Source: an uncultured archaeon
GTDB taxonomy: Archaea; Thermoproteota; Nitrososphaeria_A; Caldarchaeales; Wolframiiraptoraceae
Length of the DNA: 64,000 nucleotides
Assembly: GCA_938083505.1 (NCBI GenBank)
Contig: CALKCF010000002.1
Span: forward strand, 143,065-207,064
Reading direction: 5' to 3'
This document shows positions 1 through 64,000 of the stretch, in pieces; position 1 is the stretch's first letter; each line of letters begins with the position of its first letter. Below the pieces are notes generated by a model that made no database searches, was not told where the DNA came from, and was given only the letters and a program-made list of their open reading frames with translations. The translations under genes and the position numbers were made by a program.

Positions 1-794
1 GTATTGGGCGATTATATAAACTCTGTCCTAATAAGAAGAAACAAGCGCGCCCAAGTCGCTGGTAACCTAAAGTGGATCATTATACCCCTACAGGCAACAT
101 TGAGCAGCGTTCTAGCACTCATTAAAGCCCTAACTTGAATCTTTAGGAAACTTATGCAAATGGTCTCTCACCATACGTTTCTATAATACAGGTTCCACTT
201 GAACTTACGGTAAACATATACTTCTTCTCAGTAATACTTGCCGTTACTATCAGTAGTAGCCTCACAATATACTTCGTTGAGGGAGAGTCGCGCTTTACGC
301 TACTTACGTACATTGGTCTGCTTATGATAATCTCAGCAGCATCGTTCTTGATGGTATAGTTCTCCGTCGGGTCACTTTTCCGTACGATGTTTAATATAGA
401 AGAGTTGAGCAATCTTGTAAGATGGGTTAGATGCAGGATTTATCTGATATCGAGTTGATGTTTGCACTTTTTGTTTTTTAGTAATATTTTACATTACATT
501 ATGTGTAGTCTTATTATATGTAAAGATCAGGACACCTAAGGCATTGTCCAACACCCCAAGACACGTTCTGGCAGGATATACATCCAGCCAAGCCGAGCAT
601 GTCAGATATGACGAATCTCATTACCATAATACTCTTAAAAATGAGGGCAGGGCCATAGTGCAGACAATACAAACATCGTATCAGCAAAAGCTGTTTTAAA
701 CTCTGAGCCTTCTTTACAGTCACAGCAACCTCAATTAACTAAGAGCGAAAGTGTCATTAACCTTAACGAAGGTTCAGATGAAGTTGAAAAGTTC

Positions 795-1025
795 ATGGAA
801 TTAATAGAAAGTTCGGTGAAGAATTTACAAATAAGTAAAGGAGTCAGAGGTGCGTCAGACGAAGGTGTAGACGTCACAAGCCAAGATCAGGTTAAAATCT
901 TATTAGATAATTATGGTAGATCAGATCACCAAGGCATCTCCGAAGACTTTGTTAAGAACCTAAAATATCTAAAAGATGCGATCGATGAACTTAAGAGACG
1001 CACAACCAATGACACTATTTCTTAA
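795..1025 (+). CDS. hypothetical protein (possibly a remnant)
   Basis: 76-aa ORF with helical, charged composition just upstream of the FrhB-like gene; no recognisable motif. Confidence 0.3.
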   Translation: MELIESSVKNLQISKGVRGASDEGVDVTSQDQVKILLDNYGRSDHQGISEDFVKNLKYLKDAIDELKRRTTNDTIS

Positions 1026-1068
1026 ACATAATAATTTAAATAGAAGAGCATTAAATTAATTTATTGAA

Positions 1069-2442
1069 ATGGTAACACTAACCACATCAGGCTCTGTTTT
1101 GAGTTACACCCCAAGTTTTGAACTTTTAAATAGGTGGGTAATCGAAAAGCAAATTTGTTGTTATTGTGGCACATGTGCAGGTGTATGCCCCAGGATAGTA
1201 TTGAATGGAAAAGTTCCAAGACTCATAGATTACTGTTCCGAGTGTGGAAATTGTTATAAATACTGTCCCCAGACCTACACACCTGTTAATGAATTTGAGA
1301 GAAAAATATTCCCTGGCACAAATAAGGAAGAATATTTAGGATACTACGAAAAATGCATATTTGCACAAAGTACCGATAAAAGCATACTTTCCGTAGCGCA
1401 AAACGGAGGTTTAGTGAGTGCATTATTAATTCATGCATTGGAGACCGGGCTAATAGATGGCGCCATTCTGACAATAACTGACAAAAATTGGATGCCTAAG
1501 CCCATGCTTGCTAGAACCCCTGAAGAAATAAAGAGGGCGGCTGGCTCAAAATATGTTATGTCCCCAAATATGTTGATTTATCGCGAAGTAATTAATGATC
1601 CGACGATTAAAAAGGTCGCTGTCGTAGGACTTCCATGCCAAATTAGGGCTGCAAGGAAGTTACAAATGGAGCCTATAATCCCTGTTGAGAATGGAAAGAT
1701 CGAGTTTATAATCGGATTATTCTGCCACAGGAATTTTTCCTATGAGGGTCTATTGGAGACGGTTAAAAAGATTCTAAACATCGATCTCTACGAGGTAAAG
1801 AAGTTCGATATACGGAAGGGAAAGTTCACGATCCTCACCCAGGAGGGTAAACAAGTAGAGTTACCTGTAAAAGAGCTCAGCAAACATTCTTGGTCGTCGT
1901 GCGCTTCCTGTACTGACTTCACGGGAAGGTTGGCGGATATATCTGTCGGCAATGTTGGCATCATAGACGTCGATTGGAGCTTGGCTATAGTCAGGTCTAA
2001 GAAAGCCATGGAGCTCCTAGATAGTGCAGTGAAAGCTGGAAAGCTGAGAATAGCCGAGGGTAAAGATGCTATAGAAGTAATATTAAAAGAGGCACAAAAG
2101 AAGGCAGAGAGGCGGGAAAAGGTTAGTGAGCTACTGTACCAATACTTCTCTGAGCTTGGCATACCTTCAGACGAGGTGCGTGCATACTTTACTCTGCTGA
2201 CACTAGGAGGTGCCAGTTCTGAAGAGCTCTCAAAAGCACTCAACATTGGTGGGGCAGAATTAGATGCAATTCTTGCGAGGCTCTGTGAAAAAGGATGGAC
2301 AGTTAAGCATGAAGACCGTTATATACCTACTAGACCGTCTCTCGTTCTACGAATTGAAGTGACAAAGTTCCACAATTTAATCAAGAAGGTTTTAGAGAAA
2401 GAGTCTGAGTTGGAGGGCATATACGCAAGGAAGTTTGGCTAG
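1069..2442 (+). CDS. FrhB/FdhB-family (F420-dependent hydrogenase/dehydrogenase beta subunit-like) Fe-S flavoprotein with C-terminal TrmB-like winged HTH
   Basis: Two CxxCxxCxxxCP ferredoxin motifs; FrhB motifs QNGGLVSALL, AAGSKY, VVGLPCQ, IGLFC, CASCTDF..ADISVG; C-terminal ELGIPSDEVRAYFTLL...SSEELSKALNI...ILARLCEKGW resembles the TrmB wHTH. Confidence 0.85.
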   Translation: MVTLTTSGSVLSYTPSFELLNRWVIEKQICCYCGTCAGVCPRIVLNGKVPRLIDYCSECGNCYKYCPQTYTPVNEFERKIFPGTNKEEYLGYYEKCIFAQSTDKSILSVAQNGGLVSALLIHALETGLIDGAILTITDKNWMPKPMLARTPEEIKRAAGSKYVMSPNMLIYREVINDPTIKKVAVVGLPCQIRAARKLQMEPIIPVENGKIEFIIGLFCHRNFSYEGLLETVKKILNIDLYEVKKFDIRKGKFTILTQEGKQVELPVKELSKHSWSSCASCTDFTGRLADISVGNVGIIDVDWSLAIVRSKKAMELLDSAVKAGKLRIAEGKDAIEVILKEAQKKAERREKVSELLYQYFSELGIPSDEVRAYFTLLTLGGASSEELSKALNIGGAELDAILARLCEKGWTVKHEDRYIPTRPSLVLRIEVTKFHNLIKKVLEKESELEGIYARKFG

Positions 2443-2597
2443 TCGCATCTACGCTATTTTTCATTGTTGAACGTCGCTTGCTCACATTATCAACTATTCC
2501 GTAATTGGTAGAGAATATAGAATATACTACGACATAATAAGGTTCACGCGCAGACTCTTCCATCAGCATCCTTAATGATATTAATAACTACCTCAAC

Positions 2598-2614
2598 CCG
2601 GCCCCGGGTTCAAA
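2598..2614. repeat. 17-nt inverted repeat of the tRNA-Asp variable loop/T-arm in the tRNA 3' trailer
   Basis: ccggccccgggttcaaa (2598-2614) is the reverse complement of tttgaacccgggtccgg (2667-2683) with one mismatch. Confidence 0.85.
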
Positions 2615-2620
2615 AAATCT

Positions 2621-2727
2621 TGGCGCCCTTCGGCGGGTGGGGTTTTCAACCCTCCCATGGCCGGGATTTGAACCCGGGTCCGGCGGGCGACAGCCGCCGA
2701 TACTAGACCGGACTATACTACCAGGGC
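2621..2727 (-). tRNA. tRNA-Asp(GUC) with 29-nt intron at 68/69 and encoded CCA
   Basis: Cloverleaf GCCCUGG...GGCGG-CUGUCGC-CCGCC...CCGGG-UUCAAAU-CCCGG; the acceptor 3' strand CCAGGGC-G-CCA is restored only after removing 2629-2657. Confidence 0.93.
2629..2657 (-). other. BHB-type tRNA intron (position 68/69)
   Basis: CC-CGGC-CA^U-GGG...CCC-GCCG-AA^G-GG forms a canonical bulge(3)-helix(4)-bulge(3). Confidence 0.9.
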
Positions 2728-2831
2728 TCCATCTGAATATGGTAAAAAGAACCTCTATAAAGCAATTCTTAAAGTTTTCTAGAAAATTAAGGTAGCAAGG
2801 ATTTTATCCCAGCATAAAAGGTTTTGGCTAC

Positions 2832-3368
2832 ATGGAGCCAAGGGAGCTTTTAGGTATAATAAAGGGAAGGAGATCTGTGAGAAGGTTCTTGGAGAAGAGG
2901 ATTCCTGACGAGTGTCTGAAGCTCATAATGGAGGCGGGCATATGGGCTCCAAGCGGGAGCAACATACAGCCATGGCAGTTCATTCTCGTAAGAGACCCCA
3001 TATTGATAAAGAAGATAAAGCTCATATCTCCAGGCCTATTTGGTAACCCTGATGCACTGATCGTAGCGTGTGTGGACAAGAATAGGTACGAGAAGGCTGG
3101 TAAGATAGGCTACACGCTGTCGCTCATGGACATATCCATGGCAACCCAGAACATGATGCTAATGGCGTACAGCCTCGGCATAGGGTCATGTCCGATAGCA
3201 TCTTTCAACAAGCTAGCCGTGAGTGAAATTCTCGAGCTCCCGGATAGCTTTGAACCTGTCTTGATGATCAGTTTAGGGTATCCTGAAGAGTGGCCTCGTC
3301 CTCCAGAAAGGAGGCCTCTTAGTGAGGTGGTTTATGTAGATGGTTATGGAAAGCATTATAGAGGATGA
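2832..3368 (+). CDS. nitroreductase-family flavoprotein
   Basis: RRSVRRF, APSGSNIQPWQF, D.SMATQNMMLMAYSLGIGSC motifs. Confidence 0.92.
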   Translation: MEPRELLGIIKGRRSVRRFLEKRIPDECLKLIMEAGIWAPSGSNIQPWQFILVRDPILIKKIKLISPGLFGNPDALIVACVDKNRYEKAGKIGYTLSLMDISMATQNMMLMAYSLGIGSCPIASFNKLAVSEILELPDSFEPVLMISLGYPEEWPRPPERRPLSEVVYVDGYGKHYRG

Positions 3369-3645
3369 GCACTTCAAGCTCCTAACTTTTCTCATAGTTA
3401 GTGCAAGAGGTTGTGTTGATGAACCTTCGCTCTATGGACCGCTCAGGCTAATAGATGCTGCAGAGAGGTTAATAGGCCTGATGGACAAAATGGGAAAAGC
3501 TGACAAAAGGTTAATAGAAATAATGGAAACCATACGTGAAAGAAAGTTCAGCGTCATGAGTAATGAGGCGGAGTTTATCAAGTTGTTGGACGAACTTGTC
3601 TTAAGAATTTCAAGAATAATTAAAGAAACACAACTTACAAGGTGA
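3340..3645 (+). CDS. conserved hypothetical protein (DUF6092-like)
   Basis: SARGCVDEP.LYGPLRLIDAA motif recalled from this small-protein family; overlaps the nitroreductase stop. Confidence 0.7.
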   Translation: MVMESIIEDEHFKLLTFLIVSARGCVDEPSLYGPLRLIDAAERLIGLMDKMGKADKRLIEIMETIRERKFSVMSNEAEFIKLLDELVLRISRIIKETQLTR

Positions 3646-3780
3646 TCTCATCCCTACTAATCTCGAAAAACCTATCGTAGCATTTGCTCAGGGTTGAAAG
3701 TTCTTTTTAAAAACCTCTAATCTTTGTGAACTAACCTTCAGCGGACTTAAAAGGGTATCAGACATAAAAATGAAATTATA

Positions 3781-3855
3781 TAGCGGGGGATGGATTTGAA
3801 CCATCGATCTCCGGGTTATGAGCCCGGCGGGTTATCCTGGCTACCCTACCCCGCT
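3781..3855 (-). tRNA. initiator tRNA-Met(CAU)
   Basis: AGCGGGG 5' end with A1-U72, anticodon stem with three consecutive G-C pairs, loop CUCAUAA, T-loop UUCAAAU. Confidence 0.95.
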
Positions 3856-3959
3856 TCGGCACTAAGAATAACTTCGCCTAAATAAATACGTTAACGCACT
3901 AACTTTATATTTAATAATAAATAATATTTATTAATGTAAAAAAGACATTAATTAAAATC

Positions 3960-5807
3960 ATGGTGTTGGGTTACAACAAGCTTCTGTATTTAGACTTGAA
4001 CTCGGGTAAAGTTGAGGAGAAGGATGTTGACGAGGAGCTGGCATATGGTTTCATAGGTGGCCGTGGATGGGCAGCTTACATTGTGTTTAAGGAGCTTGAT
4101 AACATAATTGACGGTCTTCATCCTTCTAACGTGCTTGTTGTTGCAACCGGACCGTTAACCGCCATACCATTTCAAAGTGGTGGAAAGGCAACGTTCGCAA
4201 GTATAAGCCCACAGACTGGCATATACGGCGATAGCAACGTAGGCGGCTTCTTTGGTTATAGGATGAGGAGGGCTGGAGTAGATGCATTAGTGATTAAAGG
4301 CGCATCTCCACACCCCGTCTACTTACTTGTGGCCGATGGCAAGGTAGAGATTCATGATGCGGAGAAGCTTTGGGGCCTTAACTCGCAGGAGACCGATGTA
4401 AAGTTAGTGAATGAATACGGTGATTGTTCCGTCGCCTCAATAGGCACAGCTGGCGAGAAGTTGGTGAAGTTCGCTTGTATTAACGTAGACTGGTCGAGGA
4501 AAAGAATGCGGCATGCTCAAGCAGGAAGGACAGGGGTAGGCGCTGTCATGGGTTCGAAGAGGTTGAAGGCGATAGTTGCGATGGGTGACAAAGAGGTTAA
4601 GGTTGCAGATGAAGAGAGGTTGAGGGAGGCTGCAAAGAAGCTTCAGAAAATGGTGATGGAGAGTCCAAATTACGAAGCCTGGAGAAAGTATGGAACACTG
4701 GCTACGATCGAATGGTCGAACAAGGCAGAATGTCTGCCGACGTATAATTTCCAAAAAACGGTTTTTGAGTACGCGGATAATATAGGCGGCGACGCCATGG
4801 ATAGGGTGAGAGTATCTACGAGGAGTTGCTCCAACTGCATAATTCCATGCGAGCATGTTGTTCCGTTTAAGTTGAACGGAAAAGGTGAAGTTGGCATCGA
4901 ATATGAGACGGCAGCAATGTTGGGTTCAAACCTCGGGCTGAAGAGTATTGAAGAAGTTGCAAAAGCAAACTACCTGTGCGATTATTACGGACTGGACACT
5001 ATCAGCACAGGCTCGGTGCTTGCATTCGTCATAGAGTGCTACAAGAGGGGGTTGATCACGGAGAAGGAGTTAGGCCTTGTGCCGGATTGGGGCGATATAA
5101 ATGCCATATGCAAGATGATAATAATGATCGCAAATAGGGAGGGCTTTGGTGATGTAATGGCAGAAGGCGTAAAGGCTCTAGCTGAGCGTATAGGCAAGGG
5201 CTCGGAAACTTTCGCCATGCACGTGAAGGGTTTAGAGATCAGTGCTTATGATCACAGAGCCGCGACCGCCATGGCCCTAAGTTACGCAACTTGTGACATA
5301 GGTGCGCATCATAACAGGTCTTGGGCGATAACCTATGACCTCGAGGTTGGTAGGGACAAGTACACAGAGGACAAGGTCAAGAAAGTCATCTACCTTCAGC
5401 ACATAAGACCGTTATTTGACATTTTAGGAGTTTGTAGGTTTTACTGGGTGGAGCTTGGTATCGACCCTAATGTTTATGCGGATGCGTACTCTGCAGTTAC
5501 CGGAAAGGAATTTACACTAGACGACCTCTTGTTTAGGTCGGAAAGGGTTTGGAATTTAACTAGGGCCATTGCAGTCATTCGCAAAGGTATAAGCATGAAG
5601 GACGACTTATTGCCGGAAAGGGACTTCTCGGATCCCGTTCCAGAAGGGCGTACGAAGGGTGCAAAGCTGGATAAGGGTAAGTTCATAGAGATGCTGAAGA
5701 TGTATTACACTCTCAGGGGCTGGGATGAACTCGGCAGACCGACCTATGAGAAACTCATGAAGATCGGTTTGGAAGAAGTTGCCAAAAAGCTTTACGGAAA
5801 ATCTTAA
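3960..5807 (+). CDS. aor: tungsten-containing aldehyde:ferredoxin oxidoreductase family protein
   Basis: GGRG, GRTGVGAVMGSKRLKAI, CxxCxxxC, EYET, GLDTIS, YY.LRGWDE.G.P motifs. Confidence 0.92.
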   Translation: MVLGYNKLLYLDLNSGKVEEKDVDEELAYGFIGGRGWAAYIVFKELDNIIDGLHPSNVLVVATGPLTAIPFQSGGKATFASISPQTGIYGDSNVGGFFGYRMRRAGVDALVIKGASPHPVYLLVADGKVEIHDAEKLWGLNSQETDVKLVNEYGDCSVASIGTAGEKLVKFACINVDWSRKRMRHAQAGRTGVGAVMGSKRLKAIVAMGDKEVKVADEERLREAAKKLQKMVMESPNYEAWRKYGTLATIEWSNKAECLPTYNFQKTVFEYADNIGGDAMDRVRVSTRSCSNCIIPCEHVVPFKLNGKGEVGIEYETAAMLGSNLGLKSIEEVAKANYLCDYYGLDTISTGSVLAFVIECYKRGLITEKELGLVPDWGDINAICKMIIMIANREGFGDVMAEGVKALAERIGKGSETFAMHVKGLEISAYDHRAATAMALSYATCDIGAHHNRSWAITYDLEVGRDKYTEDKVKKVIYLQHIRPLFDILGVCRFYWVELGIDPNVYADAYSAVTGKEFTLDDLLFRSERVWNLTRAIAVIRKGISMKDDLLPERDFSDPVPEGRTKGAKLDKGKFIEMLKMYYTLRGWDELGRPTYEKLMKIGLEEVAKKLYGKS

Positions 5808-5907
5808 AACAGAGGAAAGTCTTTTACGAATGCTAGTAAGCACATCCTTAAATTCATGTCAACGTACAATAACTATTTGTGCCAACGTTGATGCTGAGGG
5901 GAAGAGT

Positions 5908-6297
5908 ATGAGTAAACCGACTGATATGGGCTCTCTGAAAGTCGGACACAACGTCATAATAGATGGTGAACCTTGTAGGATAGTCGAACTGGAGAAGAGT
6001 AAGCCGGGTAAGCACGGTTCGGCTAAAGTCAGACTGGTCGCCATTGGGATCTTTGATGGTGTTAAAAGGAGCATAGTAGGACCTGCAGATAGCAAAGTTG
6101 AGGTTCCAATAATAGAAAAGAGGTCCGGTCAAGTTGTGTCGATAGGCGACGTGGTCAGCGTCATGGACTCCGAAAGTCTCCAAATAGTCGAGGTGCCGCT
6201 ACCGCAAGACGAGTCTTTGAGGAACAAGATAGAGCCAGGCGTTACTGTCGAGTACTGGACAATCATGAACAGACACTTATTAGTGGGTGTTAAGTAG
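5908..6297 (+). CDS. eif5a: translation factor aIF-5A
   Basis: Hypusine motif KSKPGKHGSAK; start moved to ATG 5908. Confidence 0.96.
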   Translation: MSKPTDMGSLKVGHNVIIDGEPCRIVELEKSKPGKHGSAKVRLVAIGIFDGVKRSIVGPADSKVEVPIIEKRSGQVVSIGDVVSVMDSESLQIVEVPLPQDESLRNKIEPGVTVEYWTIMNRHLLVGVK

Positions 6298-6672
6298 CCC
6301 GTTTAATAATCTTATATAGCCCTGGCCCTATCACTTATGCCTGGAATTATTCAGGTAATTTAACTGACTATATCCAATTAGAGCATTAGTCGCCTATAAC
6401 TCACAGAAGCAACGTGTAGAAGAACATAAAGAGGGGCAGAGAGTTCGTCGAAACGTTAGAGTGGCAACTCCACAGTATACAAGACGCTGAGACAACTCAT
6501 GAAAAAGATGATTGAAAGACCCACATAGAAAAGATGGACGAGAAGGTTAGGAAGGTAGCAAATATATAGATGAAACCTATTGATAGGATGCATGACCTTT
6601 ACTAAACTAACTACAGGCTGGAGTTAAAAAATTAATATGTAGCTCCATATGCATTACAGCATAATGCCTACT

Positions 6673-6904
6673 ATGCAAAGATACTGGATTGTTGTGAGGT
6701 ACCTCAAAATTGGTAGATCGTCTTAGCTTTTGGGAGGGCCTAGTAGAAAAGTTAACAATAGTCAGAAAGTGAGAGAAAATCCAATATTATGAGACCAGTG
6801 GAAGGTGCAGTTAGATATGACATCATACGTACAAAGTTTAAGCGGACAAGCCGCTTTGACCTAAGGAAGTTAAGGAGAATAGAGTTATCTGGCCTTACAG
6901 ATAA
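6673..6904 (+). pseudogene. decayed EVE-domain gene
   Basis: Fragments across frames: MQRYWIVV / PQNW / RPVEGAVRYDIIRTKFK / DKPL*PKEVKENRVIWPYR, matching the archaeal EVE pattern; several frameshifts and stops. Confidence 0.6.
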
Positions 6905-7150
6905 GCATCCTCCTGTGAAATTCCGTCATCTTTAAGGTCCATTCTTTTGCCAGCTCGATTGCATAGCCCTGTAGCTTCCTATTTATTCCATGCTTTTCCC
7001 ATTCCCTTCTCTTCTCCTCTATTTTTCTCCCTGAACTCCTCGTCCAGCTGTTCGGTGCTGAACACCTGGGTTTTGACACCCCTGGACTCAAGGAATCTGC
7101 GCACCAGGGGTCTTTTTGACAGAGCCCTCAGTACCGGGTACTCTTCAGAA
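6885..7150 (-). pseudogene. frameshifted remnant of an unknown (possibly mobile-element) gene
   Basis: YPVLRALSKRPLVRRFLESRGVKTQVFSTEQLDEEFREK continues in a shifted frame as IEEKRREWEKHGINRKL at an A-run; no clear start. Confidence 0.3.
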
Positions 7151-7173
7151 CCATTATTATAATCTTCTGAGGA

Positions 7174-8239
7174 ATGTTTGTGCTGAGCGATCGCGTTATA
7201 GCCAGTATTAGTAATTTTCTTCCGGGCTTCAGAAAATATTTAGCGACGGATGAGTGTAAGGAGTTTCTGAAGGAGAGGAGGGAAAGAGAACATGAGTTCA
7301 GGAATCTGCTGGGCAAGGACACTATCGAGCAACTTTCAGAGCCAGACTTCAAGCGTATAATTTCTTCGCTATGGGCTTATAAGATATGGACTAAAAAAGA
7401 TTACGTTGTCGATATGGTCTTGAAAAGTATCGACTTCAACACTCTGAGATCGGAGCTTAAGAACCTGCTTTATGGTGATATCCCTCTGGCTAAACGCTAT
7501 GATAGGTTTTTCGAGGCCGTCAGGGGTATTGGTCCCTGCAGGCGTTACGGAGATCCTCGCTTTCGTTGACCCATCACAGTATGGTATCTGGAATGATAAG
7601 AGTAGAAAAGCCCTCGATATTCTGGGACTGGGAGAGATGGTGCCAACCAAAAAGTATAAGATAAGCGGCTCGGAATATGAGAAATTCCTTGAAGCATTGA
7701 AATACATCTCCAAGATCGTTGAGCCAAATAAAACAGAGACAGACTTACTTTACGTGCACCTATTTCTGTACTTCATAACCACTAAAAATGTGGGAGAGTA
7801 TGGAGTCGCTACTGAAGAAGATTATTATTTTGACCATGATGAGATTGTTGAGAAGCTTGTTGAGTTAGGTAGCGGGCTGGGCTTCGAAGCCAGCAGTGAG
7901 GTACCGATAGCCAGAGGAGCCAGAGTGGACGTTCTCTGGCAGGCTAAAATAGCTAACCTCGGGGTCGTTAGTTATGTCTTCGAAGTTCAAAGAGGTGGGA
8001 GTATAGATTCTCTCATACTTAACCTACAAAAGGCCAAAAATAATCCCACAGTCCAGAAACTTATTGTGGTGGCCAACGCAAAGGACTTGAGGAAAGTGAG
8101 GGACGAAGTTGAGTCTCTGGGTGAAGAGTTTAGGAAATCGATAGTGTACATTGAGGTTAAAGATGTGTTAAGAACCTCAGAGCTACTGGGCGAGCTAAAC
8201 ATGATAATAAGCAAGCTCGAATTGGTGAAAAGTTTCTAG
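7174..8239 (+). pseudogene. restriction endonuclease-like gene (helical N-domain + PD-(D/E)XK-like C-domain) split by a 1-nt frameshift
   Basis: Removing one base at ggtccctgca (7531-7540) joins the ORFs as VRGIGPAGVTEILAFVDPSQYGIWN; C-terminal E..IARGARVDVLW...VFEVQ nuclease-like motif. Confidence 0.7.
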
Positions 8240-8375
8240 AACAACATTGCATTTTAAAAAGAGCAAAGGAAAAAAGAAGATTAACGATTTGCAGGCCTAT
8301 ATTTTCTTAACTCGACCTGAACCTCTAAAATTTTATATAATTTTTACAGACAAGGTACATCGGTGGGTTTTATTG

Positions 8376-9977
8376 ATGGATAAGAAGGATTTGTTAAACC
8401 TGCTGATGCTGATAGCCGCATCATATGCTTTGACGTTTCTAATACCTCCAATGGACTTTCCGCTGTCTGATGACTATGTATACTACAGCGAAGTTAAGAC
8501 ATTCCTTAAAAATGGTGAGATAAAGATGTATCCATCCACGATGGCAACGTCTGTTGTTCAAATAATCGTAGGCAGTGCATCATCATCTATACTTGGTCTA
8601 ACTCATAGAACGTTGATGTTAACGACAATGCTCATAAGCATCGTTCCAATAATCTTCACGTACCTTTGGTTAAGATTATGGGCTGATAGGTTTGCATCTT
8701 TCCTTGGATCCATTGTTATGCTTTTAAATCCTGTGTACTATTATCATAGTCACACATTCATGACGGATGTGTATTCTATGTCATTCATGGTGCCGTCGCT
8801 CTATTTCCTTTATACTGGTATTGTTAAGGGAAGCGATAGACGCATGGTGATCGGGGTTATAGTGTCCTTGCTAGGCTTTTGGGTCAGACAGTATGCCATA
8901 CTCACAGTTGGCGGCCCGATACTATTCTATGTTTATAGATTGTTGAAGTATAAGAAAAACGATTTTACTCTTAGGCGCATCTTTATTCTGGTGACGATCC
9001 CGGTAATTAACGTCTTAATATGGTGGGTGTTATTCCCGACACTTCATGACTTGGAACATGCATGTGTGTACGTCATCGGCATAGGTGGATGGGTTCCTAA
9101 GAATTTGCTTCAGTTCATACTTTTCTCAGGCTTTTTTGTCTTCCCAATGGGGTTTGTGTATTTATTAGGCGTAAAAAGGCTTGTAGAGGAATTTAATGGT
9201 TTGAACAAGTACTTCAAAATCCTTTTGGTTATGCTTTTTGTTACACTAATTGTATTTATGGTTTTAAGGACCCTCTACGGTCTCGGGAACAAATTTGTTC
9301 CAGCTATGCCCTTTGAGTATGCGACCGCAAACCCTAGAAGTGTTGGACCGGTACCCATATCGGGTTACAAGGATTATTTGTTTCCGTTGGAGCTCTGGTG
9401 GACTATCTCTGCGCTTTCTGTCGTGACTGCCTTCGGGACGCTTGTAGCTGGACTAAAAAGGCTTAATGAGGGGAGGTTTATACTGCTGTTTGCATTCATA
9501 GTGTCCTCAATGGTTCCCCAGACTTTTTACGGAAACTTCTTTGATAGATACTACATGTTAATGATTCCGTTGATGTTTCCAGTAATCTTTAGTTTTGTTC
9601 AGAATCGACGAATTCTAATACTGTGTCTTACTGTTACGGCCTTCATCATAGGCCTATGGTCGTATTACGGTGTGCATGATCACTTCTCGTGGAACTCTGC
9701 AAGGTGGGAAGGCATTAACTATCTTCTGAGCAACGGGGTTTCTGAACAAGAGATAGATGGCGGATTGGAGTACAATTCAAGGTTCTTCCAAGGATGCCAA
9801 AACATAAACGTAACGCCCGTGAGATGGTACGGATGGGGATACAGTATAAGCGATAGCTACATAATTTCCTTGAACAGCATATTGGATGGTTACGAGGTAC
9901 TTAAGGAGATACCTTATTATAACGTCTTTGGCACCGAAGTCGGAAAGATTTATGTCTTAAAGAAGTCTGTTTCTTAA
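8376..9977 (+). CDS. GT-C fold membrane glycosyltransferase (ArnT/PMT-like)
   Basis: DD motif (PLSDDYVY) after TM1, FMTDV, many TM helices, DRY motif, soluble C-terminus; start moved to ATG 8376. Confidence 0.82.
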   Translation: MDKKDLLNLLMLIAASYALTFLIPPMDFPLSDDYVYYSEVKTFLKNGEIKMYPSTMATSVVQIIVGSASSSILGLTHRTLMLTTMLISIVPIIFTYLWLRLWADRFASFLGSIVMLLNPVYYYHSHTFMTDVYSMSFMVPSLYFLYTGIVKGSDRRMVIGVIVSLLGFWVRQYAILTVGGPILFYVYRLLKYKKNDFTLRRIFILVTIPVINVLIWWVLFPTLHDLEHACVYVIGIGGWVPKNLLQFILFSGFFVFPMGFVYLLGVKRLVEEFNGLNKYFKILLVMLFVTLIVFMVLRTLYGLGNKFVPAMPFEYATANPRSVGPVPISGYKDYLFPLELWWTISALSVVTAFGTLVAGLKRLNEGRFILLFAFIVSSMVPQTFYGNFFDRYYMLMIPLMFPVIFSFVQNRRILILCLTVTAFIIGLWSYYGVHDHFSWNSARWEGINYLLSNGVSEQEIDGGLEYNSRFFQGCQNINVTPVRWYGWGYSISDSYIISLNSILDGYEVLKEIPYYNVFGTEVGKIYVLKKSVS

Positions 9978-10244
9978 CCTTCAGAACGTTATGTACGATA
10001 GCTATTATAAAGGCCGTGTAAGGTGTGAGTTACGCTCCTCAACACGATGCCGGAACTCCTGATGCATCTTTTTTACTTTTGGTTACGTTCCAATGGACTC
10101 GCCACAGAGCGGTTCATGTTCGTTGTTAAAAATGCTTTGATGCTGTTGGCGTACCTATACTTAAAATCTCCGTTTTCTAAGGTTTCATCATGAAAAGTTT
10201 CTGGGCATCACTTTATATGCTTTACCTCTTTGATTATCCTTCGA

Positions 10245-10670
10245 GACATACCACCGGAGTACGTTTCGACCCTTTTGTCCTTGAACGGTGTCAAGCTCTA
10301 CAAGCTCAAGTAGCTCAATGGCTCGCCTTTTAGCAACATCTTTAGATATACCATAAAGGTCTGCGCATAACATTATGTTCTCATGGCCGGTCAGGTCTTC
10401 GTCTGCTGTGCACTCTTGCGGCATGACACCTATGACTCTTCTGACTATACTCACCTGCCTGATGATATCGTAGCCGAGTATTGAAGCTCTACTCTCCGTT
10501 GGCTTCAAAACAGTTATCAACATATTCATGGTAGTCGTTTTACCTGACCGTTAGTCCAAGAAAGTCGAAGATTTCTCCTTCTTCCACGCTAAAGCTCATG
10601 TAGTCTACGGCCACGAAACCTTTGTTAAAGACCTTTGTCAACCCTTCGACCTCTATAACCTTTTGACTAT
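10245..10670 (-). pseudogene. 5' half of a DrrA-like ABC ATPase, frameshifted and truncated
   Basis: KVIEVEGLTKVFNKGFVAVD...GEIF, broken Walker A (GKTTT), ends at the signature TYSGGM. Confidence 0.8.
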
Positions 10671-10671
10671 T

Positions 10672-10915
10672 CTTACACCCTCCCCCTTAACTTCTTATCT
10701 ATTTCATCTAACTTCTGGGCAGCACCATTCAAAACGTCTAGCGCCTCTTTCATAGCTGACTCTGAGAATTTCTCCTCCAAACTCATGCGAAGGTTGAATA
10801 TAGCCCTGAAGAACCTCTAGTGGTAAGTGTGTAATACTTTATTCCGCTTTCCTGTGCAGGTACCTCTTCGATGTACCTGTTGTCCTGCAGCCATGCAAGC
10901 AGAGGATAGAGCGAT
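10672..10915 (-). pseudogene. PadR-family regulator remnant
   Basis: SLYPLLAWLQDNRYIEEV...YTLT PadR motif, internal deletion, no start codon. Confidence 0.6.
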
Positions 10916-10919
10916 CAGG

Positions 10920-11978
10920 GTTACACAGTAACCGAAGCTATCGCTCACAAAACCTACGTTGAACAAGGTTTATCTGGAATATACTGGAAGATCTATGCGG
11001 GATGTTGAAGAATCTAGGGAAGCATTCATATCGCATAGGATAGCTTTGAGGAGGGCTAGGTCAAGATGAGCGAGTACCATCCTAGTGTGCTTCGTAGGTT
11101 ATTGGCACTAACCATCCGTGAGCTGAAGAAGTGGATAAAGGAGCCCATAATACTTTTTGTGTCCATACTGCAACCGGTAATATGGATGGTGCTTCTCGGA
11201 AAGGCAAGGCCATGAACCTCAACGCGATTTTTTCGATGGATAGCTTGAGCAACATAAACATACCTGACATAAAAATACCTGAGTACGGCATAGTCATTCC
11301 GGATTCGCTGATCAGGCAAAAGATGTTGGAGACGTTTGATAATGTAGGCACTAATATAATGCAAAACGTTTTCGGAGTTACAGATTACTTCAGCTACATG
11401 TCCGTGGGCATGATATCCATGATAGTCATGTTTACAATAATGTTCAGCGGTATGTCGATAGTTTAGGATAGACGCCTAGGTTTTTGGATAAAGTCTTAAG
11501 CACACCTGTTCCGAGGTCGGCAATAATCTTTTCAAAAGTCCTTAATGCTGCTCTGAGGTTAATATTCCAAGCAACAATAATATTAGCGCTGGCAATAATC
11601 TTTGGTCTGAAAATTAGCGCGACGTTCAGTTCGCTGAACCTTATGGGAATCTACGCGTCTATATTCCTTCTATCTGTGGAGGCTTTCTTCGTTGTTTTTG
11701 GCATTAGCGTTGAGATCGACGCGTCATGAGATGCGATGGCAGTCGTGAACCTGATAAGCATGCCACTAATGTTCGCGAGCAACGTATTTTTTTCTATATC
11801 CATGATGCCTAAGTGGTTGCAGAGCATAGCAAACGTGAACCCCGTTAGCTACCTGACAGATGCGATAGAACAACTAACGGTATTGCCGCTCAACACATCA
11901 GCACTAGTTATGGATTTCGTGTATTTAGGTATGTTCGCGGCAGCATTATCTGCGAAACGCTTTCGTGGAAATACTTAA
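10920..11978 (+). pseudogene. 3' end of the ABC ATPase plus a disrupted ABC-2 permease
   Basis: SLTKPTLNKVYLEYTGRSMR (DrrA C-terminus), then ..LTIRELKKWIKEP..QPVIW..V*DRR.G..MPKWLQSIANVNPVSY with frameshifts and a TAG. Confidence 0.8.
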
Positions 11979-11989
11979 CGAAGTAACGA

Positions 11990-12667
11990 CTACACCTTAC
12001 TCACGTAATCTAGGCTGAGTATTTCGTAAACGCCTCCACTGCCGAACCACTTCTTGATCGCTTCCTTCACCCTAAGCTTTTTCTTAAATAGCGGACAGTC
12101 TAGGACAAAGGTTTCGCCCTCACCACCTTCGAAGCATATGTTTATTCCAAATCTTTCGCTTAATCGACATAGCTCCTCTATAGCAGCCAGGTCTAACTTC
12201 CTACCTAGCCAACTTTTATCAAGACCCTCGGCTGAGACAGACGTCACTATAATCTCAAAACCTAAAGCACATTGTTCTCGAAGTAGCCTTTCTGGTTCCA
12301 TTCCCCAGAGCGGCATGATGCACTTAAGACCAAGTTCGTTGCAAATCTTCTCGATTCTACTTTTTTGGTAACGGCTTGCGATAACACCCGAAACCAGACC
12401 ATCTATACCACTCAATCCCTCAAGCGCATTCTTCAGGTCCTCTACCTCTTCCTCCTTGATTCCCATACTAGGCACCATTACTTGTTTTATACCAACAACA
12501 TCTGCCTGGTGTCGTGTCATCTCGACGTTTATCCTGTGAAACATCCAAGAATCCGGATTGTGCGTTATGACAGTCACCAAATATTCTACGGAGTTACCTT
12601 CGAGTAGTGTCTTATATATAGCATATGTGCTGTCCTTTCCTCCGCTAAAAAGGGCTGCAACCCTCAA
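11990..12667 (-). CDS. dph6: diphthine-ammonia ligase / PP-loop ATP pyrophosphatase
   Basis: SGGKDS PP-loop, SWMFH, EGGEGETFVLD. Confidence 0.88.
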   Translation of the reverse strand: MRVAALFSGGKDSTYAIYKTLLEGNSVEYLVTVITHNPDSWMFHRINVEMTRHQADVVGIKQVMVPSMGIKEEEVEDLKNALEGLSGIDGLVSGVIASRYQKSRIEKICNELGLKCIMPLWGMEPERLLREQCALGFEIIVTSVSAEGLDKSWLGRKLDLAAIEELCRLSERFGINICFEGGEGETFVLDCPLFKKKLRVKEAIKKWFGSGGVYEILSLDYVSKV

Positions 12668-12804
12668 AGCCTATTTTTCTCCATTCGACTAAGCAGATTT
12701 CAGGAATATTAACCTATACTTACCGGCGATATTCTCCAAAATTATGTCATTTTCAGTTACCTCTATAATTTAATTCTAGGCACTTCTTTCCATATGATGA
12801 GGAA

Positions 12805-13980
12805 TTGATGAGGATATTCAAGGATGAGGGGAAGCTGTCGCTGGAATACGTTCCGCCTGTCCTTCCGCATAGGGAAGGAGAATTACGCCTTCTAAAAGCC
12901 TTCTTCAGCGGTCTCCTAAAATCCAAACAATGTATCTCAGTTAAGACCATAATATCTGGCTCCGCAGGTACGGGTAAAACCGCCATAGCGAAGCTTTTTG
13001 GCAGACAGATGGAGGCCGAAGCTAAGAGCAAACAAATGAACCTCAGATACATTCACGTAAACTGTCGTGTGAACAGAACACTCTTCATGATACTTAAGAG
13101 AGTTGTGGAGCATCTAAAGATACCACTACCTTCAAGGGGATATTCAACTGAGGAGCTGATGCATGGTTTCCTAGACTATCTTGCAGAGAGCGATCTCTAC
13201 ATTATTCTAGCACTTGACGATTTAGAGGTTCTGATAAAGGAGGAAGGATTAGACCCGTTCTACTTTTTAATGAAGGTTGGTGAAGATAGGGACGATAGGA
13301 TGTCCAGACTTTCTTTCCTATTCATAGTAAGGAATCCAGAGATATTGAACATATTGGAGAGTGGTGTAAGGGTCGGAATGCTTAATAATATGGTGCACCT
13401 TTCAGAGTATAACGCTATTCAACTTTACGATATACTGAGCTATAGGGCCTCTGAAGCCTTCTTCGATAACGTCATCTTAGAAGAATCAATAAGGTTAATA
13501 GCAGATCTGGCCAGTGAAAGGGGCGATGCTAGGTATGCCATCGAGACCCTTTGGAGGAGTGGGAAGTACGCCGAGGCCGAGGGGAGCAATGTCGTAACAC
13601 CCGAACATGTAAGAAAAGCCGCGGCCAGCATATACCCTGCTATAAAGAAGGAAAACTTGACGTACCTTTCATTACATGAAAAGTTAATACTCTTAGCCAT
13701 AACTAGGGCCCTAGCCTCGAACGATAAGGCATACACCACCTCTTCCGAGCTGAACGAACTCTACAGGCTTGTGTGTGAAGAATATAAGGTCCAGCCTAAG
13801 GCATACACACGCTTCTGGGAATACCTCCAAAAGCTCGAGGATCAAGGCATAATAAGGATAAAGGTGTCCAGCGAAGGGGTAAGGGGGCGCAGGTCGTACA
13901 TAACATTGCCTGAGATACCAGTTTCAATACTTCAACATGAGCTAACAAGGTTGCTAGAGAGCGGGAGCAGAGAGCTTTGA
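12805..13980 (+). CDS. cdc6: Orc1/Cdc6 replication initiator-family protein
   Basis: YVPP.LPHRE, Walker A GSAGTGKT, HVNC, GDAR.AI, C-terminal wHTH with GVRGR. Confidence 0.93.
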   Translation: MMRIFKDEGKLSLEYVPPVLPHREGELRLLKAFFSGLLKSKQCISVKTIISGSAGTGKTAIAKLFGRQMEAEAKSKQMNLRYIHVNCRVNRTLFMILKRVVEHLKIPLPSRGYSTEELMHGFLDYLAESDLYIILALDDLEVLIKEEGLDPFYFLMKVGEDRDDRMSRLSFLFIVRNPEILNILESGVRVGMLNNMVHLSEYNAIQLYDILSYRASEAFFDNVILEESIRLIADLASERGDARYAIETLWRSGKYAEAEGSNVVTPEHVRKAAASIYPAIKKENLTYLSLHEKLILLAITRALASNDKAYTTSSELNELYRLVCEEYKVQPKAYTRFWEYLQKLEDQGIIRIKVSSEGVRGRRSYITLPEIPVSILQHELTRLLESGSREL

Positions 13981-14249
13981 GTAGTTGCGTGAAAAGATTG
14001 ACGATCATCTCAAAAGGAAGGAGGAAGGTGTTGGAGGTTCTGGCGAAGTTTGGTGAGGTGAATATATCGAAGATAATAAGGCACACATCGCTTAACCATA
14101 AAGTTGTGAATGCCTACCTGAAAGAGATGGAATCGTTAGGTTTAGTGAAGGAAAGGAAGTTCGGTAGGGTTAGGATGTTCAGGCTTTCTGATCCCAGGAT
14201 AATCACGCAGATTTTCCAGAACGCTTTCGAGCCGAAGACGTTCTCTTAG
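13977..14249 (+). CDS. small winged-helix protein coupled to cdc6
   Basis: ArsR-like wHTH (SKGRRKVL...NISKII..L...GLVKERKFGRVRMF); overlaps the cdc6 stop. Confidence 0.75.
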   Translation: MSSCVKRLTIISKGRRKVLEVLAKFGEVNISKIIRHTSLNHKVVNAYLKEMESLGLVKERKFGRVRMFRLSDPRIITQIFQNAFEPKTFS

Positions 14250-15534
14250 GCTTTGTTGCTTTAACCTCTACCTCTTCAATCTCCTCTGGCTTACCTGATA
14301 AGTAAGATAACTCGGATCCTGATAGTTCGAAAAATCTTGCAAGAGCTTTTGCAACATTACCATCTTTCTTGGATATGAAGCTCAGGAAAGGAAGCATCTC
14401 GATGTTTGCCTTATATGAAGACATGCGACATTTTGAGGCTATCTTGCTAGCTATACCGTTCCTTAGTTCCCTTTCATGTTTCGTGGCCTGAAGCATCTTA
14501 ATTCTTTGTGGGAATGAGAATTTGACAAAACCTTTCGATGTTTTCTTCTTGGAGATTGCAATACCACCGGTCATTATGGGCACTGCATATCTAAGCAGAT
14601 TCCATCTTTGCATTTTCTTTATTTTTGTGAAGTATAGGTCGGCCCTTGCAAGGAAGTCCATAGCACGCTCAAGATCCTCGGGGTCTGTCAGCTGTTGCGG
14701 AACATTGTCTAAGACCCAGTCGAAAAAGGTATCAATATCCACATCTATGTTTTCTGTTGATGCCCATGCTTCTTTGATAGTTTTTGCATGAAATACTTGA
14801 ACCAATGCCGAGAATATCTCCTTGACCCTATCTCTATAACCTAACGCTACCAACGTAGAGCCGTTTATTTTTGGCCCTACCATCGCTAATGCTTGAAGGT
14901 CGTTTATCGCGGACCTTACATCGCCGTTTGACCTTTCTGCTATTGCCTTCAGCACACCGTCGCTACATTCCAATTTCTCTAGTATACATATCTTTCTCAA
15001 ATGGGAGATTATGAGTTGCTTATGTACATGTTTGAATTCTATCATTTCACACATTTCCCTTATTGTGGCTAACCTCTGGTCCCACGGGTCGTTTGCAACG
15101 AGTACAATAGGCACCTTAGTTTTCTCTATCGCCTCTTTTATGGCTGGTATCCCTCCAGTATCCTCATGACCTGCTATACCATCTACTTCGTCAACCAAAA
15201 TTATTCTCTTCCTCATACCGTCGAGTGTTGCAAACTCGCATGCAGAGCCTACGATCATCCTAACCTTCTCAGCAGTTCTCCAGTCGCTAGCATTTACCTC
15301 AACTAGGTCGTATCCTTTTTCCGTGGCGTATGCTATAACCAACGATGTCTTACCTACACCAGCGGGCCCATATAGGAACGCTGCCTTCTTTGATGGTTTT
15401 CCCTTTTCCCAAGACGTCATCCAATTAAGGAATGCTTCTATTGCTTCTTTGTTACCGATCACTTCTGAGACTCTTTTCGGCCTGTACTTCTCTACCCAAA
15501 TAGTAGGGCGTTCCTTATCCGCTGTTATTGCCAT
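14203..15534 (-). CDS. rfcL: replication factor C large subunit
   Basis: WVEKYRP, GPAGVGKT, EVNASD, DEVDG, GDVRSAINDLQ. Confidence 0.95.
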   Translation of the reverse strand: MAITADKERPTIWVEKYRPKRVSEVIGNKEAIEAFLNWMTSWEKGKPSKKAAFLYGPAGVGKTSLVIAYATEKGYDLVEVNASDWRTAEKVRMIVGSACEFATLDGMRKRIILVDEVDGIAGHEDTGGIPAIKEAIEKTKVPIVLVANDPWDQRLATIREMCEMIEFKHVHKQLIISHLRKICILEKLECSDGVLKAIAERSNGDVRSAINDLQALAMVGPKINGSTLVALGYRDRVKEIFSALVQVFHAKTIKEAWASTENIDVDIDTFFDWVLDNVPQQLTDPEDLERAMDFLARADLYFTKIKKMQRWNLLRYAVPIMTGGIAISKKKTSKGFVKFSFPQRIKMLQATKHERELRNGIASKIASKCRMSSYKANIEMLPFLSFISKKDGNVAKALARFFELSGSELSYLSGKPEEIEEVEVKATKPKRTSSARKRSGKSA

Positions 15535-15653
15535 CACTAACAAATTTTATTCCAAGCTAATATAAGTTTCACTGAGCCTAATAACTCGCAGACCTATACA
15601 AGTTGTTTGTAAATGAATTTTCAGACATTGGTCAAGTGGTTAAATCCCATCAC

Positions 15654-16658
15654 TTATTTTTTGGTAATTGTGGCTAATTTGGCAAGGAAACTCATAATCT
15701 GTACTTCTTCTGATGCACCTTCTGCTATTCTGTAGTCAATCTCGCCCAAGACATCGAGTAGCTCGACCTTTGATTCCTCCGGAATGTTTAGCGCAAAAAT
15801 CTCCCTGTAAATTGCCGAGATGAGGTCCCTACCGGCTATTCCTTGCAAATATAGAATAGCCCTGAGCGCGTCCCTTGCTTCTATAAACTTACCAGACATC
15901 GCGTATTCTAGTATCCTCCTGACGTCGCCTCTACTCACATACCCTATGACAGTATAAACAGCCTTCTCATCCACAGTCTTTCCGAGTGTAGAAGCTGCCT
16001 GTAGGATATTTATGCATTTTCTCATATCTCCTTGTGCGAAGTCGTATATTGCATCGATGGCCTCATCATCTATCTCCAAACCTTCTGCCTTTGCTATCTT
16101 CTTTAAATGGGATGCTACATCGGCCTTGGTTAGGGGTTTAAACCTAAAGATTGCGCACCTTGACTGTATTGGCTCGATTATCCTGTTGCTGTAGTTGGCT
16201 ACGAGTATGAACCTACATGTCAAGGAGAATTGCTCCATCACACGTCTGAAGGCATGCTGAGCATCGTCAGTGAGCTGGTCACTTTCATCCAAGAGAAGTA
16301 TTCTGAAGCCAACATTACTGAACGGAATAGACCTCGCGTACATCTTAACCTTTTCACGGATGGTTGCTATACCGCGCTCGTCGGACGCATTGATTTCCAC
16401 GAATAGTCCGTCTTTTATATAACCATCGCCATACAGATCTCTTGCAAATGCATGCGCTGTCGCGGTCTTTCCCGTACCAGGTGGTCCAGTGAATAGCATA
16501 TGCGGGACTGCCTTTGTCTTGAGAATGTTTTTTAGACTAGAAACTACTTCATGCTGGTTCACTATCTCATCGAGTGCCGCGGGTCTATACTTCTCAATCC
16601 AGGGCAGCATACTTACCGCAGACAACTCACGGTCAGCTTGAGTAACATCCTTAGGCAT
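15654..16658 (-). CDS. rfcS: replication factor C small subunit
   Basis: PWIEKYRP, GPPGTGKT, NASDERG, IQSRC, GDMRK. Confidence 0.96.
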   Translation of the reverse strand: MPKDVTQADRELSAVSMLPWIEKYRPAALDEIVNQHEVVSSLKNILKTKAVPHMLFTGPPGTGKTATAHAFARDLYGDGYIKDGLFVEINASDERGIATIREKVKMYARSIPFSNVGFRILLLDESDQLTDDAQHAFRRVMEQFSLTCRFILVANYSNRIIEPIQSRCAIFRFKPLTKADVASHLKKIAKAEGLEIDDEAIDAIYDFAQGDMRKCINILQAASTLGKTVDEKAVYTVIGYVSRGDVRRILEYAMSGKFIEARDALRAILYLQGIAGRDLISAIYREIFALNIPEESKVELLDVLGEIDYRIAEGASEEVQIMSFLAKLATITKK

Positions 16659-16750
16659 AATAAAGATTACTTCGGAACTCTGTAGAAATTTACTTCTATA
16701 CTGTTCGAGCTCACATTTTTATATCCCATTTATATTGATAACTTTAAGAT

Positions 16751-17053
16751 ATGGTGATGGGAAAGAACTTATCTTGCATTTGTGGTGCACCTATCGATAT
16801 CTCGTCACTTATCATAGAAAAAATTGGAGAAGAAAATTACAAAATAATATGTCCATCATCAAGATGTCCTTTACGTGAGTTAGGATTCGTAAAAGTAATT
16901 CACCACTCGAATCCAAAGTTTGAGGTCAAGTTTTCAAGAATGTTCAAGGACTGGAATGTATTGCTCGTCGGTAGAGAAAGTTGCGACAAGCTCCTACGTG
17001 AACTGCTGAAGCAAATCTCTTTGAGGCTCAAAAAGTTTTTATTTAACGTTTAA
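16751..17053 (+). CDS. hypothetical Zn-binding protein
   Basis: CICG and CPSSRC cysteine pairs; upstream TTTATA/TTTAAG boxes. Confidence 0.6.
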   Translation: MVMGKNLSCICGAPIDISSLIIEKIGEENYKIICPSSRCPLRELGFVKVIHHSNPKFEVKFSRMFKDWNVLLVGRESCDKLLRELLKQISLRLKKFLFNV

Positions 17054-17610
17054 ATAACGGCGTTAATCTATTTTGAAACTGTACAGCTTATATTCAAGAA
17101 CACTTATGGGTTCTGTAATCAAAATAGTCTAATGGACGACATTAAGTGTGTTCTCACAAATTACGGTGTCTCCATAAAAAACGTGGAGAAGATGCGGAGA
17201 ACACGTCTGGAAGATAATCGCGGAGAAAGAGAATGTAGGTATCCTCGTCAATATCTCCTGCAAAAGTGTGCCGATAAAGGAGCTGCCCGCATTCCACTCA
17301 AGTGATCTTTCTAGGAACATCTCAATCTGCGAGGTTGAATTGTACAGCAGTGGTAACGATAGTTTTAATGAGTCAATTTAAGAGAAGGTTCGAATTAGGA
17401 CTGTTTAGAGCTGGGGGAGTTTAATTAATAATTCTGCGGTTCATAACACTGGGACCTAAACGGTGCTTAATCTCATGTTTGAGAGTCTTTGTTTGATCCT
17501 TCTACGCAGATAACCTACTTGGGCGTCTTCATTAATTTCGACCATAAATGAGTTTGGATGCATTCGAAGTTTTGCGCCCATAGAAGTACAACATAGAGGT
17601 AGAAGACTCG

Positions 17611-17656
17611 ATGGGCTTTTCAGCCCTTTCCACTTCCTAGGGGGCGTTCTCCAGGC
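17611..17656 (-). other. 3' strand of the 16S pre-rRNA processing stem (BHB)
   Basis: Pairs with 19205-19256; GGGCU..CAGCCC-CCAU-AAA / GUGG-AAA-GGGCUG forms a canonical BHB. Confidence 0.85.
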
Positions 17657-17677
17657 AGGGGAAGCATGTTAAACGAT

Positions 17678-19201
<1,524 letters not shown>

Positions 19202-19204
19202 CAG

Positions 19205-19256
19205 GCCTGGAGAAGTACGCCGCATCCCTAGGAATTTATGGGGGCTGAAAGCCCAT
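19205..19256 (-). other. 5' strand of the 16S pre-rRNA processing stem
   Basis: Complementary to 17611-17656. Confidence 0.85.
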
Positions 19257-19409
19257 GATTAGACCTTAAGCCATCCAATGCTTAGGGTCCTCATTTTGTT
19301 CCACGGCCAGGAGGCCGCCCTTACATCTAATGGGCTCCCACACCCTACGTGTTTGAGGGCGGTACCGCCGTCGAGCCGTGGAGTTCTGCACATTATTGTA
19401 ATCGCTGCC

Positions 19410-19419
19410 TGTTTATATA
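19410..19419 (-). promoter_or_regulatory. probable TATA box of the 16S transcript
   Basis: TATATAAA on the minus strand about 210 nt upstream of the mature 5' end, ahead of a GC-rich leader. Confidence 0.5.
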
Positions 19420-19549
19420 GTTTACATAGATTATGTTTAAAAGGCTTTTTTAGGGTTAAAGGGCTCCTTATACTCCTCAGGTTCTTAAGATACTAAAAAG
19501 TCAGACAACCCATGTATTTTTATCTCTTCGACGGCTATTTTTTAGTGAA

Positions 19550-19644
19550 GGCCGCGGCTGGGATTCGAACCCAGGCAGCCGGCTCCACAGGCCGGAAGGC
19601 TAAACCGCTACCTCTGCGTCCACATTATAGTGGCCACCGCGGCC
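19550..19644 (-). tRNA. tRNA-His(GUG) with encoded G-1 and a 21-nt intron at 9/10
   Basis: G-GCCGCGG...CCGGC-CUGUGGA-GCCGG...UUCGAAU...CCGCGGC-C; the D-stem AGGU/GCCU is correctly spaced after removing 19614-19634. Confidence 0.9.
19614..19634 (-). other. BHB-like tRNA intron (position 9/10)
   Basis: CC-GCGG-UG^G-CCAC...GUGG-ACGC-AG^A-GG; central helix has one G.A mismatch. Confidence 0.8.
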
Positions 19645-19645
19645 A

Positions 19646-19654
19646 ACCGCGGCC
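19646..19654 (-). repeat. duplicate of the tRNA-His G-1/acceptor 5' strand in the leader
   Basis: accgcggcc at 19646-19654 is identical to 19636-19644. Confidence 0.85.
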
Positions 19655-19722
19655 GCTTATTCATTAGAACGAGCTTATCCTTAAGTGTTTCAGTCAGACT
19701 TAAAAAATTAAAGCATTGTAAT

Positions 19723-20022
19723 TTATTTCCCCTCTTTGCCTCTGTGCAGCGCGCCCTTAGGGTCTTTAATGAATAATATTATTTCCCAGACCGTTAACGC
19801 AGATAGTAGGAGGATGAAGCCGAGGACTGTAGCTTCAACAGACATCTCTATGAACTCACTACCTTCCATGAGGTAACCCATGAGTCGGTCGATGAAGGCC
19901 ATTATGGTCGCGCCCCAAAATATCAGGCTCAGCAGCTTAAACATGTAGACGTCGTTTTCAGCTTTGGAGTACCATATCGCGCTCGATAGTACCGCGGCCA
20001 TCGCTAATATTATGAGCCACAC
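19723..20022 (-). CDS. small membrane protein
   Basis: Three hydrophobic segments, L.FWGA.IM..ID motif; start moved to GTG 20022. Confidence 0.7.
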   Translation of the reverse strand: MWLIILAMAAVLSSAIWYSKAENDVYMFKLLSLIFWGATIMAFIDRLMGYLMEGSEFIEMSVEATVLGFILLLSALTVWEIILFIKDPKGALHRGKEGK

Positions 20023-20093
20023 GGTTCTTAATGAAAATGTTACCTTTATATAGGTGTTACTCTTCTTAAAATTAGTATTACGGAGGGTATAAA

Positions 20094-20459
20094 ATGGCGT
20101 GCTTCTTAGTTCCAATGGTGCTGGCGATTATAATATCGCTCGTCCAAAAGATTGTGCGAAATCTTGCTGAAAAAATTAAACTCTGGATTCTCAACGCACT
20201 GCTTTGGGGTGGAGTAATACTGCTAGCGATTGAACACGTCTGGCATGGTGAAGTCGTTCCTTGGCCACCGTTCTTGACAGCCATGACAAACCCACTTAAC
20301 ATATCGACAATGTTACATGAAATGCTCACAGTAGGCATAATGATGTCCGTCGTAACGTTAGCGACATGGGGAGTGATGCTCGTGGTGTCTGATTATATGC
20401 AGAAGATAGCAGTGCTGAGGGGTTTTGCGCATGCAAAAAAACCAACTACCACACGTTAA
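20094..20459 (+). CDS. conserved small membrane protein (MACFLVP family)
   Basis: MACFLVP...LLWGG..LLAIEHVWHGEVVPWPPFLTAM..NP...MLHE; SD GGAGG. Confidence 0.8.
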   Translation: MACFLVPMVLAIIISLVQKIVRNLAEKIKLWILNALLWGGVILLAIEHVWHGEVVPWPPFLTAMTNPLNISTMLHEMLTVGIMMSVVTLATWGVMLVVSDYMQKIAVLRGFAHAKKPTTTR

Positions 20460-20583
20460 ACCTCCCCTTTTATTTGGTGCAAATAGAATACCTTTTAACT
20501 TCACGAAGATTTTTGAGAAATCCAGCTTCCTTATTTCCTTTAAGGAACTTTTGTGAGTATCTTATTCTACCAATGAGCTGAAA

Positions 20584-20661
20584 TGGCGGGCCCGGTGGGA
20601 TTCGAACCCACGACCTACGGCTTAGGAGGCCGCCGCCCTATCCATTCTAGGCCACGGGCCC
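20584..20661 (-). tRNA. tRNA-Arg(CCU), CCA encoded
   Basis: GGGCCCG acceptor, loop CUCCUAA, GUGGG-UUCGAAU-CCCAC, GCCA end. Confidence 0.96.
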
Positions 20662-20714
20662 AAAAATTTTAAAATGACGATACATATTTAAACGTAAACC
20701 AAAGGTTAAGAGCG

Positions 20715-21458
20715 ATGTTCATCGATGTGCACTGCCACCTGACAGATGAAGCCATAAGGGCAAACCTAACGAAATTAATAGAGGACGCTAAGAATTCCGG
20801 GATAGGTATAATTGTAACGTCAGGGCTTGGTTATGAAGATTGTTTAAAGGCTTTAGAGATATCCGATTACAAGATGATCTTCCCATCATTAGGGATAATG
20901 TCATATGAGCTTGAGGGTTATGAAAGTGTGTTAAATTTGATAGAGAAGAATGCTAAGAAGATCGTTGCCATAGGAGAGGTCGGACTTGATTTTCATATAA
21001 GCGTCAAGTCAGATAAAGAATTGCAAAAAAGAGTTTTCAAAGAATTCATAACACTGTCCTCGGACTTAGACCTTCCATTGATAGTACACTCCAGAAGTGC
21101 TGGAAGGCATGCGTTAAAGATTTTAATAGAGTGTAACGCGAAGAACGTAATAATGCATGCATTCGATGGTTCGTCGTCCCATTCGCTAATTGGTATCGAA
21201 AAAGGTTATTTCTTTAGCATACCACCTTCTGTCGTTAGGAGCGTCCAGAAACAAAAGCTCGTAAGCAAGCTACCTTTGGACAACATCTTGCTAGAATCCG
21301 ACGCTCCCGCTCTGTCTCCAGTTCCTGGTAGCACAAATGTTCCATCTAATGTGAGAATATCAGCAGAAGTTGTGAGTAAAATAAAGGGAATTTCGTTGAA
21401 GAAGGTAGAAGAGATCACAACAGAAAATGCTATGAGGATACTTAGGATACGAGCTTAG
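20715..21458 (+). CDS. tatD: TatD-family nuclease
   Basis: DVHCH, AIGEVGLD, HSR, MHAF, LESDAP. Confidence 0.93.
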   Translation: MFIDVHCHLTDEAIRANLTKLIEDAKNSGIGIIVTSGLGYEDCLKALEISDYKMIFPSLGIMSYELEGYESVLNLIEKNAKKIVAIGEVGLDFHISVKSDKELQKRVFKEFITLSSDLDLPLIVHSRSAGRHALKILIECNAKNVIMHAFDGSSSHSLIGIEKGYFFSIPPSVVRSVQKQKLVSKLPLDNILLESDAPALSPVPGSTNVPSNVRISAEVVSKIKGISLKKVEEITTENAMRILRIRA

Positions 21459-21462
21459 AAAT

Positions 21463-22680
21463 TTAAGGACCTATATAGCCGAGAGATGTTTGACAGATCA
21501 CTGTCTTAAGTCCAATACCCTTTAAAGTCTTCCAAACGTTTAACATCTCCGTATAGCTAGGCCTGGAGATCGTAACATTCCTAAACTCTGGCCTATAGTC
21601 AAGGACGCAAATCTGTACGCTCTCGTCTATCTTTGCAACCCTCTCGCCGATCATTATCATCTCATCCATGCTGATAAGCGCCTTGTTGTATGGTATGCCA
21701 ACACCGATGAATAACCTTTCTTTGTAATTGTCTACTAGGTACCTAAACGCATCCCAAGACGTTTTTAGATACTTCTCGGCGAGCTCGCGGTCTTTTATAC
21801 CGGTTATTCTCATGAAAGTTTCAACTTTCAATCCCTTGAGGTCAGGCCCTATGTCTGTCATTCCTACATCAACAAGTTCGTCTATATAATCTCTCGTGAG
21901 TATCGTCGCATTTGTATCTATATGTATCCTTACATCGCTGTCTTGGTTAAGTTCCTTTAACGTTTTAACATAACTTAAGAGCCATTTTCTATTGAGTGTG
22001 CTTTCGCCTCCTGATATGGCCATCCTGTTCACTCGATACCTCTTTCTCATGTAAGTTGTTATTCTCGCCGCCTCGGAAGGTGATATGGGTCTACCTTTAC
22101 CGCAATAAGTCGTTGTCCAATTTTGGCATTGTGGACACCTTAGGTTGCATCCGCATGAAAAGCATGCAATCTCTATGTATTTATCACATTTTAGCCACCA
22201 AGGTGTTCCCACACCACCAACCGGATGGTCCGTCCAATCGTGCAGTATCCTCTTCGGAACATAGTTTTCTGGAAGTTCTGTTGATATTTCCATACCTTCT
22301 TTGACGCTGGTGATACAGCTCAGCATCAGTTCACCGTTCATTAGCACTACACAAGAGTAACAACCTCCGACAGAACATGGGGCGAATATACTGTCCTTCT
22401 CTGGAAAGCTTGAGAATCTATACCCGATTGGTTCTAAAGCTACCTTTACGGTACTCCTTTCTGGTACCCAGAACTATTCAGCATTTACTTTAATCTTGAT
22501 ATCCTTTGTTTTTGTCCTCTCGAACATACTAATAGCATTCCCTGGGCACGCTAGTTGGCATGCGCCACAACCGATGCACAGATCTTCCAAGAATAGCTTT
22601 CCGGCAGGGCATGCTACTATCTCCTCGCATGCGCCACATCCCAAGCACCTATCTGGTATTCTTTTAGTAAATCTTAACAT
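21463..22680 (-). pseudogene. ferredoxin + 2Fe-2S-like + radical SAM (activase-like) protein interrupted by one in-frame TAG
   Basis: ORFs 22474-22680 and 21463-22347 are in frame and separated only by TAG at 22474-22476; CLGCGAC, CIGCGAC..CP, CSVGGCYSC, CNLRCPQCQN, SGGE, DTN motifs. Confidence 0.8.
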
Positions 22681-22839
22681 TCAAGCAAAAATTATTTTTG
22701 TGCCAGTTAAGGTTAATCCTAAACCTGAAAAATTTAAGCATAAAGGCTTGTAGGTAACTGTATTTAAACGTGAGCCTAAACTGTTATAAAACAACACTTA
22801 ATAGCACCTCTAAGCCCTTTACCAAAAGGGTAAGCCGCC

Positions 22840-23229
22840 TTGGGAGGCCCTAAGAAACCCACGTTGTCCCAGATTGAAAAGAAGCAAAGGAAGACACAAC
22901 AAAAGCCTTCCGAGAAGAAGGAGTCAGCGCCGCAGAAGTACATAGGCAGCATAGCCTTACCAGATGAGAGGGACGTCGTAAACTACATCAAGAGCATGAA
23001 GTATGCTACGCCATACCTAATTTCTGAGAAATACGGAATCAGGCTGTCCGTTGCAAAGAACCTATTGAATAGTCTGGCATCAAAGGGATTGCTCGTGCCA
23101 ATAGTCGGCGATAACAGGTTAAGGATATTTGCGCCAGCGCATGCCATAGCAGAGCCCGTAAAAACTCTGGAGGTAGTAAAAAAATCCGAGCCTACGGAGA
23201 CAAAATCCAAGTCAAAAAAGAAGAAATAA
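22840..23229 (+). CDS. rps25e: ribosomal protein S25e
   Basis: MGGPKKPT.., TPYLISEKYGIRLSVAK.LL..L. Confidence 0.9.
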   Translation: MGGPKKPTLSQIEKKQRKTQQKPSEKKESAPQKYIGSIALPDERDVVNYIKSMKYATPYLISEKYGIRLSVAKNLLNSLASKGLLVPIVGDNRLRIFAPAHAIAEPVKTLEVVKKSEPTETKSKSKKKK

Positions 23230-23233
23230 GTTT

Positions 23234-23623
23234 TTAACTTTTGATGACCCTTATTCTGACTCCGGGCCTCGTCTTTGCGAGTACAGTTAAATCACCAGAT
23301 AATTTTCCGACTTTCACTGTCTGAGCATAAGGCTTAGCTTTCTTGAAGACGAAACCCAGGGCGCCGGTTGGAGGCCAGAAGATCATGTCACCGTGCTCCA
23401 CTTCTTCTACTGACCTTTCAGCACCTCTCACTACATGAGTTTCTATGTAAACCGCATAATCCCAAAGCCCAGCCATACCTTCTATCGGCAAGAGCCTTAC
23501 GAGTTCTGTCACCGTCGCTGGTGCTAAAAATTTTATCAGCTCGGCCTCATATTCGCCCACATTCTCGATCCAAACTTTCACCGGAACCCTTATCGGAACT
23601 GACATACCCAGCTTACTCACCAT
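23234..23623 (-). CDS. cyclophilin-like fold protein (DUF369/TM1367-like)
   Basis: AP.TV..L...LP, W..VY, GD..FWPP motifs. Confidence 0.75.
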   Translation of the reverse strand: MVSKLGMSVPIRVPVKVWIENVGEYEAELIKFLAPATVTELVRLLPIEGMAGLWDYAVYIETHVVRGAERSVEEVEHGDMIFWPPTGALGFVFKKAKPYAQTVKVGKLSGDLTVLAKTRPGVRIRVIKS

Positions 23624-24860
23624 ACATTGGAACTTTACCTAGGTAATTCATAATTATTGACATAAGTTCAACCCCTCTTATTCTACCGAGTGTGCCTACT
23701 GCGCAAGATATTTCGTCAAACTTCTTAACATTCCCATACCTTGCACCCGGCGCGTACAAAGCCACAGGAACTGGGTCACCAGTGTGTTCTCCAACCTCCG
23801 ATGGTGTTGTGTGGTCGCTCGTTATAACTATGCATGTTTCTTCTAAGTTTACCTCTGATATTATTGTGGAGAATGCTGCATCTATTTTTGATATTATTTC
23901 GACCTTCTTTGTTGGATTTTTATCATGGCTTACGATATCTGTCGCTTTAATGTGCACGAGTACAACATCATAAACCTTAATGGCGTTTATTGCCGCCCTC
24001 ATCTTAGCATCCAAGTTCGTGTCCACCGTACCTGTTGCACCTTTCACTTCGAGAACGTCAAAACCTACCGCCTTGCATACGCCCTTATAAACGGCACCAC
24101 CTGCTATGACTACGGCCTTAACGCCGAATTTCATCGGAAACTTCTCTATCACCGGCAGGGTTCCAGCACCCCTTGGCAATACTATATTGGCCGGGGGTTG
24201 ACCACGCTTTGTCCTACGTTTATTAACCTCGTGTTCTGTGAGCACCTTTCTCGAAATTTCAACGAACTCGTTCAAAGCGTCTGCTGTCTTTTTCGCAGCA
24301 GAGGAATCCGTTAATGGTTTGGAGTGTAAGAACTTCACACCTGTTTTGTGAGGGTCGACGTCGGAAACGAATCTTGATAAACCCTCGTCCCTTAATATTA
24401 ACACGCCCCTGTGCTCTACCGTGTGCTTAAAAAGAACTTCGACATCCGAGCTTCTTGTGAGTCTTATACCATTTAAGCTTTCTGATAAAATTTTGGCATC
24501 TTCGTTAGATATCCTTCCTGCCCTTCTGTCAATCACTGTACCATCATCGCTTACGGTAGCAAAGTTACACCTGAAGGCTACGTCATTAGGTTCGAGCTCT
24601 ATACCAGCACCCAAGGCCTCGAAGGCACCCCTACCTGTATAATACTTATAGGGCTCATAACCAAGCATAGCCAGATGAGCTACGTCGCTACCAGGCGGCA
24701 CTCCCGGCGATATCACATCCATCAAACCGCACTCACCTCTCGACGCTACCCAGTCAAAGGACTTTGGCCTTGTCACTTGAAGTGGTGTGAGTCCTCCAAG
24801 CGTTGAGCATCGTCTATCCGCCATGCCGTCGCACACTAAGATGATGGCTTTGGATATCAC
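23613..24860 (-). CDS. apgM: 2,3-BPG-independent phosphoglycerate mutase (archaeal)
   Basis: DGMAD, PGSD.AHL, GRG.FEA.G, DRRAGRI, TSDH.TP, H.GDPVP. Confidence 0.95.
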   Translation of the reverse strand: MISKAIILVCDGMADRRCSTLGGLTPLQVTRPKSFDWVASRGECGLMDVISPGVPPGSDVAHLAMLGYEPYKYYTGRGAFEALGAGIELEPNDVAFRCNFATVSDDGTVIDRRAGRISNEDAKILSESLNGIRLTRSSDVEVLFKHTVEHRGVLILRDEGLSRFVSDVDPHKTGVKFLHSKPLTDSSAAKKTADALNEFVEISRKVLTEHEVNKRRTKRGQPPANIVLPRGAGTLPVIEKFPMKFGVKAVVIAGGAVYKGVCKAVGFDVLEVKGATGTVDTNLDAKMRAAINAIKVYDVVLVHIKATDIVSHDKNPTKKVEIISKIDAAFSTIISEVNLEETCIVITSDHTTPSEVGEHTGDPVPVALYAPGARYGNVKKFDEISCAVGTLGRIRGVELMSIIMNYLGKVPMYGE

Positions 24861-24982
24861 GTAGAACTACGCATTATACTAATGTTTAAGTTTTGTCTGA
24901 CTTTGTTTTTACTTAGAGTCATCTGAAATAGCGCATATTTTGCTAGCGTTTAAATATCTCGTTGAAAACTGTTGATAAGGGA

Positions 24983-25987
24983 ATGGGTCAGAAGGAAAAA
25001 GTGAAAGAGAAGGAGAAAAAGACGTTTGTGGATATAGAGGATTTGCCGTCAGTCGGTCAGGCCACAGCAGAAAAGCTCAGGGAGATAGGGTATAGTACAA
25101 TAGAGGCATTAGCGACTGCGACGGTATCAGAGCTGGTTGCTGCTGGTATCGGAGAGAAAAAGGCAGCTGAGATAATAGCCGCAGCTAGACAAGCGATAGA
25201 GATCTCATGGGTGACAGCAAAGGACCTAGCATCGCTTAGGATGAATGTTGGTAGGATAACGACAGGTGTCAAACAGTTAGATGCTTTAATAGGTGGCGGT
25301 GTAGAGACGCAAAGCATAACTGAGTTCTATGGTGAGTTTGGTAGCGGAAAGTCTCAACTATGCCACCAATTGGCCGTATGCGTACAACTGCCTCCTGAAA
25401 GGGGTGGTTTGAACGGTGCGGCGCTTTACATAGATACGGAGAATACGTTCAGGATCGAGAGGGTTGAAAACATTGCAAAGCGCTTCGGGCTAGATTTTGA
25501 AGAAGTATCCAAAAGGATAATATACGCTGAAGCATATACGAGTGACCATCAGATGCTACTTCTTGAAAAATCCGATAGAGTGATAAAGGAAAACAACGTG
25601 AGATTAATAATAATTGATTCGTTGACGTCCCACTTCAGAAGCGAATACATCGGCAGACAGACACTGGCTGAGAGGCAACAAAAACTTAACAAGCACCTCC
25701 ATAAACTGATAAGGCTTGCGAGAGCTTTCAACGCGGCTGCTGTGGTGACCAACCAAGTTATGGCAAGGCCGGATGAGTTCTTCTCACCGGCAGCCGTTTC
25801 ACCAGTAGGTGGACATATAGTCGGTCATACGAGTCACACCAGGGTATTCCTTCGCAAATCTGTTGGTAGAAACATAAGAATAGCGAGGCTTGTCTCGAGC
25901 CCCTATTTACCCGAAGGAGAGGCTGTGTTTAAGATAACCGAGAATGGTTTAGAAGATGTAGAAGAGGATGAGCTTAAGTCTAGGTGA
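24983..25987 (+). CDS. radA: DNA repair and recombination protein RadA
   Basis: [39 protein letters not shown]. Confidence 0.97.
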
Positions 25988-26394
25988 TTCACATGCCACA
26001 ACTCAACAAAATGATAAAGACTTTCTACATCACACTGTTTAGTGGTAAAATTTCAGAAGCTGAGAAGGTTCTGGAGAAAATTAAGAAAAACTTGAGCGAT
26101 GAAAACGACACAGGTTATTATAATGCACTCTACGGCATATACTATGCTTATATAAATGATGATTTTGAATCCTTCGTGTATAAGATTTGGGTGGATGAGA
26201 GATTAAAGAAGCATAGGAGGAAGCTGGCAGAAGAATTTGAGAAGAAAGCTAAGCTACCATTTACAACAAACCCAGGTTTTTACAGGGCATGGTCAGATTT
26301 CCTCAACATGCTTCACGAGTTACCAGTTCCTCATAAAATCCCGCGAGGAGAGTCATCCAAAGAGTATGTTATAAAAGAGTATCCAACTCACTAA
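25984..26394 (+). CDS. conserved hypothetical protein coupled to radA
   Basis: Start overlaps the radA stop; helical, with GYYNAL/GFYRAW motifs. Confidence 0.7.
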
Positions 26395-26628
26395 CCAAAT
26401 GAGGAAATATGCTGCTAGACCTGTTATGTATGGTTTCTTAGTTTTCAAATAATCCCTCTGCGCCCTGAAGACAAATGGTGATAACACACTATACACCACG
26501 TAAATAAACACGGCGACCATTATGGCGATCATGGATGTGGGTTCGTGTAACCTTAAAAAAGCTGAGAAGAAGCCTACAAAGATTCCTAAGAAGACTTTAG
26601 ACCAGTATAACTTATCTTCGAGCTTCAT
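26353..26628 (-). CDS. 3-TM protein resembling EMC6/RAB5IF(OPTI)
   Basis: D.LYW...G..G...L N-terminus and G...F.IW.V.WI.FYN C-terminus. Confidence 0.65.
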   Translation of the reverse strand: MKLEDKLYWSKVFLGIFVGFFSAFLRLHEPTSMIAIMVAVFIYVVYSVLSPFVFRAQRDYLKTKKPYITGLAAYFLIWLVSWILFYNILFG

Positions 26629-26642
26629 CGCCTCAAACCTCG

Positions 26643-28583
26643 GTGGGTTTTATGGAAATATCAGCTCTTGAACTTTCCGTTCTGCTTAATGAGATATCGA
26701 ATACCCTGCTTGGGTATATAGTGGATAACGTGTATCAGCTTGATGATGGGAGTATCATTATTAAGCTAAGGGGTAAAGAAGGTAATTATGAGCTTAGGTT
26801 ATCAGCTGGCAAGTGTCTGTACTTCACACCCCATACATATCCAAAACCGAAGACACCAACAAGTCTCAGCATGAAGCTCAGAAGGTTCCTAAACGGGAGT
26901 CGACTCAAGTATTTGGAGCAGATAGACAATGAAAGGATTGCCGTCCTAGGTTTTGAGCGGAACTGTAGTTTAAAGCTGATTGTAGAACTCTTACCCAAGG
27001 GAAACTTAGTGCTCACTGATGAAACGAATAAGATTCTCGTCACACTCTTTCATATTAAGACAAAGGATAGAGAGATAGTAACAGGAAAAAATTACACACC
27101 ACCACCGCCTAGGTTCTCGCTGACAGCTCGTGTTGATGTAAGAGGAGTCGTGATGAACGCTAGCTCCAAAAAGAAGCTGGTATCATGGTTGGCATCCGAT
27201 TTGGGCCTAGGCGGCAAATATGCTGAGGAGGTGGTTGCAGTAGCTAACGTTGACAAGAACGCACCTGTAGATACACTTGACGAAAATGGAAGACGTAGAG
27301 TTGCTGAAGCTATTGAGCGCGTACTTATTGCATTCAAAGAACCGAAACCCCACGTAGCTAGGCGTGACGCAAACGTCAGGGCTGTCCCCTTTATCCTGAA
27401 GAGTCTAGAACGAGAAGGCTACTCTTTTGAATCAGTTAATTCATTTAACGAAGCAGTTGCAATAGAGTATGAGGCATTCTTAGTAAGTGAATATGAAAAT
27501 AGGATTATGAGGAATCTCAAGCAGAAGTTAAAGGAAATGCAGGAAAGTTTGGAAGCGAAAAGGGGCGCGATTAAAGAATTGGAGGCAAATATCGAACGCA
27601 TTAAAGGCGTTGCGGAGAGACTCTTTCTAGTATTGCACCGAGCGGAAAGTTTTAGGCAATCAATTAAAGAAGGGAGGACCGAATCTACGCCTGCTCTAAA
27701 AATCATCAAAGTAGATAGGGCGAGAGACATGGCAGTGATTTCTGTTAACGGCATAGAGTTTGAGCTTTTGTTAAGCGAGCCTGTTTCTAGACAGATAGAA
27801 AAGATGTTTGAGAAAGTGAAGAGGTTGAAGTTGGCAAAGGAGAGATTATTGAACGAGATAAGCAAGTTGGAGTCTGAGATTTCAAAGACAATGAGCGAGC
27901 TTGAATTAAGAAAACTCTCAGGGATTGAACATGTCAAACATAAAGTAGGTGAAAAGAAAACATGGCTTGAAAAATTCAGATGGTTTGAGACGTCAGAGGG
28001 TTTCTTGACAGTTGCTGGCAAGGATTCGTCTTCCAACATCGCATTGCTTAAAAAGTACCTACAACCTGGCGACCTAGTCTTTCATGCAGAAATAATCGGC
28101 GCTCCTGTCGTCATATTAAAAGGAGGTAGTAAGGCTAGTGAGCGCTCGATAGAAGAAGCTGCCCAGTTTGCCGCATCTTATAGTAAAGCATGGCGTGAAG
28201 GATTATCGTCTATTAACGTCTATTACGTTAAACCTGAGCAGGTGTCTTTCTCAGCACCATCTGGAGAATATCTTCCAAAGGGCTCTTTTATGGTTACGGG
28301 TAAGAGGAATTACGTTAAGACGGAACTGGCCGTTGCCTTCGGTCTTCGTAAAAGCGACGGAGTTTACGAATTAATACATGGCCCACCTTCTGCAGTAGCC
28401 GCTAAGTCTAAATCCCTTGTTAAAGTAATACCAGGTAATGAGGCGGCGGGTAGCTTAGCGCTAAAAATAGTTAGTTCGCTGTGCCGGCAGATAGAATGTG
28501 AACTGAGTAATGAGGAAAGACGTTCCTTAGCCGCATTAATAGCCCAGTTAATACCTTACGGAAAAGGCACCTTACAGAGATGA
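26643..28583 (+). CDS. rqcH: Rqc2/NEMF (NFACT) ribosome quality-control protein
   Basis: NFACT-N (LRR.L....L..EQ...ERI, IVEL..GN), coiled coil, W.EKFRWF.TSEGFL..AGKD..N, APSGEYLPKGSF. Confidence 0.9.
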   Translation: MGFMEISALELSVLLNEISNTLLGYIVDNVYQLDDGSIIIKLRGKEGNYELRLSAGKCLYFTPHTYPKPKTPTSLSMKLRRFLNGSRLKYLEQIDNERIAVLGFERNCSLKLIVELLPKGNLVLTDETNKILVTLFHIKTKDREIVTGKNYTPPPPRFSLTARVDVRGVVMNASSKKKLVSWLASDLGLGGKYAEEVVAVANVDKNAPVDTLDENGRRRVAEAIERVLIAFKEPKPHVARRDANVRAVPFILKSLEREGYSFESVNSFNEAVAIEYEAFLVSEYENRIMRNLKQKLKEMQESLEAKRGAIKELEANIERIKGVAERLFLVLHRAESFRQSIKEGRTESTPALKIIKVDRARDMAVISVNGIEFELLLSEPVSRQIEKMFEKVKRLKLAKERLLNEISKLESEISKTMSELELRKLSGIEHVKHKVGEKKTWLEKFRWFETSEGFLTVAGKDSSSNIALLKKYLQPGDLVFHAEIIGAPVVILKGGSKASERSIEEAAQFAASYSKAWREGLSSINVYYVKPEQVSFSAPSGEYLPKGSFMVTGKRNYVKTELAVAFGLRKSDGVYELIHGPPSAVAAKSKSLVKVIPGNEAAGSLALKIVSSLCRQIECELSNEERRSLAALIAQLIPYGKGTLQR

Positions 28584-28630
28584 CAACAAATTTAATATCT
28601 AACACCAATCACTAATCATGCAGAGGTCGG

Positions 28631-29218
28631 ATGGTTAAGCCAATTTCTCTTGCGGAAGAATTAAGGGTAAAGGACATAATGAGTAGCCCTGTGATTGATG
28701 CTGATGTTGAAGAGACCGCGGAGGATGTTGCGAACAAGATGGTACGTTACGACATAGGTAGCGTGGTAGTAACCGAGAAGGGCTTTCCAATCGGGATAAT
28801 AACGAAAAGAGACTTGGTATATAAAGTCGTTGCGAAAAACCTGAAACCGAGTGAGGTTAAGGCCAAAGATATAATGAGTAGTCCCATACACGTCGCGAAC
28901 CCAGACGACCTAATAGACAACGCATTAAGGGAGATGAATAAGTTGAAGATTGACCATCTCGCGGTCGTTCATAAGGATAAACTTGTGGGCATAATTAGCA
29001 CAACCGATATCTTGCAGGTAACACCGGAAATACTAGACATTGTTAGAGAAAAGATGAGGATGAGTAATGTGAAAGCTGGTAGTGAGACCTACACAGAAGG
29101 ATTTTGTGACGCTTGTGGTGAATGGTCAGACATGCTACTTAGAGTTGACGACCAATACCTATGTGAAGATTGTAGAATGGAACTAGAAAGAAGGGGTGGA
29201 AGAGAGTCGGAGGGTTGA
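28631..29218 (+). CDS. CBS-pair protein with C-terminal Zn ribbon
   Basis: Two VKDIMSSP CBS repeats; CDAC...CEDC. Confidence 0.88.
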   Translation: MVKPISLAEELRVKDIMSSPVIDADVEETAEDVANKMVRYDIGSVVVTEKGFPIGIITKRDLVYKVVAKNLKPSEVKAKDIMSSPIHVANPDDLIDNALREMNKLKIDHLAVVHKDKLVGIISTTDILQVTPEILDIVREKMRMSNVKAGSETYTEGFCDACGEWSDMLLRVDDQYLCEDCRMELERRGGRESEG

Positions 29219-29655
29219 TTCAAGAGAAGAGGTTTTTGGTTAACTCTATGTTAGGAAGTCTTGTAACTTGGCTTAGAATTCTGGGCTACGATACAAAATA
29301 CTGGAAAGGGGATGATAAGGAGATGATCGAGATAGCGAAGAAGGAAGGAAGGATAATTCTAACAAAGGACAAGGGTGTTGTAAGGTCTGCTGAGAGGGGC
29401 GGTATACCTGTGCTAAATTTATCGAACTCGAACATACCAGAAGCTCTAGCGAAAATTGCTGAAACTTTTGAAATAGATTTGGAATTTGACGGGAATAGAA
29501 CGCGTTGCCCTATATGTAACACACCGTTAAAGAGTTACGATTCCCGTTGGCTTTGCGGTAGGTGTGGAAAGGAGTATTGGATAGGAAGTCACTGGGCTGA
29601 TATAAGCAAGAAGTTATCAGAGGCAAGAAAGATATATTTAAGAAGTAAAAGTTAA
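29215..29655 (+). CDS. Mut7-C RNase domain protein
   Basis: MLG.L..WLR.LGYDT, RIILTKD, RCPICN, CGRCG..YW.GSH. Confidence 0.88.
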   Translation: MIQEKRFLVNSMLGSLVTWLRILGYDTKYWKGDDKEMIEIAKKEGRIILTKDKGVVRSAERGGIPVLNLSNSNIPEALAKIAETFEIDLEFDGNRTRCPICNTPLKSYDSRWLCGRCGKEYWIGSHWADISKKLSEARKIYLRSKS

Positions 29656-29705
29656 TGATAACCATGTACTAAAACAAATAATAACAAGCTCTTTAACATT
29701 ATGTT

Positions 29706-30329
29706 TTGATGAGTTTGCTGAGTTTGGATGAGGGTGTAAAGCTCGTAAAGCTTGCAAGGACCGCGATACAAGGATATTTAAAACATGGTAAAATACACAT
29801 GGTAGCTGACGAAGGTGGAATTCCGACAAAGAAAACAGGGGTGTTCGTCTCGCTTTACACATACCCCGAATGTGAGCTTAGGGGCTGTATAGGCTTTCCT
29901 TTACCGGTGATGAGTCTTCCAGAGGCCACGGTGAAGGCTGCGATCGCCGCGGCGACTGAAGACCCCAGATTTCCACCCGTAGAGCCCGCCGAGATTGATA
30001 GAATTGTAATAGAGGTGAGCGTGCTAAGCGTTCCGGAGAAGATAGAATTTACGGATCCAAAAGAGTTGCCGTCTAAGATTATCATAGGAAGGGACGGTTT
30101 GATGATAAAGAGCAGTCGAGGTTCTGGATTACTTCTTCCCCAAGTGCCAGTGGAATATGGATGGGATTCTGAAGAGTTTCTGTGTCACCTTTGCATGAAG
30201 GCAGGTCTGCCAGCTACTTATTGGCTGACCGGAAAGTTTGATATTTATAGATTCACTGCCGAGATATTCGCTGAAGAGAGTCCAGGAGGGAAAGTTATCA
30301 AGAAAGAGCTGAAGGGTTGTGAAGTTTGA
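29706..30329 (+). CDS. AMMECR1-family protein
   Basis: GVFVSL, LRGCIG, DPRF, GLLLPQV, LC.KAG. Confidence 0.93.
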   Translation: MMSLLSLDEGVKLVKLARTAIQGYLKHGKIHMVADEGGIPTKKTGVFVSLYTYPECELRGCIGFPLPVMSLPEATVKAAIAAATEDPRFPPVEPAEIDRIVIEVSVLSVPEKIEFTDPKELPSKIIIGRDGLMIKSSRGSGLLLPQVPVEYGWDSEEFLCHLCMKAGLPATYWLTGKFDIYRFTAEIFAEESPGGKVIKKELKGCEV

Positions 30330-31489
30330 GGGCGTACTTTGGTGTCTGCGGAATTGGCATGGGTCATGCAGCCAGGAGCTCGCTTCTCATTAGATCGTTA
30401 GTTAAAAATAGATGGGAAGTTGCAGTTTCGTGCTACGGCGACGGTGTAGAATACTTCGAGGCTCTTGGCATCCCTGTTAATAAGATCAACCCAGTATCTT
30501 ATGGTGTCCTTCCGGATGGTAAAGTCAGCATAAAGATGACTATATTTAAAAATCTTAACCTTCCGCTCAAGGTATCATTCCAGACTGCAAGAGAAGTTTC
30601 CAACATATCTTGTTTTAATCCTTCCGTTGTTATATCCGACACTAGGATATCAACAATCATAGCTGCAAAGTTGTTGGGCTACCCTGTCATGCTTATACTC
30701 AACCAATTTAATGTATTGGTGGAATACCACAAGTATAAAACACTAGTTGAACTCGTCGAAGGTGGTGCGCAAATCGTCACCAAGTTTTGGGAGATGGCAG
30801 ACAGGATCGTGATATCGGATTTTCCACCACCTTACACTATATCGCGAGCTAACCTTCTGCTGAGTGATGTCGCAAAGTCGAAGAGTACATTCATAGGTCC
30901 GTTATTCGATACATCGGGGCAAAACCTGTTAACGAAAGAAGAGGTCTGTAAGAAATACAGAATTCCACCGGAGAAGCCGTTGATTTTTGCACATATTAGT
31001 GGACCGGTACTTGAGAAGCTCACACTTGCTGAAAAACTTGTTAAAATTGTTAGAAAACTTGACAAATACTTCTTTGTCATAACACTCGCAGAGCCAAAGG
31101 CATCTAACGTAAAAAGAGAGAAAAACATTCTACTCATGAATTGGGTCGAAAATCCTGACGAACTTTACAATGTATCCGATGTGGTCATATCGAGATCAGG
31201 GCATGGAAGCATTACGAAGGCGCTAGCGTTCGGAAAGCCCATGGTATTAATACCCATAAGGGCTCATGGTGAGCAGAAGTCAAACGCCGAATCGGTTGCA
31301 AAACATGGTGCTGGTATATTAATTGATGAAGATGAATTAGACGAGAGTGTCCTTGAAAGTGCATTAGATAGAATTCTTAACGAGGATGCGTACTTAAAGA
31401 TTGCCCTTTCTTTCAAGAGGTTGATGGAAAGGCTGGACCCCGTAAACGTCACAATCTCGATGATTGAGAAATTAGCGCATAAACCTTAA
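30326..31489 (+). CDS. GT28/MurG-like glycosyltransferase
   Basis: G.GMGHA.R, ISRSG..S, P....EQ..NA. Confidence 0.88.
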   Translation: MRAYFGVCGIGMGHAARSSLLIRSLVKNRWEVAVSCYGDGVEYFEALGIPVNKINPVSYGVLPDGKVSIKMTIFKNLNLPLKVSFQTAREVSNISCFNPSVVISDTRISTIIAAKLLGYPVMLILNQFNVLVEYHKYKTLVELVEGGAQIVTKFWEMADRIVISDFPPPYTISRANLLLSDVAKSKSTFIGPLFDTSGQNLLTKEEVCKKYRIPPEKPLIFAHISGPVLEKLTLAEKLVKIVRKLDKYFFVITLAEPKASNVKREKNILLMNWVENPDELYNVSDVVISRSGHGSITKALAFGKPMVLIPIRAHGEQKSNAESVAKHGAGILIDEDELDESVLESALDRILNEDAYLKIALSFKRLMERLDPVNVTISMIEKLAHKP

Positions 31490-32032
31490 CCACTCAACAA
31501 GCAGTCTGAGAGATTTCCCTCTATGTGATACTGCGTTCTTCTCTTCAGTAGTCATCTCGGCGAAGGTCTTCCCATAACCTTCTTCTGGCACAAATATAGG
31601 GTCAAAGCCGAAACCACTCGACCCTTTAGGTTCATGAGAAATTTTTCCAATGCATACACCGCTGAAAAGTGAAGGGGGTTCTCCGGATATCTTGCATGCT
31701 ATGCATGACTTAAAGAACGCTGCCCTATTTTCTTTTTCCTCCATCAGCTTCAGTATGCCGGTGACACCTATCGTTCTATAGACGTAAGACGAGTAAGGTC
31801 CCGGGAAACCGTTTAGGCATTCAATGAAAAGACCGGCGTCCTCAACGAACACCGGCTTCTTTAAAACCCCATAAGCCTCTTCGCAGCTCCTCATCGCTAT
31901 TTCCTCAAGATTGTCGGATTGTATCTCGGTAAGCTTTATTGCACACACATCTATCTCAATACCAAAAGTTTTCAGCAGGTTCCTGACCTCATTAGCCTTC
32001 CCTCTGTTTGTTGTCACGAAGGTTAACCTCAA
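31472..32032 (-). CDS. rdgB: non-canonical purine NTP pyrophosphatase (RdgB/Ham1)
   Basis: T.N.GK, EDAGL, GFPGPYS, FGFDPIF, EKN.VSHR. Confidence 0.95.
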   Translation of the reverse strand: MRLTFVTTNRGKANEVRNLLKTFGIEIDVCAIKLTEIQSDNLEEIAMRSCEEAYGVLKKPVFVEDAGLFIECLNGFPGPYSSYVYRTIGVTGILKLMEEKENRAAFFKSCIACKISGEPPSLFSGVCIGKISHEPKGSSGFGFDPIFVPEEGYGKTFAEMTTEEKNAVSHRGKSLRLLVEWLRFMR

Positions 32033-32709
32033 CGCTTCCTCGTCCCCCTCTCCACGTATCTTCCTCTCGATTTTATTTCCTTAACTTTTTCCAAGACTTC
32101 GTGTATCATGTCACCTAAAACTGTCTTGTAACCTTCTAAGAAATGCTGCATGAACCTATCCCTTACGCCGTAATGGGTGCTTTGAAGAGACCTGTCAAGT
32201 AGGTGGATGTCGACGGCAAACTCCTCGATGTCCTTAGTGAAAGTGGCCAAGCCGAAGTCAATGAGGTAGGGATTCATTTGCTCGTCAACTATCACATTAG
32301 AGAGCGTTAGGTCACCATGTGCTATACCACCGTTGTGCAGCATACCTGTAAGAACGCCAACTTGTCTTGCAAGCAGCGATAGAGCTTCTTGGTTTAAGTT
32401 CCCTATGATGTTCCTCGCCTCTACGCCGCGTATCCTTTGCATGTATATCGTCGCGTCTTCTAGATCCACGAGGATTACCACCGGACATGCCACACCATGC
32501 TTTTTGGCCTCGGAGATTATTCTTGCCTCGGAGGCTGTCCTTTGCATCCTTATCTCTTTGTCAAGTAATGGGTGCCTGTAAATTTTGGGTATCCTCCTCT
32601 TAGCCACGAGTTCTATACCGTTCCAGTTCAACGTATATATCGTTGCCTCAGCACCAAGTCTTATAATCGCCGTAGGTTCCCCTAATCTCAACAACCCAGC
32701 ATCACTCAA
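32029..32709 (-). CDS. bud32: KEOPS kinase Bud32
   Basis: GAEA, YRHP.LD, HGDLT.SN, IDFGL, RGRY. Confidence 0.94.
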   Translation of the reverse strand: MSDAGLLRLGEPTAIIRLGAEATIYTLNWNGIELVAKRRIPKIYRHPLLDKEIRMQRTASEARIISEAKKHGVACPVVILVDLEDATIYMQRIRGVEARNIIGNLNQEALSLLARQVGVLTGMLHNGGIAHGDLTLSNVIVDEQMNPYLIDFGLATFTKDIEEFAVDIHLLDRSLQSTHYGVRDRFMQHFLEGYKTVLGDMIHEVLEKVKEIKSRGRYVERGTRKR

Positions 32710-33694
32710 ACCATCTGACTTCTATCTCATCTATCCTTATCCTAGGCTTAATCCTGCTGTCCTCAACGTCAACCGTCATGCCAGACATGAGTTGCAGGAC
32801 ACCGTTCCAAGCTATCATCGCACCGTTATCTCCGGCATACTCATCGGATATTGTGTAAACTTTGGCTCCGCGTTCCTTTGCCATGATCTCGAGCATACTC
32901 TTTAGTCTTTTGCTCCTTGCAAGACCACCGACCACAAGTATCTCATTTTTTGCAGTATAGGCAACGGCCCTCTCGGTCACCTCGGTCAGCATGCTGTACA
33001 CAGTTTCTGTCAAACCATAGCACACGTCTTCCAGCGCGACTCCTTGCTTAAGCTTCAAAAGGGCAGCAGTCAGCAGACCTGAGAAGGATACATCCATACC
33101 CTTAACAGTGTAGGGAAGTTGGACGAACGACTTTGCTCTTTCAGCTACAAGTTCTGGTATCGGCATGGGCCCTATGCCTGCTTTTATGCCGAAAGTGTCG
33201 AGACAGTTACCAGCCGCTATGTCCAACGTTTCACCGAATATCCTGTACCTTCCCGCGTTAAATGCAGCTATCAACGTGTTACCACCGGCCACGTAAAGGA
33301 CCACTGGATCTCTGCAACCTGTGACCAATCTTCCAATCTCAATATGGGCAACGCCGTGATTCACCGCTATGAGAGGCTTATTAAGGCTAAGGGCAAGCGT
33401 CCTGGCAATTGTTGCGCCGGTCCTTAAGCAAGGGCCGAGACCGGGACCGACAGAGAACGCTATGCCGTCTAACTCACCAAGAGAGATCCCTGCTTTTGAT
33501 ATACCAGCTCTAAGGGTCTCAGGAGCTACGCGTGTGTGGTGCTGCGCCGCCTCCCTCGGATGTATGCCACCTTTGGAAGGCCTATAGACCCTATTCTCGT
33601 TAGCCAATATCCGGCCGTCTGACGAGGCTATACCAACGCCGAAAGTGTGTGCTGTAGATTCTATACCTAGGACTATTTTCTTGTCGCCCTTCAA
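32702..33694 (-). CDS. kae1: KEOPS t6A synthase Kae1
   Basis: GIESTAHT, HPRE, GPGLGP, HGVAHIE, ETLD.A.GN, DNGAMIA; start moved to TTG 33694. Confidence 0.95.
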   Translation of the reverse strand: MKGDKKIVLGIESTAHTFGVGIASSDGRILANENRVYRPSKGGIHPREAAQHHTRVAPETLRAGISKAGISLGELDGIAFSVGPGLGPCLRTGATIARTLALSLNKPLIAVNHGVAHIEIGRLVTGCRDPVVLYVAGGNTLIAAFNAGRYRIFGETLDIAAGNCLDTFGIKAGIGPMPIPELVAERAKSFVQLPYTVKGMDVSFSGLLTAALLKLKQGVALEDVCYGLTETVYSMLTEVTERAVAYTAKNEILVVGGLARSKRLKSMLEIMAKERGAKVYTISDEYAGDNGAMIAWNGVLQLMSGMTVDVEDSRIKPRIRIDEIEVRWFE

Positions 33695-33812
33695 CCCACT
33701 TCTGGGAGAGATAATGGCTAAGATGTTTATCATCCTTATGAGCATCCAAACGACCAAAAGGGCAAAAAGACCCATTAAATGGTAGACAGGGATAAATCGT
33801 TGTAGACAGGAC

Positions 33813-35588
33813 ATGCGGCTGAGGCAGCCGATAGTAGTTGTGTTGGGACACGTTGACCATGGTAAGACAAGTCTACTTGATAAAATGAGGGGCACGCTGG
33901 TGGCGGCAAGGGAGGCTGGCGGGATAACACAACACATAGGCGCAAGCCTCTTTCCGCTCGACGCGATAATTTCGACGTGTAAAGCGCTACTCGGAGAGAT
34001 TAAGGTACAGCTGAAGGTTCCGGGCTTGCTCTTCGTTGACACACCAGGCCATGCGGCCTTTGCCAACTTGAGGAAAAGGGGGGGTTCAATAGCCGACTTA
34101 GCAATACTAGTCGTGGACGTGATGAAGGGAATACAGGAGCAGACACTTGAAAGTTTGGAACTGCTCAAGGTGAGGAAGACACCATTCGTCGTGGCCGTGA
34201 ACAAGATCGACTTGATACCAGGCTGGAAGTCTGTCGAGTACGAGCCCTTCCCTAAAGCATTCCAGAGACAGGGTCAAGCCGTGAAGGACGAGCTCGAACG
34301 AAGGCTCTACATGATGATCGGCGAGTTTGCAAGTCTTGGCTTTAGGGCGGACGTCTACACTAGGATTACATCATTCGCTACCACAGTCGCTATGGTCCCG
34401 GTGAGTGCTAAGAGCGGCGAGGGTACACCGGACTTACTTCTCGTACTTTTAGGACTTGCTCAAGCGTTCATGAAAGACCAGCTTATCCTCCATGAGGATG
34501 CACCAGCAGAGGGGGTTGTGTTAGAGATAACAGAAGAGGAGGGGCTCGGTACAACAGTCAATGCAATAATATACGATGGTGTACTGAAGGTTGGTGACAG
34601 AATAGCTCTGCTCGGTCCAGCCGGTGCATTTACAACAAAAGTAAAAGCCATATTGATGCCGAAACCTCTCGATGAAATGCGAGACCCGAAGGATAGGTTC
34701 AAACCGATAGAGCGCGTCTTAGCCGCCGCTGGTTTAAAACTTGTGGCTGAGAAGTTGGACAAAACGTACCCGGGCTCGCCCATATATGCGATCGGTCGGA
34801 ATGAAAAAGAGATACTTGAAAGAATTACAAAAGAAGTGAGTGAGTTTAAGCTCTTTACAGACAAAGTGGGCATCGTGCTCAAGGCTGACACGCTTGGCTC
34901 ACTTGAAGCGGCTGTTAACTTTCTCCATGAAAGAGGAGTGCAGATAAGAGTTGCTGACATAGGTGAGTTATCAAAAAGGGATATAGTCGAAGCGGAAGTT
35001 GTCAGGACTAAGGATGAGCTATGCGGTGTTATTTTAGCGTTTAACGTTAAGGTCGACCCGGATCTTGAGCGTGAAGCCAACAGTAGAGGTATCAGAATCT
35101 TCAAATCAAATGTTCTCTTTAGACTTGTGGAAGAATATATGAATTGGGTGAGACAGGAGAAAGATAGGAGAGAGGCCATACAGTTCGAGTCTATCACGAA
35201 GCCTGGTAAGATAAGGATACTTCCGGGCTATGTGTTCAGGAGAAGCAACCCGGCCATAGTGGGTGTGGAAGTCTTAGGTGGAAGGATTAGACCAAAATAT
35301 GCGTTAATGAATTCTGATGGCAAGCACGTTGCTACGATATCACAAATACAGGACAGGGGTCAGAGCATACCTGAGGCCACAGTTGGCATGAGTGTCGCCA
35401 TCTCTATGAAGGAACCTACCGTTGGAAGACATGTGAAAGAAGGGGAGATACTTTACACAGTAATACCGGAAAACGAGGCGCGATTGCTCTTCAAGTCTTT
35501 TGCCAGTAGATTAACAGAAGACGAGAGGGCAGTACTCGACGAGATAGCCCAGATAATCAGGAAGAGCAACCCCCTTTGGGCCAGATAG
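33813..35588 (+). CDS. infB: translation initiation factor aIF5B (IF-2)
   Basis: GHVDHGKT, GGITQHIGA, DTPGH, NKID, KADTLGSLEA. Confidence 0.97.
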   Translation: MRLRQPIVVVLGHVDHGKTSLLDKMRGTLVAAREAGGITQHIGASLFPLDAIISTCKALLGEIKVQLKVPGLLFVDTPGHAAFANLRKRGGSIADLAILVVDVMKGIQEQTLESLELLKVRKTPFVVAVNKIDLIPGWKSVEYEPFPKAFQRQGQAVKDELERRLYMMIGEFASLGFRADVYTRITSFATTVAMVPVSAKSGEGTPDLLLVLLGLAQAFMKDQLILHEDAPAEGVVLEITEEEGLGTTVNAIIYDGVLKVGDRIALLGPAGAFTTKVKAILMPKPLDEMRDPKDRFKPIERVLAAAGLKLVAEKLDKTYPGSPIYAIGRNEKEILERITKEVSEFKLFTDKVGIVLKADTLGSLEAAVNFLHERGVQIRVADIGELSKRDIVEAEVVRTKDELCGVILAFNVKVDPDLEREANSRGIRIFKSNVLFRLVEEYMNWVRQEKDRREAIQFESITKPGKIRILPGYVFRRSNPAIVGVEVLGGRIRPKYALMNSDGKHVATISQIQDRGQSIPEATVGMSVAISMKEPTVGRHVKEGEILYTVIPENEARLLFKSFASRLTEDERAVLDEIAQIIRKSNPLWAR

Positions 35589-35642
35589 TTGAGACTTATT
35601 AAGAACCTATTAATTAACGAGTATAAACCTGGAGGTGCTTCA

Positions 35643-36053
35643 TTGTCGGAGAAGAAAGCCGGTCCTAGGCTCGTCCTGTCCGACCCGTCTACGGGTAAGG
35701 CGCAAACGCTTCAACTAATGCCGCAACAGTTTTCGCTATTCATAGGGAAGAAAATAGGCGATGAGTTAGATGGCTCGATACTTGGAAAGTCCGGCTTCAA
35801 AATCAGGATAACAGGCGGTACGGACGTAGACGGCTTTCCTATGAGACCGGATGTGAGCGGCCCGAGAAAAGTGAGGCTGCTCCTTTCTGGAGGAGTTGGC
35901 TTCCATCCAAGGGAAAAGCCGCCTTCTAAAAAGAAGAAGAAAAGGAATAGAAGGAAGAAGGGGGGGCTTAGAAAAAGGGTGACGGTGAGGGGGAACATGA
36001 TAAGCGATGCAATCGCACAAATAAACGCCGTCTTAATACCTGCAAGTGGGTGA
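35643..36053 (+). CDS. rps6e: ribosomal protein S6e
   Basis: ITGG.D.DGFPMRPD, RVTVRGN; SD GGAGGTG before TTG 35643. Confidence 0.93.
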   Translation: MSEKKAGPRLVLSDPSTGKAQTLQLMPQQFSLFIGKKIGDELDGSILGKSGFKIRITGGTDVDGFPMRPDVSGPRKVRLLLSGGVGFHPREKPPSKKKKKRNRRKKGGLRKRVTVRGNMISDAIAQINAVLIPASG

Positions 36054-36358
36054 TTCTCGTGATTAAGTTATCAATAGTTTCAGAATTTTACAACAAGTTG
36101 CTCCACCGGAAGGACATCAAGATGTTAGTAGATTATGATGGAGCAACACCTAAGAAGACTGAGTTGTTGAAGCTCATAGCTGATCACCTTAAAATACCGG
36201 ATGACAGGATAGCAATCGTTAAAATGGAGAACCTTTTTGGACAGCACAGGCTTGCAGTGCACTGTCACATCTACGACACGGCAGAAGACATGAAAAAGTA
36301 TGAGAGGGAGTATGTTTTAAAAAGGCAGGAGGTGGAAGTTTCTGGGAAGACAGGCTAA
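36050..36358 (+). CDS. rps24e: ribosomal protein S24e
   Basis: N.LLHRK, ATP, FG......HIYD, E.EYVL.R. Confidence 0.88.
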   Translation: MILVIKLSIVSEFYNKLLHRKDIKMLVDYDGATPKKTELLKLIADHLKIPDDRIAIVKMENLFGQHRLAVHCHIYDTAEDMKKYEREYVLKRQEVEVSGKTG

Positions 36359-36524
36359 GCTCTGGGCAAAGTACAAAATTGATGGTGGTAATCTGATGAG
36401 GAACATCTTATTCTGTCCAAGGTGCGGAATAGGTTACATCATGGCAGAGCATGCTGATAGGTACACCTGCGGTAATTGTCACTATACGGAGTTTAAGAGC
36501 AAGGACGAGGCGAAGAAAGCCTAA
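36342..36524 (+). CDS. rps27ae: ribosomal protein S27ae (not in the ORF track; probable CTG start)
   Basis: KYKI....FCPRCG.G.IMAEH.DRYTCG.CHYTEF zinc finger; SD GGAGGTG 7 nt before CTG. Confidence 0.9.
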   Translation: MGRQAKLWAKYKIDGGNLMRNILFCPRCGIGYIMAEHADRYTCGNCHYTEFKSKDEAKKA

Positions 36525-37066
36525 ACCTGCTCTTTCGCTTTTATGCTTTTTAGTATTGCGTATATTTCCTGCTTCTTATCTCTTGTGACGTTAACTGATA
36601 CCACGCCAACATTTGGTTGACCGTATATGACAATCGAGCCCAGTGGGGCTAGCAATATAGTAGGAAGTGTCAGCAAATCTTCTTCACCATCAACATAGAT
36701 TATGACCCTTCTCCCAGAATGAATTGCCTCCTTCAAAGCATTCACTGCCTTCGTAGATATCGTCCCTGCAGGATTCTCAGTAAAAATCTGCAAAGCAGCC
36801 TCATCGGTAAACCTATCTGAGGTCTTTCTCTCGACCTTCCCATCAACCACGTAAACGTCAGCGTAGATTCCAAACTTGCTCAGCTCCTTTGCGGAGAAGT
36901 CGCCGACTACTATTAACATCGTAGGTTTTCTTTCCTGTATATGTCTAACAAGCCTTTCCGTCGTTTCTGGTGGTTTGCCCTCAAAAAGCTTGCCTAAGGG
37001 TTTTCTAACCTTCTTCTTATCCTCGTCGCTGAAAATTATTTCCTCATTGAATTGATAGTTTGACAT
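36521..37066 (-). CDS. GTP-dependent dephospho-CoA kinase (DUF359)
   Basis: VGD, DGK..R, NPAGTI, VDGEEDLL.LP, YGQP..G. Confidence 0.9.
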   Translation of the reverse strand: MSNYQFNEEIIFSDEDKKKVRKPLGKLFEGKPPETTERLVRHIQERKPTMLIVVGDFSAKELSKFGIYADVYVVDGKVERKTSDRFTDEAALQIFTENPAGTISTKAVNALKEAIHSGRRVIIYVDGEEDLLTLPTILLAPLGSIVIYGQPNVGVVSVNVTRDKKQEIYAILKSIKAKEQV

Positions 37067-37096
37067 TTACTCACAAACACCAACTGGCATGCACTA

Positions 37097-37642
37097 TTAG
37101 ATTGTCATACTTTCTTTAGCGTGTCTAACACCTTCCATGAAAGCCCTCTCGTTAAGCTCTAAAGCTTTCGGAAATTTCCTCCCTATCACTTTAAGTAAGG
37201 ATTCACGCTTCACGATACCAGTAATTTCTGAGAACGCTCCGAGCATCACTATATTGGCAACTATCCTAATTCCGAGTTGCTCGGCTATCTTGGTGGCAGG
37301 TATGCCCACCATCTTTATTTCTTTAACCCTAGATACATTCACAAGCTCACTGTCATAGATGAGTAGCTTTTTAGGCTCTCTGTATTCCTTCCAACTTCTG
37401 TCTAATCCCTCCTGTGACATGACGATCAGTATATCGGGCTTTGTAATTAGTGGAAAATCTATCGGCTCATCCGACATCACAACATCTGCCCTCGACCACC
37501 CACCGACCTGTTCAGGCCCATAGGCTATGGTTAACACAGCGTCTTTCCCCTCCTCCAAGACCGCGGCCTCTCCGAGTATCTGTCCGCCCCTGATTATGCC
37601 TTGACCGCCAGAGCCGAATAAACTTATGTTCCACCTAACCAT
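37097..37642 (-). CDS. korC: 2-oxoacid:ferredoxin oxidoreductase gamma subunit
   Basis: GSGGQG, YGPE..GG.S, ANIVMLGA. Confidence 0.9.
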   Translation of the reverse strand: MVRWNISLFGSGGQGIIRGGQILGEAAVLEEGKDAVLTIAYGPEQVGGWSRADVVMSDEPIDFPLITKPDILIVMSQEGLDRSWKEYREPKKLLIYDSELVNVSRVKEIKMVGIPATKIAEQLGIRIVANIVMLGAFSEITGIVKRESLLKVIGRKFPKALELNERAFMEGVRHAKESMTI

Positions 37643-38495
37643 GCGACTTCATCTCCTTCATGATACCCTCTATCAATTTCCTCTCCATATCGTTGTATGA
37701 TGGTTTTTCCTTGTGAATGAAGTTTCCTATGATTATAGGCTTACCGGATTTCAAGTCTATATCAACTGTCCTAAGATCTGCTTCATGATTTATAACGCAC
37801 ATCTTCTTAAAGTATCTCATCATGTCGAGGCCTGTTGGAAAACTGTTATCTTTACCGTACTGCGTCGGGCACGGTGATAAAACTTCTATGAATGCTAAAC
37901 CATTTACTTTCATGGCCTTGAGCATTGCATCAGTTAGTTGACGTACGTGGAACGTCGTCCATCTCGCAACAAAAGGAGCGCCAAGCGATGCTGCTAAGAG
38001 CGGTATGTTGAACGGGTTGTCTATCGTACCATACGGTGCGGACGATGTCTTTGAACCGATAGGTGTTGTGGCCCCATGCTGCCCACCAGTCATACCATAA
38101 ATAAAGTTGTTAATCAGCACAACGTTGATGTCGTGATTCCTCCTGATAGCGTGTATGAAATGGTTCCCACCTATAGTAATTAAGTCACCGTCACCAGCTA
38201 TCACTGTTATTTCAAGCTCGGGTTTTACGATGTTCATACCTATCGCAAAAGGTATCGCCCTACCATGCGTAGTGTGGTATGAATCTATGTTTACGTAACC
38301 TGGAAGCCTCGAGGAGCAACCTATGCCGGACACGACCACGTGCCTTTCGGGCGGTATGCCGCTCTCTTTTATTGCTTTGATGTAACATTTCATCACGATA
38401 CCTATTCCGCAACCAGGACACCATATATGTGGCATCCTGTCAACCCTTATCAGGTCGTCATCAGGGTGCTTTTTCGCTAAAATTTCCTTAGGCAT
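37635..38495 (-). CDS. korB: 2-oxoacid:ferredoxin oxidoreductase beta subunit
   Basis: WCPGCG, SGIGCS, HGRA, GDGD TPP motif, YGMTGGQ. Confidence 0.93.
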   Translation of the reverse strand: MPKEILAKKHPDDDLIRVDRMPHIWCPGCGIGIVMKCYIKAIKESGIPPERHVVVSGIGCSSRLPGYVNIDSYHTTHGRAIPFAIGMNIVKPELEITVIAGDGDLITIGGNHFIHAIRRNHDINVVLINNFIYGMTGGQHGATTPIGSKTSSAPYGTIDNPFNIPLLAASLGAPFVARWTTFHVRQLTDAMLKAMKVNGLAFIEVLSPCPTQYGKDNSFPTGLDMMRYFKKMCVINHEADLRTVDIDLKSGKPIIIGNFIHKEKPSYNDMERKLIEGIMKEMKSHG

Positions 38496-38499
38496 GTCA

Positions 38500-39648
38500 T
38501 CACCTCGACACGGACCTGATCATATCGAGTATGATGTCCGGTGTTGGTACCGCGCCAGGAGCCCAACTTAAACCGACAACAATACATTCAGCGACCTCCT
38601 TTACTGGATGAATCATCTGACCCATGTTTATCTCAGGAACTACGAGTACCTTAGCTTGTTCACTTACCTTCTTTACGATCTCATCTGGAAAGGGCCATAA
38701 TGTTATTAACCTTAACATACCAGCCTTGATGCCTTCGGACCTTGCCATCTTAACCGCTTGATACGACGGTCTGGATGTTATACCGTAAGTTATCACAACA
38801 ATGTCAGCACCTTCCAACATGAAACGCTCCACTTCCCATATTTTCTTGGCGTTGTTCCTGACTTTCGACACCAGATGCTGCACACACCATGTTGAGACCT
38901 CATGTGTATAATGTGGGTAGCCCCTCTCATCGTGTGTCAGTCCAGTGACGTGTACCCTATAACCCATGCCGGCCAGCGCCATTGGCGGCACTTCGTATCT
39001 CGCATCAAACGGTTTGAAGTCTGGAATGCTTGGTGGAACACATGGTAGCTTCCTGTTCACTATCTTTATCTCCTCGTACGGAGGTATAACTAACGGGCCG
39101 TACATATGGCTGACGACTTGGTCGGCCAGCAAAATAACTGGCTGTCTGTACTCTTCTGATGCATTAAAGGCCTTTATTGTAAGATCAAACATCTCTTGAA
39201 CGCTATTTGGAACATACACTATAGCTTCGTAATCTCCGTGCGAGCCCCATTTGGCCTGCATCACGTCACCTTGCCCAACCAGCGTCGGTATACCAGTACT
39301 CGGACCACCTCTCTGAACGTTCACGACGACGCATGGTGTTTCTGTCATCATACCGAACCCTATACCCTCTTGCATCAATGAGAAGCCGGGACCAGAAGTA
39401 GCCGTCATGGATTTTATGCCAGCGTTCGACGCGCCTAGGACCGCCATGATGCTAGCTATTTCGTCCTCCATTTGTATGAAGTAACCACCTACTTGTGGAA
39501 GTCTGTAGCTCATCCACTCTAAAATCTCACTGGACGGTGTTATTGGGTATCCAGCGAAAAACCTGCAACCGGCTATCAGGGCAGCTTCAGCGCAAGCGAT
39601 GTTTCCTTGTATAAAATACTTCCCTGGAGGGAGCAGACGTTCCGTCAT
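38500..39648 (-). CDS. korA: 2-oxoacid:ferredoxin oxidoreductase alpha subunit
   Basis: AGYPITP, QMEDE, TSGPG, QRGGPSTG; start moved to ATG 39648. Confidence 0.93.
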   Translation of the reverse strand: MTERLLPPGKYFIQGNIACAEAALIAGCRFFAGYPITPSSEILEWMSYRLPQVGGYFIQMEDEIASIMAVLGASNAGIKSMTATSGPGFSLMQEGIGFGMMTETPCVVVNVQRGGPSTGIPTLVGQGDVMQAKWGSHGDYEAIVYVPNSVQEMFDLTIKAFNASEEYRQPVILLADQVVSHMYGPLVIPPYEEIKIVNRKLPCVPPSIPDFKPFDARYEVPPMALAGMGYRVHVTGLTHDERGYPHYTHEVSTWCVQHLVSKVRNNAKKIWEVERFMLEGADIVVITYGITSRPSYQAVKMARSEGIKAGMLRLITLWPFPDEIVKKVSEQAKVLVVPEINMGQMIHPVKEVAECIVVGLSWAPGAVPTPDIILDMIRSVSR

Positions 39649-39932
39649 GTATCCACCTCCTTTATAAATATTGCAAAATCTGGACAAAGTAGCTCACATA
39701 TTCTGCAAGCTACGCATGAATCCTCCTTACCAGGCTTGACTCTTGGATAATGAAAACCTTTGTAGTTTATATTCTCCGATTTTTGTAAGACGGAATACGG
39801 ACAGAATTCTATACAATACATACACTCTTTACACCTATCCGGTATAATATAGATAATACCCTTCGGGCGCTTGGGGGCCTTGTTGCTTAGGACCTTCTGT
39901 TCCAAAACCGGAATCTCTTGATGTTCTTCCAA
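39645..39932 (-). CDS. korD: 2-oxoacid:ferredoxin oxidoreductase delta (ferredoxin) subunit
   Basis: CKECMYCIEFCP and CVACRICELLCPDFAI. Confidence 0.9.
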   Translation of the reverse strand: MEEHQEIPVLEQKVLSNKAPKRPKGIIYIIPDRCKECMYCIEFCPYSVLQKSENINYKGFHYPRVKPGKEDSCVACRICELLCPDFAIFIKEVDT

Positions 39933-40003
39933 GGTATTTGCCCAAGAATAACTACCGTGCCCAAATGTAAAAAATTTACTTTCTCATAAACATAATTATG
40001 GTT

Positions 40004-40030
40004 TATATTGTACAATATACAATATTGTAT
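40004..40030. promoter_or_regulatory. overlapping palindromes in the divergent kor/regulator promoter (putative operator)
   Basis: TATATTGTACAATATA (40004-40019) and ATACAATATTGTAT (40017-40030) are perfect palindromes. Confidence 0.55.
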
Positions 40031-40040
40031 TGAAGTTAGA

Positions 40041-41045
40041 TTGGGAAAGAATAGCGTAGTTAGAGGACTCATTGCCCTTTTTGAAAACTTCTGTCCCCTT
40101 GAATGTAACGAAAATACATATACCTACAATCCGCCTTTCATGTTATTCAAAGCGAGTAATTCAATAATCCTTAGCGTGGACCCTTTTTGTGACCCAGTAG
40201 TAGAGCATGCGCTAAGTAGTGCTGGTGTGAAAATAACTCAAGGCAACTCTTACTTCTTATTAGCACCCCCTGCCCAAAAAACCCTTACGATGTTTGATTG
40301 GTTTGTGAGGCGTAGCTGGCATAAGGCAGAATATGCCGTAACTTGGTCTATACTGAATTTGTTAAAGGGAGCACCAGAGTGTCACTTAAACATTGAACAA
40401 GTATGCGAGCGGAGCGGGCTCGACCGAACAACATGCATAGGAGTTCTCAGCTCGCTCGGCATTAAGATAGAAAACGGCGGCTCTATCATTGCGTCGAGAG
40501 AGAAAATCATATCACTTATCGAAGAATTGGTGCGCAGACTACCAAGCTGGATAGAAGAGGGGGTCATGGATCTAATATGCTCCAACGTAAATGTTTCTGC
40601 CGCAGATGTAAATTCGTACTTGTCTTACTATGGCCTAAGCCCAAGTATGACGTATAAGATATTAAGAAAGCTAAAGTCAGAAGGTTGGATTAAGGTAATG
40701 AGGCATGTAAGAGTAAAGCCAAGGGGGCCGATGCGCGAGTTAATGTCTTCTGATTGTAGAAACTGCTTCTTTGGTTACTCATCCTCCGTTAATTGCTTTA
40801 AGGCAAGTTTCTACCAGCTTGAGAAGTTGGTAGAAAGGTTGATAGGCAGACCTATGAAGATGCACGAGGTTGAGGAACTATATCAAGAAATCAGTAAGCT
40901 ACCTTTTAGTGAAAGAACGTTAAGGTCTGTCAACAAGGCACTGGTTCTCGCACTACAATTTTCAGAAATGTCAAAAGAAAAGGGTGTCGCGACAGTACTT
41001 CGTAAACTGAGCGAGACTTTAAACTTTAAAATACTCGGCACATAG
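40041..41045 (+). CDS. putative multi-HTH transcriptional regulator with a Cys motif
   Basis: HTH-like LNIEQVCERSGLDRTTC and wHTH-like SPSMTYKILRKLKSEGWI, followed by CRNC...C; start uncertain (TTG 40041 preferred). Confidence 0.55.
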   Translation: MGKNSVVRGLIALFENFCPLECNENTYTYNPPFMLFKASNSIILSVDPFCDPVVEHALSSAGVKITQGNSYFLLAPPAQKTLTMFDWFVRRSWHKAEYAVTWSILNLLKGAPECHLNIEQVCERSGLDRTTCIGVLSSLGIKIENGGSIIASREKIISLIEELVRRLPSWIEEGVMDLICSNVNVSAADVNSYLSYYGLSPSMTYKILRKLKSEGWIKVMRHVRVKPRGPMRELMSSDCRNCFFGYSSSVNCFKASFYQLEKLVERLIGRPMKMHEVEELYQEISKLPFSERTLRSVNKALVLALQFSEMSKEKGVATVLRKLSETLNFKILGT

Positions 41046-41106
41046 TCTTGGAATGTTTAAGCACGTATCAAAAATCTTTTTAAGGTAACGTTCGTATAGT
41101 TAATTA

Positions 41107-41415
41107 TTGATGAATGCTTTAAGTAAATGTTGCAAAGATTGCAACTACTGGTCGCCTCTTGATGTCCTATCGACGCTTGGGGAATGTCGTAATATAAAAA
41201 GAAAGAAGTTTGGTAAAGTTGCCTTTTATGATGATGCTTCTTGTAAAGATTTCGAAGAGAGATGTTTCATCGAGTCAGAGTTCTACTGGTGCAAGGACTG
41301 CCGAACAACATTTTACCGCGAAGAGTTAAAAATGCACGAGGGGCACAAAGTATTTATTGACATCTCGACATTACCAGTTGAGGATATAATAGAGCATACG
41401 TTTGCAGGCGATTGA
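41107..41415 (+). CDS. small Cys/His-rich metal-binding protein
   Basis: CKDC..W.P.D...GECR...C..F...CKDC...H..H; overlaps porG. Confidence 0.7.
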   Translation: MMNALSKCCKDCNYWSPLDVLSTLGECRNIKRKKFGKVAFYDDASCKDFEERCFIESEFYWCKDCRTTFYREELKMHEGHKVFIDISTLPVEDIIEHTFAGD

Positions 41416-41980
41416 ATTGAAAAAGTTAGTTGAAGTAAGATTCCATGGAAGAGGCGGCCAAGGTGTTGTCACGGCCGCAAGATTATTGGCTGAAGCTTGT
41501 CTTTTAGAAAACAAGTATTCGCTCTCGTTCCCTGAATTTGGTCCCGAACGTTCCGGCGCTCCAGTGAGGGCGTACGTTAGGATATCCGATGAACCCATAG
41601 ACATTAGGTCTTTAGTCTATGACCCGGAAGTTGTTGTGTCAATAGACCCGAAAATATCCTCTTCTGTTGAAATAATTGCTGGGCTGGATGACGAAGGAGT
41701 CGTTGTCATAAACTCGAAGAACGTCAACAACGCTCTATTGGAGGCCCTATCTTCCAAACCGCAGGCAAAGTTGTTTTATGTGGATGCAAGGGGCATAGCT
41801 CTTTCCCTAGGTGATGTGAGGTTCGAAAACTCAGCGATTTTGGGAGCCCTAGCTAAGGCGACAGGAATCGTATCCTTAGCCTCGTTGGAATCCGTCCTAA
41901 GAACAAGGTTCAAAGGAGCCATTCTTGAGAATAACCTTAAAGCGATGCAGTTAGGATATGAGAAGGTGGGACAGGCCTAA
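41402..41980 (+). CDS. porG: pyruvate/ketoisovalerate:ferredoxin oxidoreductase gamma subunit
   Basis: EVRFHGRGGQG, FGPERSGAPV. Confidence 0.93.
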   Translation: MQAIELKKLVEVRFHGRGGQGVVTAARLLAEACLLENKYSLSFPEFGPERSGAPVRAYVRISDEPIDIRSLVYDPEVVVSIDPKISSSVEIIAGLDDEGVVVINSKNVNNALLEALSSKPQAKLFYVDARGIALSLGDVRFENSAILGALAKATGIVSLASLESVLRTRFKGAILENNLKAMQLGYEKVGQA

Positions 41981-42252
41981 TGGCAAGTGTTAAAACAACT
42001 ACACTCCCCGGCGGCATTATAAACAGGCCGGGCTCCACTATTGATTATAAAACAGGAACCTGGAGGGTTAAAAGACCGGTAGTTAACTTAGATAAATGCA
42101 TAGGCTGTCTTATATGCTGGATATACTGCCCTGAACCGGCAATTATAAAAAGAGATGACGGAAAGATCGATTTCGATTACGACTATTGTAAAGGTTGCGG
42201 CATATGTTCTCTCGAGTGTCCAACTAAGGCTATAAGGATTGTGGAGGAGTGA
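41980..42252 (+). CDS. porD: pyruvate:ferredoxin oxidoreductase delta subunit
   Basis: KTG.WR..RP, CIGCLICWIYCP, YCKGCGIC..ECP. Confidence 0.94.
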   Translation: MASVKTTTLPGGIINRPGSTIDYKTGTWRVKRPVVNLDKCIGCLICWIYCPEPAIIKRDDGKIDFDYDYCKGCGICSLECPTKAIRIVEE

Positions 42253-42291
42253 GAGGAGACGTCACTTCTTCAACCCAAGACCCTTAAGCCG

Positions 42292-43455
42292 ATGTCGACT
42301 TCAGAGGCGATTGCGTATGCTGTTAAACAGGCAAATGTTGACGTCATAGCTGCCTATCCGATCACACCGCAGACGATAATAGTTGAGCGGCTTAGCGAGT
42401 ATGTTCATAACGGTGAGCTCGATGCTGAATATATTGCCGTAGAGTCGGAACATTCAGCAATGTCTGCGTGTGTGGCAGCAAGCCTCACCGGTGCTAGGGT
42501 TTTCACGTCAACCGCCAGTCAAGGACTTGCACTTATGCATGAAGTCCTCTATCTAGCTTCTAGCTTAAGGTGTCCGATAGTCATGGCCATTGCAAACAGG
42601 GCACTATCCGCTCCTATAAACATACACTGCGACCACTCCGACATGATGGGCTCGAGGGATGCCGGATGGGTGCAAATATTTGCAGAAAACGGTCAGCAGG
42701 CGTACGATAGAATCTTCCAAGCGTTCAAGCTCGCGGAGGATGAGGACATACTCCTACCAGTTGGAGTGAACATCGACGGTTTCTTCCTCTCACATGCCGT
42801 AGAGGGCATTGCGACGATATCAGACAGTGAGGCGGCAACGTTCCTTCCACCCAGAAAAGCGAAGTATTACCTTGATTACTCGATGCCCATGACGTTTGGT
42901 GCCTTCGCACTGCCAGATTGGTACTTTGAGATAAAACACCAAGTAGTAGAGGCGATGGATAGAGTCCCGAAGAAGCTGGCAGAAATAGAGGAGACCTATT
43001 ATAAGATGACCGGTAGAAAATACGATCATGTTGGTGTCTATAAGACAGAGGATGCTGAAGTTTGCTTAGTATGCGCAGGTTCGTCGGCTGCTACAGCAAA
43101 GTTTGCCATAACGAGGTTGAGGGAGAAGGGAATTAAGGCAGGACTTCTGAGCATCAGGCTTTTCAGACCCTTCCCCGTTGAGAGTATACTCCTACATGTG
43201 AAGGATGTGAAGGCCTTAATTGTAATGGACAGGGCAATGAGTCCGGGTGCACCATCCGCACCGATAGCCCAAGATATAAAAGCCACGCTGTATGATGCTG
43301 GTCTCAACATACCAGTCGCAAACTTTGTTTACGGGCTTGGAGGTAGGGACATATCGGCCGCAGAGTTTGAGAGCATAATCATGAAGATTGTAGAAAGTTT
43401 GAAGGCAGGAAGGCCTATAGAAAAAGGCGTAATGTATTGGGGGTTAAGGGCCTAA
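42292..43455 (+). CDS. porA: pyruvate:ferredoxin oxidoreductase alpha subunit
   Basis: AYPITPQT, ESEHSA, TASQG, NRA.SAPINI, GLGGRD. Confidence 0.94.
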   Translation: MSTSEAIAYAVKQANVDVIAAYPITPQTIIVERLSEYVHNGELDAEYIAVESEHSAMSACVAASLTGARVFTSTASQGLALMHEVLYLASSLRCPIVMAIANRALSAPINIHCDHSDMMGSRDAGWVQIFAENGQQAYDRIFQAFKLAEDEDILLPVGVNIDGFFLSHAVEGIATISDSEAATFLPPRKAKYYLDYSMPMTFGAFALPDWYFEIKHQVVEAMDRVPKKLAEIEETYYKMTGRKYDHVGVYKTEDAEVCLVCAGSSAATAKFAITRLREKGIKAGLLSIRLFRPFPVESILLHVKDVKALIVMDRAMSPGAPSAPIAQDIKATLYDAGLNIPVANFVYGLGGRDISAAEFESIIMKIVESLKAGRPIEKGVMYWGLRA

Positions 43456-44390
43456 TGTTAGTGGGTGAGATTAAAACTATAAAGGAACTTTATGGCTTAG
43501 ACCTAATAGCTCCAGGTCATAGAGCCTGCGCTGGCTGTGGTGCCCTCATAGCCGTGAGACAAATACTGATGGCTTCTAAGAGGCCTCTTATTGTGGTGAG
43601 TGCTACGAGTTGTCTAGAAGTGACCAGCACACCATACCCGCAGACGATGTGGAAGACTCCTTGGGTCCATCTATTATTCGAGAACGCGGCCACCGCGGCA
43701 TCTGGCATAGAGGCCGCACTTAAAGTCCTTTCCAGAAAATACAACCGCCAGGAGCACTACATCATAGCCTTTGGCGGCGATGGTGGTACGTTCGATATAG
43801 GCATACAGGCACTTTCTGGAGCCCTCGAAAGGGGTCATAGGTTCATTTATGTGTGTTATGACAACGAAGCCTACATGAACACAGGTATACAGAGGTCTGG
43901 CGCTACACCATTAGGAGCTGCTACAACGACGTCGCCGGTAGGTACAAAAATTGTGGGAAAGACTCAGCAAAAGAAAGACTTAATGGAGATCGTCGTGGCA
44001 CATAGGATACCATACGCTGCTACGGCTTCACCATCGCACTGGAAAGACCTTGTAAACAAAGTGAGGAAAGCACAGAGCTACGACGGACCGTCCTTCATAC
44101 ACGTCATAGCACCATGCACAAGAGGGTGGTACTTCGACACAAGCGAGACGATAAAGGTAGCAAGACTGGCAGTCGAGACAAGGTACTGGCCACTCTACGA
44201 AGTGGAGAACGGAAGGTACAGGATAACCCACCCGGTTCCGAATCCTAAACCTTTGGAGGAATTCTTAAAAGTGCAGAGGAGACTTAGCCACTTACTATTA
44301 CCAGAGAACGCCGAAATACTTGAGAGTTTAAAGGCTTACGTAAACGAAAGATGGGAAAGGCTCCAGAAACTCTCTGCCTGCTTCGCCTAA
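43455..44390 (+). CDS. porB: pyruvate:ferredoxin oxidoreductase beta subunit
   Basis: GHRACAGCG, GGDGGT.DIG, YDNEAYMNTGIQRS. Confidence 0.95.
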   Translation: MLVGEIKTIKELYGLDLIAPGHRACAGCGALIAVRQILMASKRPLIVVSATSCLEVTSTPYPQTMWKTPWVHLLFENAATAASGIEAALKVLSRKYNRQEHYIIAFGGDGGTFDIGIQALSGALERGHRFIYVCYDNEAYMNTGIQRSGATPLGAATTTSPVGTKIVGKTQQKKDLMEIVVAHRIPYAATASPSHWKDLVNKVRKAQSYDGPSFIHVIAPCTRGWYFDTSETIKVARLAVETRYWPLYEVENGRYRITHPVPNPKPLEEFLKVQRRLSHLLLPENAEILESLKAYVNERWERLQKLSACFA

Positions 44391-44524
44391 CGTTCCAAAG
44401 ACACCAGAGGCATCAAAAGTCAGGTTATCTTTAGTGTTAAGTTTAATATTTTTATGTATGGAGTTTACTAATTCCATTGTTGCATCTTTAGGAAAGCGAG
44501 GAAGGTGTGCACTTTACATTGTTT

Positions 44525-45484
44525 TTATATTAACTTGCCCCAATCTGACTTTTTCGTAGGACGTCCCATCAGCTGCTGTATGTAGTTATAAGCTGAGAGG
44601 GCTGCGATGGCGCCCTGAGCCGCTGCTATCACCGTCTGTTTATAGAGCATATCGGTAACGTCACCTGCTGCAAAGACCCCTGGCCTGCTCGTCATTCCAA
44701 GTTTGTCTGTGATTATCTCGCCGTTCTCGTTCAGCTGAACGAAATCCCTCACCCAATCCGTTTTTGTCGTGTAACCCATCTCGACAAATACACCGTCAAC
44801 TTCTAGCTCGTCCTCTTCATTTGTCTTAACGTTCTTCAGCCTTATCGCCCTAACCTTCGTGTCACCTTTTATCTCCAAAACGGTAGTGTTCGGTATGTAA
44901 ATTATGTTCATCTCCTTGGAGTCCTTTATCAGCTCTTCATCCGTGAGCTTGGCCTCGCTTTTATGGATTATGTAGACTTTGTTGTCGTAAGCACGTAAAA
45001 GCTTCACAGCTCTAAAGGCATGATCGCCCCAACCCACTACTGCGACCTTTTTACCCCTGAACAAAGGAGCATCGCATATCGCGCAATAAGACACTCCCTT
45101 GCCGACAAACTTATCCTCTCCTGGAACGTCAAGCGACTTTGGAGTCTTTCCGAATGCAAGTATGACCGTGAGGGCCTCATAATCTCCGCTAACCTTCGTT
45201 GATACTCGGAAAGTGTTGTTTATTTGGGATATAGCGATAGCCTCGTCATAGACGAACTCTGCTCCGAATTCTTCTGCCTGTTCTTTTATTGATTGAACAA
45301 GTTCCAGACCGGCCACGACCTTTATTCCAGGATAATTCTCGATTTGTGGGGCGAGAAGCAACTGCCCTCCGATGTCCTTTGTCACGACCAAGACTTTCAA
45401 GCCCTGTCTCGCCGCATAGAGTGCAGCACTCAGCCCAGCTGCGCTTCCACCCACGATTATTGTGTCGTATATTCCTCTGCTCAT
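44525..45484 (-). CDS. trxB: thioredoxin reductase-like flavoprotein
   Basis: GG.AAG..AA, IENYPG, GVSYCAICD, GVFAAGD; atypical NADPH site. Confidence 0.88.
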   Translation of the reverse strand: MSRGIYDTIIVGGSAAGLSAALYAARQGLKVLVVTKDIGGQLLLAPQIENYPGIKVVAGLELVQSIKEQAEEFGAEFVYDEAIAISQINNTFRVSTKVSGDYEALTVILAFGKTPKSLDVPGEDKFVGKGVSYCAICDAPLFRGKKVAVVGWGDHAFRAVKLLRAYDNKVYIIHKSEAKLTDEELIKDSKEMNIIYIPNTTVLEIKGDTKVRAIRLKNVKTNEEDELEVDGVFVEMGYTTKTDWVRDFVQLNENGEIITDKLGMTSRPGVFAAGDVTDMLYKQTVIAAAQGAIAALSAYNYIQQLMGRPTKKSDWGKLI

Positions 45485-45602
45485 ACAGCCACCGTAGTCG
45501 AGGTGCATGTTAGGAAATATAAACACTCGCCTGACCTAGGAAAGCCCGGCACAACCTTAAATCCATTCTGACGATATAAACCTCTGACGTTGGTGGTCAA
45601 AA

Positions 45603-46034
45603 TTGGGTGAGAGCGGTAGAAGGTTCTTGGAACACATGTCCGACGTTTACGTGGAGGCATACGGAGAGACTATGGAAGATGCCTTTAAGGAGGCGGGCAT
45701 GGCTGTGTTTGATATCATATCAGACACAAGGAGTGTCAAGCCCGAGATAGAGAAAGAGGTCTCTGCGGAAGGTTTTGATATGTATTCCCTTCTCTACAAT
45801 TGGCTGGAGCAATTGCTACTCCTGTTTGAACTGGAAGGTTTCTTAGCATCTAACATCGAAGTGCATGCCATAGAGAGGTCTGGTGATGTATTCAGGATTA
45901 AGGCGACGGCAAAGGGCGAGAGGTTTGATCCAACGAGGCACAAACACGGAATAGGGATAAAATCCGTGACGTATGCCCTCATGGAGGTCGTAGAGAACGA
46001 GGTGAAGAAAGTTAGGTTCGTCTTGGACATATAG
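45603..46034 (+). CDS. archease (RtcB cofactor)
   Basis: EH.SD, LYNWL..LL, IKSVTY, VLDI C-terminus. Confidence 0.92.
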   Translation: MGESGRRFLEHMSDVYVEAYGETMEDAFKEAGMAVFDIISDTRSVKPEIEKEVSAEGFDMYSLLYNWLEQLLLLFELEGFLASNIEVHAIERSGDVFRIKATAKGERFDPTRHKHGIGIKSVTYALMEVVENEVKKVRFVLDI

Positions 46035-46049
46035 CGAAGGAGAGGTTAT

Positions 46050-46898
46050 ATGTCAACGAGGTTTGAGGAGGTGCCGAGAAGGAGATGTAGGCTCGACGTT
46101 CTACTTCCGTCGAGTCTGACGGCTGAGACGCCACACCTGAGGGAGAAGACCTTTAGGATTGGGCTTGTCGCAAGATTCCTTGCGACGTTCAGGGTCGACA
46201 ACCTGATAATTTATTACGAAGACCTTGAGCCGGACAAGAACGCAGAACTCATAAAGGACATCATGGACTACTTGAACACCGCGCCGTACCTTAGGCGGAG
46301 GTTGTTTCCAATCAAGCCATCATTGAGATATGCGAGCTTGCTTCCACCCCTAAATATACCGACGCATCCCGAGGTAGGCTCCGAAGGTACGTTCCACTAC
46401 AGAGAAGGTGTTGTGGCCTCGCCCGGCAGAGTAGACGCAGGTTTAGGAAGGCTTATCAAAACAAAGGAGCGCTTGAAGAAGGGAACGAAGGTCATAGTTG
46501 TTGTGAAACCAGAATCCGGCAAATTCAAGCTAATCTCTAGGAAAAAGTCACCAGTATACACCGGTTTTAAAACTACCATAGTACCGGAAAGGTTGGACGA
46601 GATAGTGGCGCGTTATGATGTTAAGATTGCGACTTCTAGGCTTGGCAAACCATTCCACGAGCTGGTTCAACCACTAGCATCAAGGCTTTCGACCGCCAAG
46701 AATATCTGCATAGCTTTCGGCTCGGCCAAAAGAGGTCTGTACGATATAGCCAAGCTTCAAAACTTCAATTTGGACGAGGTCTTCGAATTCGTGATTAACT
46801 TGGTCCCGGAGCAAGGTGTACGGACCATAAGGACCGAGGAGGCGGTCTGCATAACCCTTACGACGATCTCAGCGCTGGAGCTTCTCTTCGGGCGCTAG
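46050..46898 (+). CDS. SPOUT RNA methyltransferase (DUF171/MTH1-like)
   Basis: Y..T.PYLR, LPPL..P.H, YREG, P.QG..TIRTEEA. Confidence 0.88.
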   Translation: MSTRFEEVPRRRCRLDVLLPSSLTAETPHLREKTFRIGLVARFLATFRVDNLIIYYEDLEPDKNAELIKDIMDYLNTAPYLRRRLFPIKPSLRYASLLPPLNIPTHPEVGSEGTFHYREGVVASPGRVDAGLGRLIKTKERLKKGTKVIVVVKPESGKFKLISRKKSPVYTGFKTTIVPERLDEIVARYDVKIATSRLGKPFHELVQPLASRLSTAKNICIAFGSAKRGLYDIAKLQNFNLDEVFEFVINLVPEQGVRTIRTEEAVCITLTTISALELLFGR

Positions 46899-46943
46899 CG
46901 TCAGTTTATATTTAACCGCTCATAGCTTAACCTCTGAAGGCGC

Positions 46944-48161
46944 TTGTCGGACGAGAAGCAGAAGGTTTTCGAGTTCAAGGTTCCGTTCATAATCGTTAGA
47001 TCTAGGAGGGTTACCGAGCTATTTGCTTGGGCAGCAAGGGGAAAATTCCTCGGTCCGTTGGGCTGGCTCATGGTAGCGCTCCTTCCAATATCCTCAGCCG
47101 TTGGACTATTCTTGATAGTAAATTCTGTCTCCTCCATCCTGATCTCGCCGGAGATAAGGGAATTAGGGAGGCAGATGGGCGCTCAGGCCTATCTCTTGAT
47201 ACCCGGTATAAACCCTTACCTACCGATAGTTTATGGCTGGATAGGAATAGTCGTGGCGATAATCATCCACGAGTTCTCGCATGGGATAATGGCAAGCCGG
47301 CTCGGCTTTAAGGTGAAGTCAAGTGGCATCCTACTGCTCATCGGCATCCCGATAGGTGCTTTTGTCGAAGTTGACGAACAACAGCTCAAGGATGCGAGCT
47401 TGAGAAAATCCGCAAGGGTTCTTGCAGCAGGCCCCGGCACAAATATATCCTTCGCCGTCGTATGCCTCGTCGCACTGCTCGTACTGGTTTCCGGCCTATC
47501 GCCTTCTTTAGATGGCCTCTACGTTTTAAGGGCCGAGGAAGGGATGCCGGCCCGACTGGCAGGAATATCTGAAGGCGATGTCATAGTATCCGTGAACGGT
47601 AAGCAGGCGTTTACTGTGGACGTCTTGAAGCAGGCCTTGGAGAACCCACCTCCTGATGGCACGCTATTATTGGAAATCAGAAAGGGAGAAGGCTGGAAGG
47701 AAAGCATAACGCTCAAGTTGGTACCGGTTGAGACGTCAGAAGGTTTGAAAATAGGTGTGCACATCGTGGAGCTCAGGACAACGTCCATCCTTGAGAATTA
47801 CAAGAGGCTGGCCTACTCTTCGCCGCTCCTATATTTTATCCCTCCGACCATGGGCGGCGCTCAAGGTTTTGTTCCTTTCTCTGACACGCTACATATCTTC
47901 TACCAGCACCCCATCGGGCCGAGCTATTACTATGTGGCCAACCTACTTTTCTGGCTTTGGTTCATCAACGTGAACGTCGGGATCTTCAACTCACTTCCGA
48001 TCTACCCACTTGACGGAGGCCAAGTATTCATGAGTAGCCTAAGGGTCTTTGCCAAAGGCAGGTTGAAGGAGTCCGTCATTAGAGGTATAACGGGAGCTAT
48101 CTCAGCTGCACTTGCGATGCTTGTCGTTTCTATGGTCGTGCTACCTTTCCTGATCAGGTGA
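46944..48161 (+). CDS. site-2 protease (M50) with PDZ domain
   Basis: HEFSH, GAFVE, AAGP..N, N.LP.YPLDGG. Confidence 0.92.
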   Translation: MSDEKQKVFEFKVPFIIVRSRRVTELFAWAARGKFLGPLGWLMVALLPISSAVGLFLIVNSVSSILISPEIRELGRQMGAQAYLLIPGINPYLPIVYGWIGIVVAIIIHEFSHGIMASRLGFKVKSSGILLLIGIPIGAFVEVDEQQLKDASLRKSARVLAAGPGTNISFAVVCLVALLVLVSGLSPSLDGLYVLRAEEGMPARLAGISEGDVIVSVNGKQAFTVDVLKQALENPPPDGTLLLEIRKGEGWKESITLKLVPVETSEGLKIGVHIVELRTTSILENYKRLAYSSPLLYFIPPTMGGAQGFVPFSDTLHIFYQHPIGPSYYYVANLLFWLWFINVNVGIFNSLPIYPLDGGQVFMSSLRVFAKGRLKESVIRGITGAISAALAMLVVSMVVLPFLIR

Positions 48162-48205
48162 AGCTAAATAAATGGAGCGTACAATCCAAAATCGTTAGGG
48201 TTGAT

Positions 48206-48293
48206 GCCGGGGTAGCCTAGCTGGTAAGGCGCAGGCCTGGAGAGCCTGTGGCCCCTTCGGGCCTCGTGGGTTCGAATCCCACCCCCGGCGCCA
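48206..48293 (+). tRNA. tRNA-Ser(GGA), CCA encoded
   Basis: GCCGGGG acceptor, CAGGC-CUGGAGA-GCCUG, long variable arm, GCCA end. Confidence 0.96.
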
Positions 48294-48508
48294 ATGTTTT
48301 GGGGTCCAAAACCCTTTCTTTCTGCCTTTTAAGTCCACACACCTTTTCTACCGAAAAGATGCAGGAATGGACGGCATATACGACTTTGACGAGGAGAATG
48401 AAGCATTATTGTTCGGATCATCGCTAGATTGAGGCGGATTGTTAAACCAACAAATATAAGTAAATTAGAGAAAGTAGCGTTTGAAGTAACTTTTAAGCAA
48501 TACATTTA

Positions 48509-48523
48509 TATAACACTGTTATA
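48509..48523. promoter_or_regulatory. palindromic operator TATAAC-N3-GTTATA overlapping the TATA box of the dsrE-tusA-iscS-iscU operon
   Basis: Perfect 6-3-6 palindrome; near copy at 51095-51109. Confidence 0.6.
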
Positions 48524-48543
48524 CAATTATATTTGGTGATGTA

Positions 48544-48954
48544 ATGCCAAAAATATCCATAATAGTGTCCTCAGAAAAACTGGATAAGCTATTTCCGGCG
48601 GTGACGCTGGCTACAACAGCGGCAGTTATGGGCTGGGAATCAGAGATTTTCTTTACATTCTGGGGACTATTAGCTCTAAAAAAGGATTATGAAGCGAAGG
48701 ATGTTAGTTCGGATTATAAAGTTTATGAAGACGGTCTAAGAAGGGCTGTTAACTCAGGAGCCATGCCAAGCTGGTTAGAAATATTAGAACAGGGGAAGAA
48801 GACTGGAAGGTTGAAGGTTTACGCTTGCTCCACAACAATGAGTTTTCTCGGTGTGAAGGCTGAAGACTTATTAGAATATGTTGATGAAATTGTTGGCGCC
48901 GCATCCTTTTTAGGTAAAGCGAAAGATTCAGATATTAATCTCTTCATATCCTAA
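48544..48954 (+). CDS. DsrE/DsrF-like sulfur relay protein
   Basis: FFTFWGL, VYAC..TM, GAASFL, LFI. Confidence 0.88.
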   Translation: MPKISIIVSSEKLDKLFPAVTLATTAAVMGWESEIFFTFWGLLALKKDYEAKDVSSDYKVYEDGLRRAVNSGAMPSWLEILEQGKKTGRLKVYACSTTMSFLGVKAEDLLEYVDEIVGAASFLGKAKDSDINLFIS

Positions 48955-48966
48955 TGGTGTCAACTT

Positions 48967-49197
48967 TTGAAAGTCGATATAGTTGTTGATGCGCGATACA
49001 AGTCGTGTCCAGGTCCGCTTTTAGCATTAGCTGAAGCGGTTAAGAAGGCCGGTCCGGGTCATATAATCATGCTCCTAGCAACTGACCCAAGCGCCCCTCA
49101 AGATATCAGGGAGTGGGCTTCGAGCGTAGGTCATAAGGTTCTAAATGTTGAAAAGGTGGACGAAACATATCAGATATACGTGGAGGTTTTGGGTTGA
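48967..49197 (+). CDS. tusA: TusA/SirA sulfurtransferase
   Basis: DAR..SCPGP, TDP....DI.EW. Confidence 0.9.
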   Translation: MKVDIVVDARYKSCPGPLLALAEAVKKAGPGHIIMLLATDPSAPQDIREWASSVGHKVLNVEKVDETYQIYVEVLG

Positions 49198-50435
49198 CAT
49201 ATAGTGACCTATCGAGACCGATAGATGAGTTAATTAAGTCGCACGGTTTACCAGAGAGGGAGGTTTATTTAGATCATGAGAACTCCGGCCTAATATTCCC
49301 GGAAGTCCTAGAAATTATGGATAACACTTACAGGTTAAGTGGTAAAGGACACCCATCTATAACACATTTAATGGGTTGGATAAGCTATCAGGCTCTTTAT
49401 GAAGCCACCACAAATATTGCTTCGGCGATAAATTGTAGCCCAGAGGAGATAGTTTACACTCATAGCGGGACTGAAGCGAATAACTTAGCAATAATGGGCT
49501 CGTCCGGGCTCTCCTCAAATAGAAAGAAGGTGCTCGTGTCACGAATAGAACATTTAAGCGTGATTTTTCCAGCTGAGAAGCTGGAAAAATATGGGTTCAA
49601 GGTTATAAAGATACCTGTTGATGAAGAAGGCTTCGTAAACCTAGATTTCTTATCGGAGCACGTTGACAAAGAGACCTTGATAGTGAGCGTGGCAGCTATA
49701 AATCATGAGATAGGTACTATACAAGACATAAAAGCCATAAGAGATATCGTCAGAGATAAAGACGAAGGAGTTCTGATTCACACAGATGCCTGCGATGCCC
49801 TTGGAAGAATTCCGCTGGACATGAAAAAACTTGATGTTGATCTAGCATCTTTCAGTAGCCATAAAGTATACGGACCTAAAGGCGTGGGTGCATTATATGT
49901 TAAGGAGGGGGTTAAGCTTGAGCCAATCATCCATGGGCAGCTTAGCACACAAAAGCTCTGGCCAGGTGTTGAGAACGTACCCGGTATAGTCGGCTTCTCT
50001 AAGGCTGTTGAGATTATGCATAGAAATTTTAGAGAGAACGTGTTAAAGATGACCGATCTTAGAGAGCGCTTAATTAGCAGCATTTTAAATAATATTGAGC
50101 ATACTTTATTAAATGGTCCTTTTGGTGATAAGCGTGCTCCTGACAACGTGAATATTAGCTTCCTTTATTGTGAGGGAGAGGCTTTAACAGTTGAGTTAAG
50201 CATGAAAGGTATTTATGTTTCTAGCGGAAGCGCTTGCACAAGTCGTGTCTTAGAGCCTAGCCATGTGCTCCTAGCTATTGGGCGAAAACATGAGGAGGCG
50301 CATGGGAGCTTACTGATGAAAGTCTCACCGTTTCATACAACCTCAGACATAGAGTACGTTTTAGAAATTCTGCCTGACACCGTTAGAAGAATTAGATCCT
50401 TAAGTCCGATTAAACCCTTAAGGAAGGTGATATAA
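49194..50435 (+). CDS. iscS: cysteine desulfurase (IscS/NifS type)
   Basis: SGTEANN, N.EIGT, SSHK.YGPKG PLP lysine, SSGSAC. Confidence 0.93.
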   Translation: MTYSDLSRPIDELIKSHGLPEREVYLDHENSGLIFPEVLEIMDNTYRLSGKGHPSITHLMGWISYQALYEATTNIASAINCSPEEIVYTHSGTEANNLAIMGSSGLSSNRKKVLVSRIEHLSVIFPAEKLEKYGFKVIKIPVDEEGFVNLDFLSEHVDKETLIVSVAAINHEIGTIQDIKAIRDIVRDKDEGVLIHTDACDALGRIPLDMKKLDVDLASFSSHKVYGPKGVGALYVKEGVKLEPIIHGQLSTQKLWPGVENVPGIVGFSKAVEIMHRNFRENVLKMTDLRERLISSILNNIEHTLLNGPFGDKRAPDNVNISFLYCEGEALTVELSMKGIYVSSGSACTSRVLEPSHVLLAIGRKHEEAHGSLLMKVSPFHTTSDIEYVLEILPDTVRRIRSLSPIKPLRKVI

Positions 50436-50437
50436 AT

Positions 50438-50938
50438 TTGTCGAGTCGAGTGCCTTTAACATATGGAAAGAAGGTTCTTGAGTTATTTAGAAACCCGAAG
50501 AACCTTGGTAGAATAGAAGATGCCAATGCTGAAGCGATTGCCGGTAGCCTAGCATGCGGAGATATGATAGCAATATACTTGAAAATTGATGAATCGACTG
50601 AAAAAATTGTTGATGCGAAATTTGAAAGCTATGGTTGCGCTGCAAATATAGCAGCAGCGAGCATACTAACTGAAATGGTTAAGGGAAAAACCCTTCAAGA
50701 TTCTTGGAAGATCTCATGGAAAGATGTGTCTAATGAACTTGGTGGGCTGCCATCCGTTAAATATCATTGCGGTGTACTTGCAGTTGGATCGCTTAGAAGA
50801 GCTATAAGAGCCTACTACACAAATAGAGCTAAGCCAGATTGGCTTAGCGATGAGTTAACACAAGAAGAGAAACATGCCCTAGAGGAAGAAAAGCTAATGG
50901 AGGTTCTTGCCAAAAAAGCAAAAAGAGCAATGCTTTAA
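50438..50938 (+). CDS. iscU: IscU/NifU-type Fe-S scaffold
   Basis: NPKN.G, CGD, GC...IAA.S, LGGLP..K.HC. Confidence 0.93.
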   Translation: MSSRVPLTYGKKVLELFRNPKNLGRIEDANAEAIAGSLACGDMIAIYLKIDESTEKIVDAKFESYGCAANIAAASILTEMVKGKTLQDSWKISWKDVSNELGGLPSVKYHCGVLAVGSLRRAIRAYYTNRAKPDWLSDELTQEEKHALEEEKLMEVLAKKAKRAML

Positions 50939-51094
50939 CAAGCCGAGGTGTTGATTAGTTAACAATCAATACTTACTTAATTTATATTTTTAATAAACCT
51001 TCATAAGATTTGGCACTTCAAGCGAAGCGAAAAATGCAGCTCCTATATCATGAGGTTGGAATACTAAAATCTATTTTCGCTATGAAAATTTATT

Positions 51095-51109
51095 TATAAG
51101 CACGTTATA
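51095..51109. promoter_or_regulatory. second copy of the operator (TATAAG-N3-GTTATA) upstream of the HTH regulator
   Basis: One mismatch to the arms of 48509-48523; overlaps TTTATA. Confidence 0.5.
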
Positions 51110-51130
51110 TTAATTATTAATGGAAGTAAT

Positions 51131-51457
51131 ATGTATTTGCGATGTGAGTCTATCGGGCATCGTTTTCTTCCAATCCTAAGATGCCATGTAGCTAAAGAGC
51201 TCATCGAAAAATATGGTCTAACGCAAATCGAAGTAGCTAAGAAACTCGGAACAACTCAGGCGGCCATAAGCCAATATTTACACTTAAAGCGCGGAGCTAC
51301 AAGTCTGAAAAAATTTAAGGAGACCTTACCTATAATCCAATCGGCTGCAAGCGAAATAGCTAGTGAAATAGCTTCAGGAAAAATTGATGTAGAGAAGATC
51401 GCATTAAGATTCTGTGAAGTATGTACATCTATACAGAAGACTGTAAGTCGTAAATAA
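51131..51457 (+). CDS. XRE-like HTH regulator with conserved Cys (COG2522-like)
   Basis: CE.....LP..R, GLTQ..VA..LG.TQAAISQY...KRG, FCEVC. Confidence 0.85.
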   Translation: MYLRCESIGHRFLPILRCHVAKELIEKYGLTQIEVAKKLGTTQAAISQYLHLKRGATSLKKFKETLPIIQSAASEIASEIASGKIDVEKIALRFCEVCTSIQKTVSRK

Positions 51458-51601
51458 AGCGATTGTTTACCTTATCAAACATTAGTAGGTAAAAAGGTAT
51501 CGAATAACGATTATGGTATAAGTTTAATCTCAAAGCGGTGGAGCCCACCAACAGTGCCATATACTTAGAAGTTGAAGAGTTCCTTTGACCTTATCCAAAG
51601 A

Positions 51602-52474
51602 TCAAGAACGCTCATCGCTTTCCGGCTCTATGTGTATTACGATGTCGATATCGCTCAGTTTCTGCTTCAACTTTCTTTCCACTTCGTCGCATATTTTGTG
51701 GGCTTTCTCAATCGTCAGATCCTTTTCGACTTCTAGGTGCACGTCAGCGAAGATCTTTTTTCCAGCCTGCCTGATGCGGAGGTTGTGAATCCCTCTCACA
51801 CCAACCGTACCTACGAGCGTACTTTCAAGTTTCTTCCTTACCTCAGCCGGGGGACTTTCAGCGATGATGGAAGCTCTCAACTCTCGTAATGTCTGGATGA
51901 CGAAGAAAGCGATCAACGCTATTAGGGCGAATGCTACCGCGACATCGTACATTGCCGATAGGTAAACCCCTAGCAAGACACCAGAAAGCGTCAACAAGCC
52001 CTCTACCATATCGAGACTTACATGTCGCGCCTCGACTCTAGTTATTGTGCTCTCCCGTCCAAAGGTCCTGAGAAGGGTAACCATGCTCACGTTAAGTACT
52101 AAAGAGGCGATTGCGAAGGGTATGCCTACTGGGTCGACGCGCTCTACGAAGCCGCGTGCAAGCCTATCGATCGCTATGAAGGTGACAAATGATAGTGTGA
52201 AAGTCATCAGTATGAGTATCAGCAAGGAGCCGTAGACCTCGAGAAGCGAATGTCCATAATGGTGCTTAGAATCTGGTGGCTTCTCCGCTTTAGACTTAAA
52301 CATGTATGCTATGCTACCGCTCGCGACGTTAAGCAAAGAGTCGCTGCCGTCGGCAAGCAATGCTGTGCTTCCGGATAGTACACCACCGGCGATCTTTAAC
52401 CCGCAAAGAGCGGCATTGCTGAAGATCGACAGCAGCATGAGCTTAAGAATAGTGCTTAGTTTCGTCATCTTCAC
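51602..52474 (-). CDS. cation diffusion facilitator transporter
   Basis: S.ALLAD..DS, PPD..H.YGH, H...D, DVH.EV, IHIEP. Confidence 0.92.
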   Translation of the reverse strand: MKMTKLSTILKLMLLSIFSNAALCGLKIAGGVLSGSTALLADGSDSLLNVASGSIAYMFKSKAEKPPDSKHHYGHSLLEVYGSLLILILMTFTLSFVTFIAIDRLARGFVERVDPVGIPFAIASLVLNVSMVTLLRTFGRESTITRVEARHVSLDMVEGLLTLSGVLLGVYLSAMYDVAVAFALIALIAFFVIQTLRELRASIIAESPPAEVRKKLESTLVGTVGVRGIHNLRIRQAGKKIFADVHLEVEKDLTIEKAHKICDEVERKLKQKLSDIDIVIHIEPESDERS

Positions 52475-52689
52475 GTAGACGTCGTTAGGACGTATGAGGA
52501 CAATATAGGTCTTTCTTTATTATTCGTCTTTCACGTTTAGAAGTCTTGCCTATTTAATAACATCCTGTTAAGTTTTGTGGCTTTCGTGGTGAATAGTTCA
52601 TTCATGTTGTTAGGTCCTGCTGGCGGCTGTGGATGCTTGGCACGTCAACCAAAAAATTTTATACGGTAAAGGAGACAGTTTATGCGGCC

Positions 52690-54066
52690 ATGTCACTCAA
52701 AATTTTTAACGTATTTCTCGGCAGCCAAGCTAGAAAGGGCTGGCCTTGCCCGTATTACAACGTAGATGTCAGAGCTAAAGAATGGATTGTATGTTTGGAG
52801 GGGCTAAAGTCCAAACTTGGATTTGATGTAGAGTTCGTAGGTAACGAAGTAATATTCTCGATGTCTCAGGTGAACGATTTAGAAAGGAGCATAGACGAAG
52901 ATGTTGATGCGATCTTCACTTACATACTAACCTCAGAAAGTACCCGTTTCACTTATTTAGCCTCTCGAAAAATAGCCGATTTTGGTTACGACTACATACA
53001 TGAATATGGCGGATATGAGGTACCCACAATTTTCGTGATAGACCTGTATGGCGGTGACATTTCAGGGCTTCCTTTAGTAAAGTATTTGAGGGAGAAAAAT
53101 AGAAAATCTTTGATCATCTCCTCAAGTAGCCTTAACGAAGTTGCGAAAGCGCTTCGTTATGTTTATGTAATTAAAATGCTGAGGAAATCTAAAGCAGTAG
53201 TCATTACGCGAAGGGAGGCCAACCCGGCTAAATACGTCAGTCCACATTATTTAAGTAGAATACAGGAGAAGTTAGGAGTAGTTATCAATTACGTAGATTA
53301 TGAAGACGTTAAGAATCTTTACGATAAGGCCGATGAGGTACATGCCAAACAAATTGCGGAGGAAATAATTAAAAACGCTAAGGAGGTCAGGGAGCCCCCG
53401 AAAGAGGATATAATCAAGGCTGCTAAGATTTACCTAGCGCTAAGAGAATTAATCGAAAGAGAAGGGGCAAACGCTATTGCCATCGACTGTTTAGGCTGGC
53501 TCGAATATGGTAAGATTTTAATGCCCACGACTCCGTGTCTGGCACTATCACTTCTCAACAGCGAGGGAGTGGTGTCCGCTTGTGAGGCCGACCTACATTC
53601 GATGCTAACCATGTTGATTTTCAGATACTTGGATGATAAGCCTTCATTCATTTCCGACCCAGTTGTCGACATGCATACGAACTCTGTGATCCACTGTCAT
53701 TGTACTGCACCTTTAGCGATGGACAAGGTTGGAGGAAAAAGAGAACAATATATCCTAAGGACGCACGCAGATAGCGGCACGGGCGTAGGGGTACAAGTAC
53801 TTATGGAGAAAGGGCGGAAAGTAACTGTTGCTAAATTTGTTAAAGGATTGGACAAGATGGTTGCGGCAAGAGGTGAAATCGTAGAAAACGTGGACATCGA
53901 TAGGGGGTGCAGAACGAAGGTGAAGGTCACCATAGTAGACGCGAACAAATACCTCTACGAATATAGCGGTGGGCTGCATAGAGTTTTAGCCTATGGAGAC
54001 CATATCGACGATTTGGTAAAGCTTGGCAAACTTTTAGGTTTTGATGTCGAATTAGAAGGAGAGTAA
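52690..54066 (+). CDS. L-fucose/L-arabinose isomerase-like protein
   Basis: AIDC, PCL..S.LN..G..SACEAD, HCT.P, CRT, H....YGD; start moved to ATG 52690. Confidence 0.75.
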   Translation: MSLKIFNVFLGSQARKGWPCPYYNVDVRAKEWIVCLEGLKSKLGFDVEFVGNEVIFSMSQVNDLERSIDEDVDAIFTYILTSESTRFTYLASRKIADFGYDYIHEYGGYEVPTIFVIDLYGGDISGLPLVKYLREKNRKSLIISSSSLNEVAKALRYVYVIKMLRKSKAVVITRREANPAKYVSPHYLSRIQEKLGVVINYVDYEDVKNLYDKADEVHAKQIAEEIIKNAKEVREPPKEDIIKAAKIYLALRELIEREGANAIAIDCLGWLEYGKILMPTTPCLALSLLNSEGVVSACEADLHSMLTMLIFRYLDDKPSFISDPVVDMHTNSVIHCHCTAPLAMDKVGGKREQYILRTHADSGTGVGVQVLMEKGRKVTVAKFVKGLDKMVAARGEIVENVDIDRGCRTKVKVTIVDANKYLYEYSGGLHRVLAYGDHIDDLVKLGKLLGFDVELEGE

Positions 54067-54129
54067 AGCGACGTTTCATGGCAAAAACCACGTCCATGCA
54101 AGATATATTCTATCAGGGTTCGTAATCGG

Positions 54130-55632
54130 TCATCTTGTTTGAGAGAACTTGTTTCCTACATACTTAATGCCAGCCGCAACCAACTCTTTCGTTTCTTTAT
54201 CTATCAAGAACAGCAGAGAGAAGTAAACACATCCGCCCATCAGAGCTTCGGCTATTGTATTGAGCGACCCAACGGCTGGGTACAAATAGAACATGATCAC
54301 CATCGGCAAACTGGCAACGATATTCTTGAGAAGGCTTCGTGTTGGGAAGTAGAACTTTAAGATTTTCTTCAACATGCTGTAAAGATATAAGAGCGTGAAT
54401 GTGTTGAGGATGAGTAACCCAATGCTCGCGTAAAACGGTATTGCAATGTAAACGTTCTCTGCCTTATACGATAAAAGAATTCGCGCTATGATTGTGAGCG
54501 AAGCTAGGTATGCAGACGATGTAATTATACCTATAGAAGGGACCAAGAAGAGCTTGCTCTTTAGGAGTTTGCGGAACGATAGCTGACCTTCTTTGTCCAC
54601 ACTCTCAAGACCCGATATTGCCCCGCTAAAGATGTTTATGATTGCCGAAGTCAGCGCGACAAAACTCCCGACCCTTACTATATCCGATGCCGCAGCGTAC
54701 TCGGCTTTTAGTATTGCCAGCAATGGTTTTGCCAGGACGAATGCGCCGATTACCATAGGGACGGTGAACGTCAAGACGAGCTTTAATGCTGTTTCCACAT
54801 CCTTACTTCCACCGCCAGAGAGAAGTTTAGGGTAAAGAGCGGATGCCAAGTACGTCGAGTAACCTATTATGCCGAGTATAACCTGCGCAGCCTTCCAGTA
54901 TGCGATCGGCTCCGTGGAACCGCTAAGAATCGTGACCAAAAATGCATCAAAGCCAGATAACGTGCTTGGTATCATGCCATAGGCCGGAAGCCAGCTCGAT
55001 TTTATCCATCGGGATACGACGCTCCAATCGAACGCTCCCTTTAGAAAATCTAACTGCATAATTGCTAGAAATGTTGCTTGGACTGCATAGGCCAGTATTA
55101 CGGAGATCAAAACACCATGGAAGCCCATCCTTAGCAGCAAAACGAAGAACACACCGAGCGCTATCTTCGATACCTCAAACACCATGAAGCCGTATTGCGG
55201 CAGATCTGGACGGTGCCCATAAGCCAAGGCTTCCAAAGCCTGGGATAAGTAAAGAAACGGTAAAGTTAGGCTTGCCAAGAAGAATACGCTGACGTCGGCC
55301 GTCAGCTCCCTCGAGCCCCAAACGGATATCGCTAAGAATGCAAGGAGCGCGGCAAATGAGAAGGATGCGGAGAGACATATATGTGTCTTTCCGACGCTAT
55401 AGCCCCTTGCCGTGAAGCGCGTTGACCAGTAGTTTATTAGGCCGTTAGGAAACAGCAGGTAGCTGCACAGAATCGATATGTACTGCCATAACCCGAAGTC
55501 TGATACGGAAAGGTTCCTAGTGACTAAGACTGTGAAGGCAAGACCGGTGAATACGCTACCGATACGCATTAGGAAGGCTACAAGACCCGTATAGCGCAGC
55601 CTTATGGCCCTGCTCAAGTACCTGTCGCCCAA
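54130..55632 (-). CDS. oligosaccharide flippase (Wzx/MOP superfamily)
   Basis: Many TM helices, VTR.L...FG.W, LYPKL. Confidence 0.8.
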   Translation of the reverse strand: MGDRYLSRAIRLRYTGLVAFLMRIGSVFTGLAFTVLVTRNLSVSDFGLWQYISILCSYLLFPNGLINYWSTRFTARGYSVGKTHICLSASFSFAALLAFLAISVWGSRELTADVSVFFLASLTLPFLYLSQALEALAYGHRPDLPQYGFMVFEVSKIALGVFFVLLLRMGFHGVLISVILAYAVQATFLAIMQLDFLKGAFDWSVVSRWIKSSWLPAYGMIPSTLSGFDAFLVTILSGSTEPIAYWKAAQVILGIIGYSTYLASALYPKLLSGGGSKDVETALKLVLTFTVPMVIGAFVLAKPLLAILKAEYAAASDIVRVGSFVALTSAIINIFSGAISGLESVDKEGQLSFRKLLKSKLFLVPSIGIITSSAYLASLTIIARILLSYKAENVYIAIPFYASIGLLILNTFTLLYLYSMLKKILKFYFPTRSLLKNIVASLPMVIMFYLYPAVGSLNTIAEALMGGCVYFSLLFLIDKETKELVAAGIKYVGNKFSQTR

Positions 55633-55700
55633 AATTTTTGAGGTTAATATCGTCGTGGGATAGGCCTATTAAAAAGCGTTATCAAACCTCTCTCGGTAAA

Positions 55701-55766
55701 AGTTCAGCATGCCGGAAAAATTTTCTGCGATGCTGAACTAATCGGCCGGTACGAGACCGTAGGCCG
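55701..55766. other. two adjacent stem-loops in the 3' region of the surface-protein gene
   Basis: AGTTCAGCAT...ATGCTGAACT (55701-55739) and CGGCC...GGCCG (55743-55766). Confidence 0.5.
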
Positions 55767-55774
55767 CTCGTCGG

Positions 55775-56785
55775 CTAATATCCATAATACCCACCGTACC
55801 AACCTTCGGCCGAGGCGGTCCTCCTTCTTAGGAATAGAGCCACGACAGTCATCCCCGCTATGACGGCGACCGAGATCATTATCAGCTGCCTTGCCATCTC
55901 TTTGTCCACCAAGTTTATCTGCACTCCCGGCTCCGGCTTTGTCACAGTTAGGTTGAAAACGCCGATGCTTACCGAATACCTTCCGCCACCACCGTGACCG
56001 TCCATGTTGGAGACCTTAAGGTAGAAGCTCTTGTTGCCAGCTATGTCTCCCTTAAGCGTTAGCGTAAAGCCCTTGCCCGGCGATGCGGAGCTGTTTCGAA
56101 CGACTGTGAAGCCGTCAGGAAGGTGAAGGGATGCCTCCAAGGACATGTCGGCATCGGGCAGCACAGTAACCCTGATCGCCTCCATCTTCCTCAAAATTGT
56201 GTCGAAGACATAGAAATCCGTAAAGTCATCACCAGCGCCCGACGCTGCGAGGTAGCCAGAAAACGAAATCTTAGAATCATAGGATGCCAAGCCTACGTAG
56301 ATCGCGCCCTCGATGCCCGAGCCAGCCTCCTTCTTTCCCGCATCCCTCTTATCCAAGAGCGTTGCTGAAACGTTATACTCGTAGCTTCCTCCGACCGCGC
56401 TCAACTTAAGGTAAAAGTCGCCTCCCTTCTCCGTCAACCATCTTAGGGATATAGCTCTAAGCTCATCGCCCCTTAGGACAAACTTCTCGTCGAGTACTTT
56501 TGCTTTCTTCTCCGTAAAGAGCGATACCATCACCATTCCTCCCTCTATGGCGTGCATGCTTATGTTTAGGAAAAGCTCGTGTCCATCGCTCGAACCAGAT
56601 AACCTATAATAGTGATCCTCCAACTGCGATAGAGTATTATCAAGCACCGCAGTCTTTCCAACTTCCAAGCGCACCTCGCCCGCACTCTCAAAAGAGCCTC
56701 CTGGTATAGGCTGGGAGCTGGCCGTCAATAACGACATCACGAAGAAGAGAATAACTAAAGGTAGAAGGACGCTCTTTCTCCACAT
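55775..56785 (-). CDS. secreted, C-terminally anchored surface protein (two PPC-like beta domains)
   Basis: Signal peptide; repeated D.Y motifs; C-terminal TM followed by RRR. Confidence 0.75.
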   Translation of the reverse strand: MWRKSVLLPLVILFFVMSLLTASSQPIPGGSFESAGEVRLEVGKTAVLDNTLSQLEDHYYRLSGSSDGHELFLNISMHAIEGGMVMVSLFTEKKAKVLDEKFVLRGDELRAISLRWLTEKGGDFYLKLSAVGGSYEYNVSATLLDKRDAGKKEAGSGIEGAIYVGLASYDSKISFSGYLAASGAGDDFTDFYVFDTILRKMEAIRVTVLPDADMSLEASLHLPDGFTVVRNSSASPGKGFTLTLKGDIAGNKSFYLKVSNMDGHGGGGRYSVSIGVFNLTVTKPEPGVQINLVDKEMARQLIMISVAVIAGMTVVALFLRRRTASAEGWYGGYYGY

Positions 56786-56924
56786 CTTATTGCGTCATAA
56801 TTCTTTAATATTGGTCATAGAAATACGTTTCCTAATGAGTTTGAGATGCAGAAGTCTAGACGTTATACCCTGATAGGGTTTACACAAAAAGCTCGCAGAA
56901 ATAACACTGGTGCACGAACTTTAC

Positions 56925-56968
56925 AATAAAAAAGGAGAAAGTTGTAGGAGTACCGTGTAGGCTCCTAC
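56925..56968 (-). terminator. hairpin + U-tract after the S-layer gene
   Basis: GTAGGAG/CTCCTAC stem followed on the minus strand by TTTCTCCTTTTTT. Confidence 0.55.
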
Positions 56969-59900
56969 TTCTTTGGCGGCGGGGGCGGGAATATTCCCAC
57001 CCTTCTACCGCGCCAGCGCACGTACTCGAACAGTATGACGACGACCACTATTACAAGTAGTATTATGCCGATTATCAGTGCTAGGAACGTGGCGAACGTT
57101 AGAGGCATGCCAGCTATCTCTACGTATGGCGGCAGTGTTATCTCAGCCCTCTTGCCAGCCATCAGATCTGCCTTCGATACCTTTGCTGTGCCCGTGTATC
57201 CCTTGTAGGTTGCCTCAACCTCGTAGTCTGCGGCCACCAGCTTTGGTATCGTCACCGAACCTCCCTCGTCCGTCGTGAAGTGTCCTACCACTACACCTGC
57301 CTTCTTCAAAGTTACTGTCGCGAACGGCAGGCCTTGGCCTGCGGCACCCTTTACCAACACGCTAAGGTCGAACAACTCGCCTATGACAGTTAGCGACGTC
57401 ATAGCTGTCGATAATTTCACGGTATCCTTGTAGACCTCCTCGCCCTCGCGTAATACGGTTAGCTGGTAGGTTATGCCCTCGCCCTCACGCTCGAGCGGCA
57501 CACCCTCGAAGACCGCCTTTCCTGCTGCATCCGTCTTAGCCTTTACTTTTCCTAGCACTACTTCAGCTCCTGATACCGGCCTTCCCTTACCGTCCACGAC
57601 GTTGATCGTGACGACACCTACTGGCAGCACTATCTCCCTCTTAGCGTTGATTCCGTCAACTGTGTCGATTATTGAGACCTTTGCTTCTGTGCCGAAGCTG
57701 GGCGAAACCCAAGATATGCTTAGGCTGTACCTTATGTTCGTCGGTATCGGTAGCTTCGTCACGAAGACAGCGCCTACTGCCTTCAAAGTCTTAGCATCCT
57801 CCTCGCTCGCAAGCTTGTACTTTGCTAGTATCTCCGGTGGTACCATCAGCACCTTCTCAATGCCCTCGAACTTCGCCTCAGCGTCTGTTAGTATTCTTCC
57901 GGTCATGTCCTTAACGGCGACGCTTATTTCGCCTACTGCAACTCTAAGCTCACCAGCGACCGTACCGACGTTGGCCGCGCTAAGGTCGAAGCTCTTCCTT
58001 CCAACGACGACGCCAAGCCACTCCGCTACCTCATCGTAGGTACCCCTGTTCAGCCTCTTGACCTCTATGATCTCCTTTGCCTTAAACTCAACAGTTCCTC
58101 CAGGCTTGTCCGGGAACTCCCTGTAGAACTTTGCGTCTACCTCTATTGGCTTTGCCTCTTCGTAGTAGTGCCTTACCCTGATGTCGAAGATCTTAGCTGT
58201 TATGTCCCAGTGGGCGCCTGGCCTTATCCTCCATACTCCATGGTACTGGTGAGCTAGCGTCGTTACCTTAACCCTCTTAGCAAGCTCTCCGAATATTCCA
58301 GGTCCTGGCTGAGTCTCGTCAGCGTCGCTGTAGTAGCTTACCGGCCACTTTCCGAACGCGTTGAACGGCCATGCTGGGTGTCCTTCAGCATCCCTGCCGA
58401 GGTAGTGGACCCTCAGCAACAGGGTCCACTCAGGCTTCCTCAGGTAGACGGGCTCGGTAACGCCGTCCTTTCCTGCGTAGGACCAGCCTGCGGTCTTGCC
58501 CGTTACCGAGTCTACCATCCAGAAGAATGCGCCAGGCAATGGTCTGCCGTTGAAGTCCGTTATCTTAGCGGTTACCGGCATGTACTGGAATACGGGCGTG
58601 TATGGCACGTGCTGCGAGGTCTCCGGGTCGTTAGGCCACACGTTTATCCTTGCGTACCATGCACCGCCTATCCTTGCCCATCCGCTGCTACCTCCGAGGC
58701 CTATTCCGAAGTACGAAGGCAGCCATAGGCCTGCACCCCACTCATTCCTGACAGTCATATATACTGGGAGGCCATACAGGTTGTATATTGTGCTGTATCC
58801 TAAATTGAATGGCTCGCTGACCCATAGCGAAGGCTCAGGTAACCATGAGAAGTATCCTTCTGGCGTTAGGTCTATGCCGACCATAGCAGCCGGGTCCTGC
58901 GCTCCCTCGAAGACTTCAAGGTTGTGCGCCTCAGCTCCAGGCTTCACGACTTTGTTCAGCCAGTACGGGTCCTTCTCGTTCAGCATGTAGGCAGGCGGGC
59001 TTACGACCAACCATGAGGCTTCCTTCGTCATTCCAGCCTTTATCCTGCTCGCGTTCCATATGACCGTCTCCGGCGTGCTACCGCTCCTAATCCATGCGGT
59101 TCCAGTCTCGTCGGTTACTCCACTGAATGTAACCCTCCATGTCCTCCACAAAGCCTCCCTCTCCGCATCCGTCAAGTACTCTGCTGGCGGCACGAACGTC
59201 AGCTTAACGTTCCAGCCTACCAGCGGGCCTGTCACGTAGGTAGCCGTTGCGTTCTCTCCCTGCTGCCATACTACCCTGACTGCTATGTCCGTAGCGTTCA
59301 GCTTAAGAGCGACATGCTTCACGGTCCTGGTTGCTTCGATTACTTCAACAGTCTTGGCAGGCTCTAGGTAGTCGATGAGCTTTATCACATCCTCAACATC
59401 TGGTGTGTACCTGCCGACCTTTCCATAGTTAGTATCCACAGCGTAGCCGCTTATTACGTCGCCGCTATCCCTCGTCCACCTGTAGGTCGTGTGGTCGAAC
59501 GGAGCAGCACCTATTATAACCCAGACGGCTGAGTTGACCGGTGACTCGTCGGTGCCGCTTCCGAACATCAGCTGCTTGTAGCTCTTGCCATTATACTGCA
59601 CCGGACCTTTCTCGAGGCCTGTGTACCATGCGGCGACCCTCCACAGGTGGCTTACGTTCCACTCGACGTACTTGTTAAGGAAGTAGTCGAATACCCTGAA
59701 CTTCATGGCAGTGGGTACCAAATTGAGCTCAAGCTTTCCGTCGGTCCATGGTGCCTTACCCATGGCAGCATCGAGAGGCTTCAGAGTCCAGGTCTTCGCC
59801 GTGTCGTTGACCACGAGTATGCCTGGGTGCACGTACTCATCAGGCTTCGTCACGTTTATCCATGCCAAGTCTGCGTACAATCCCTTTACAACCCTATCGA

Positions 59901-62900
59901 AGTCCGTGCATATCGTGTGGTGCAGCACAACATCGGACACAGCTACTCTGTCAACCTTCCATCCCATCTTCGTCAGGTTGAAGTATGCCTCGTAGACGAC
60001 GCTGCTGTTCAGGTACCAATAGACCGTTATGTTGAACGTCTTGAGCAGGTATTCCCCTTCTTTCTTCAAAGTGTAGTTCAAGAAGCCAGCCGTAGGTGCC
60101 GTTATCTCGGCCTTGCCCTCGGCATCCACCTTTCCTGCCCACTGTGCCTTCTCTCCCTTAAGACTGTATACTGAGAATCTTTCATCATCTATGTGCGCAG
60201 TTATGTTGACGAATGCATACTTCAGCGGCCTGACGCCGCCCTGGTCCTTCAGCTCGAGCGTTATGATGCCGACTGGTAGCGGAACCTTCAGCAACTCCTT
60301 GTCGTATATGTACGGTATGTAGTACGTCGTCTCAACATCCTCAGTATCTCCTATGTCTATGTAAACCGTCACGGTAGATTTCCTTGTCTCCCAAGCATTC
60401 TTCAAGTTTATGTTCGGCGTCAGGTAGAACGTGTAGTTCCCGGCCACGAAGTCAGGCCATGGTGCTATGTTCGTCGGCCATATGCCGCCGGGTCTGTACC
60501 ATGTGAACATGTTGACGGTAACTCCCATGTCCGTCTTGAACGTCAAGTCAGCGGCGTAGTATCCGCTTCCTATGCCTTCCCTCACCCAAGGCGTGGAGCT
60601 GTTCCACCATATCTTGGATAGCGGCAGGTTGTCCCTGTCGACCTTCGACCTTAGCTTTATAGGAGCTGTGGCGTTCGTCTTGATTATGTCCATCATCATG
60701 TTAACGTCGTTGTATATCGCAAACTCTGCATCACCAAGCCACCTCTCGCCGTTTATCGCAACCACGTCAAAGCCCATCGCCCAGAGCGGCAGGTCTATCG
60801 ATATCCTCTGGCAGAACGTCAGCTCCTTGAAGCTCAGCGCTGTGAGTATATCAGGATAGTAGACGTCTGGCTTGAGCGCCTTAGGCAGTACCCTTAGGAC
60901 TGTCCTGTTGTGTGCTTCATTTTCAGAAGTAGTGGGGTTGTCCCACAGCGCGAAGCCGGGCGTACTCAGCTCGGCATTGAAATTGTATGGAACGTACTCA
61001 GCATCCCACTTCCATCCCCACGTCGTTGTCGTCACGTTTATGCATGGCATGTTGACCTCCTCGTCGAGGGCTGGCATCTGGTGGAATACCACCTTAGCCT
61101 CGCTCATGTAGTAGGTTATCCTGTACCTGAAGAATTGTGCGACTATCTTCGATGTGTTGTATGGCTGCTGGTCGAAGTCCAGCTCCCAAGGCCTTCCGTC
61201 GTTGCCGTCCATCGTCTCTACGAACTCGACCATCTTACCGGTCGTTATGTTAAGTCCCCACCAGCTCATCGTTATGTTAACGTTTGGTATCTTCTCGACC
61301 TTCTGGAAGTCCCATGTGTAGAATATAATGTCTGTTATCTTAGCCCTGACGATTATCGGCACGGCAGCGGCCTTTGTTACGTTTATCGCAACGCTGCCGT
61401 CTGGCCGGGCATCATCCGTCGTTCCGTCTGGGTACTTCACGGCATTCTTATCCAAGAATGTTACCAAGACACCCTTCCAGTATACAGCCTTGATTACCCA
61501 CGTCGGTGATGGCGCTCCTACCTGTACCGGTATCTTCGCAAAGTCTATCGTGCCATCGTCAGCAGTGTTTGTCCATACATCTCCGTAGGCTGTGTGTACG
61601 TACTTGACGGGTGTGTACGGTAGCCCTTCGTCGTGTGCGTCAGTTATCTTCACCAGCAGTTTGTAGACCGATGTCTTCAGCGTAAAGTTCTCGGTCCTTA
61701 CAAGCTTTCCTATGAGCGTCAGGTTCTCGTACACGAGCACGTTCTGGTAGTAAACCCTCACGCCGTAAGGTCCAATCTCTCCCGGCAGCTGATATATGAG
61801 CAGCGTTCCGTTAGTGCTTATCCATCCATAAAACACAATAGTTACCAACTTATCCTCAGGAACGTATATCGTATGCTCCGTCGGATAGCCAGCAAACTCT
61901 ACTGGAGGGCCGTTCGGCCTTAACAGCACAACCCTCGTGTGGGTTGGCTCCAGCGGCGAACCAAGCTGGTCGACTATCTGCAGCATTAGGTCGAATACGT
62001 TGCATTCCAGCCATAGTACACCGTCAACAGCAAACACCCTATCAATAATAACAGTAAGACCATACTCCGACGCATCCTTGACATCTAGCCTTTTATCGTT
62101 TGGTGTCTCTGATGGTTTAACCCAAGATACTGGCTTTAGCGCTACGTAGTATGGGTTGGCGATGTATGTCGAGTTTACGGTTACAAGAGAACCACCGTAT
62201 GCCTCAGCAGGACCTCCTCCCCACCTGACCTGGACGGATATGCCCTTGAAATCGCCCCACCTGTCCCTGTCGTCGTCAAGCGTTATGGTGTTGAGCTCCT
62301 TGATGTTCACTATCCTCTCGCACGGTCTCGCTAACGCCTCTGCCAAGTTTCTAGCATCCCTCGGGTCGTAGACCGTTGCGCTTACTATCGAGCCGTTCGG
62401 GAACCTCATGTAACCCATTTTCTTAAAATCGCTCAGCGCACCCACCATCGCTGGGCCTTCCACGCTCGCCGTAAGGCCCCACCACTCCTGCTTATGATAA
62501 CCTGTGAGGGCTATCTCGTTCATGTCAAAGTACACCTGGGGGCTCGTCTGGCCGGCCTTCTGTCTCGTCAGCTTTATAATAACCTGGGCCTTTACAAGCG
62601 CATCCTCAAATGTTGGATGCTGTACCCTGGGATCCATGTCTTTTGCGCCGAATACTGCGTAGAATACGGTGCAGTTCATGTCTATGGTAGTTCCGTTAAA
62701 CCCGTAGTTCAAAGCGAGGAAACCTGTCTGATTTACAAGTACCGTCTCCCACCAGACCCTAAGGGTTGTGTTCAGGTGCGGAGCAGTATTTAACCCAGTC
62801 CACAGCTGGGAGAACGGTAGCCTAACGCTCAGGTTATGGGTCTGGAGAGGTATCGGAACCCATGTGCTCAGCCCTTCCTCACCCAGCGTCACCGCAGCAC

Positions 62901-63813
62901 CGACCAAGGTTGCCTCGCTGGTATCAGGTACGCCATGCCTGGTGTGGTTCAGGTCGTATACCCTTACCTGGGCATAAGAGATGTTATCTTTTTTGTCGTA
63001 CCATGTATGCGTGTGGAACTTAGTCCATATTACGGCGCAGGGTATGACGAATGCAGAAGAGGGTTCCGAGAACGCGGCTGCGAAGTGTGATAGCGTGGAG
63101 TTTAAGATCGCTACCGGACCAGAAGTCATCATACTATAACTATTATTGTAAAAGTAGAAAGAATTACCATGATCAAGGATAGTACCATCTATTAATATTG
63201 TATAGTTGCGGTTGTACGGCTTCCCGGGAAGAACTCTATCAAACTCAGACTTTGTCAGGTTTACTTTTATCATCGCAAGTATGATTCCGTCGTACAGCTT
63301 GCTGTGAGTGTACAGCCTGCTGGAAGCCATCGTTATGTTCTCTCCGTACCAGCTCTTCGCCTTAACAACTATCGTAACGTTATCCCACGTCTTAGGCCAT
63401 GAAACGCTAACGAAACCCGTGCCGTTGGGCTTGAACGTCTTATATGGCGTCGGGTTTGGATTGGACTGTGTCTGCCAGTATACCATCACTTCGACGTTCG
63501 GCTCTAGCGTCGGCTCGCCCTTGGAATCGATCTTCGTCAGGTTGTACCTCTCAATCCAAGTTGATGGATACGCTGGAAATACTGGCGGTGTTTCAATATT
63601 ATAGATATAACCTGGCCAGCTTCCACTTACAGTATTATTTCCTTTCCATGCTGGCGTAACTACCTTCAGCCATACTGTATATTCTGGTGTTGTTTCCGCT
63701 TGGACTACGTAGTAAATAGCGCTGGGTAGCACTACTGCAGCAACTAGAGCTAATAGCAGAGCTAGCGCGGTTATTTTTGCAGCTTTACTTCTATTACTCA
63801 TTTTTCTTATCAC
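56965..63813 (-). CDS. giant S-layer-like surface glycoprotein
   Basis: 2282 aa; signal peptide; many NxS/T sequons; repeated V.D..G.PL..A.V carboxypeptidase-regulatory-like beta domains; C-terminal TM and PPPPPKK tail; strong C/G-ending codon bias. Confidence 0.85.
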   Translation of the reverse strand: MIRKMSNRSKAAKITALALLLALVAAVVLPSAIYYVVQAETTPEYTVWLKVVTPAWKGNNTVSGSWPGYIYNIETPPVFPAYPSTWIERYNLTKIDSKGEPTLEPNVEVMVYWQTQSNPNPTPYKTFKPNGTGFVSVSWPKTWDNVTIVVKAKSWYGENITMASSRLYTHSKLYDGIILAMIKVNLTKSEFDRVLPGKPYNRNYTILIDGTILDHGNSFYFYNNSYSMMTSGPVAILNSTLSHFAAAFSEPSSAFVIPCAVIWTKFHTHTWYDKKDNISYAQVRVYDLNHTRHGVPDTSEATLVGAAVTLGEEGLSTWVPIPLQTHNLSVRLPFSQLWTGLNTAPHLNTTLRVWWETVLVNQTGFLALNYGFNGTTIDMNCTVFYAVFGAKDMDPRVQHPTFEDALVKAQVIIKLTRQKAGQTSPQVYFDMNEIALTGYHKQEWWGLTASVEGPAMVGALSDFKKMGYMRFPNGSIVSATVYDPRDARNLAEALARPCERIVNIKELNTITLDDDRDRWGDFKGISVQVRWGGGPAEAYGGSLVTVNSTYIANPYYVALKPVSWVKPSETPNDKRLDVKDASEYGLTVIIDRVFAVDGVLWLECNVFDLMLQIVDQLGSPLEPTHTRVVLLRPNGPPVEFAGYPTEHTIYVPEDKLVTIVFYGWISTNGTLLIYQLPGEIGPYGVRVYYQNVLVYENLTLIGKLVRTENFTLKTSVYKLLVKITDAHDEGLPYTPVKYVHTAYGDVWTNTADDGTIDFAKIPVQVGAPSPTWVIKAVYWKGVLVTFLDKNAVKYPDGTTDDARPDGSVAINVTKAAAVPIIVRAKITDIIFYTWDFQKVEKIPNVNITMSWWGLNITTGKMVEFVETMDGNDGRPWELDFDQQPYNTSKIVAQFFRYRITYYMSEAKVVFHQMPALDEEVNMPCINVTTTTWGWKWDAEYVPYNFNAELSTPGFALWDNPTTSENEAHNRTVLRVLPKALKPDVYYPDILTALSFKELTFCQRISIDLPLWAMGFDVVAINGERWLGDAEFAIYNDVNMMMDIIKTNATAPIKLRSKVDRDNLPLSKIWWNSSTPWVREGIGSGYYAADLTFKTDMGVTVNMFTWYRPGGIWPTNIAPWPDFVAGNYTFYLTPNINLKNAWETRKSTVTVYIDIGDTEDVETTYYIPYIYDKELLKVPLPVGIITLELKDQGGVRPLKYAFVNITAHIDDERFSVYSLKGEKAQWAGKVDAEGKAEITAPTAGFLNYTLKKEGEYLLKTFNITVYWYLNSSVVYEAYFNLTKMGWKVDRVAVSDVVLHHTICTDFDRVVKGLYADLAWINVTKPDEYVHPGILVVNDTAKTWTLKPLDAAMGKAPWTDGKLELNLVPTAMKFRVFDYFLNKYVEWNVSHLWRVAAWYTGLEKGPVQYNGKSYKQLMFGSGTDESPVNSAVWVIIGAAPFDHTTYRWTRDSGDVISGYAVDTNYGKVGRYTPDVEDVIKLIDYLEPAKTVEVIEATRTVKHVALKLNATDIAVRVVWQQGENATATYVTGPLVGWNVKLTFVPPAEYLTDAEREALWRTWRVTFSGVTDETGTAWIRSGSTPETVIWNASRIKAGMTKEASWLVVSPPAYMLNEKDPYWLNKVVKPGAEAHNLEVFEGAQDPAAMVGIDLTPEGYFSWLPEPSLWVSEPFNLGYSTIYNLYGLPVYMTVRNEWGAGLWLPSYFGIGLGGSSGWARIGGAWYARINVWPNDPETSQHVPYTPVFQYMPVTAKITDFNGRPLPGAFFWMVDSVTGKTAGWSYAGKDGVTEPVYLRKPEWTLLLRVHYLGRDAEGHPAWPFNAFGKWPVSYYSDADETQPGPGIFGELAKRVKVTTLAHQYHGVWRIRPGAHWDITAKIFDIRVRHYYEEAKPIEVDAKFYREFPDKPGGTVEFKAKEIIEVKRLNRGTYDEVAEWLGVVVGRKSFDLSAANVGTVAGELRVAVGEISVAVKDMTGRILTDAEAKFEGIEKVLMVPPEILAKYKLASEEDAKTLKAVGAVFVTKLPIPTNIRYSLSISWVSPSFGTEAKVSIIDTVDGINAKREIVLPVGVVTINVVDGKGRPVSGAEVVLGKVKAKTDAAGKAVFEGVPLEREGEGITYQLTVLREGEEVYKDTVKLSTAMTSLTVIGELFDLSVLVKGAAGQGLPFATVTLKKAGVVVGHFTTDEGGSVTIPKLVAADYEVEATYKGYTGTAKVSKADLMAGKRAEITLPPYVEIAGMPLTFATFLALIIGIILLVIVVVVILFEYVRWRGRRVGIFPPPPPKK

Positions 63814-64000
63814 ACTCGCAAGTTTGCGAGCAAATGCTTGAACTCCTCTTATTTAACCAGCTCGTTTCTAGAGGCATTCTACTGATTAGAACCCATGAAA
63901 TTCCAAGAAATTAAAGCGCAGAAATCAGAAATTTGAAATGCATGACCAGAAGCACCCTTGAGAATTTCAGGGTATTACATGCGAAATCTTCTAAGGAACA

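What the first reader, a model, noticed from the sequence alone, without database searches (positions are those of the whole stretch)
2621..2727. tRNA-Asp(GUC) with an intron inside the acceptor stem (68/69), leaving an 8-nt 3' exon
Seen: the 3' acceptor strand is split CCA^[29 nt]^GGGC-G-CCA, with a perfect BHB (CGGC/GCCG helix, CAU and AAG bulges). Cleavage after the second bulge base gives an exact tRNA-Asp. Known: most archaeal tRNA introns are at 37/38 and non-canonical ones are mostly in the D, anticodon or T arms. An acceptor 3'-strand intron is very unusual and would probably be mis-called as a truncated or pseudo tRNA. It also interrupts the tRNA 3' end that integrases commonly target.
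Basis: partly seen in the sequence, partly recalled or inferred. Interest (0 to 1): 0.8.

Follow-up and report, generated by a model that had tools for sequence, protein, structure and literature searches.

The report
Acceptor-stem intron in tRNA-Asp gene
The only aspartate tRNA gene of this hot-spring archaeon (Candidatus Terraquivivens) really is interrupted eight bases before its end by a short enzyme-spliced intron, a rare site for a known kind of intron, and the RNA just behind the gene carries a conserved stretch that probably helps the precursor fold so the intron can be cut out.

Summary
Observation confirmed. On the minus strand, window 2727-2621 encodes tRNA-Asp(GUC) as a 70-nt 5' exon, a 29-nt intron and an 8-nt 3' exon. 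Splicing gives a perfect 7-bp acceptor stem, G73 and CCA. ARAGORN and Rfam read it as uninterrupted, with two acceptor mismatches and A73.

It is the only tRNA-Asp gene in a 98.5%-complete genome. All seven species of the genus carry the intron. Sister genera have an uninterrupted gene at the orthologous locus. The genome encodes two EndA paralogues, one alpha-like, and RtcB.

The intron is not unique. A pattern scan found the same site and geometry in 36 distinct tRNA-Asp genes from Terraquivivens, Bathyarchaeia, Nitrososphaerales and Hadarchaeota, with compensatory changes in the intron stem. This scan had already noted it in Bathyarchaeia genomes.

A 12-nt exact complement of the T-arm 5' half lies 6 nt behind the gene and is invariant in the genus. 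Such trailers are enriched in intron-bearing genes and absent from the uninterrupted ones examined. Its role as a folding helper is inferred.

No integrase or homing endonuclease lies nearby. I rate it a known kind of intron at a rare site with an apparently undescribed helper.

The parts
2658..2727 (-). 5' exon of tRNA-Asp(GUC), tRNA positions 1-68 (70 nt because the D loop is long)
   Evidence: Sequence reading. ARAGORN cloverleaf of the spliced RNA. Identical in 5 species of the genus.
2629..2657 (-). 29-nt BHB intron between tRNA positions 68 and 69
   Evidence: Present in all 7 species of the genus, with length 29-31 nt and compensatory changes in its inner hairpin.
2621..2628 (-). 3' exon: acceptor positions 69-72, discriminator G73 and encoded CCA
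   Evidence: CCA is replaced by CTA in 4 of the 7 species, so CCA is probably added enzymatically there.
2660..2663 (-). Exonic strand of the central 4-bp BHB helix (tRNA 63-66: three T-stem bases and the first 3' acceptor base)
   Evidence: Pairs with 2631-2634. 4 of 4 pairs in all 36 genes, two of them with a G.U.
2631..2634 (-). Intronic strand of the central BHB helix
2657..2659 (-). 5' bulge (C67, A68, first intron base). Predicted cut after A68.
   Evidence: Sequence reading. The cut rule comes from established knowledge of BHB cleavage. The result is checked by the exact mature tRNA.
2628..2630 (-). 3' bulge (last two intron bases and G69). Predicted cut before G69.
   Evidence: As for the 5' bulge.
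2667..2678 (-). T-stem 5' strand and T loop (12 nt), the target of the trailer complement
2603..2614 (-). 3' trailer 'clamp': a 12-nt exact reverse complement of 2667-2678, starting 6 nt after the encoded CCA
   Evidence: Invariant in 7 species, and conservation stops right after it. Duplex energy is -22.5 kcal/mol, z -6 to -9 against shuffled trailers. [quoted passage not shown] It is the only same-strand copy outside T arms in the genome.
2766..2780 (-). Putative archaeal promoter (A/T-rich TATA-like box about 40 nt upstream of G1), conserved in six of the seven species of the genus
   Evidence: Alignment by eye of the upstream regions; the box is not seen upstream in G006. Inferred, not tested.

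Best explanation
This is the functional, single-copy tRNA-Asp(GUC) gene of a Candidatus Terraquivivens genome (Caldarchaeales, Wolframiiraptoraceae). A 29-nt protein-spliced (bulge-helix-bulge) intron interrupts it between positions 68 and 69.

In the precursor, the last three bases of the T-stem 3' strand and C66 leave their tRNA partners and pair with GCCG near the intron's 3' end. The intron's own hairpin supplies the inner helix. C61-C62 pair with G71-G70 as a 2-bp outer helix.

The splicing endonuclease, probably heterotetrameric, cuts after A68 and before G69. RtcB then joins the exons, which completes the acceptor stem with G73.

A 12-nt complement of the T-stem 5' strand and T loop lies in the 3' trailer. 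It most likely binds the open T loop as a toehold and displaces the T-stem 3' strand. That would free the strand for the BHB and lengthen the weak outer helix. It would also keep the unspliced RNA out of a tRNA-like fold that end-processing enzymes could mis-cut.

Shown: the anatomy, the conservation, the covariation, the enzymes and the uniqueness of the gene. Inferred: the splicing itself, the cut chemistry, transcription of the trailer, and the clamp's role. I put the clamp's role at about 0.55.
For: Exact BHB and exact mature tRNA.

Only Asp gene: ARAGORN on the whole genome, BLAST of the genome and motif search. The second ARAGORN 'Asp' call is a Gln-like gene.

All 7 of 7 species of the genus carry it, with an invariant BHB and a varying inner hairpin.

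36 distinct genes in four lineages share the site and geometry, with compensatory changes.

There are two EndA paralogues. One is closest to the catalytic alpha subunits of the crenarchaeal heterotetramers (3p1z_B, 3ajv_B, 2cv8, 2zyz_B). The other is divergent, with weak beta-subunit matches. RtcB is present.

Clamp: invariant, with a sharp conservation boundary, and an outlier within the genome. Median duplex energy is -15.9 kcal/mol in 34 intron-bearing entries (one a false positive) against -6.5 in 19 uninterrupted genes with the same T arm. In other lineages the pairing is kept through G.U pairs (29 of 253), and through a U-A pair in L063 where its T arm has U instead of C.

The uninterrupted gene at the orthologous locus of a sister genus lacks the clamp.
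Against: There is no RNA evidence: no spliced reads, no circular intron and no 3' ends.

The outer helix has only 2 bp.

RNAfold does not favour the BHB. The probability of the central helix is 0.16-0.49 without the trailer and only 0.01-0.13 with it, although the trailer abolishes the T stem.

In Terraquivivens a run of 5-7 T (broken in two species) sits just before and inside the clamp. It could terminate transcription before the clamp is made.

About a quarter of intron-bearing genes elsewhere have no significant anti-T-arm trailer, so it is not obligatory.

Related genomes are not independent, so the p-value overstates the association.
Confidence: 0.85

Rival explanations
1. The intron is real, but the trailer complement is not an RNA folding helper. 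It could be a DNA-level footprint of how the intron arrived (for example a replaced 3' end or a homing-type cassette), part of a terminator, or a signal for something else.
For: Earlier notes of this scan report a LAGLIDADG cassette next to this intron in some Bathyarchaeia (unchecked here). The T run precedes the clamp in this genus. RNAfold gives no gain in BHB probability with the trailer. Some intron-bearing genes lack it.
Against: No endonuclease, integrase or duplicated tRNA 3' end lies near the gene or elsewhere in this genome. The locus is syntenic with the uninterrupted gene of a sister genus. Substitutions in other lineages keep RNA pairing through G.U, which is a mismatch in DNA, and the spacer length varies from 1 to 10 nt. 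Conservation ends exactly where complementarity ends.
Confidence: 0.3
2. The gene works as the uninterrupted 75-nt tRNA that ARAGORN and Rfam report, and the downstream sequence is just trailer.
For: ARAGORN calls it. Rfam's tRNA model gives 41 bits, above its 29-bit threshold.
Against: That reading has two acceptor mismatches, including the terminal pair, and A73 instead of G73, which is a major tRNA-Asp identity element (own knowledge). Uninterrupted orthologues all have the acceptor stem and G73 that splicing restores here. The 3' exon and BHB are conserved across phyla.
Confidence: 0.03
3. It is a decaying or disabled gene, and the working tRNA-Asp lies in an unassembled part of the genome.
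For: The assembly has 10 contigs, and tRNA genes can be missed in metagenome-assembled genomes.
Against: Completeness is 98.5%. Seven species independently show the same single gene with identical exons. No other hit was found in those genomes apart from tRNA-Glu.
Confidence: 0.04
4. The intron persists because it breaks up the tRNA 3' end used as an attachment site by integrating elements. This is an ultimate cause and is compatible with the main explanation.
For: The idea is published for disrupted archaeal tRNA genes (own knowledge: Randau and Soll 2008). A model linking tRNA gene disruption to a mobile element is proposed for Caldiarchaeum (PMC3293823).
Against: Nothing in this locus bears on it: there is no integrase, no att-like repeat and no inserted element.
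Confidence: 0.1

Closest known systems
Non-canonical BHB introns of archaeal tRNA genes (Marck and Grosjean 2003; Sugahara 2008; review PMC4090602)
   Same: Short intron. Central 4-bp helix with two 3-nt bulges built partly from exon bases. Cleaved by EndA and joined by RtcB. Found in genomes with the broad-specificity endonuclease. The cloverleaf must be partly unfolded.
   Different: The site is 68/69 in the 3' acceptor strand. The papers I could read name 3/4 as the extreme acceptor case and list D, anticodon, variable and T-arm sites. Here the same site in the same isoacceptor recurs in four lineages, and a trailer complement accompanies it.
Processing stems of archaeal pre-rRNA, and the leader/trailer duplexes of split and permuted tRNAs
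   Same: Sequences outside the mature RNA pair to build or extend the helix that presents a BHB to EndA (PMC4090602, PMC3218864).
   Different: Here one arm of the helper duplex is a functional part of the mature tRNA (the T-stem 5' strand and T loop). The helper therefore has to be displaced again after splicing. The gene is contiguous, not split or permuted.
The same 68/69 tRNA-Asp intron noted earlier in this scan in Bathyarchaeia genomes
   Same: Same site, same BHB, and a trailer complementary to the T arm. I confirmed Bathyarchaeia examples myself.
   Different: This is a Caldarchaeales genus. Its clamp is the longest and most perfect (12 of 12). No homing-endonuclease cassette is present.

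Membership tests
Archaeal BHB (protein-spliced) tRNA intron | Central 4-bp helix flanked by two 3-nt bulges on opposite strands | tested here: met
   4 of 4 pairs and 3-nt bulges here and in all 36 distinct genes.
Archaeal BHB (protein-spliced) tRNA intron | Cutting at the symmetric bulge positions and joining gives a canonical tRNA | tested here: met
   perfect cloverleaf, 7-bp acceptor stem, G73 and CCA. The acceptor stem and G73 match uninterrupted orthologues.
Archaeal BHB (protein-spliced) tRNA intron | Flanking helices h and h' (strict hBHBh') or a relaxed form | tested here: inconclusive
   h' has 3 bp here (3-10 bp elsewhere) with compensatory changes. h has only 2 bp (C62-G70, C61-G71). 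It may be extended across an internal loop by the 12-bp trailer duplex.
Archaeal BHB (protein-spliced) tRNA intron | Host encodes a splicing endonuclease able to cut non-canonical sites, and an RNA ligase | tested here: met
   Two EndA paralogues, one alpha-like and one divergent with weak beta-subunit matches. RtcB at 578 bits. Subunit assembly and specificity were not tested.
Archaeal BHB (protein-spliced) tRNA intron | Spliced product or excised circular intron observed in RNA | not testable with these tools
   No transcript data are available.
Split or permuted tRNA gene | Exons at separate loci or in reversed order | tested here: not met
   Both exons are collinear within 107 nt on one strand.
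Self-splicing group I or group II intron | Catalytic RNA core of hundreds of nucleotides | tested here: not met
   The intron is 29 nt, and Rfam gives no intron-family match.
tRNA 3'-end remnant of an integrated element (attL/attR) | Duplicated tRNA 3' end with an integrase or element genes between the copies | tested here: not met
   No second 3' end in the genome. No integrase nearby. Synteny is conserved with a sister genus.

The most novel reading that the evidence does not exclude
The trailer complement is a cis-acting RNA switch. It invades the T arm through the T loop, releases the T-stem 3' strand for the BHB, and blocks premature end-processing until splicing completes the acceptor stem. 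It then gives way to the tRNA fold. Such helpers, anti-T-arm here and anti-acceptor in Hadarchaeota, would be what allows introns to persist at sites whose splicing motif competes with the tRNA's own helices. They would have arisen or been kept in several archaeal lineages.
Probability: 0.4. Interest if true: 0.7.

Novelty: new variant of a known kind. Interest (0 to 1): 0.55.

Why it matters
The sole tRNA for an amino acid depends on removing an intron that sits inside the helix which carries the amino acid. Annotation pipelines that stop at the false 3' end give a wrong gene, and the mis-call hides the intron.

The recurrence of one odd site in one isoacceptor across Thermoproteota and Hadarchaeota, together with a co-varying helper in the trailer, gives a concrete and testable case. 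It shows how precursor folding, and not only endonuclease specificity, may limit where archaeal tRNA introns can live.

Tried and rejected
Horizontal transfer of the gene from Bathyarchaeia. Exon identity to L033 is 97%, against 85-91% to the rest of the family. I rejected this because Terraquivivens simply keeps the anticodon arm typical of other Caldarchaeales families, and the locus is syntenic with a sister genus.

Integrase or homing-endonuclease association: none here.

Thermodynamic proof of the clamp's role. RNAfold shows that the clamp forms and abolishes the T stem, but it does not raise the BHB probability. The clamp and T-arm states are isoenergetic before splicing, and the T-arm state is favoured by 1-2.4 kcal/mol after it. 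That is within model error.

Literature on 68/69. I found no mention in the papers I could search or read. The key catalogues (Sugahara 2008 in MBE; Sugahara 2007 in RNA) are not held, and SPLITSdb and GtRNAdb cannot be reached with these tools. The tRNAscan-SE 2.0 supplement gives counts but no positions.

Second 'tRNA-Asp(atc)' call at contig 7: it is a Gln-like gene with two introns.

Anti-acceptor pairing of the trailer in this genus: weak (z about -2).

Full report
**What is there**

On the minus strand the window encodes a tRNA-Asp(GUC) gene from 2727 to 2621. The first 70 nt run through the T arm and the first three bases of the 3' acceptor strand (CCA). A 29-nt insert follows at 2657-2629. 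After it come GGGC, G and CCA at 2628-2621.

- a 4-bp helix between tRNA 63-66 and four bases near the end of the insert;
- a 3-nt bulge on each strand;
- a 3-bp helix inside the insert.

Cutting after the second base of each bulge and joining gives a 78-nt RNA. ARAGORN folds it as a flawless tRNA-Asp with a 7-bp acceptor stem, G73 and CCA.

Read as continuous, the gene has G1.G72 and C4.U69 mismatches and A73. Rfam's tRNA model misses it in the whole-window run at gathering threshold. In a local run it scores 41 bits, against 64-67 bits for its neighbours.

**Is it the working gene?**

The assembly has 1.15 Mb in 10 contigs and is 98.5% complete. ARAGORN finds one Asp(GUC) gene. BLAST of the gene against the genome finds only itself and the two tRNA-Glu genes. 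No uninterrupted 3' end exists anywhere in the genome. A second ARAGORN 'Asp(atc)' call on contig 7 is a tRNA-Gln(CUG)-like gene with two introns.

The genome has two EndA paralogues. One is closest to the catalytic alpha subunits of the crenarchaeal heterotetramers of Aeropyrum, Sulfurisphaera and Pyrobaculum. The other is divergent, with weak matches to beta-subunit models. RtcB is also present. Heterotetrameric EndA is the type reported to cut relaxed and non-canonical sites (PMC3239211, PMC5829648).

**Relatives**

Record titles of matching loci name the genus Candidatus Terraquivivens. It belongs to the thermophilic family Wolframiiraptoraceae (PMC9246946).

All seven species of the genus carry the intron at the same site. 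The exons and the BHB parts are invariant. The inner hairpin varies in length (29-31 nt) and sequence while staying paired.

All other sampled genomes of the order have no match to the intron pattern: 18 in the same family and 35 in other families. Those I inspected have an uninterrupted gene. In a sister genus the uninterrupted gene lies beside the same nitroreductase and DUF6092 genes, so the loci are orthologous. Parsimony suggests a gain on the Terraquivivens branch.

Two species have a second intron. One is in the 5' acceptor strand (best read as 5/6) and the other is in the D loop (15/16).

**Not unique**

An exact-pattern scan of one genome per prokaryotic species returned 39 loci. Five were chance matches. 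The rest are tRNA-Asp(GUC) genes with an intron at 68/69, from Terraquivivens, Bathyarchaeia, Nitrososphaerales and Hadarchaeota.

Every one of the 36 distinct sequences has 4 of 4 central pairs, two 3-nt bulges and an inner helix of 3-10 bp. Introns are 18-32 nt long. The first four inner pairs show G-C, A-U, G-U and C-G alternatives. In register 136 of 144 cells pair, against 71-90 of 144 when slid.

In a sample of 401 Thermoproteota genomes the pattern occurs in three genera of 161, apart from one chance match. These counts require an exact T arm, so they are lower bounds.

Earlier reports of this scan had already described this intron in Bathyarchaeia genomes. I re-derived the Bathyarchaeia cases from sequence here.

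**The trailer**

Following a lead from those notes, I examined the 3' trailer. Six bases after the encoded CCA lies a 12-nt exact reverse complement (2614-2603) of the T-stem 5' strand and T loop (2678-2667).
- It is invariant in all seven species, while the spacer before it varies and similarity vanishes immediately after it.
- Its duplex energy is -22.5 kcal/mol, z -6 to -9 against shuffled trailers.
- Among 40 other tRNA genes of this genome the best such value is -11.5.
- Over 34 intron-bearing entries (one of them the chance match L073) the median is -15.9 kcal/mol, against -6.5 in 19 uninterrupted tRNA-Asp genes with the same T arm. Mann-Whitney p is 1e-7, overstated because kin are not independent.
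- In other lineages the complement starts 1-10 nt after G73, differs in sequence, and keeps pairing partly through G.U pairs (29 of 253). In L063, where the T arm has U instead of C, a U-A pair keeps it. G.U pairs are mismatches in DNA, which argues for an RNA-level role.
- About a quarter of intron-bearing genes lack a significant complement.
- In Hadarchaeota the trailer is, also or instead, complementary to the leader and 5' acceptor strand.

**Proposed mechanism**

The central helix needs three bases of the T-stem 3' strand, so the T stem must open. I propose the following steps.
1. The trailer binds the open T loop and displaces the T-stem 3' strand.
2. That strand then pairs with the intron.
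3. The trailer duplex also backs up the 2-bp outer helix.
4. It keeps the precursor out of a tRNA-like fold whose false acceptor end could be trimmed.

Folding calculations give only weak support. The trailer duplex forms with probability near 1 and abolishes the T stem. However, the central helix has probability 0.01-0.13 with the trailer, against 0.16-0.49 without it. The clamp and T-arm states are isoenergetic before splicing, and the T-arm state is favoured by 1-2.4 kcal/mol after it.

One real caveat remains. In this genus a run of T precedes and overlaps the complement, and transcription might stop there.

**Compared with what is known**

This is a member of the known class of protein-spliced archaeal tRNA introns. 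Reviews list many non-canonical sites and, 4 the extreme acceptor-stem case (PMC4090602). A 2025 paper lists the acceptor stem among intron-bearing regions (PMC12397907). tRNAscan-SE 2.0 looks for introns near the ends (PMC8450103). An Asgard census mentions a few in the acceptor stem (10.64898/2026.10.13.758758).

I found no paper that names 68/69, its recurrence in tRNA-Asp, or a trailer helper. The primary catalogues could not be read. The nearest analogues of the helper are pre-rRNA processing stems and the leader/trailer duplexes of split and permuted tRNAs.

**Verdict**

The intron is real and almost certainly spliced. The site is rare but recurrent. The integrase link has no support. 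The co-conserved trailer complement is the part that looks new, and its function is still an inference.

Noticed in passing
L006 (G005; same genome as L057, Ca. T. ruidianensis), about 45 nt upstream of the D arm: This species' tRNA-Asp has a second intron of about 33 nt in the 5' acceptor strand. The best BHB reading puts it at 5/6, with a central helix that uses the last leader base and tRNA 1-3. Both strands of the acceptor stem are therefore interrupted.
   Followed up: partly
L007 (G006; same genome as L059, Ca. T. tikiterensis), D-loop region: There is a second, 30-nt intron at 15/16 whose 3' end mimics the D-stem 3' strand. A partial copy of the tRNA 5' end lies about 30 nt upstream, and the upstream synteny differs from the other species.
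   Followed up: partly
G000 contig 7, 67070-67190 (outside the window): ARAGORN's 'tRNA-Asp(atc) with a 35-nt intron' is a tRNA-Gln(CUG)-like gene with two introns.
   Followed up: partly
whole genome G000: ARAGORN finds no Tyr, Trp, Val(GAC/CAC), Lys(CUU) or Gly(CCC) genes, among other expected tRNAs, in a 98.5%-complete genome. Many tRNA genes are probably hidden by non-canonical introns.
   Followed up: no
window 19549-19621: Rfam matches tRNA-His only over model positions 9-63, at 33 bits. Earlier notes of this scan read an intron at 9/10 here.
   Followed up: no
L038, L048, L055, L056, L064, L070, L037, L062, L046 (Hadarchaeota): The trailers of these 68/69-intron tRNA-Asp genes are complementary to the last leader bases and the 5' acceptor strand (-18.5 to -24 kcal/mol, z -3 to -6). 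This is a different or additional helper from the anti-T-arm one.
   Followed up: partly
L021 and L027 (genus g3, uninterrupted tRNA-Asp), about 55 nt downstream of the gene: A short stretch resembling the Terraquivivens clamp and the bases that follow it in G000 occurs here. It may be the start of a downstream ORF, a relic, or chance.
   Followed up: no

Follow-up and report, generated by a model that had tools for sequence, protein, structure and literature searches.

Non-canonical BHB introns are known from tRNA genes of Thermoproteales, Caldarchaeum and Asgard archaea (text of the review PMC4090602; PMC3293823; bioRxiv 10.64898/2026.10.13.758758). They are short, have two 3-nt bulges, a 4-nt central helix and flanking helices, occur in hosts with an (alpha-beta)2 endonuclease and are patchily gained and lost among close relatives. 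The intron of the tRNA-His gene considered here is like them in these respects, but its BHB consumes the 5′ strand of the acceptor and it comes with a copy of that strand in the leader. The positions named for non-canonical introns in the text of the review run from 20/21 to 59/60, with 3/4 as an extreme, and 9/10 is not among them (PMC4090602); position 9/10 is not claimed as new, the comparison being with that text. No description of a leader copy accompanying an early tRNA intron was found in the literature searched, the 2026 Asgard census included (bioRxiv 10.64898/2026.10.13.758758).

Trans-spliced split tRNAs, as in Nanoarchaeum equitans and Caldivirga maquilingensis (text of PMC4090602; PMC4033280), also have pairing of flanking non-exon sequence that makes the precursor spliceable and holds its pieces. 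There leader and trailer pair in trans and form the BHB, whereas the tRNA-His leader would pair in cis with a strand of an exon, outside the BHB, and its removal is predicted to be by RNase P instead of EndA. The locus is not itself a split tRNA, as both exons are contiguous. Permuted tRNA genes, as in Thermofilum pendens and Cyanidioschyzon merolae (PMC3218864, PMC4033280), share the need for splicing to precede end maturation. In tRNA-His the 3′ half is not upstream of the 5′ half; the gene is collinear, which disposes of permutation as an explanation, and unlike with permuted genes no circular tRNA intermediate is expected. With ordinary archaeal pre-tRNA leaders, those of Methanopyrus kandleri, the tRNA-His leader has in common a length of about 10-13 nt, a purine start and predicted removal by RNase P. 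The M. kandleri leaders, however, are trimmed off ahead of the intron, and no sequence-specific role is described for them (PMC3695527), while the tRNA-His leader copies the acceptor strand and would have to persist until splicing, the reverse order.

The tRNA-His gene and its intron

The window, the whole stretch of 64,000 nucleotides that was analysed, is from the 1.15-Mb, 98% complete genome of a hot-spring archaeon of Ca. Terraquivivens (Wolframiiraptoraceae, Caldarchaeales). Its minus strand has a tRNA-His(GUG) gene, with a stand-alone 16S gene about 350 nt downstream of it, and a genome-wide search found a single His(GUG) anticodon arm, at this locus. The 16S rRNA gene, on the same strand and just downstream, is at window 17678-19201; Rfam lists no 23S gene within the window.

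Positions 10-73 of the tRNA are in the second exon (19550..19613), where the anticodon GTG is at 19588-19586 and C73 at 19550, with CCA not encoded. It matches Rfam RF00005 with 33.3 bits over model positions 9-63, and ARAGORN reports His(gtg) but places the 5′ end within the insert; an insert near position 9 accounts both for the limited Rfam match and for the miscall. The first exon (19635..19644) has G-1 at 19644 and positions 1-9 at 19643-19635, corresponds to the 5′ end of intronless orthologs and is complementary to 19557-19550. A GUG anticodon, U33, a purine at 37 and G-1 opposite C73 are all present, and the one further difference from intronless orthologs noted is an extra T in the D loop.

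The 21 nt between the exons (19614..19634) contribute the 4-bp inner helix, the 3′ side of the central helix, including the conserved G7.A, and the 3′ bulge of a BHB at 9/10. Its outer helix has 3 bp (G1-U13, C2-G12, C3-G11), its central helix consists of G4-C, C5-G and G6-C plus G7.A, and the two bulges, U8 G9|G and A G|A10, are of 3 nt each with the cut after the second base. With three pairs out of four formed in the central helix, and G7.A present in all five species with the insert, the motif is not a strict hBHBh′ but a relaxed BHB that keeps both flanking helices (3 and 4-5 bp). As the relaxed class alone is weak evidence for an intron (bioRxiv 10.64898/2026.10.13.758758), the case for this one rests on orthologs. 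G7.A (the A is at window 19620) is invariant in all five introns while the intron loop varies, and so weakness of the central helix may be under selection.

The insert is found in five Terraquivivens genomes and is of 20-21 nt, with its helices kept and its loop variable. It is absent from one congener, T. tengchongensis (G004), and from more than 20 His genes of other genera of the family, all of which read G9 and then A10, and the predicted spliced product reads as they do. From this genome alone junctions at 8/9 and 9/10 yield an identical product; in G001, G005 and G006 the insert starts and ends with A, so that only 9/10 gives G9. These comparisons make it very nearly certain that the intron is at 9/10. 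The sequence-only reading, which had placed a 21-nt intron between the acceptor and D stems at 9/10 in a relaxed BHB with one G.A and had proposed comparison of orthologous His loci as a check, is borne out by the intronless genes, by the variants at the intron ends and by the pairs that form. A second intron of 10 nt, made by the tandem repeat described below, was considered and rejected after each register was checked by hand; the only BHB-like register, at 5/6, fails in G004 where it gives A1.C72.

The leader copy and the proposed order of processing

The sequence GGCCGCGGT occurs twice on the minus strand, at 19654-19646 and at 19644-19636. Genome word counts put the chance of an exact copy of 8-9 nt within 42 nt at about 1-2 in 10,000. 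The upstream occurrence belongs to a leader segment (19645..19654) that repeats tRNA positions -1 to 8 and has one further U; ortholog comparison and models suggest for it a role as stand-in acceptor strand. Its target would be 19550..19561 on the same strand, comprising the 3′ strand of the acceptor together with C73 and the final bases of the T stem, with which it forms up to 12 bp, including one G.U, in minimum-energy folds.

Further upstream is a BRE and TATA-like promoter motif (19678..19691, minus strand, with the TATA part at 19685-19678), the best match to a motif trained on the regions upstream of Terraquivivens tRNA genes; within it CTTAAG, at 19685-19680, is conserved in the genus. 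The distance from motif end to +1 in ordinary tRNA genes of the genus has a mode of 25 nt. For tRNA-His of this genome, 34 nt separate the motif end from +1 and 23 nt separate it from the copy. A distance of 22-25 nt from motif to copy start holds, regardless of spacer length, for 23 of the 33 copy-bearing loci scored, the best-scoring motif being elsewhere in the others. Since the copy is at the distance where ordinary tRNA transcripts begin, it is very probably transcribed, with a start predicted at about 19656-19654, some 10-12 nt upstream of the tRNA. The sequence-only reading had noted the tandem double occurrence and the TATA-like CTTAAG near 19680, both of which are as described, and had expected the first copy to be inside the transcript, which the spacing, 23 nt against a mode of 25, favors.

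The BHB is built from positions 1-9, which are bases of the 8-bp all-G-C acceptor helix, and so the two folds are mutually exclusive. When the leader is left out of folding models, the true acceptor helix forms with a probability of 0.94-0.99 and the BHB central helix with one of about 0. When it is included, pairing of the copy with the 3′ strand reaches 0.97-1.0 at 60-70 °C, and about 0.99 for the copy at 19645..19654, while the true helix is left unformed. Forcing the BHB in this genome's precursor at 37 °C costs 14.0 kcal/mol without the leader and 7.5 with it, and across the five His genes the leader lowers the cost by 3-7 kcal/mol. What remains with the leader, 5-9 kcal/mol, compares with 7-9 for a canonical BHB, that of the Asp 68/69 intron considered below, which was the one scored for comparison. 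The advantage of native over other leaders is modest for His, where 0-5 of 24 natural control leaders do as well, and is likewise modest against shuffled leaders; native Cys leaders beat 24 of 24 natural controls. Shuffles of a 12-mer of G and C still pair, which makes the shuffled control weak, and natural leaders served as the second control. The models are without tertiary contacts, modifications or enzymes.

The favored interpretation, given a probability of about 0.8, is that the copy is a cis-acting stand-in acceptor strand permitting splicing before RNase P trimming, and it is with similar confidence that pairing with the 3′ acceptor strand is seen as the function for which the copy is selected. 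On this interpretation the BHB intron at 9/10 of an essential tRNA-His would be removed by the (alpha-beta)2 splicing endonuclease from a transcript that begins about 10-12 nt upstream with the copy of the acceptor 5′ strand. The copy would first pair with the 3′ acceptor strand and so free positions 1-9, after which the BHB could form and be cut. Until ligation the copy would tie the 10-nt first exon to the second and mask the true RNase P site. The true strand would then displace the copy, and RNase P would remove the leader at G-1. The intron and its junction, the copy with its conservation and co-occurrence, the promoter spacing and the presence of the enzymes can be read from sequence; the exclusion of one fold by the other and its relief by the copy are modelled, and transcription of the copy, the order of the steps, the tethering and the final displacement are what we infer. 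A model that ignores tertiary contacts favors the copy register after splicing by about 5.5 kcal/mol, and so a refolding step must be assumed.

The enzymes that this route would use are encoded. Two of its genes, coding for 189 and 192 aa, are of the EndA family; the catalytic protein aligns through the specific loop and has Lys at the K44 position of the best PDB match. It is through this loop that relaxed, non-canonical motifs can be cut (PMC5829648), and the host endonuclease is predicted from sequence to be of the (alpha-beta)2 type fit for such motifs. RNase P RNA is also encoded.

If the stand-in role is real, a pre-tRNA leader has a sequence-specific job, the persistence of introns in a part of tRNA that looked closed to them is explained, and a reversed processing order is to be expected in an essential gene. 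There is also potential relevance to how archaeal tRNA introns arrive, as survival at these positions should be limited to insertions that bring a duplicate strand with them or meet one there.

Somewhat unlikely, yet the best placed of the alternatives, is that selection acts on the copy mainly because it ties down the 10-nt exon after cutting, or keeps RNase P from cleaving too early, and not because it triggers BHB folding. Once cut, the first exon would have only 3 bp to hold it if the leader did not tie it. In one archaeon, M. kandleri, end trimming normally comes first (PMC3695527), and a trimmed precursor would lock the BHB, at a cost of 11-14 kcal/mol. The same pairing is needed either way, though, and the models show the BHB blocked when the copy does not pair. 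Also, the free first exon re-pairs strongly with the 3′ strand unaided in the model, and so tethering may be dispensable.

Copies beside early introns in other tRNA genes

A copy, defined as a match to at least 6 of the 7 bases of the acceptor 5′ strand, was sought in 286 T-arm-anchored tRNA genes from seven genomes of the genus. Eight were found, those of the five intron-bearing His genes, of one Glu gene with a 10/11 intron, of the G004 His gene and of the G006 Asp gene, whose intron is at 15/16. The T loop of tRNA-Cys begins UGC instead of UUC and T-arm patterns therefore miss the gene; it was left out of this census and added separately. In five genomes, including this one, where it is at G000:C4 ~95860-95965 (the loci also include L612-L615 and L619), tRNA-Cys has an 18-nt intron at 8/9 and a perfect copy. 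A broader search, of 76 genomes of the order and a sample of 401 from the phylum, provided 22 Glu/Asp genes with a 10/11 intron.

All 33 of the genes found with an intron at 5/6, 8/9, 9/10 or 10/11 (five His, five Cys, one Asp with a 5/6 intron and the 22 Glu/Asp genes with a 10/11 intron) have a leader copy by the above criterion, keeping in mind that they are related by descent and stand for at least four gains and not 33 independent events. Thirty copies are perfect; two have a C>T change that keeps U.G with the 3′ strand and one has a terminal mismatch, the three imperfect ones being among the Glu/Asp genes with a 10/11 intron, where 19 are perfect. Each copy matches the acceptor sequence of its own tRNA, and the spacer is from 2 to about 20 nt. 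By comparison, of 280 Terraquivivens tRNA genes that lack an early intron, 2 have the copy. Searches in which a copy was no condition, made in the 76 order genomes and, for Glu/Asp-type acceptors, in the 401 phylum genomes, found no early intron without one.

In two orthologs without the intron the copy is damaged. The intronless G004 His gene keeps both copies, the first having one G>A change that puts A at position 1, opposite C72, and the G001 tRNA-Cys, which lacks the intron, has a remnant with a 5/7 match. The G004 change cuts the post-splicing preference for the copy register to 0.2-1.1 kcal/mol in the models, as would suit a copy that helps where the intron is present and is a handicap where there is none. 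The sequence-only reading had offered the upstream copy as a stand-in for the acceptor strand; the co-occurrence (33/33 against 2/280), the damage in intronless orthologs, the position at the expected transcript start and the modelled switch in folding all speak for this.

It seems fairly probable that leader copies are a general archaeal solution, in cis, for introns that invade the acceptor: the stand-in strand in the leader would be required for splicing, would hold the cut exon and would put splicing before RNase P, and the arrangement would have arisen or been acquired at several positions (5/6, 8/9, 9/10 and 10/11) and in several tRNAs, to decay after intron loss. In practice genes with early introns are missed or mis-started by annotators, and the copy is a simple marker for finding them.

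Conservation bears on a second alternative, that the copy is a neutral by-product of an insertion event that duplicated the 5′ strand and has no role in splicing. The His copy is identical in the five intron-bearing species and absent from outgroup His leaders, while rpoB is invariant across these same five species at only 17% of its four-fold sites. The 20 nt upstream of it are themselves fairly conserved, however, with 14 of 20 columns (70%) invariant in four species; against this background 10/10 invariance in the copy has a probability of only about 0.03, and so His conservation alone is suggestive but not decisive. The G003 row of alignment A1, which was misplaced, is left out. The copy being at the ordinary distance of a tRNA 5′ end from the promoter is also as would be seen if a spacer, second strand and intron had been inserted behind the old 5′ end. 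Against neutrality, Glu genes of many families vary the spacer freely and keep the copy, two of the three copy variants still pair with the 3′ strand, and damage is seen where the intron is missing. An origin by duplication is compatible with later selection and may explain the source of the copy but not its retention, and a purely neutral copy is considered improbable.

More doubtful still is a hairpin between the copy and the true 5′ strand, with its palindromic CCGCGG core, acting for example as a co-transcriptional pause or regulator. The 5′ 52 nt in isolation do fold into a 7-bp hairpin, in which the G004 change turns a G.U into A-U, but its probability is about 0 in the modelled full precursor, no such palindrome exists in the Glu, Asp and Cys copies, and C>T in the Glu variants makes self-pairing weaker but leaves the pairing with the 3′ strand in place. 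The alternative that the sequence-only reading had itself raised, in which the first copy would be the real 5′ exon and the intron about 31 nt long, has in its favor the better pairing of the first copy with the 3′ strand in models and its usual tRNA start distance from the promoter, but is rejected as extremely improbable since it requires a 4-nt bulge and yields U9 or A9 against the G9 of all intronless orthologs, since both copies persist in intronless G004 with the first mispaired at position 1, and since most Glu copies are not followed by U8.

Gain, loss and other interrupted genes

As to the history of the His intron, rpoB trees nest G004 among intron-bearing species (95/93 for protein, 97/100 for DNA), which suggests that the His intron was precisely lost there. 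By AU tests on this single gene a basal position of G004 is not rejected (p-AU 0.106), nor is a Cys-intron group without G001 (p 0.25). As G004 has the Cys intron and G001 has the His intron, every tree requires at least one loss, short of two gains at the same site. A metagenome scan with a short GC-rich pattern gave one true His locus among the matches listed, and it is of the G004 type.

The Asp genes are diverse. That of G005 has a canonical BHB intron at 5/6 together with a perfect leader copy, and most of its orthologs have neither. In this gene (G005:C32; L219 / L304) both acceptor strands are interrupted, by the 18-nt 5/6 intron and by a 68/69 intron, and the copy is 15 nt upstream. 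The G006 tRNA-Asp (G006:C34; L237) has a 30-nt intron at 15/16, the 3′ end of which repeats exon positions 10-15, and an 8-nt leader copy 28 nt upstream; the 15/16 motif does not need the acceptor strand, and a 5/6 intron since lost may have left the copy behind. Copies were also seen before Leu and Glu genes that have no intron before position 15, among them a G031 Leu and a G295 Glu gene; these copies, at L572 (G031:C37), L573 (G012:C53) and L587 (G295:C11), are possibly relics or exceptions.

In the window itself tRNA-Asp(GUC), at 2621-2727 on the minus strand, has a 29-nt intron at 68/69 (2629-2657), inside the 3′ acceptor strand. Its BHB is canonical, with 2/4/3 pairs, and it is present in all seven Terraquivivens genomes and in none of the four outgroup Asp genes seen; in this genome no acceptor-strand copy was found beside it.

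The G006 tRNA-Glu(CUC) with a 10/11 intron and copy (L253, G006:C2:25664-25758) has an anticodon stem that is unlike that of its congeners and the same as that of G014 and G050, and lateral replacement of the whole gene is possible. The same tRNA-Lys(UUU) gene is at C1:10-107 and C3:221443-221540 of the genome under study, probably from assembly overlap of two contigs. In genus g6 a C/D-box-like sequence (ATGATGA, CTGA, ATGATCA, CTGA) is found upstream of tRNA-Leu(UAG) (L524, L525, L530, L531), ending about 22 nt before the tRNA, and the stretch before its last box is identical to the Leu acceptor 5′ strand; the apparent leader copies there directly precede the D-box-like CTGA of this sequence and were left uncounted.
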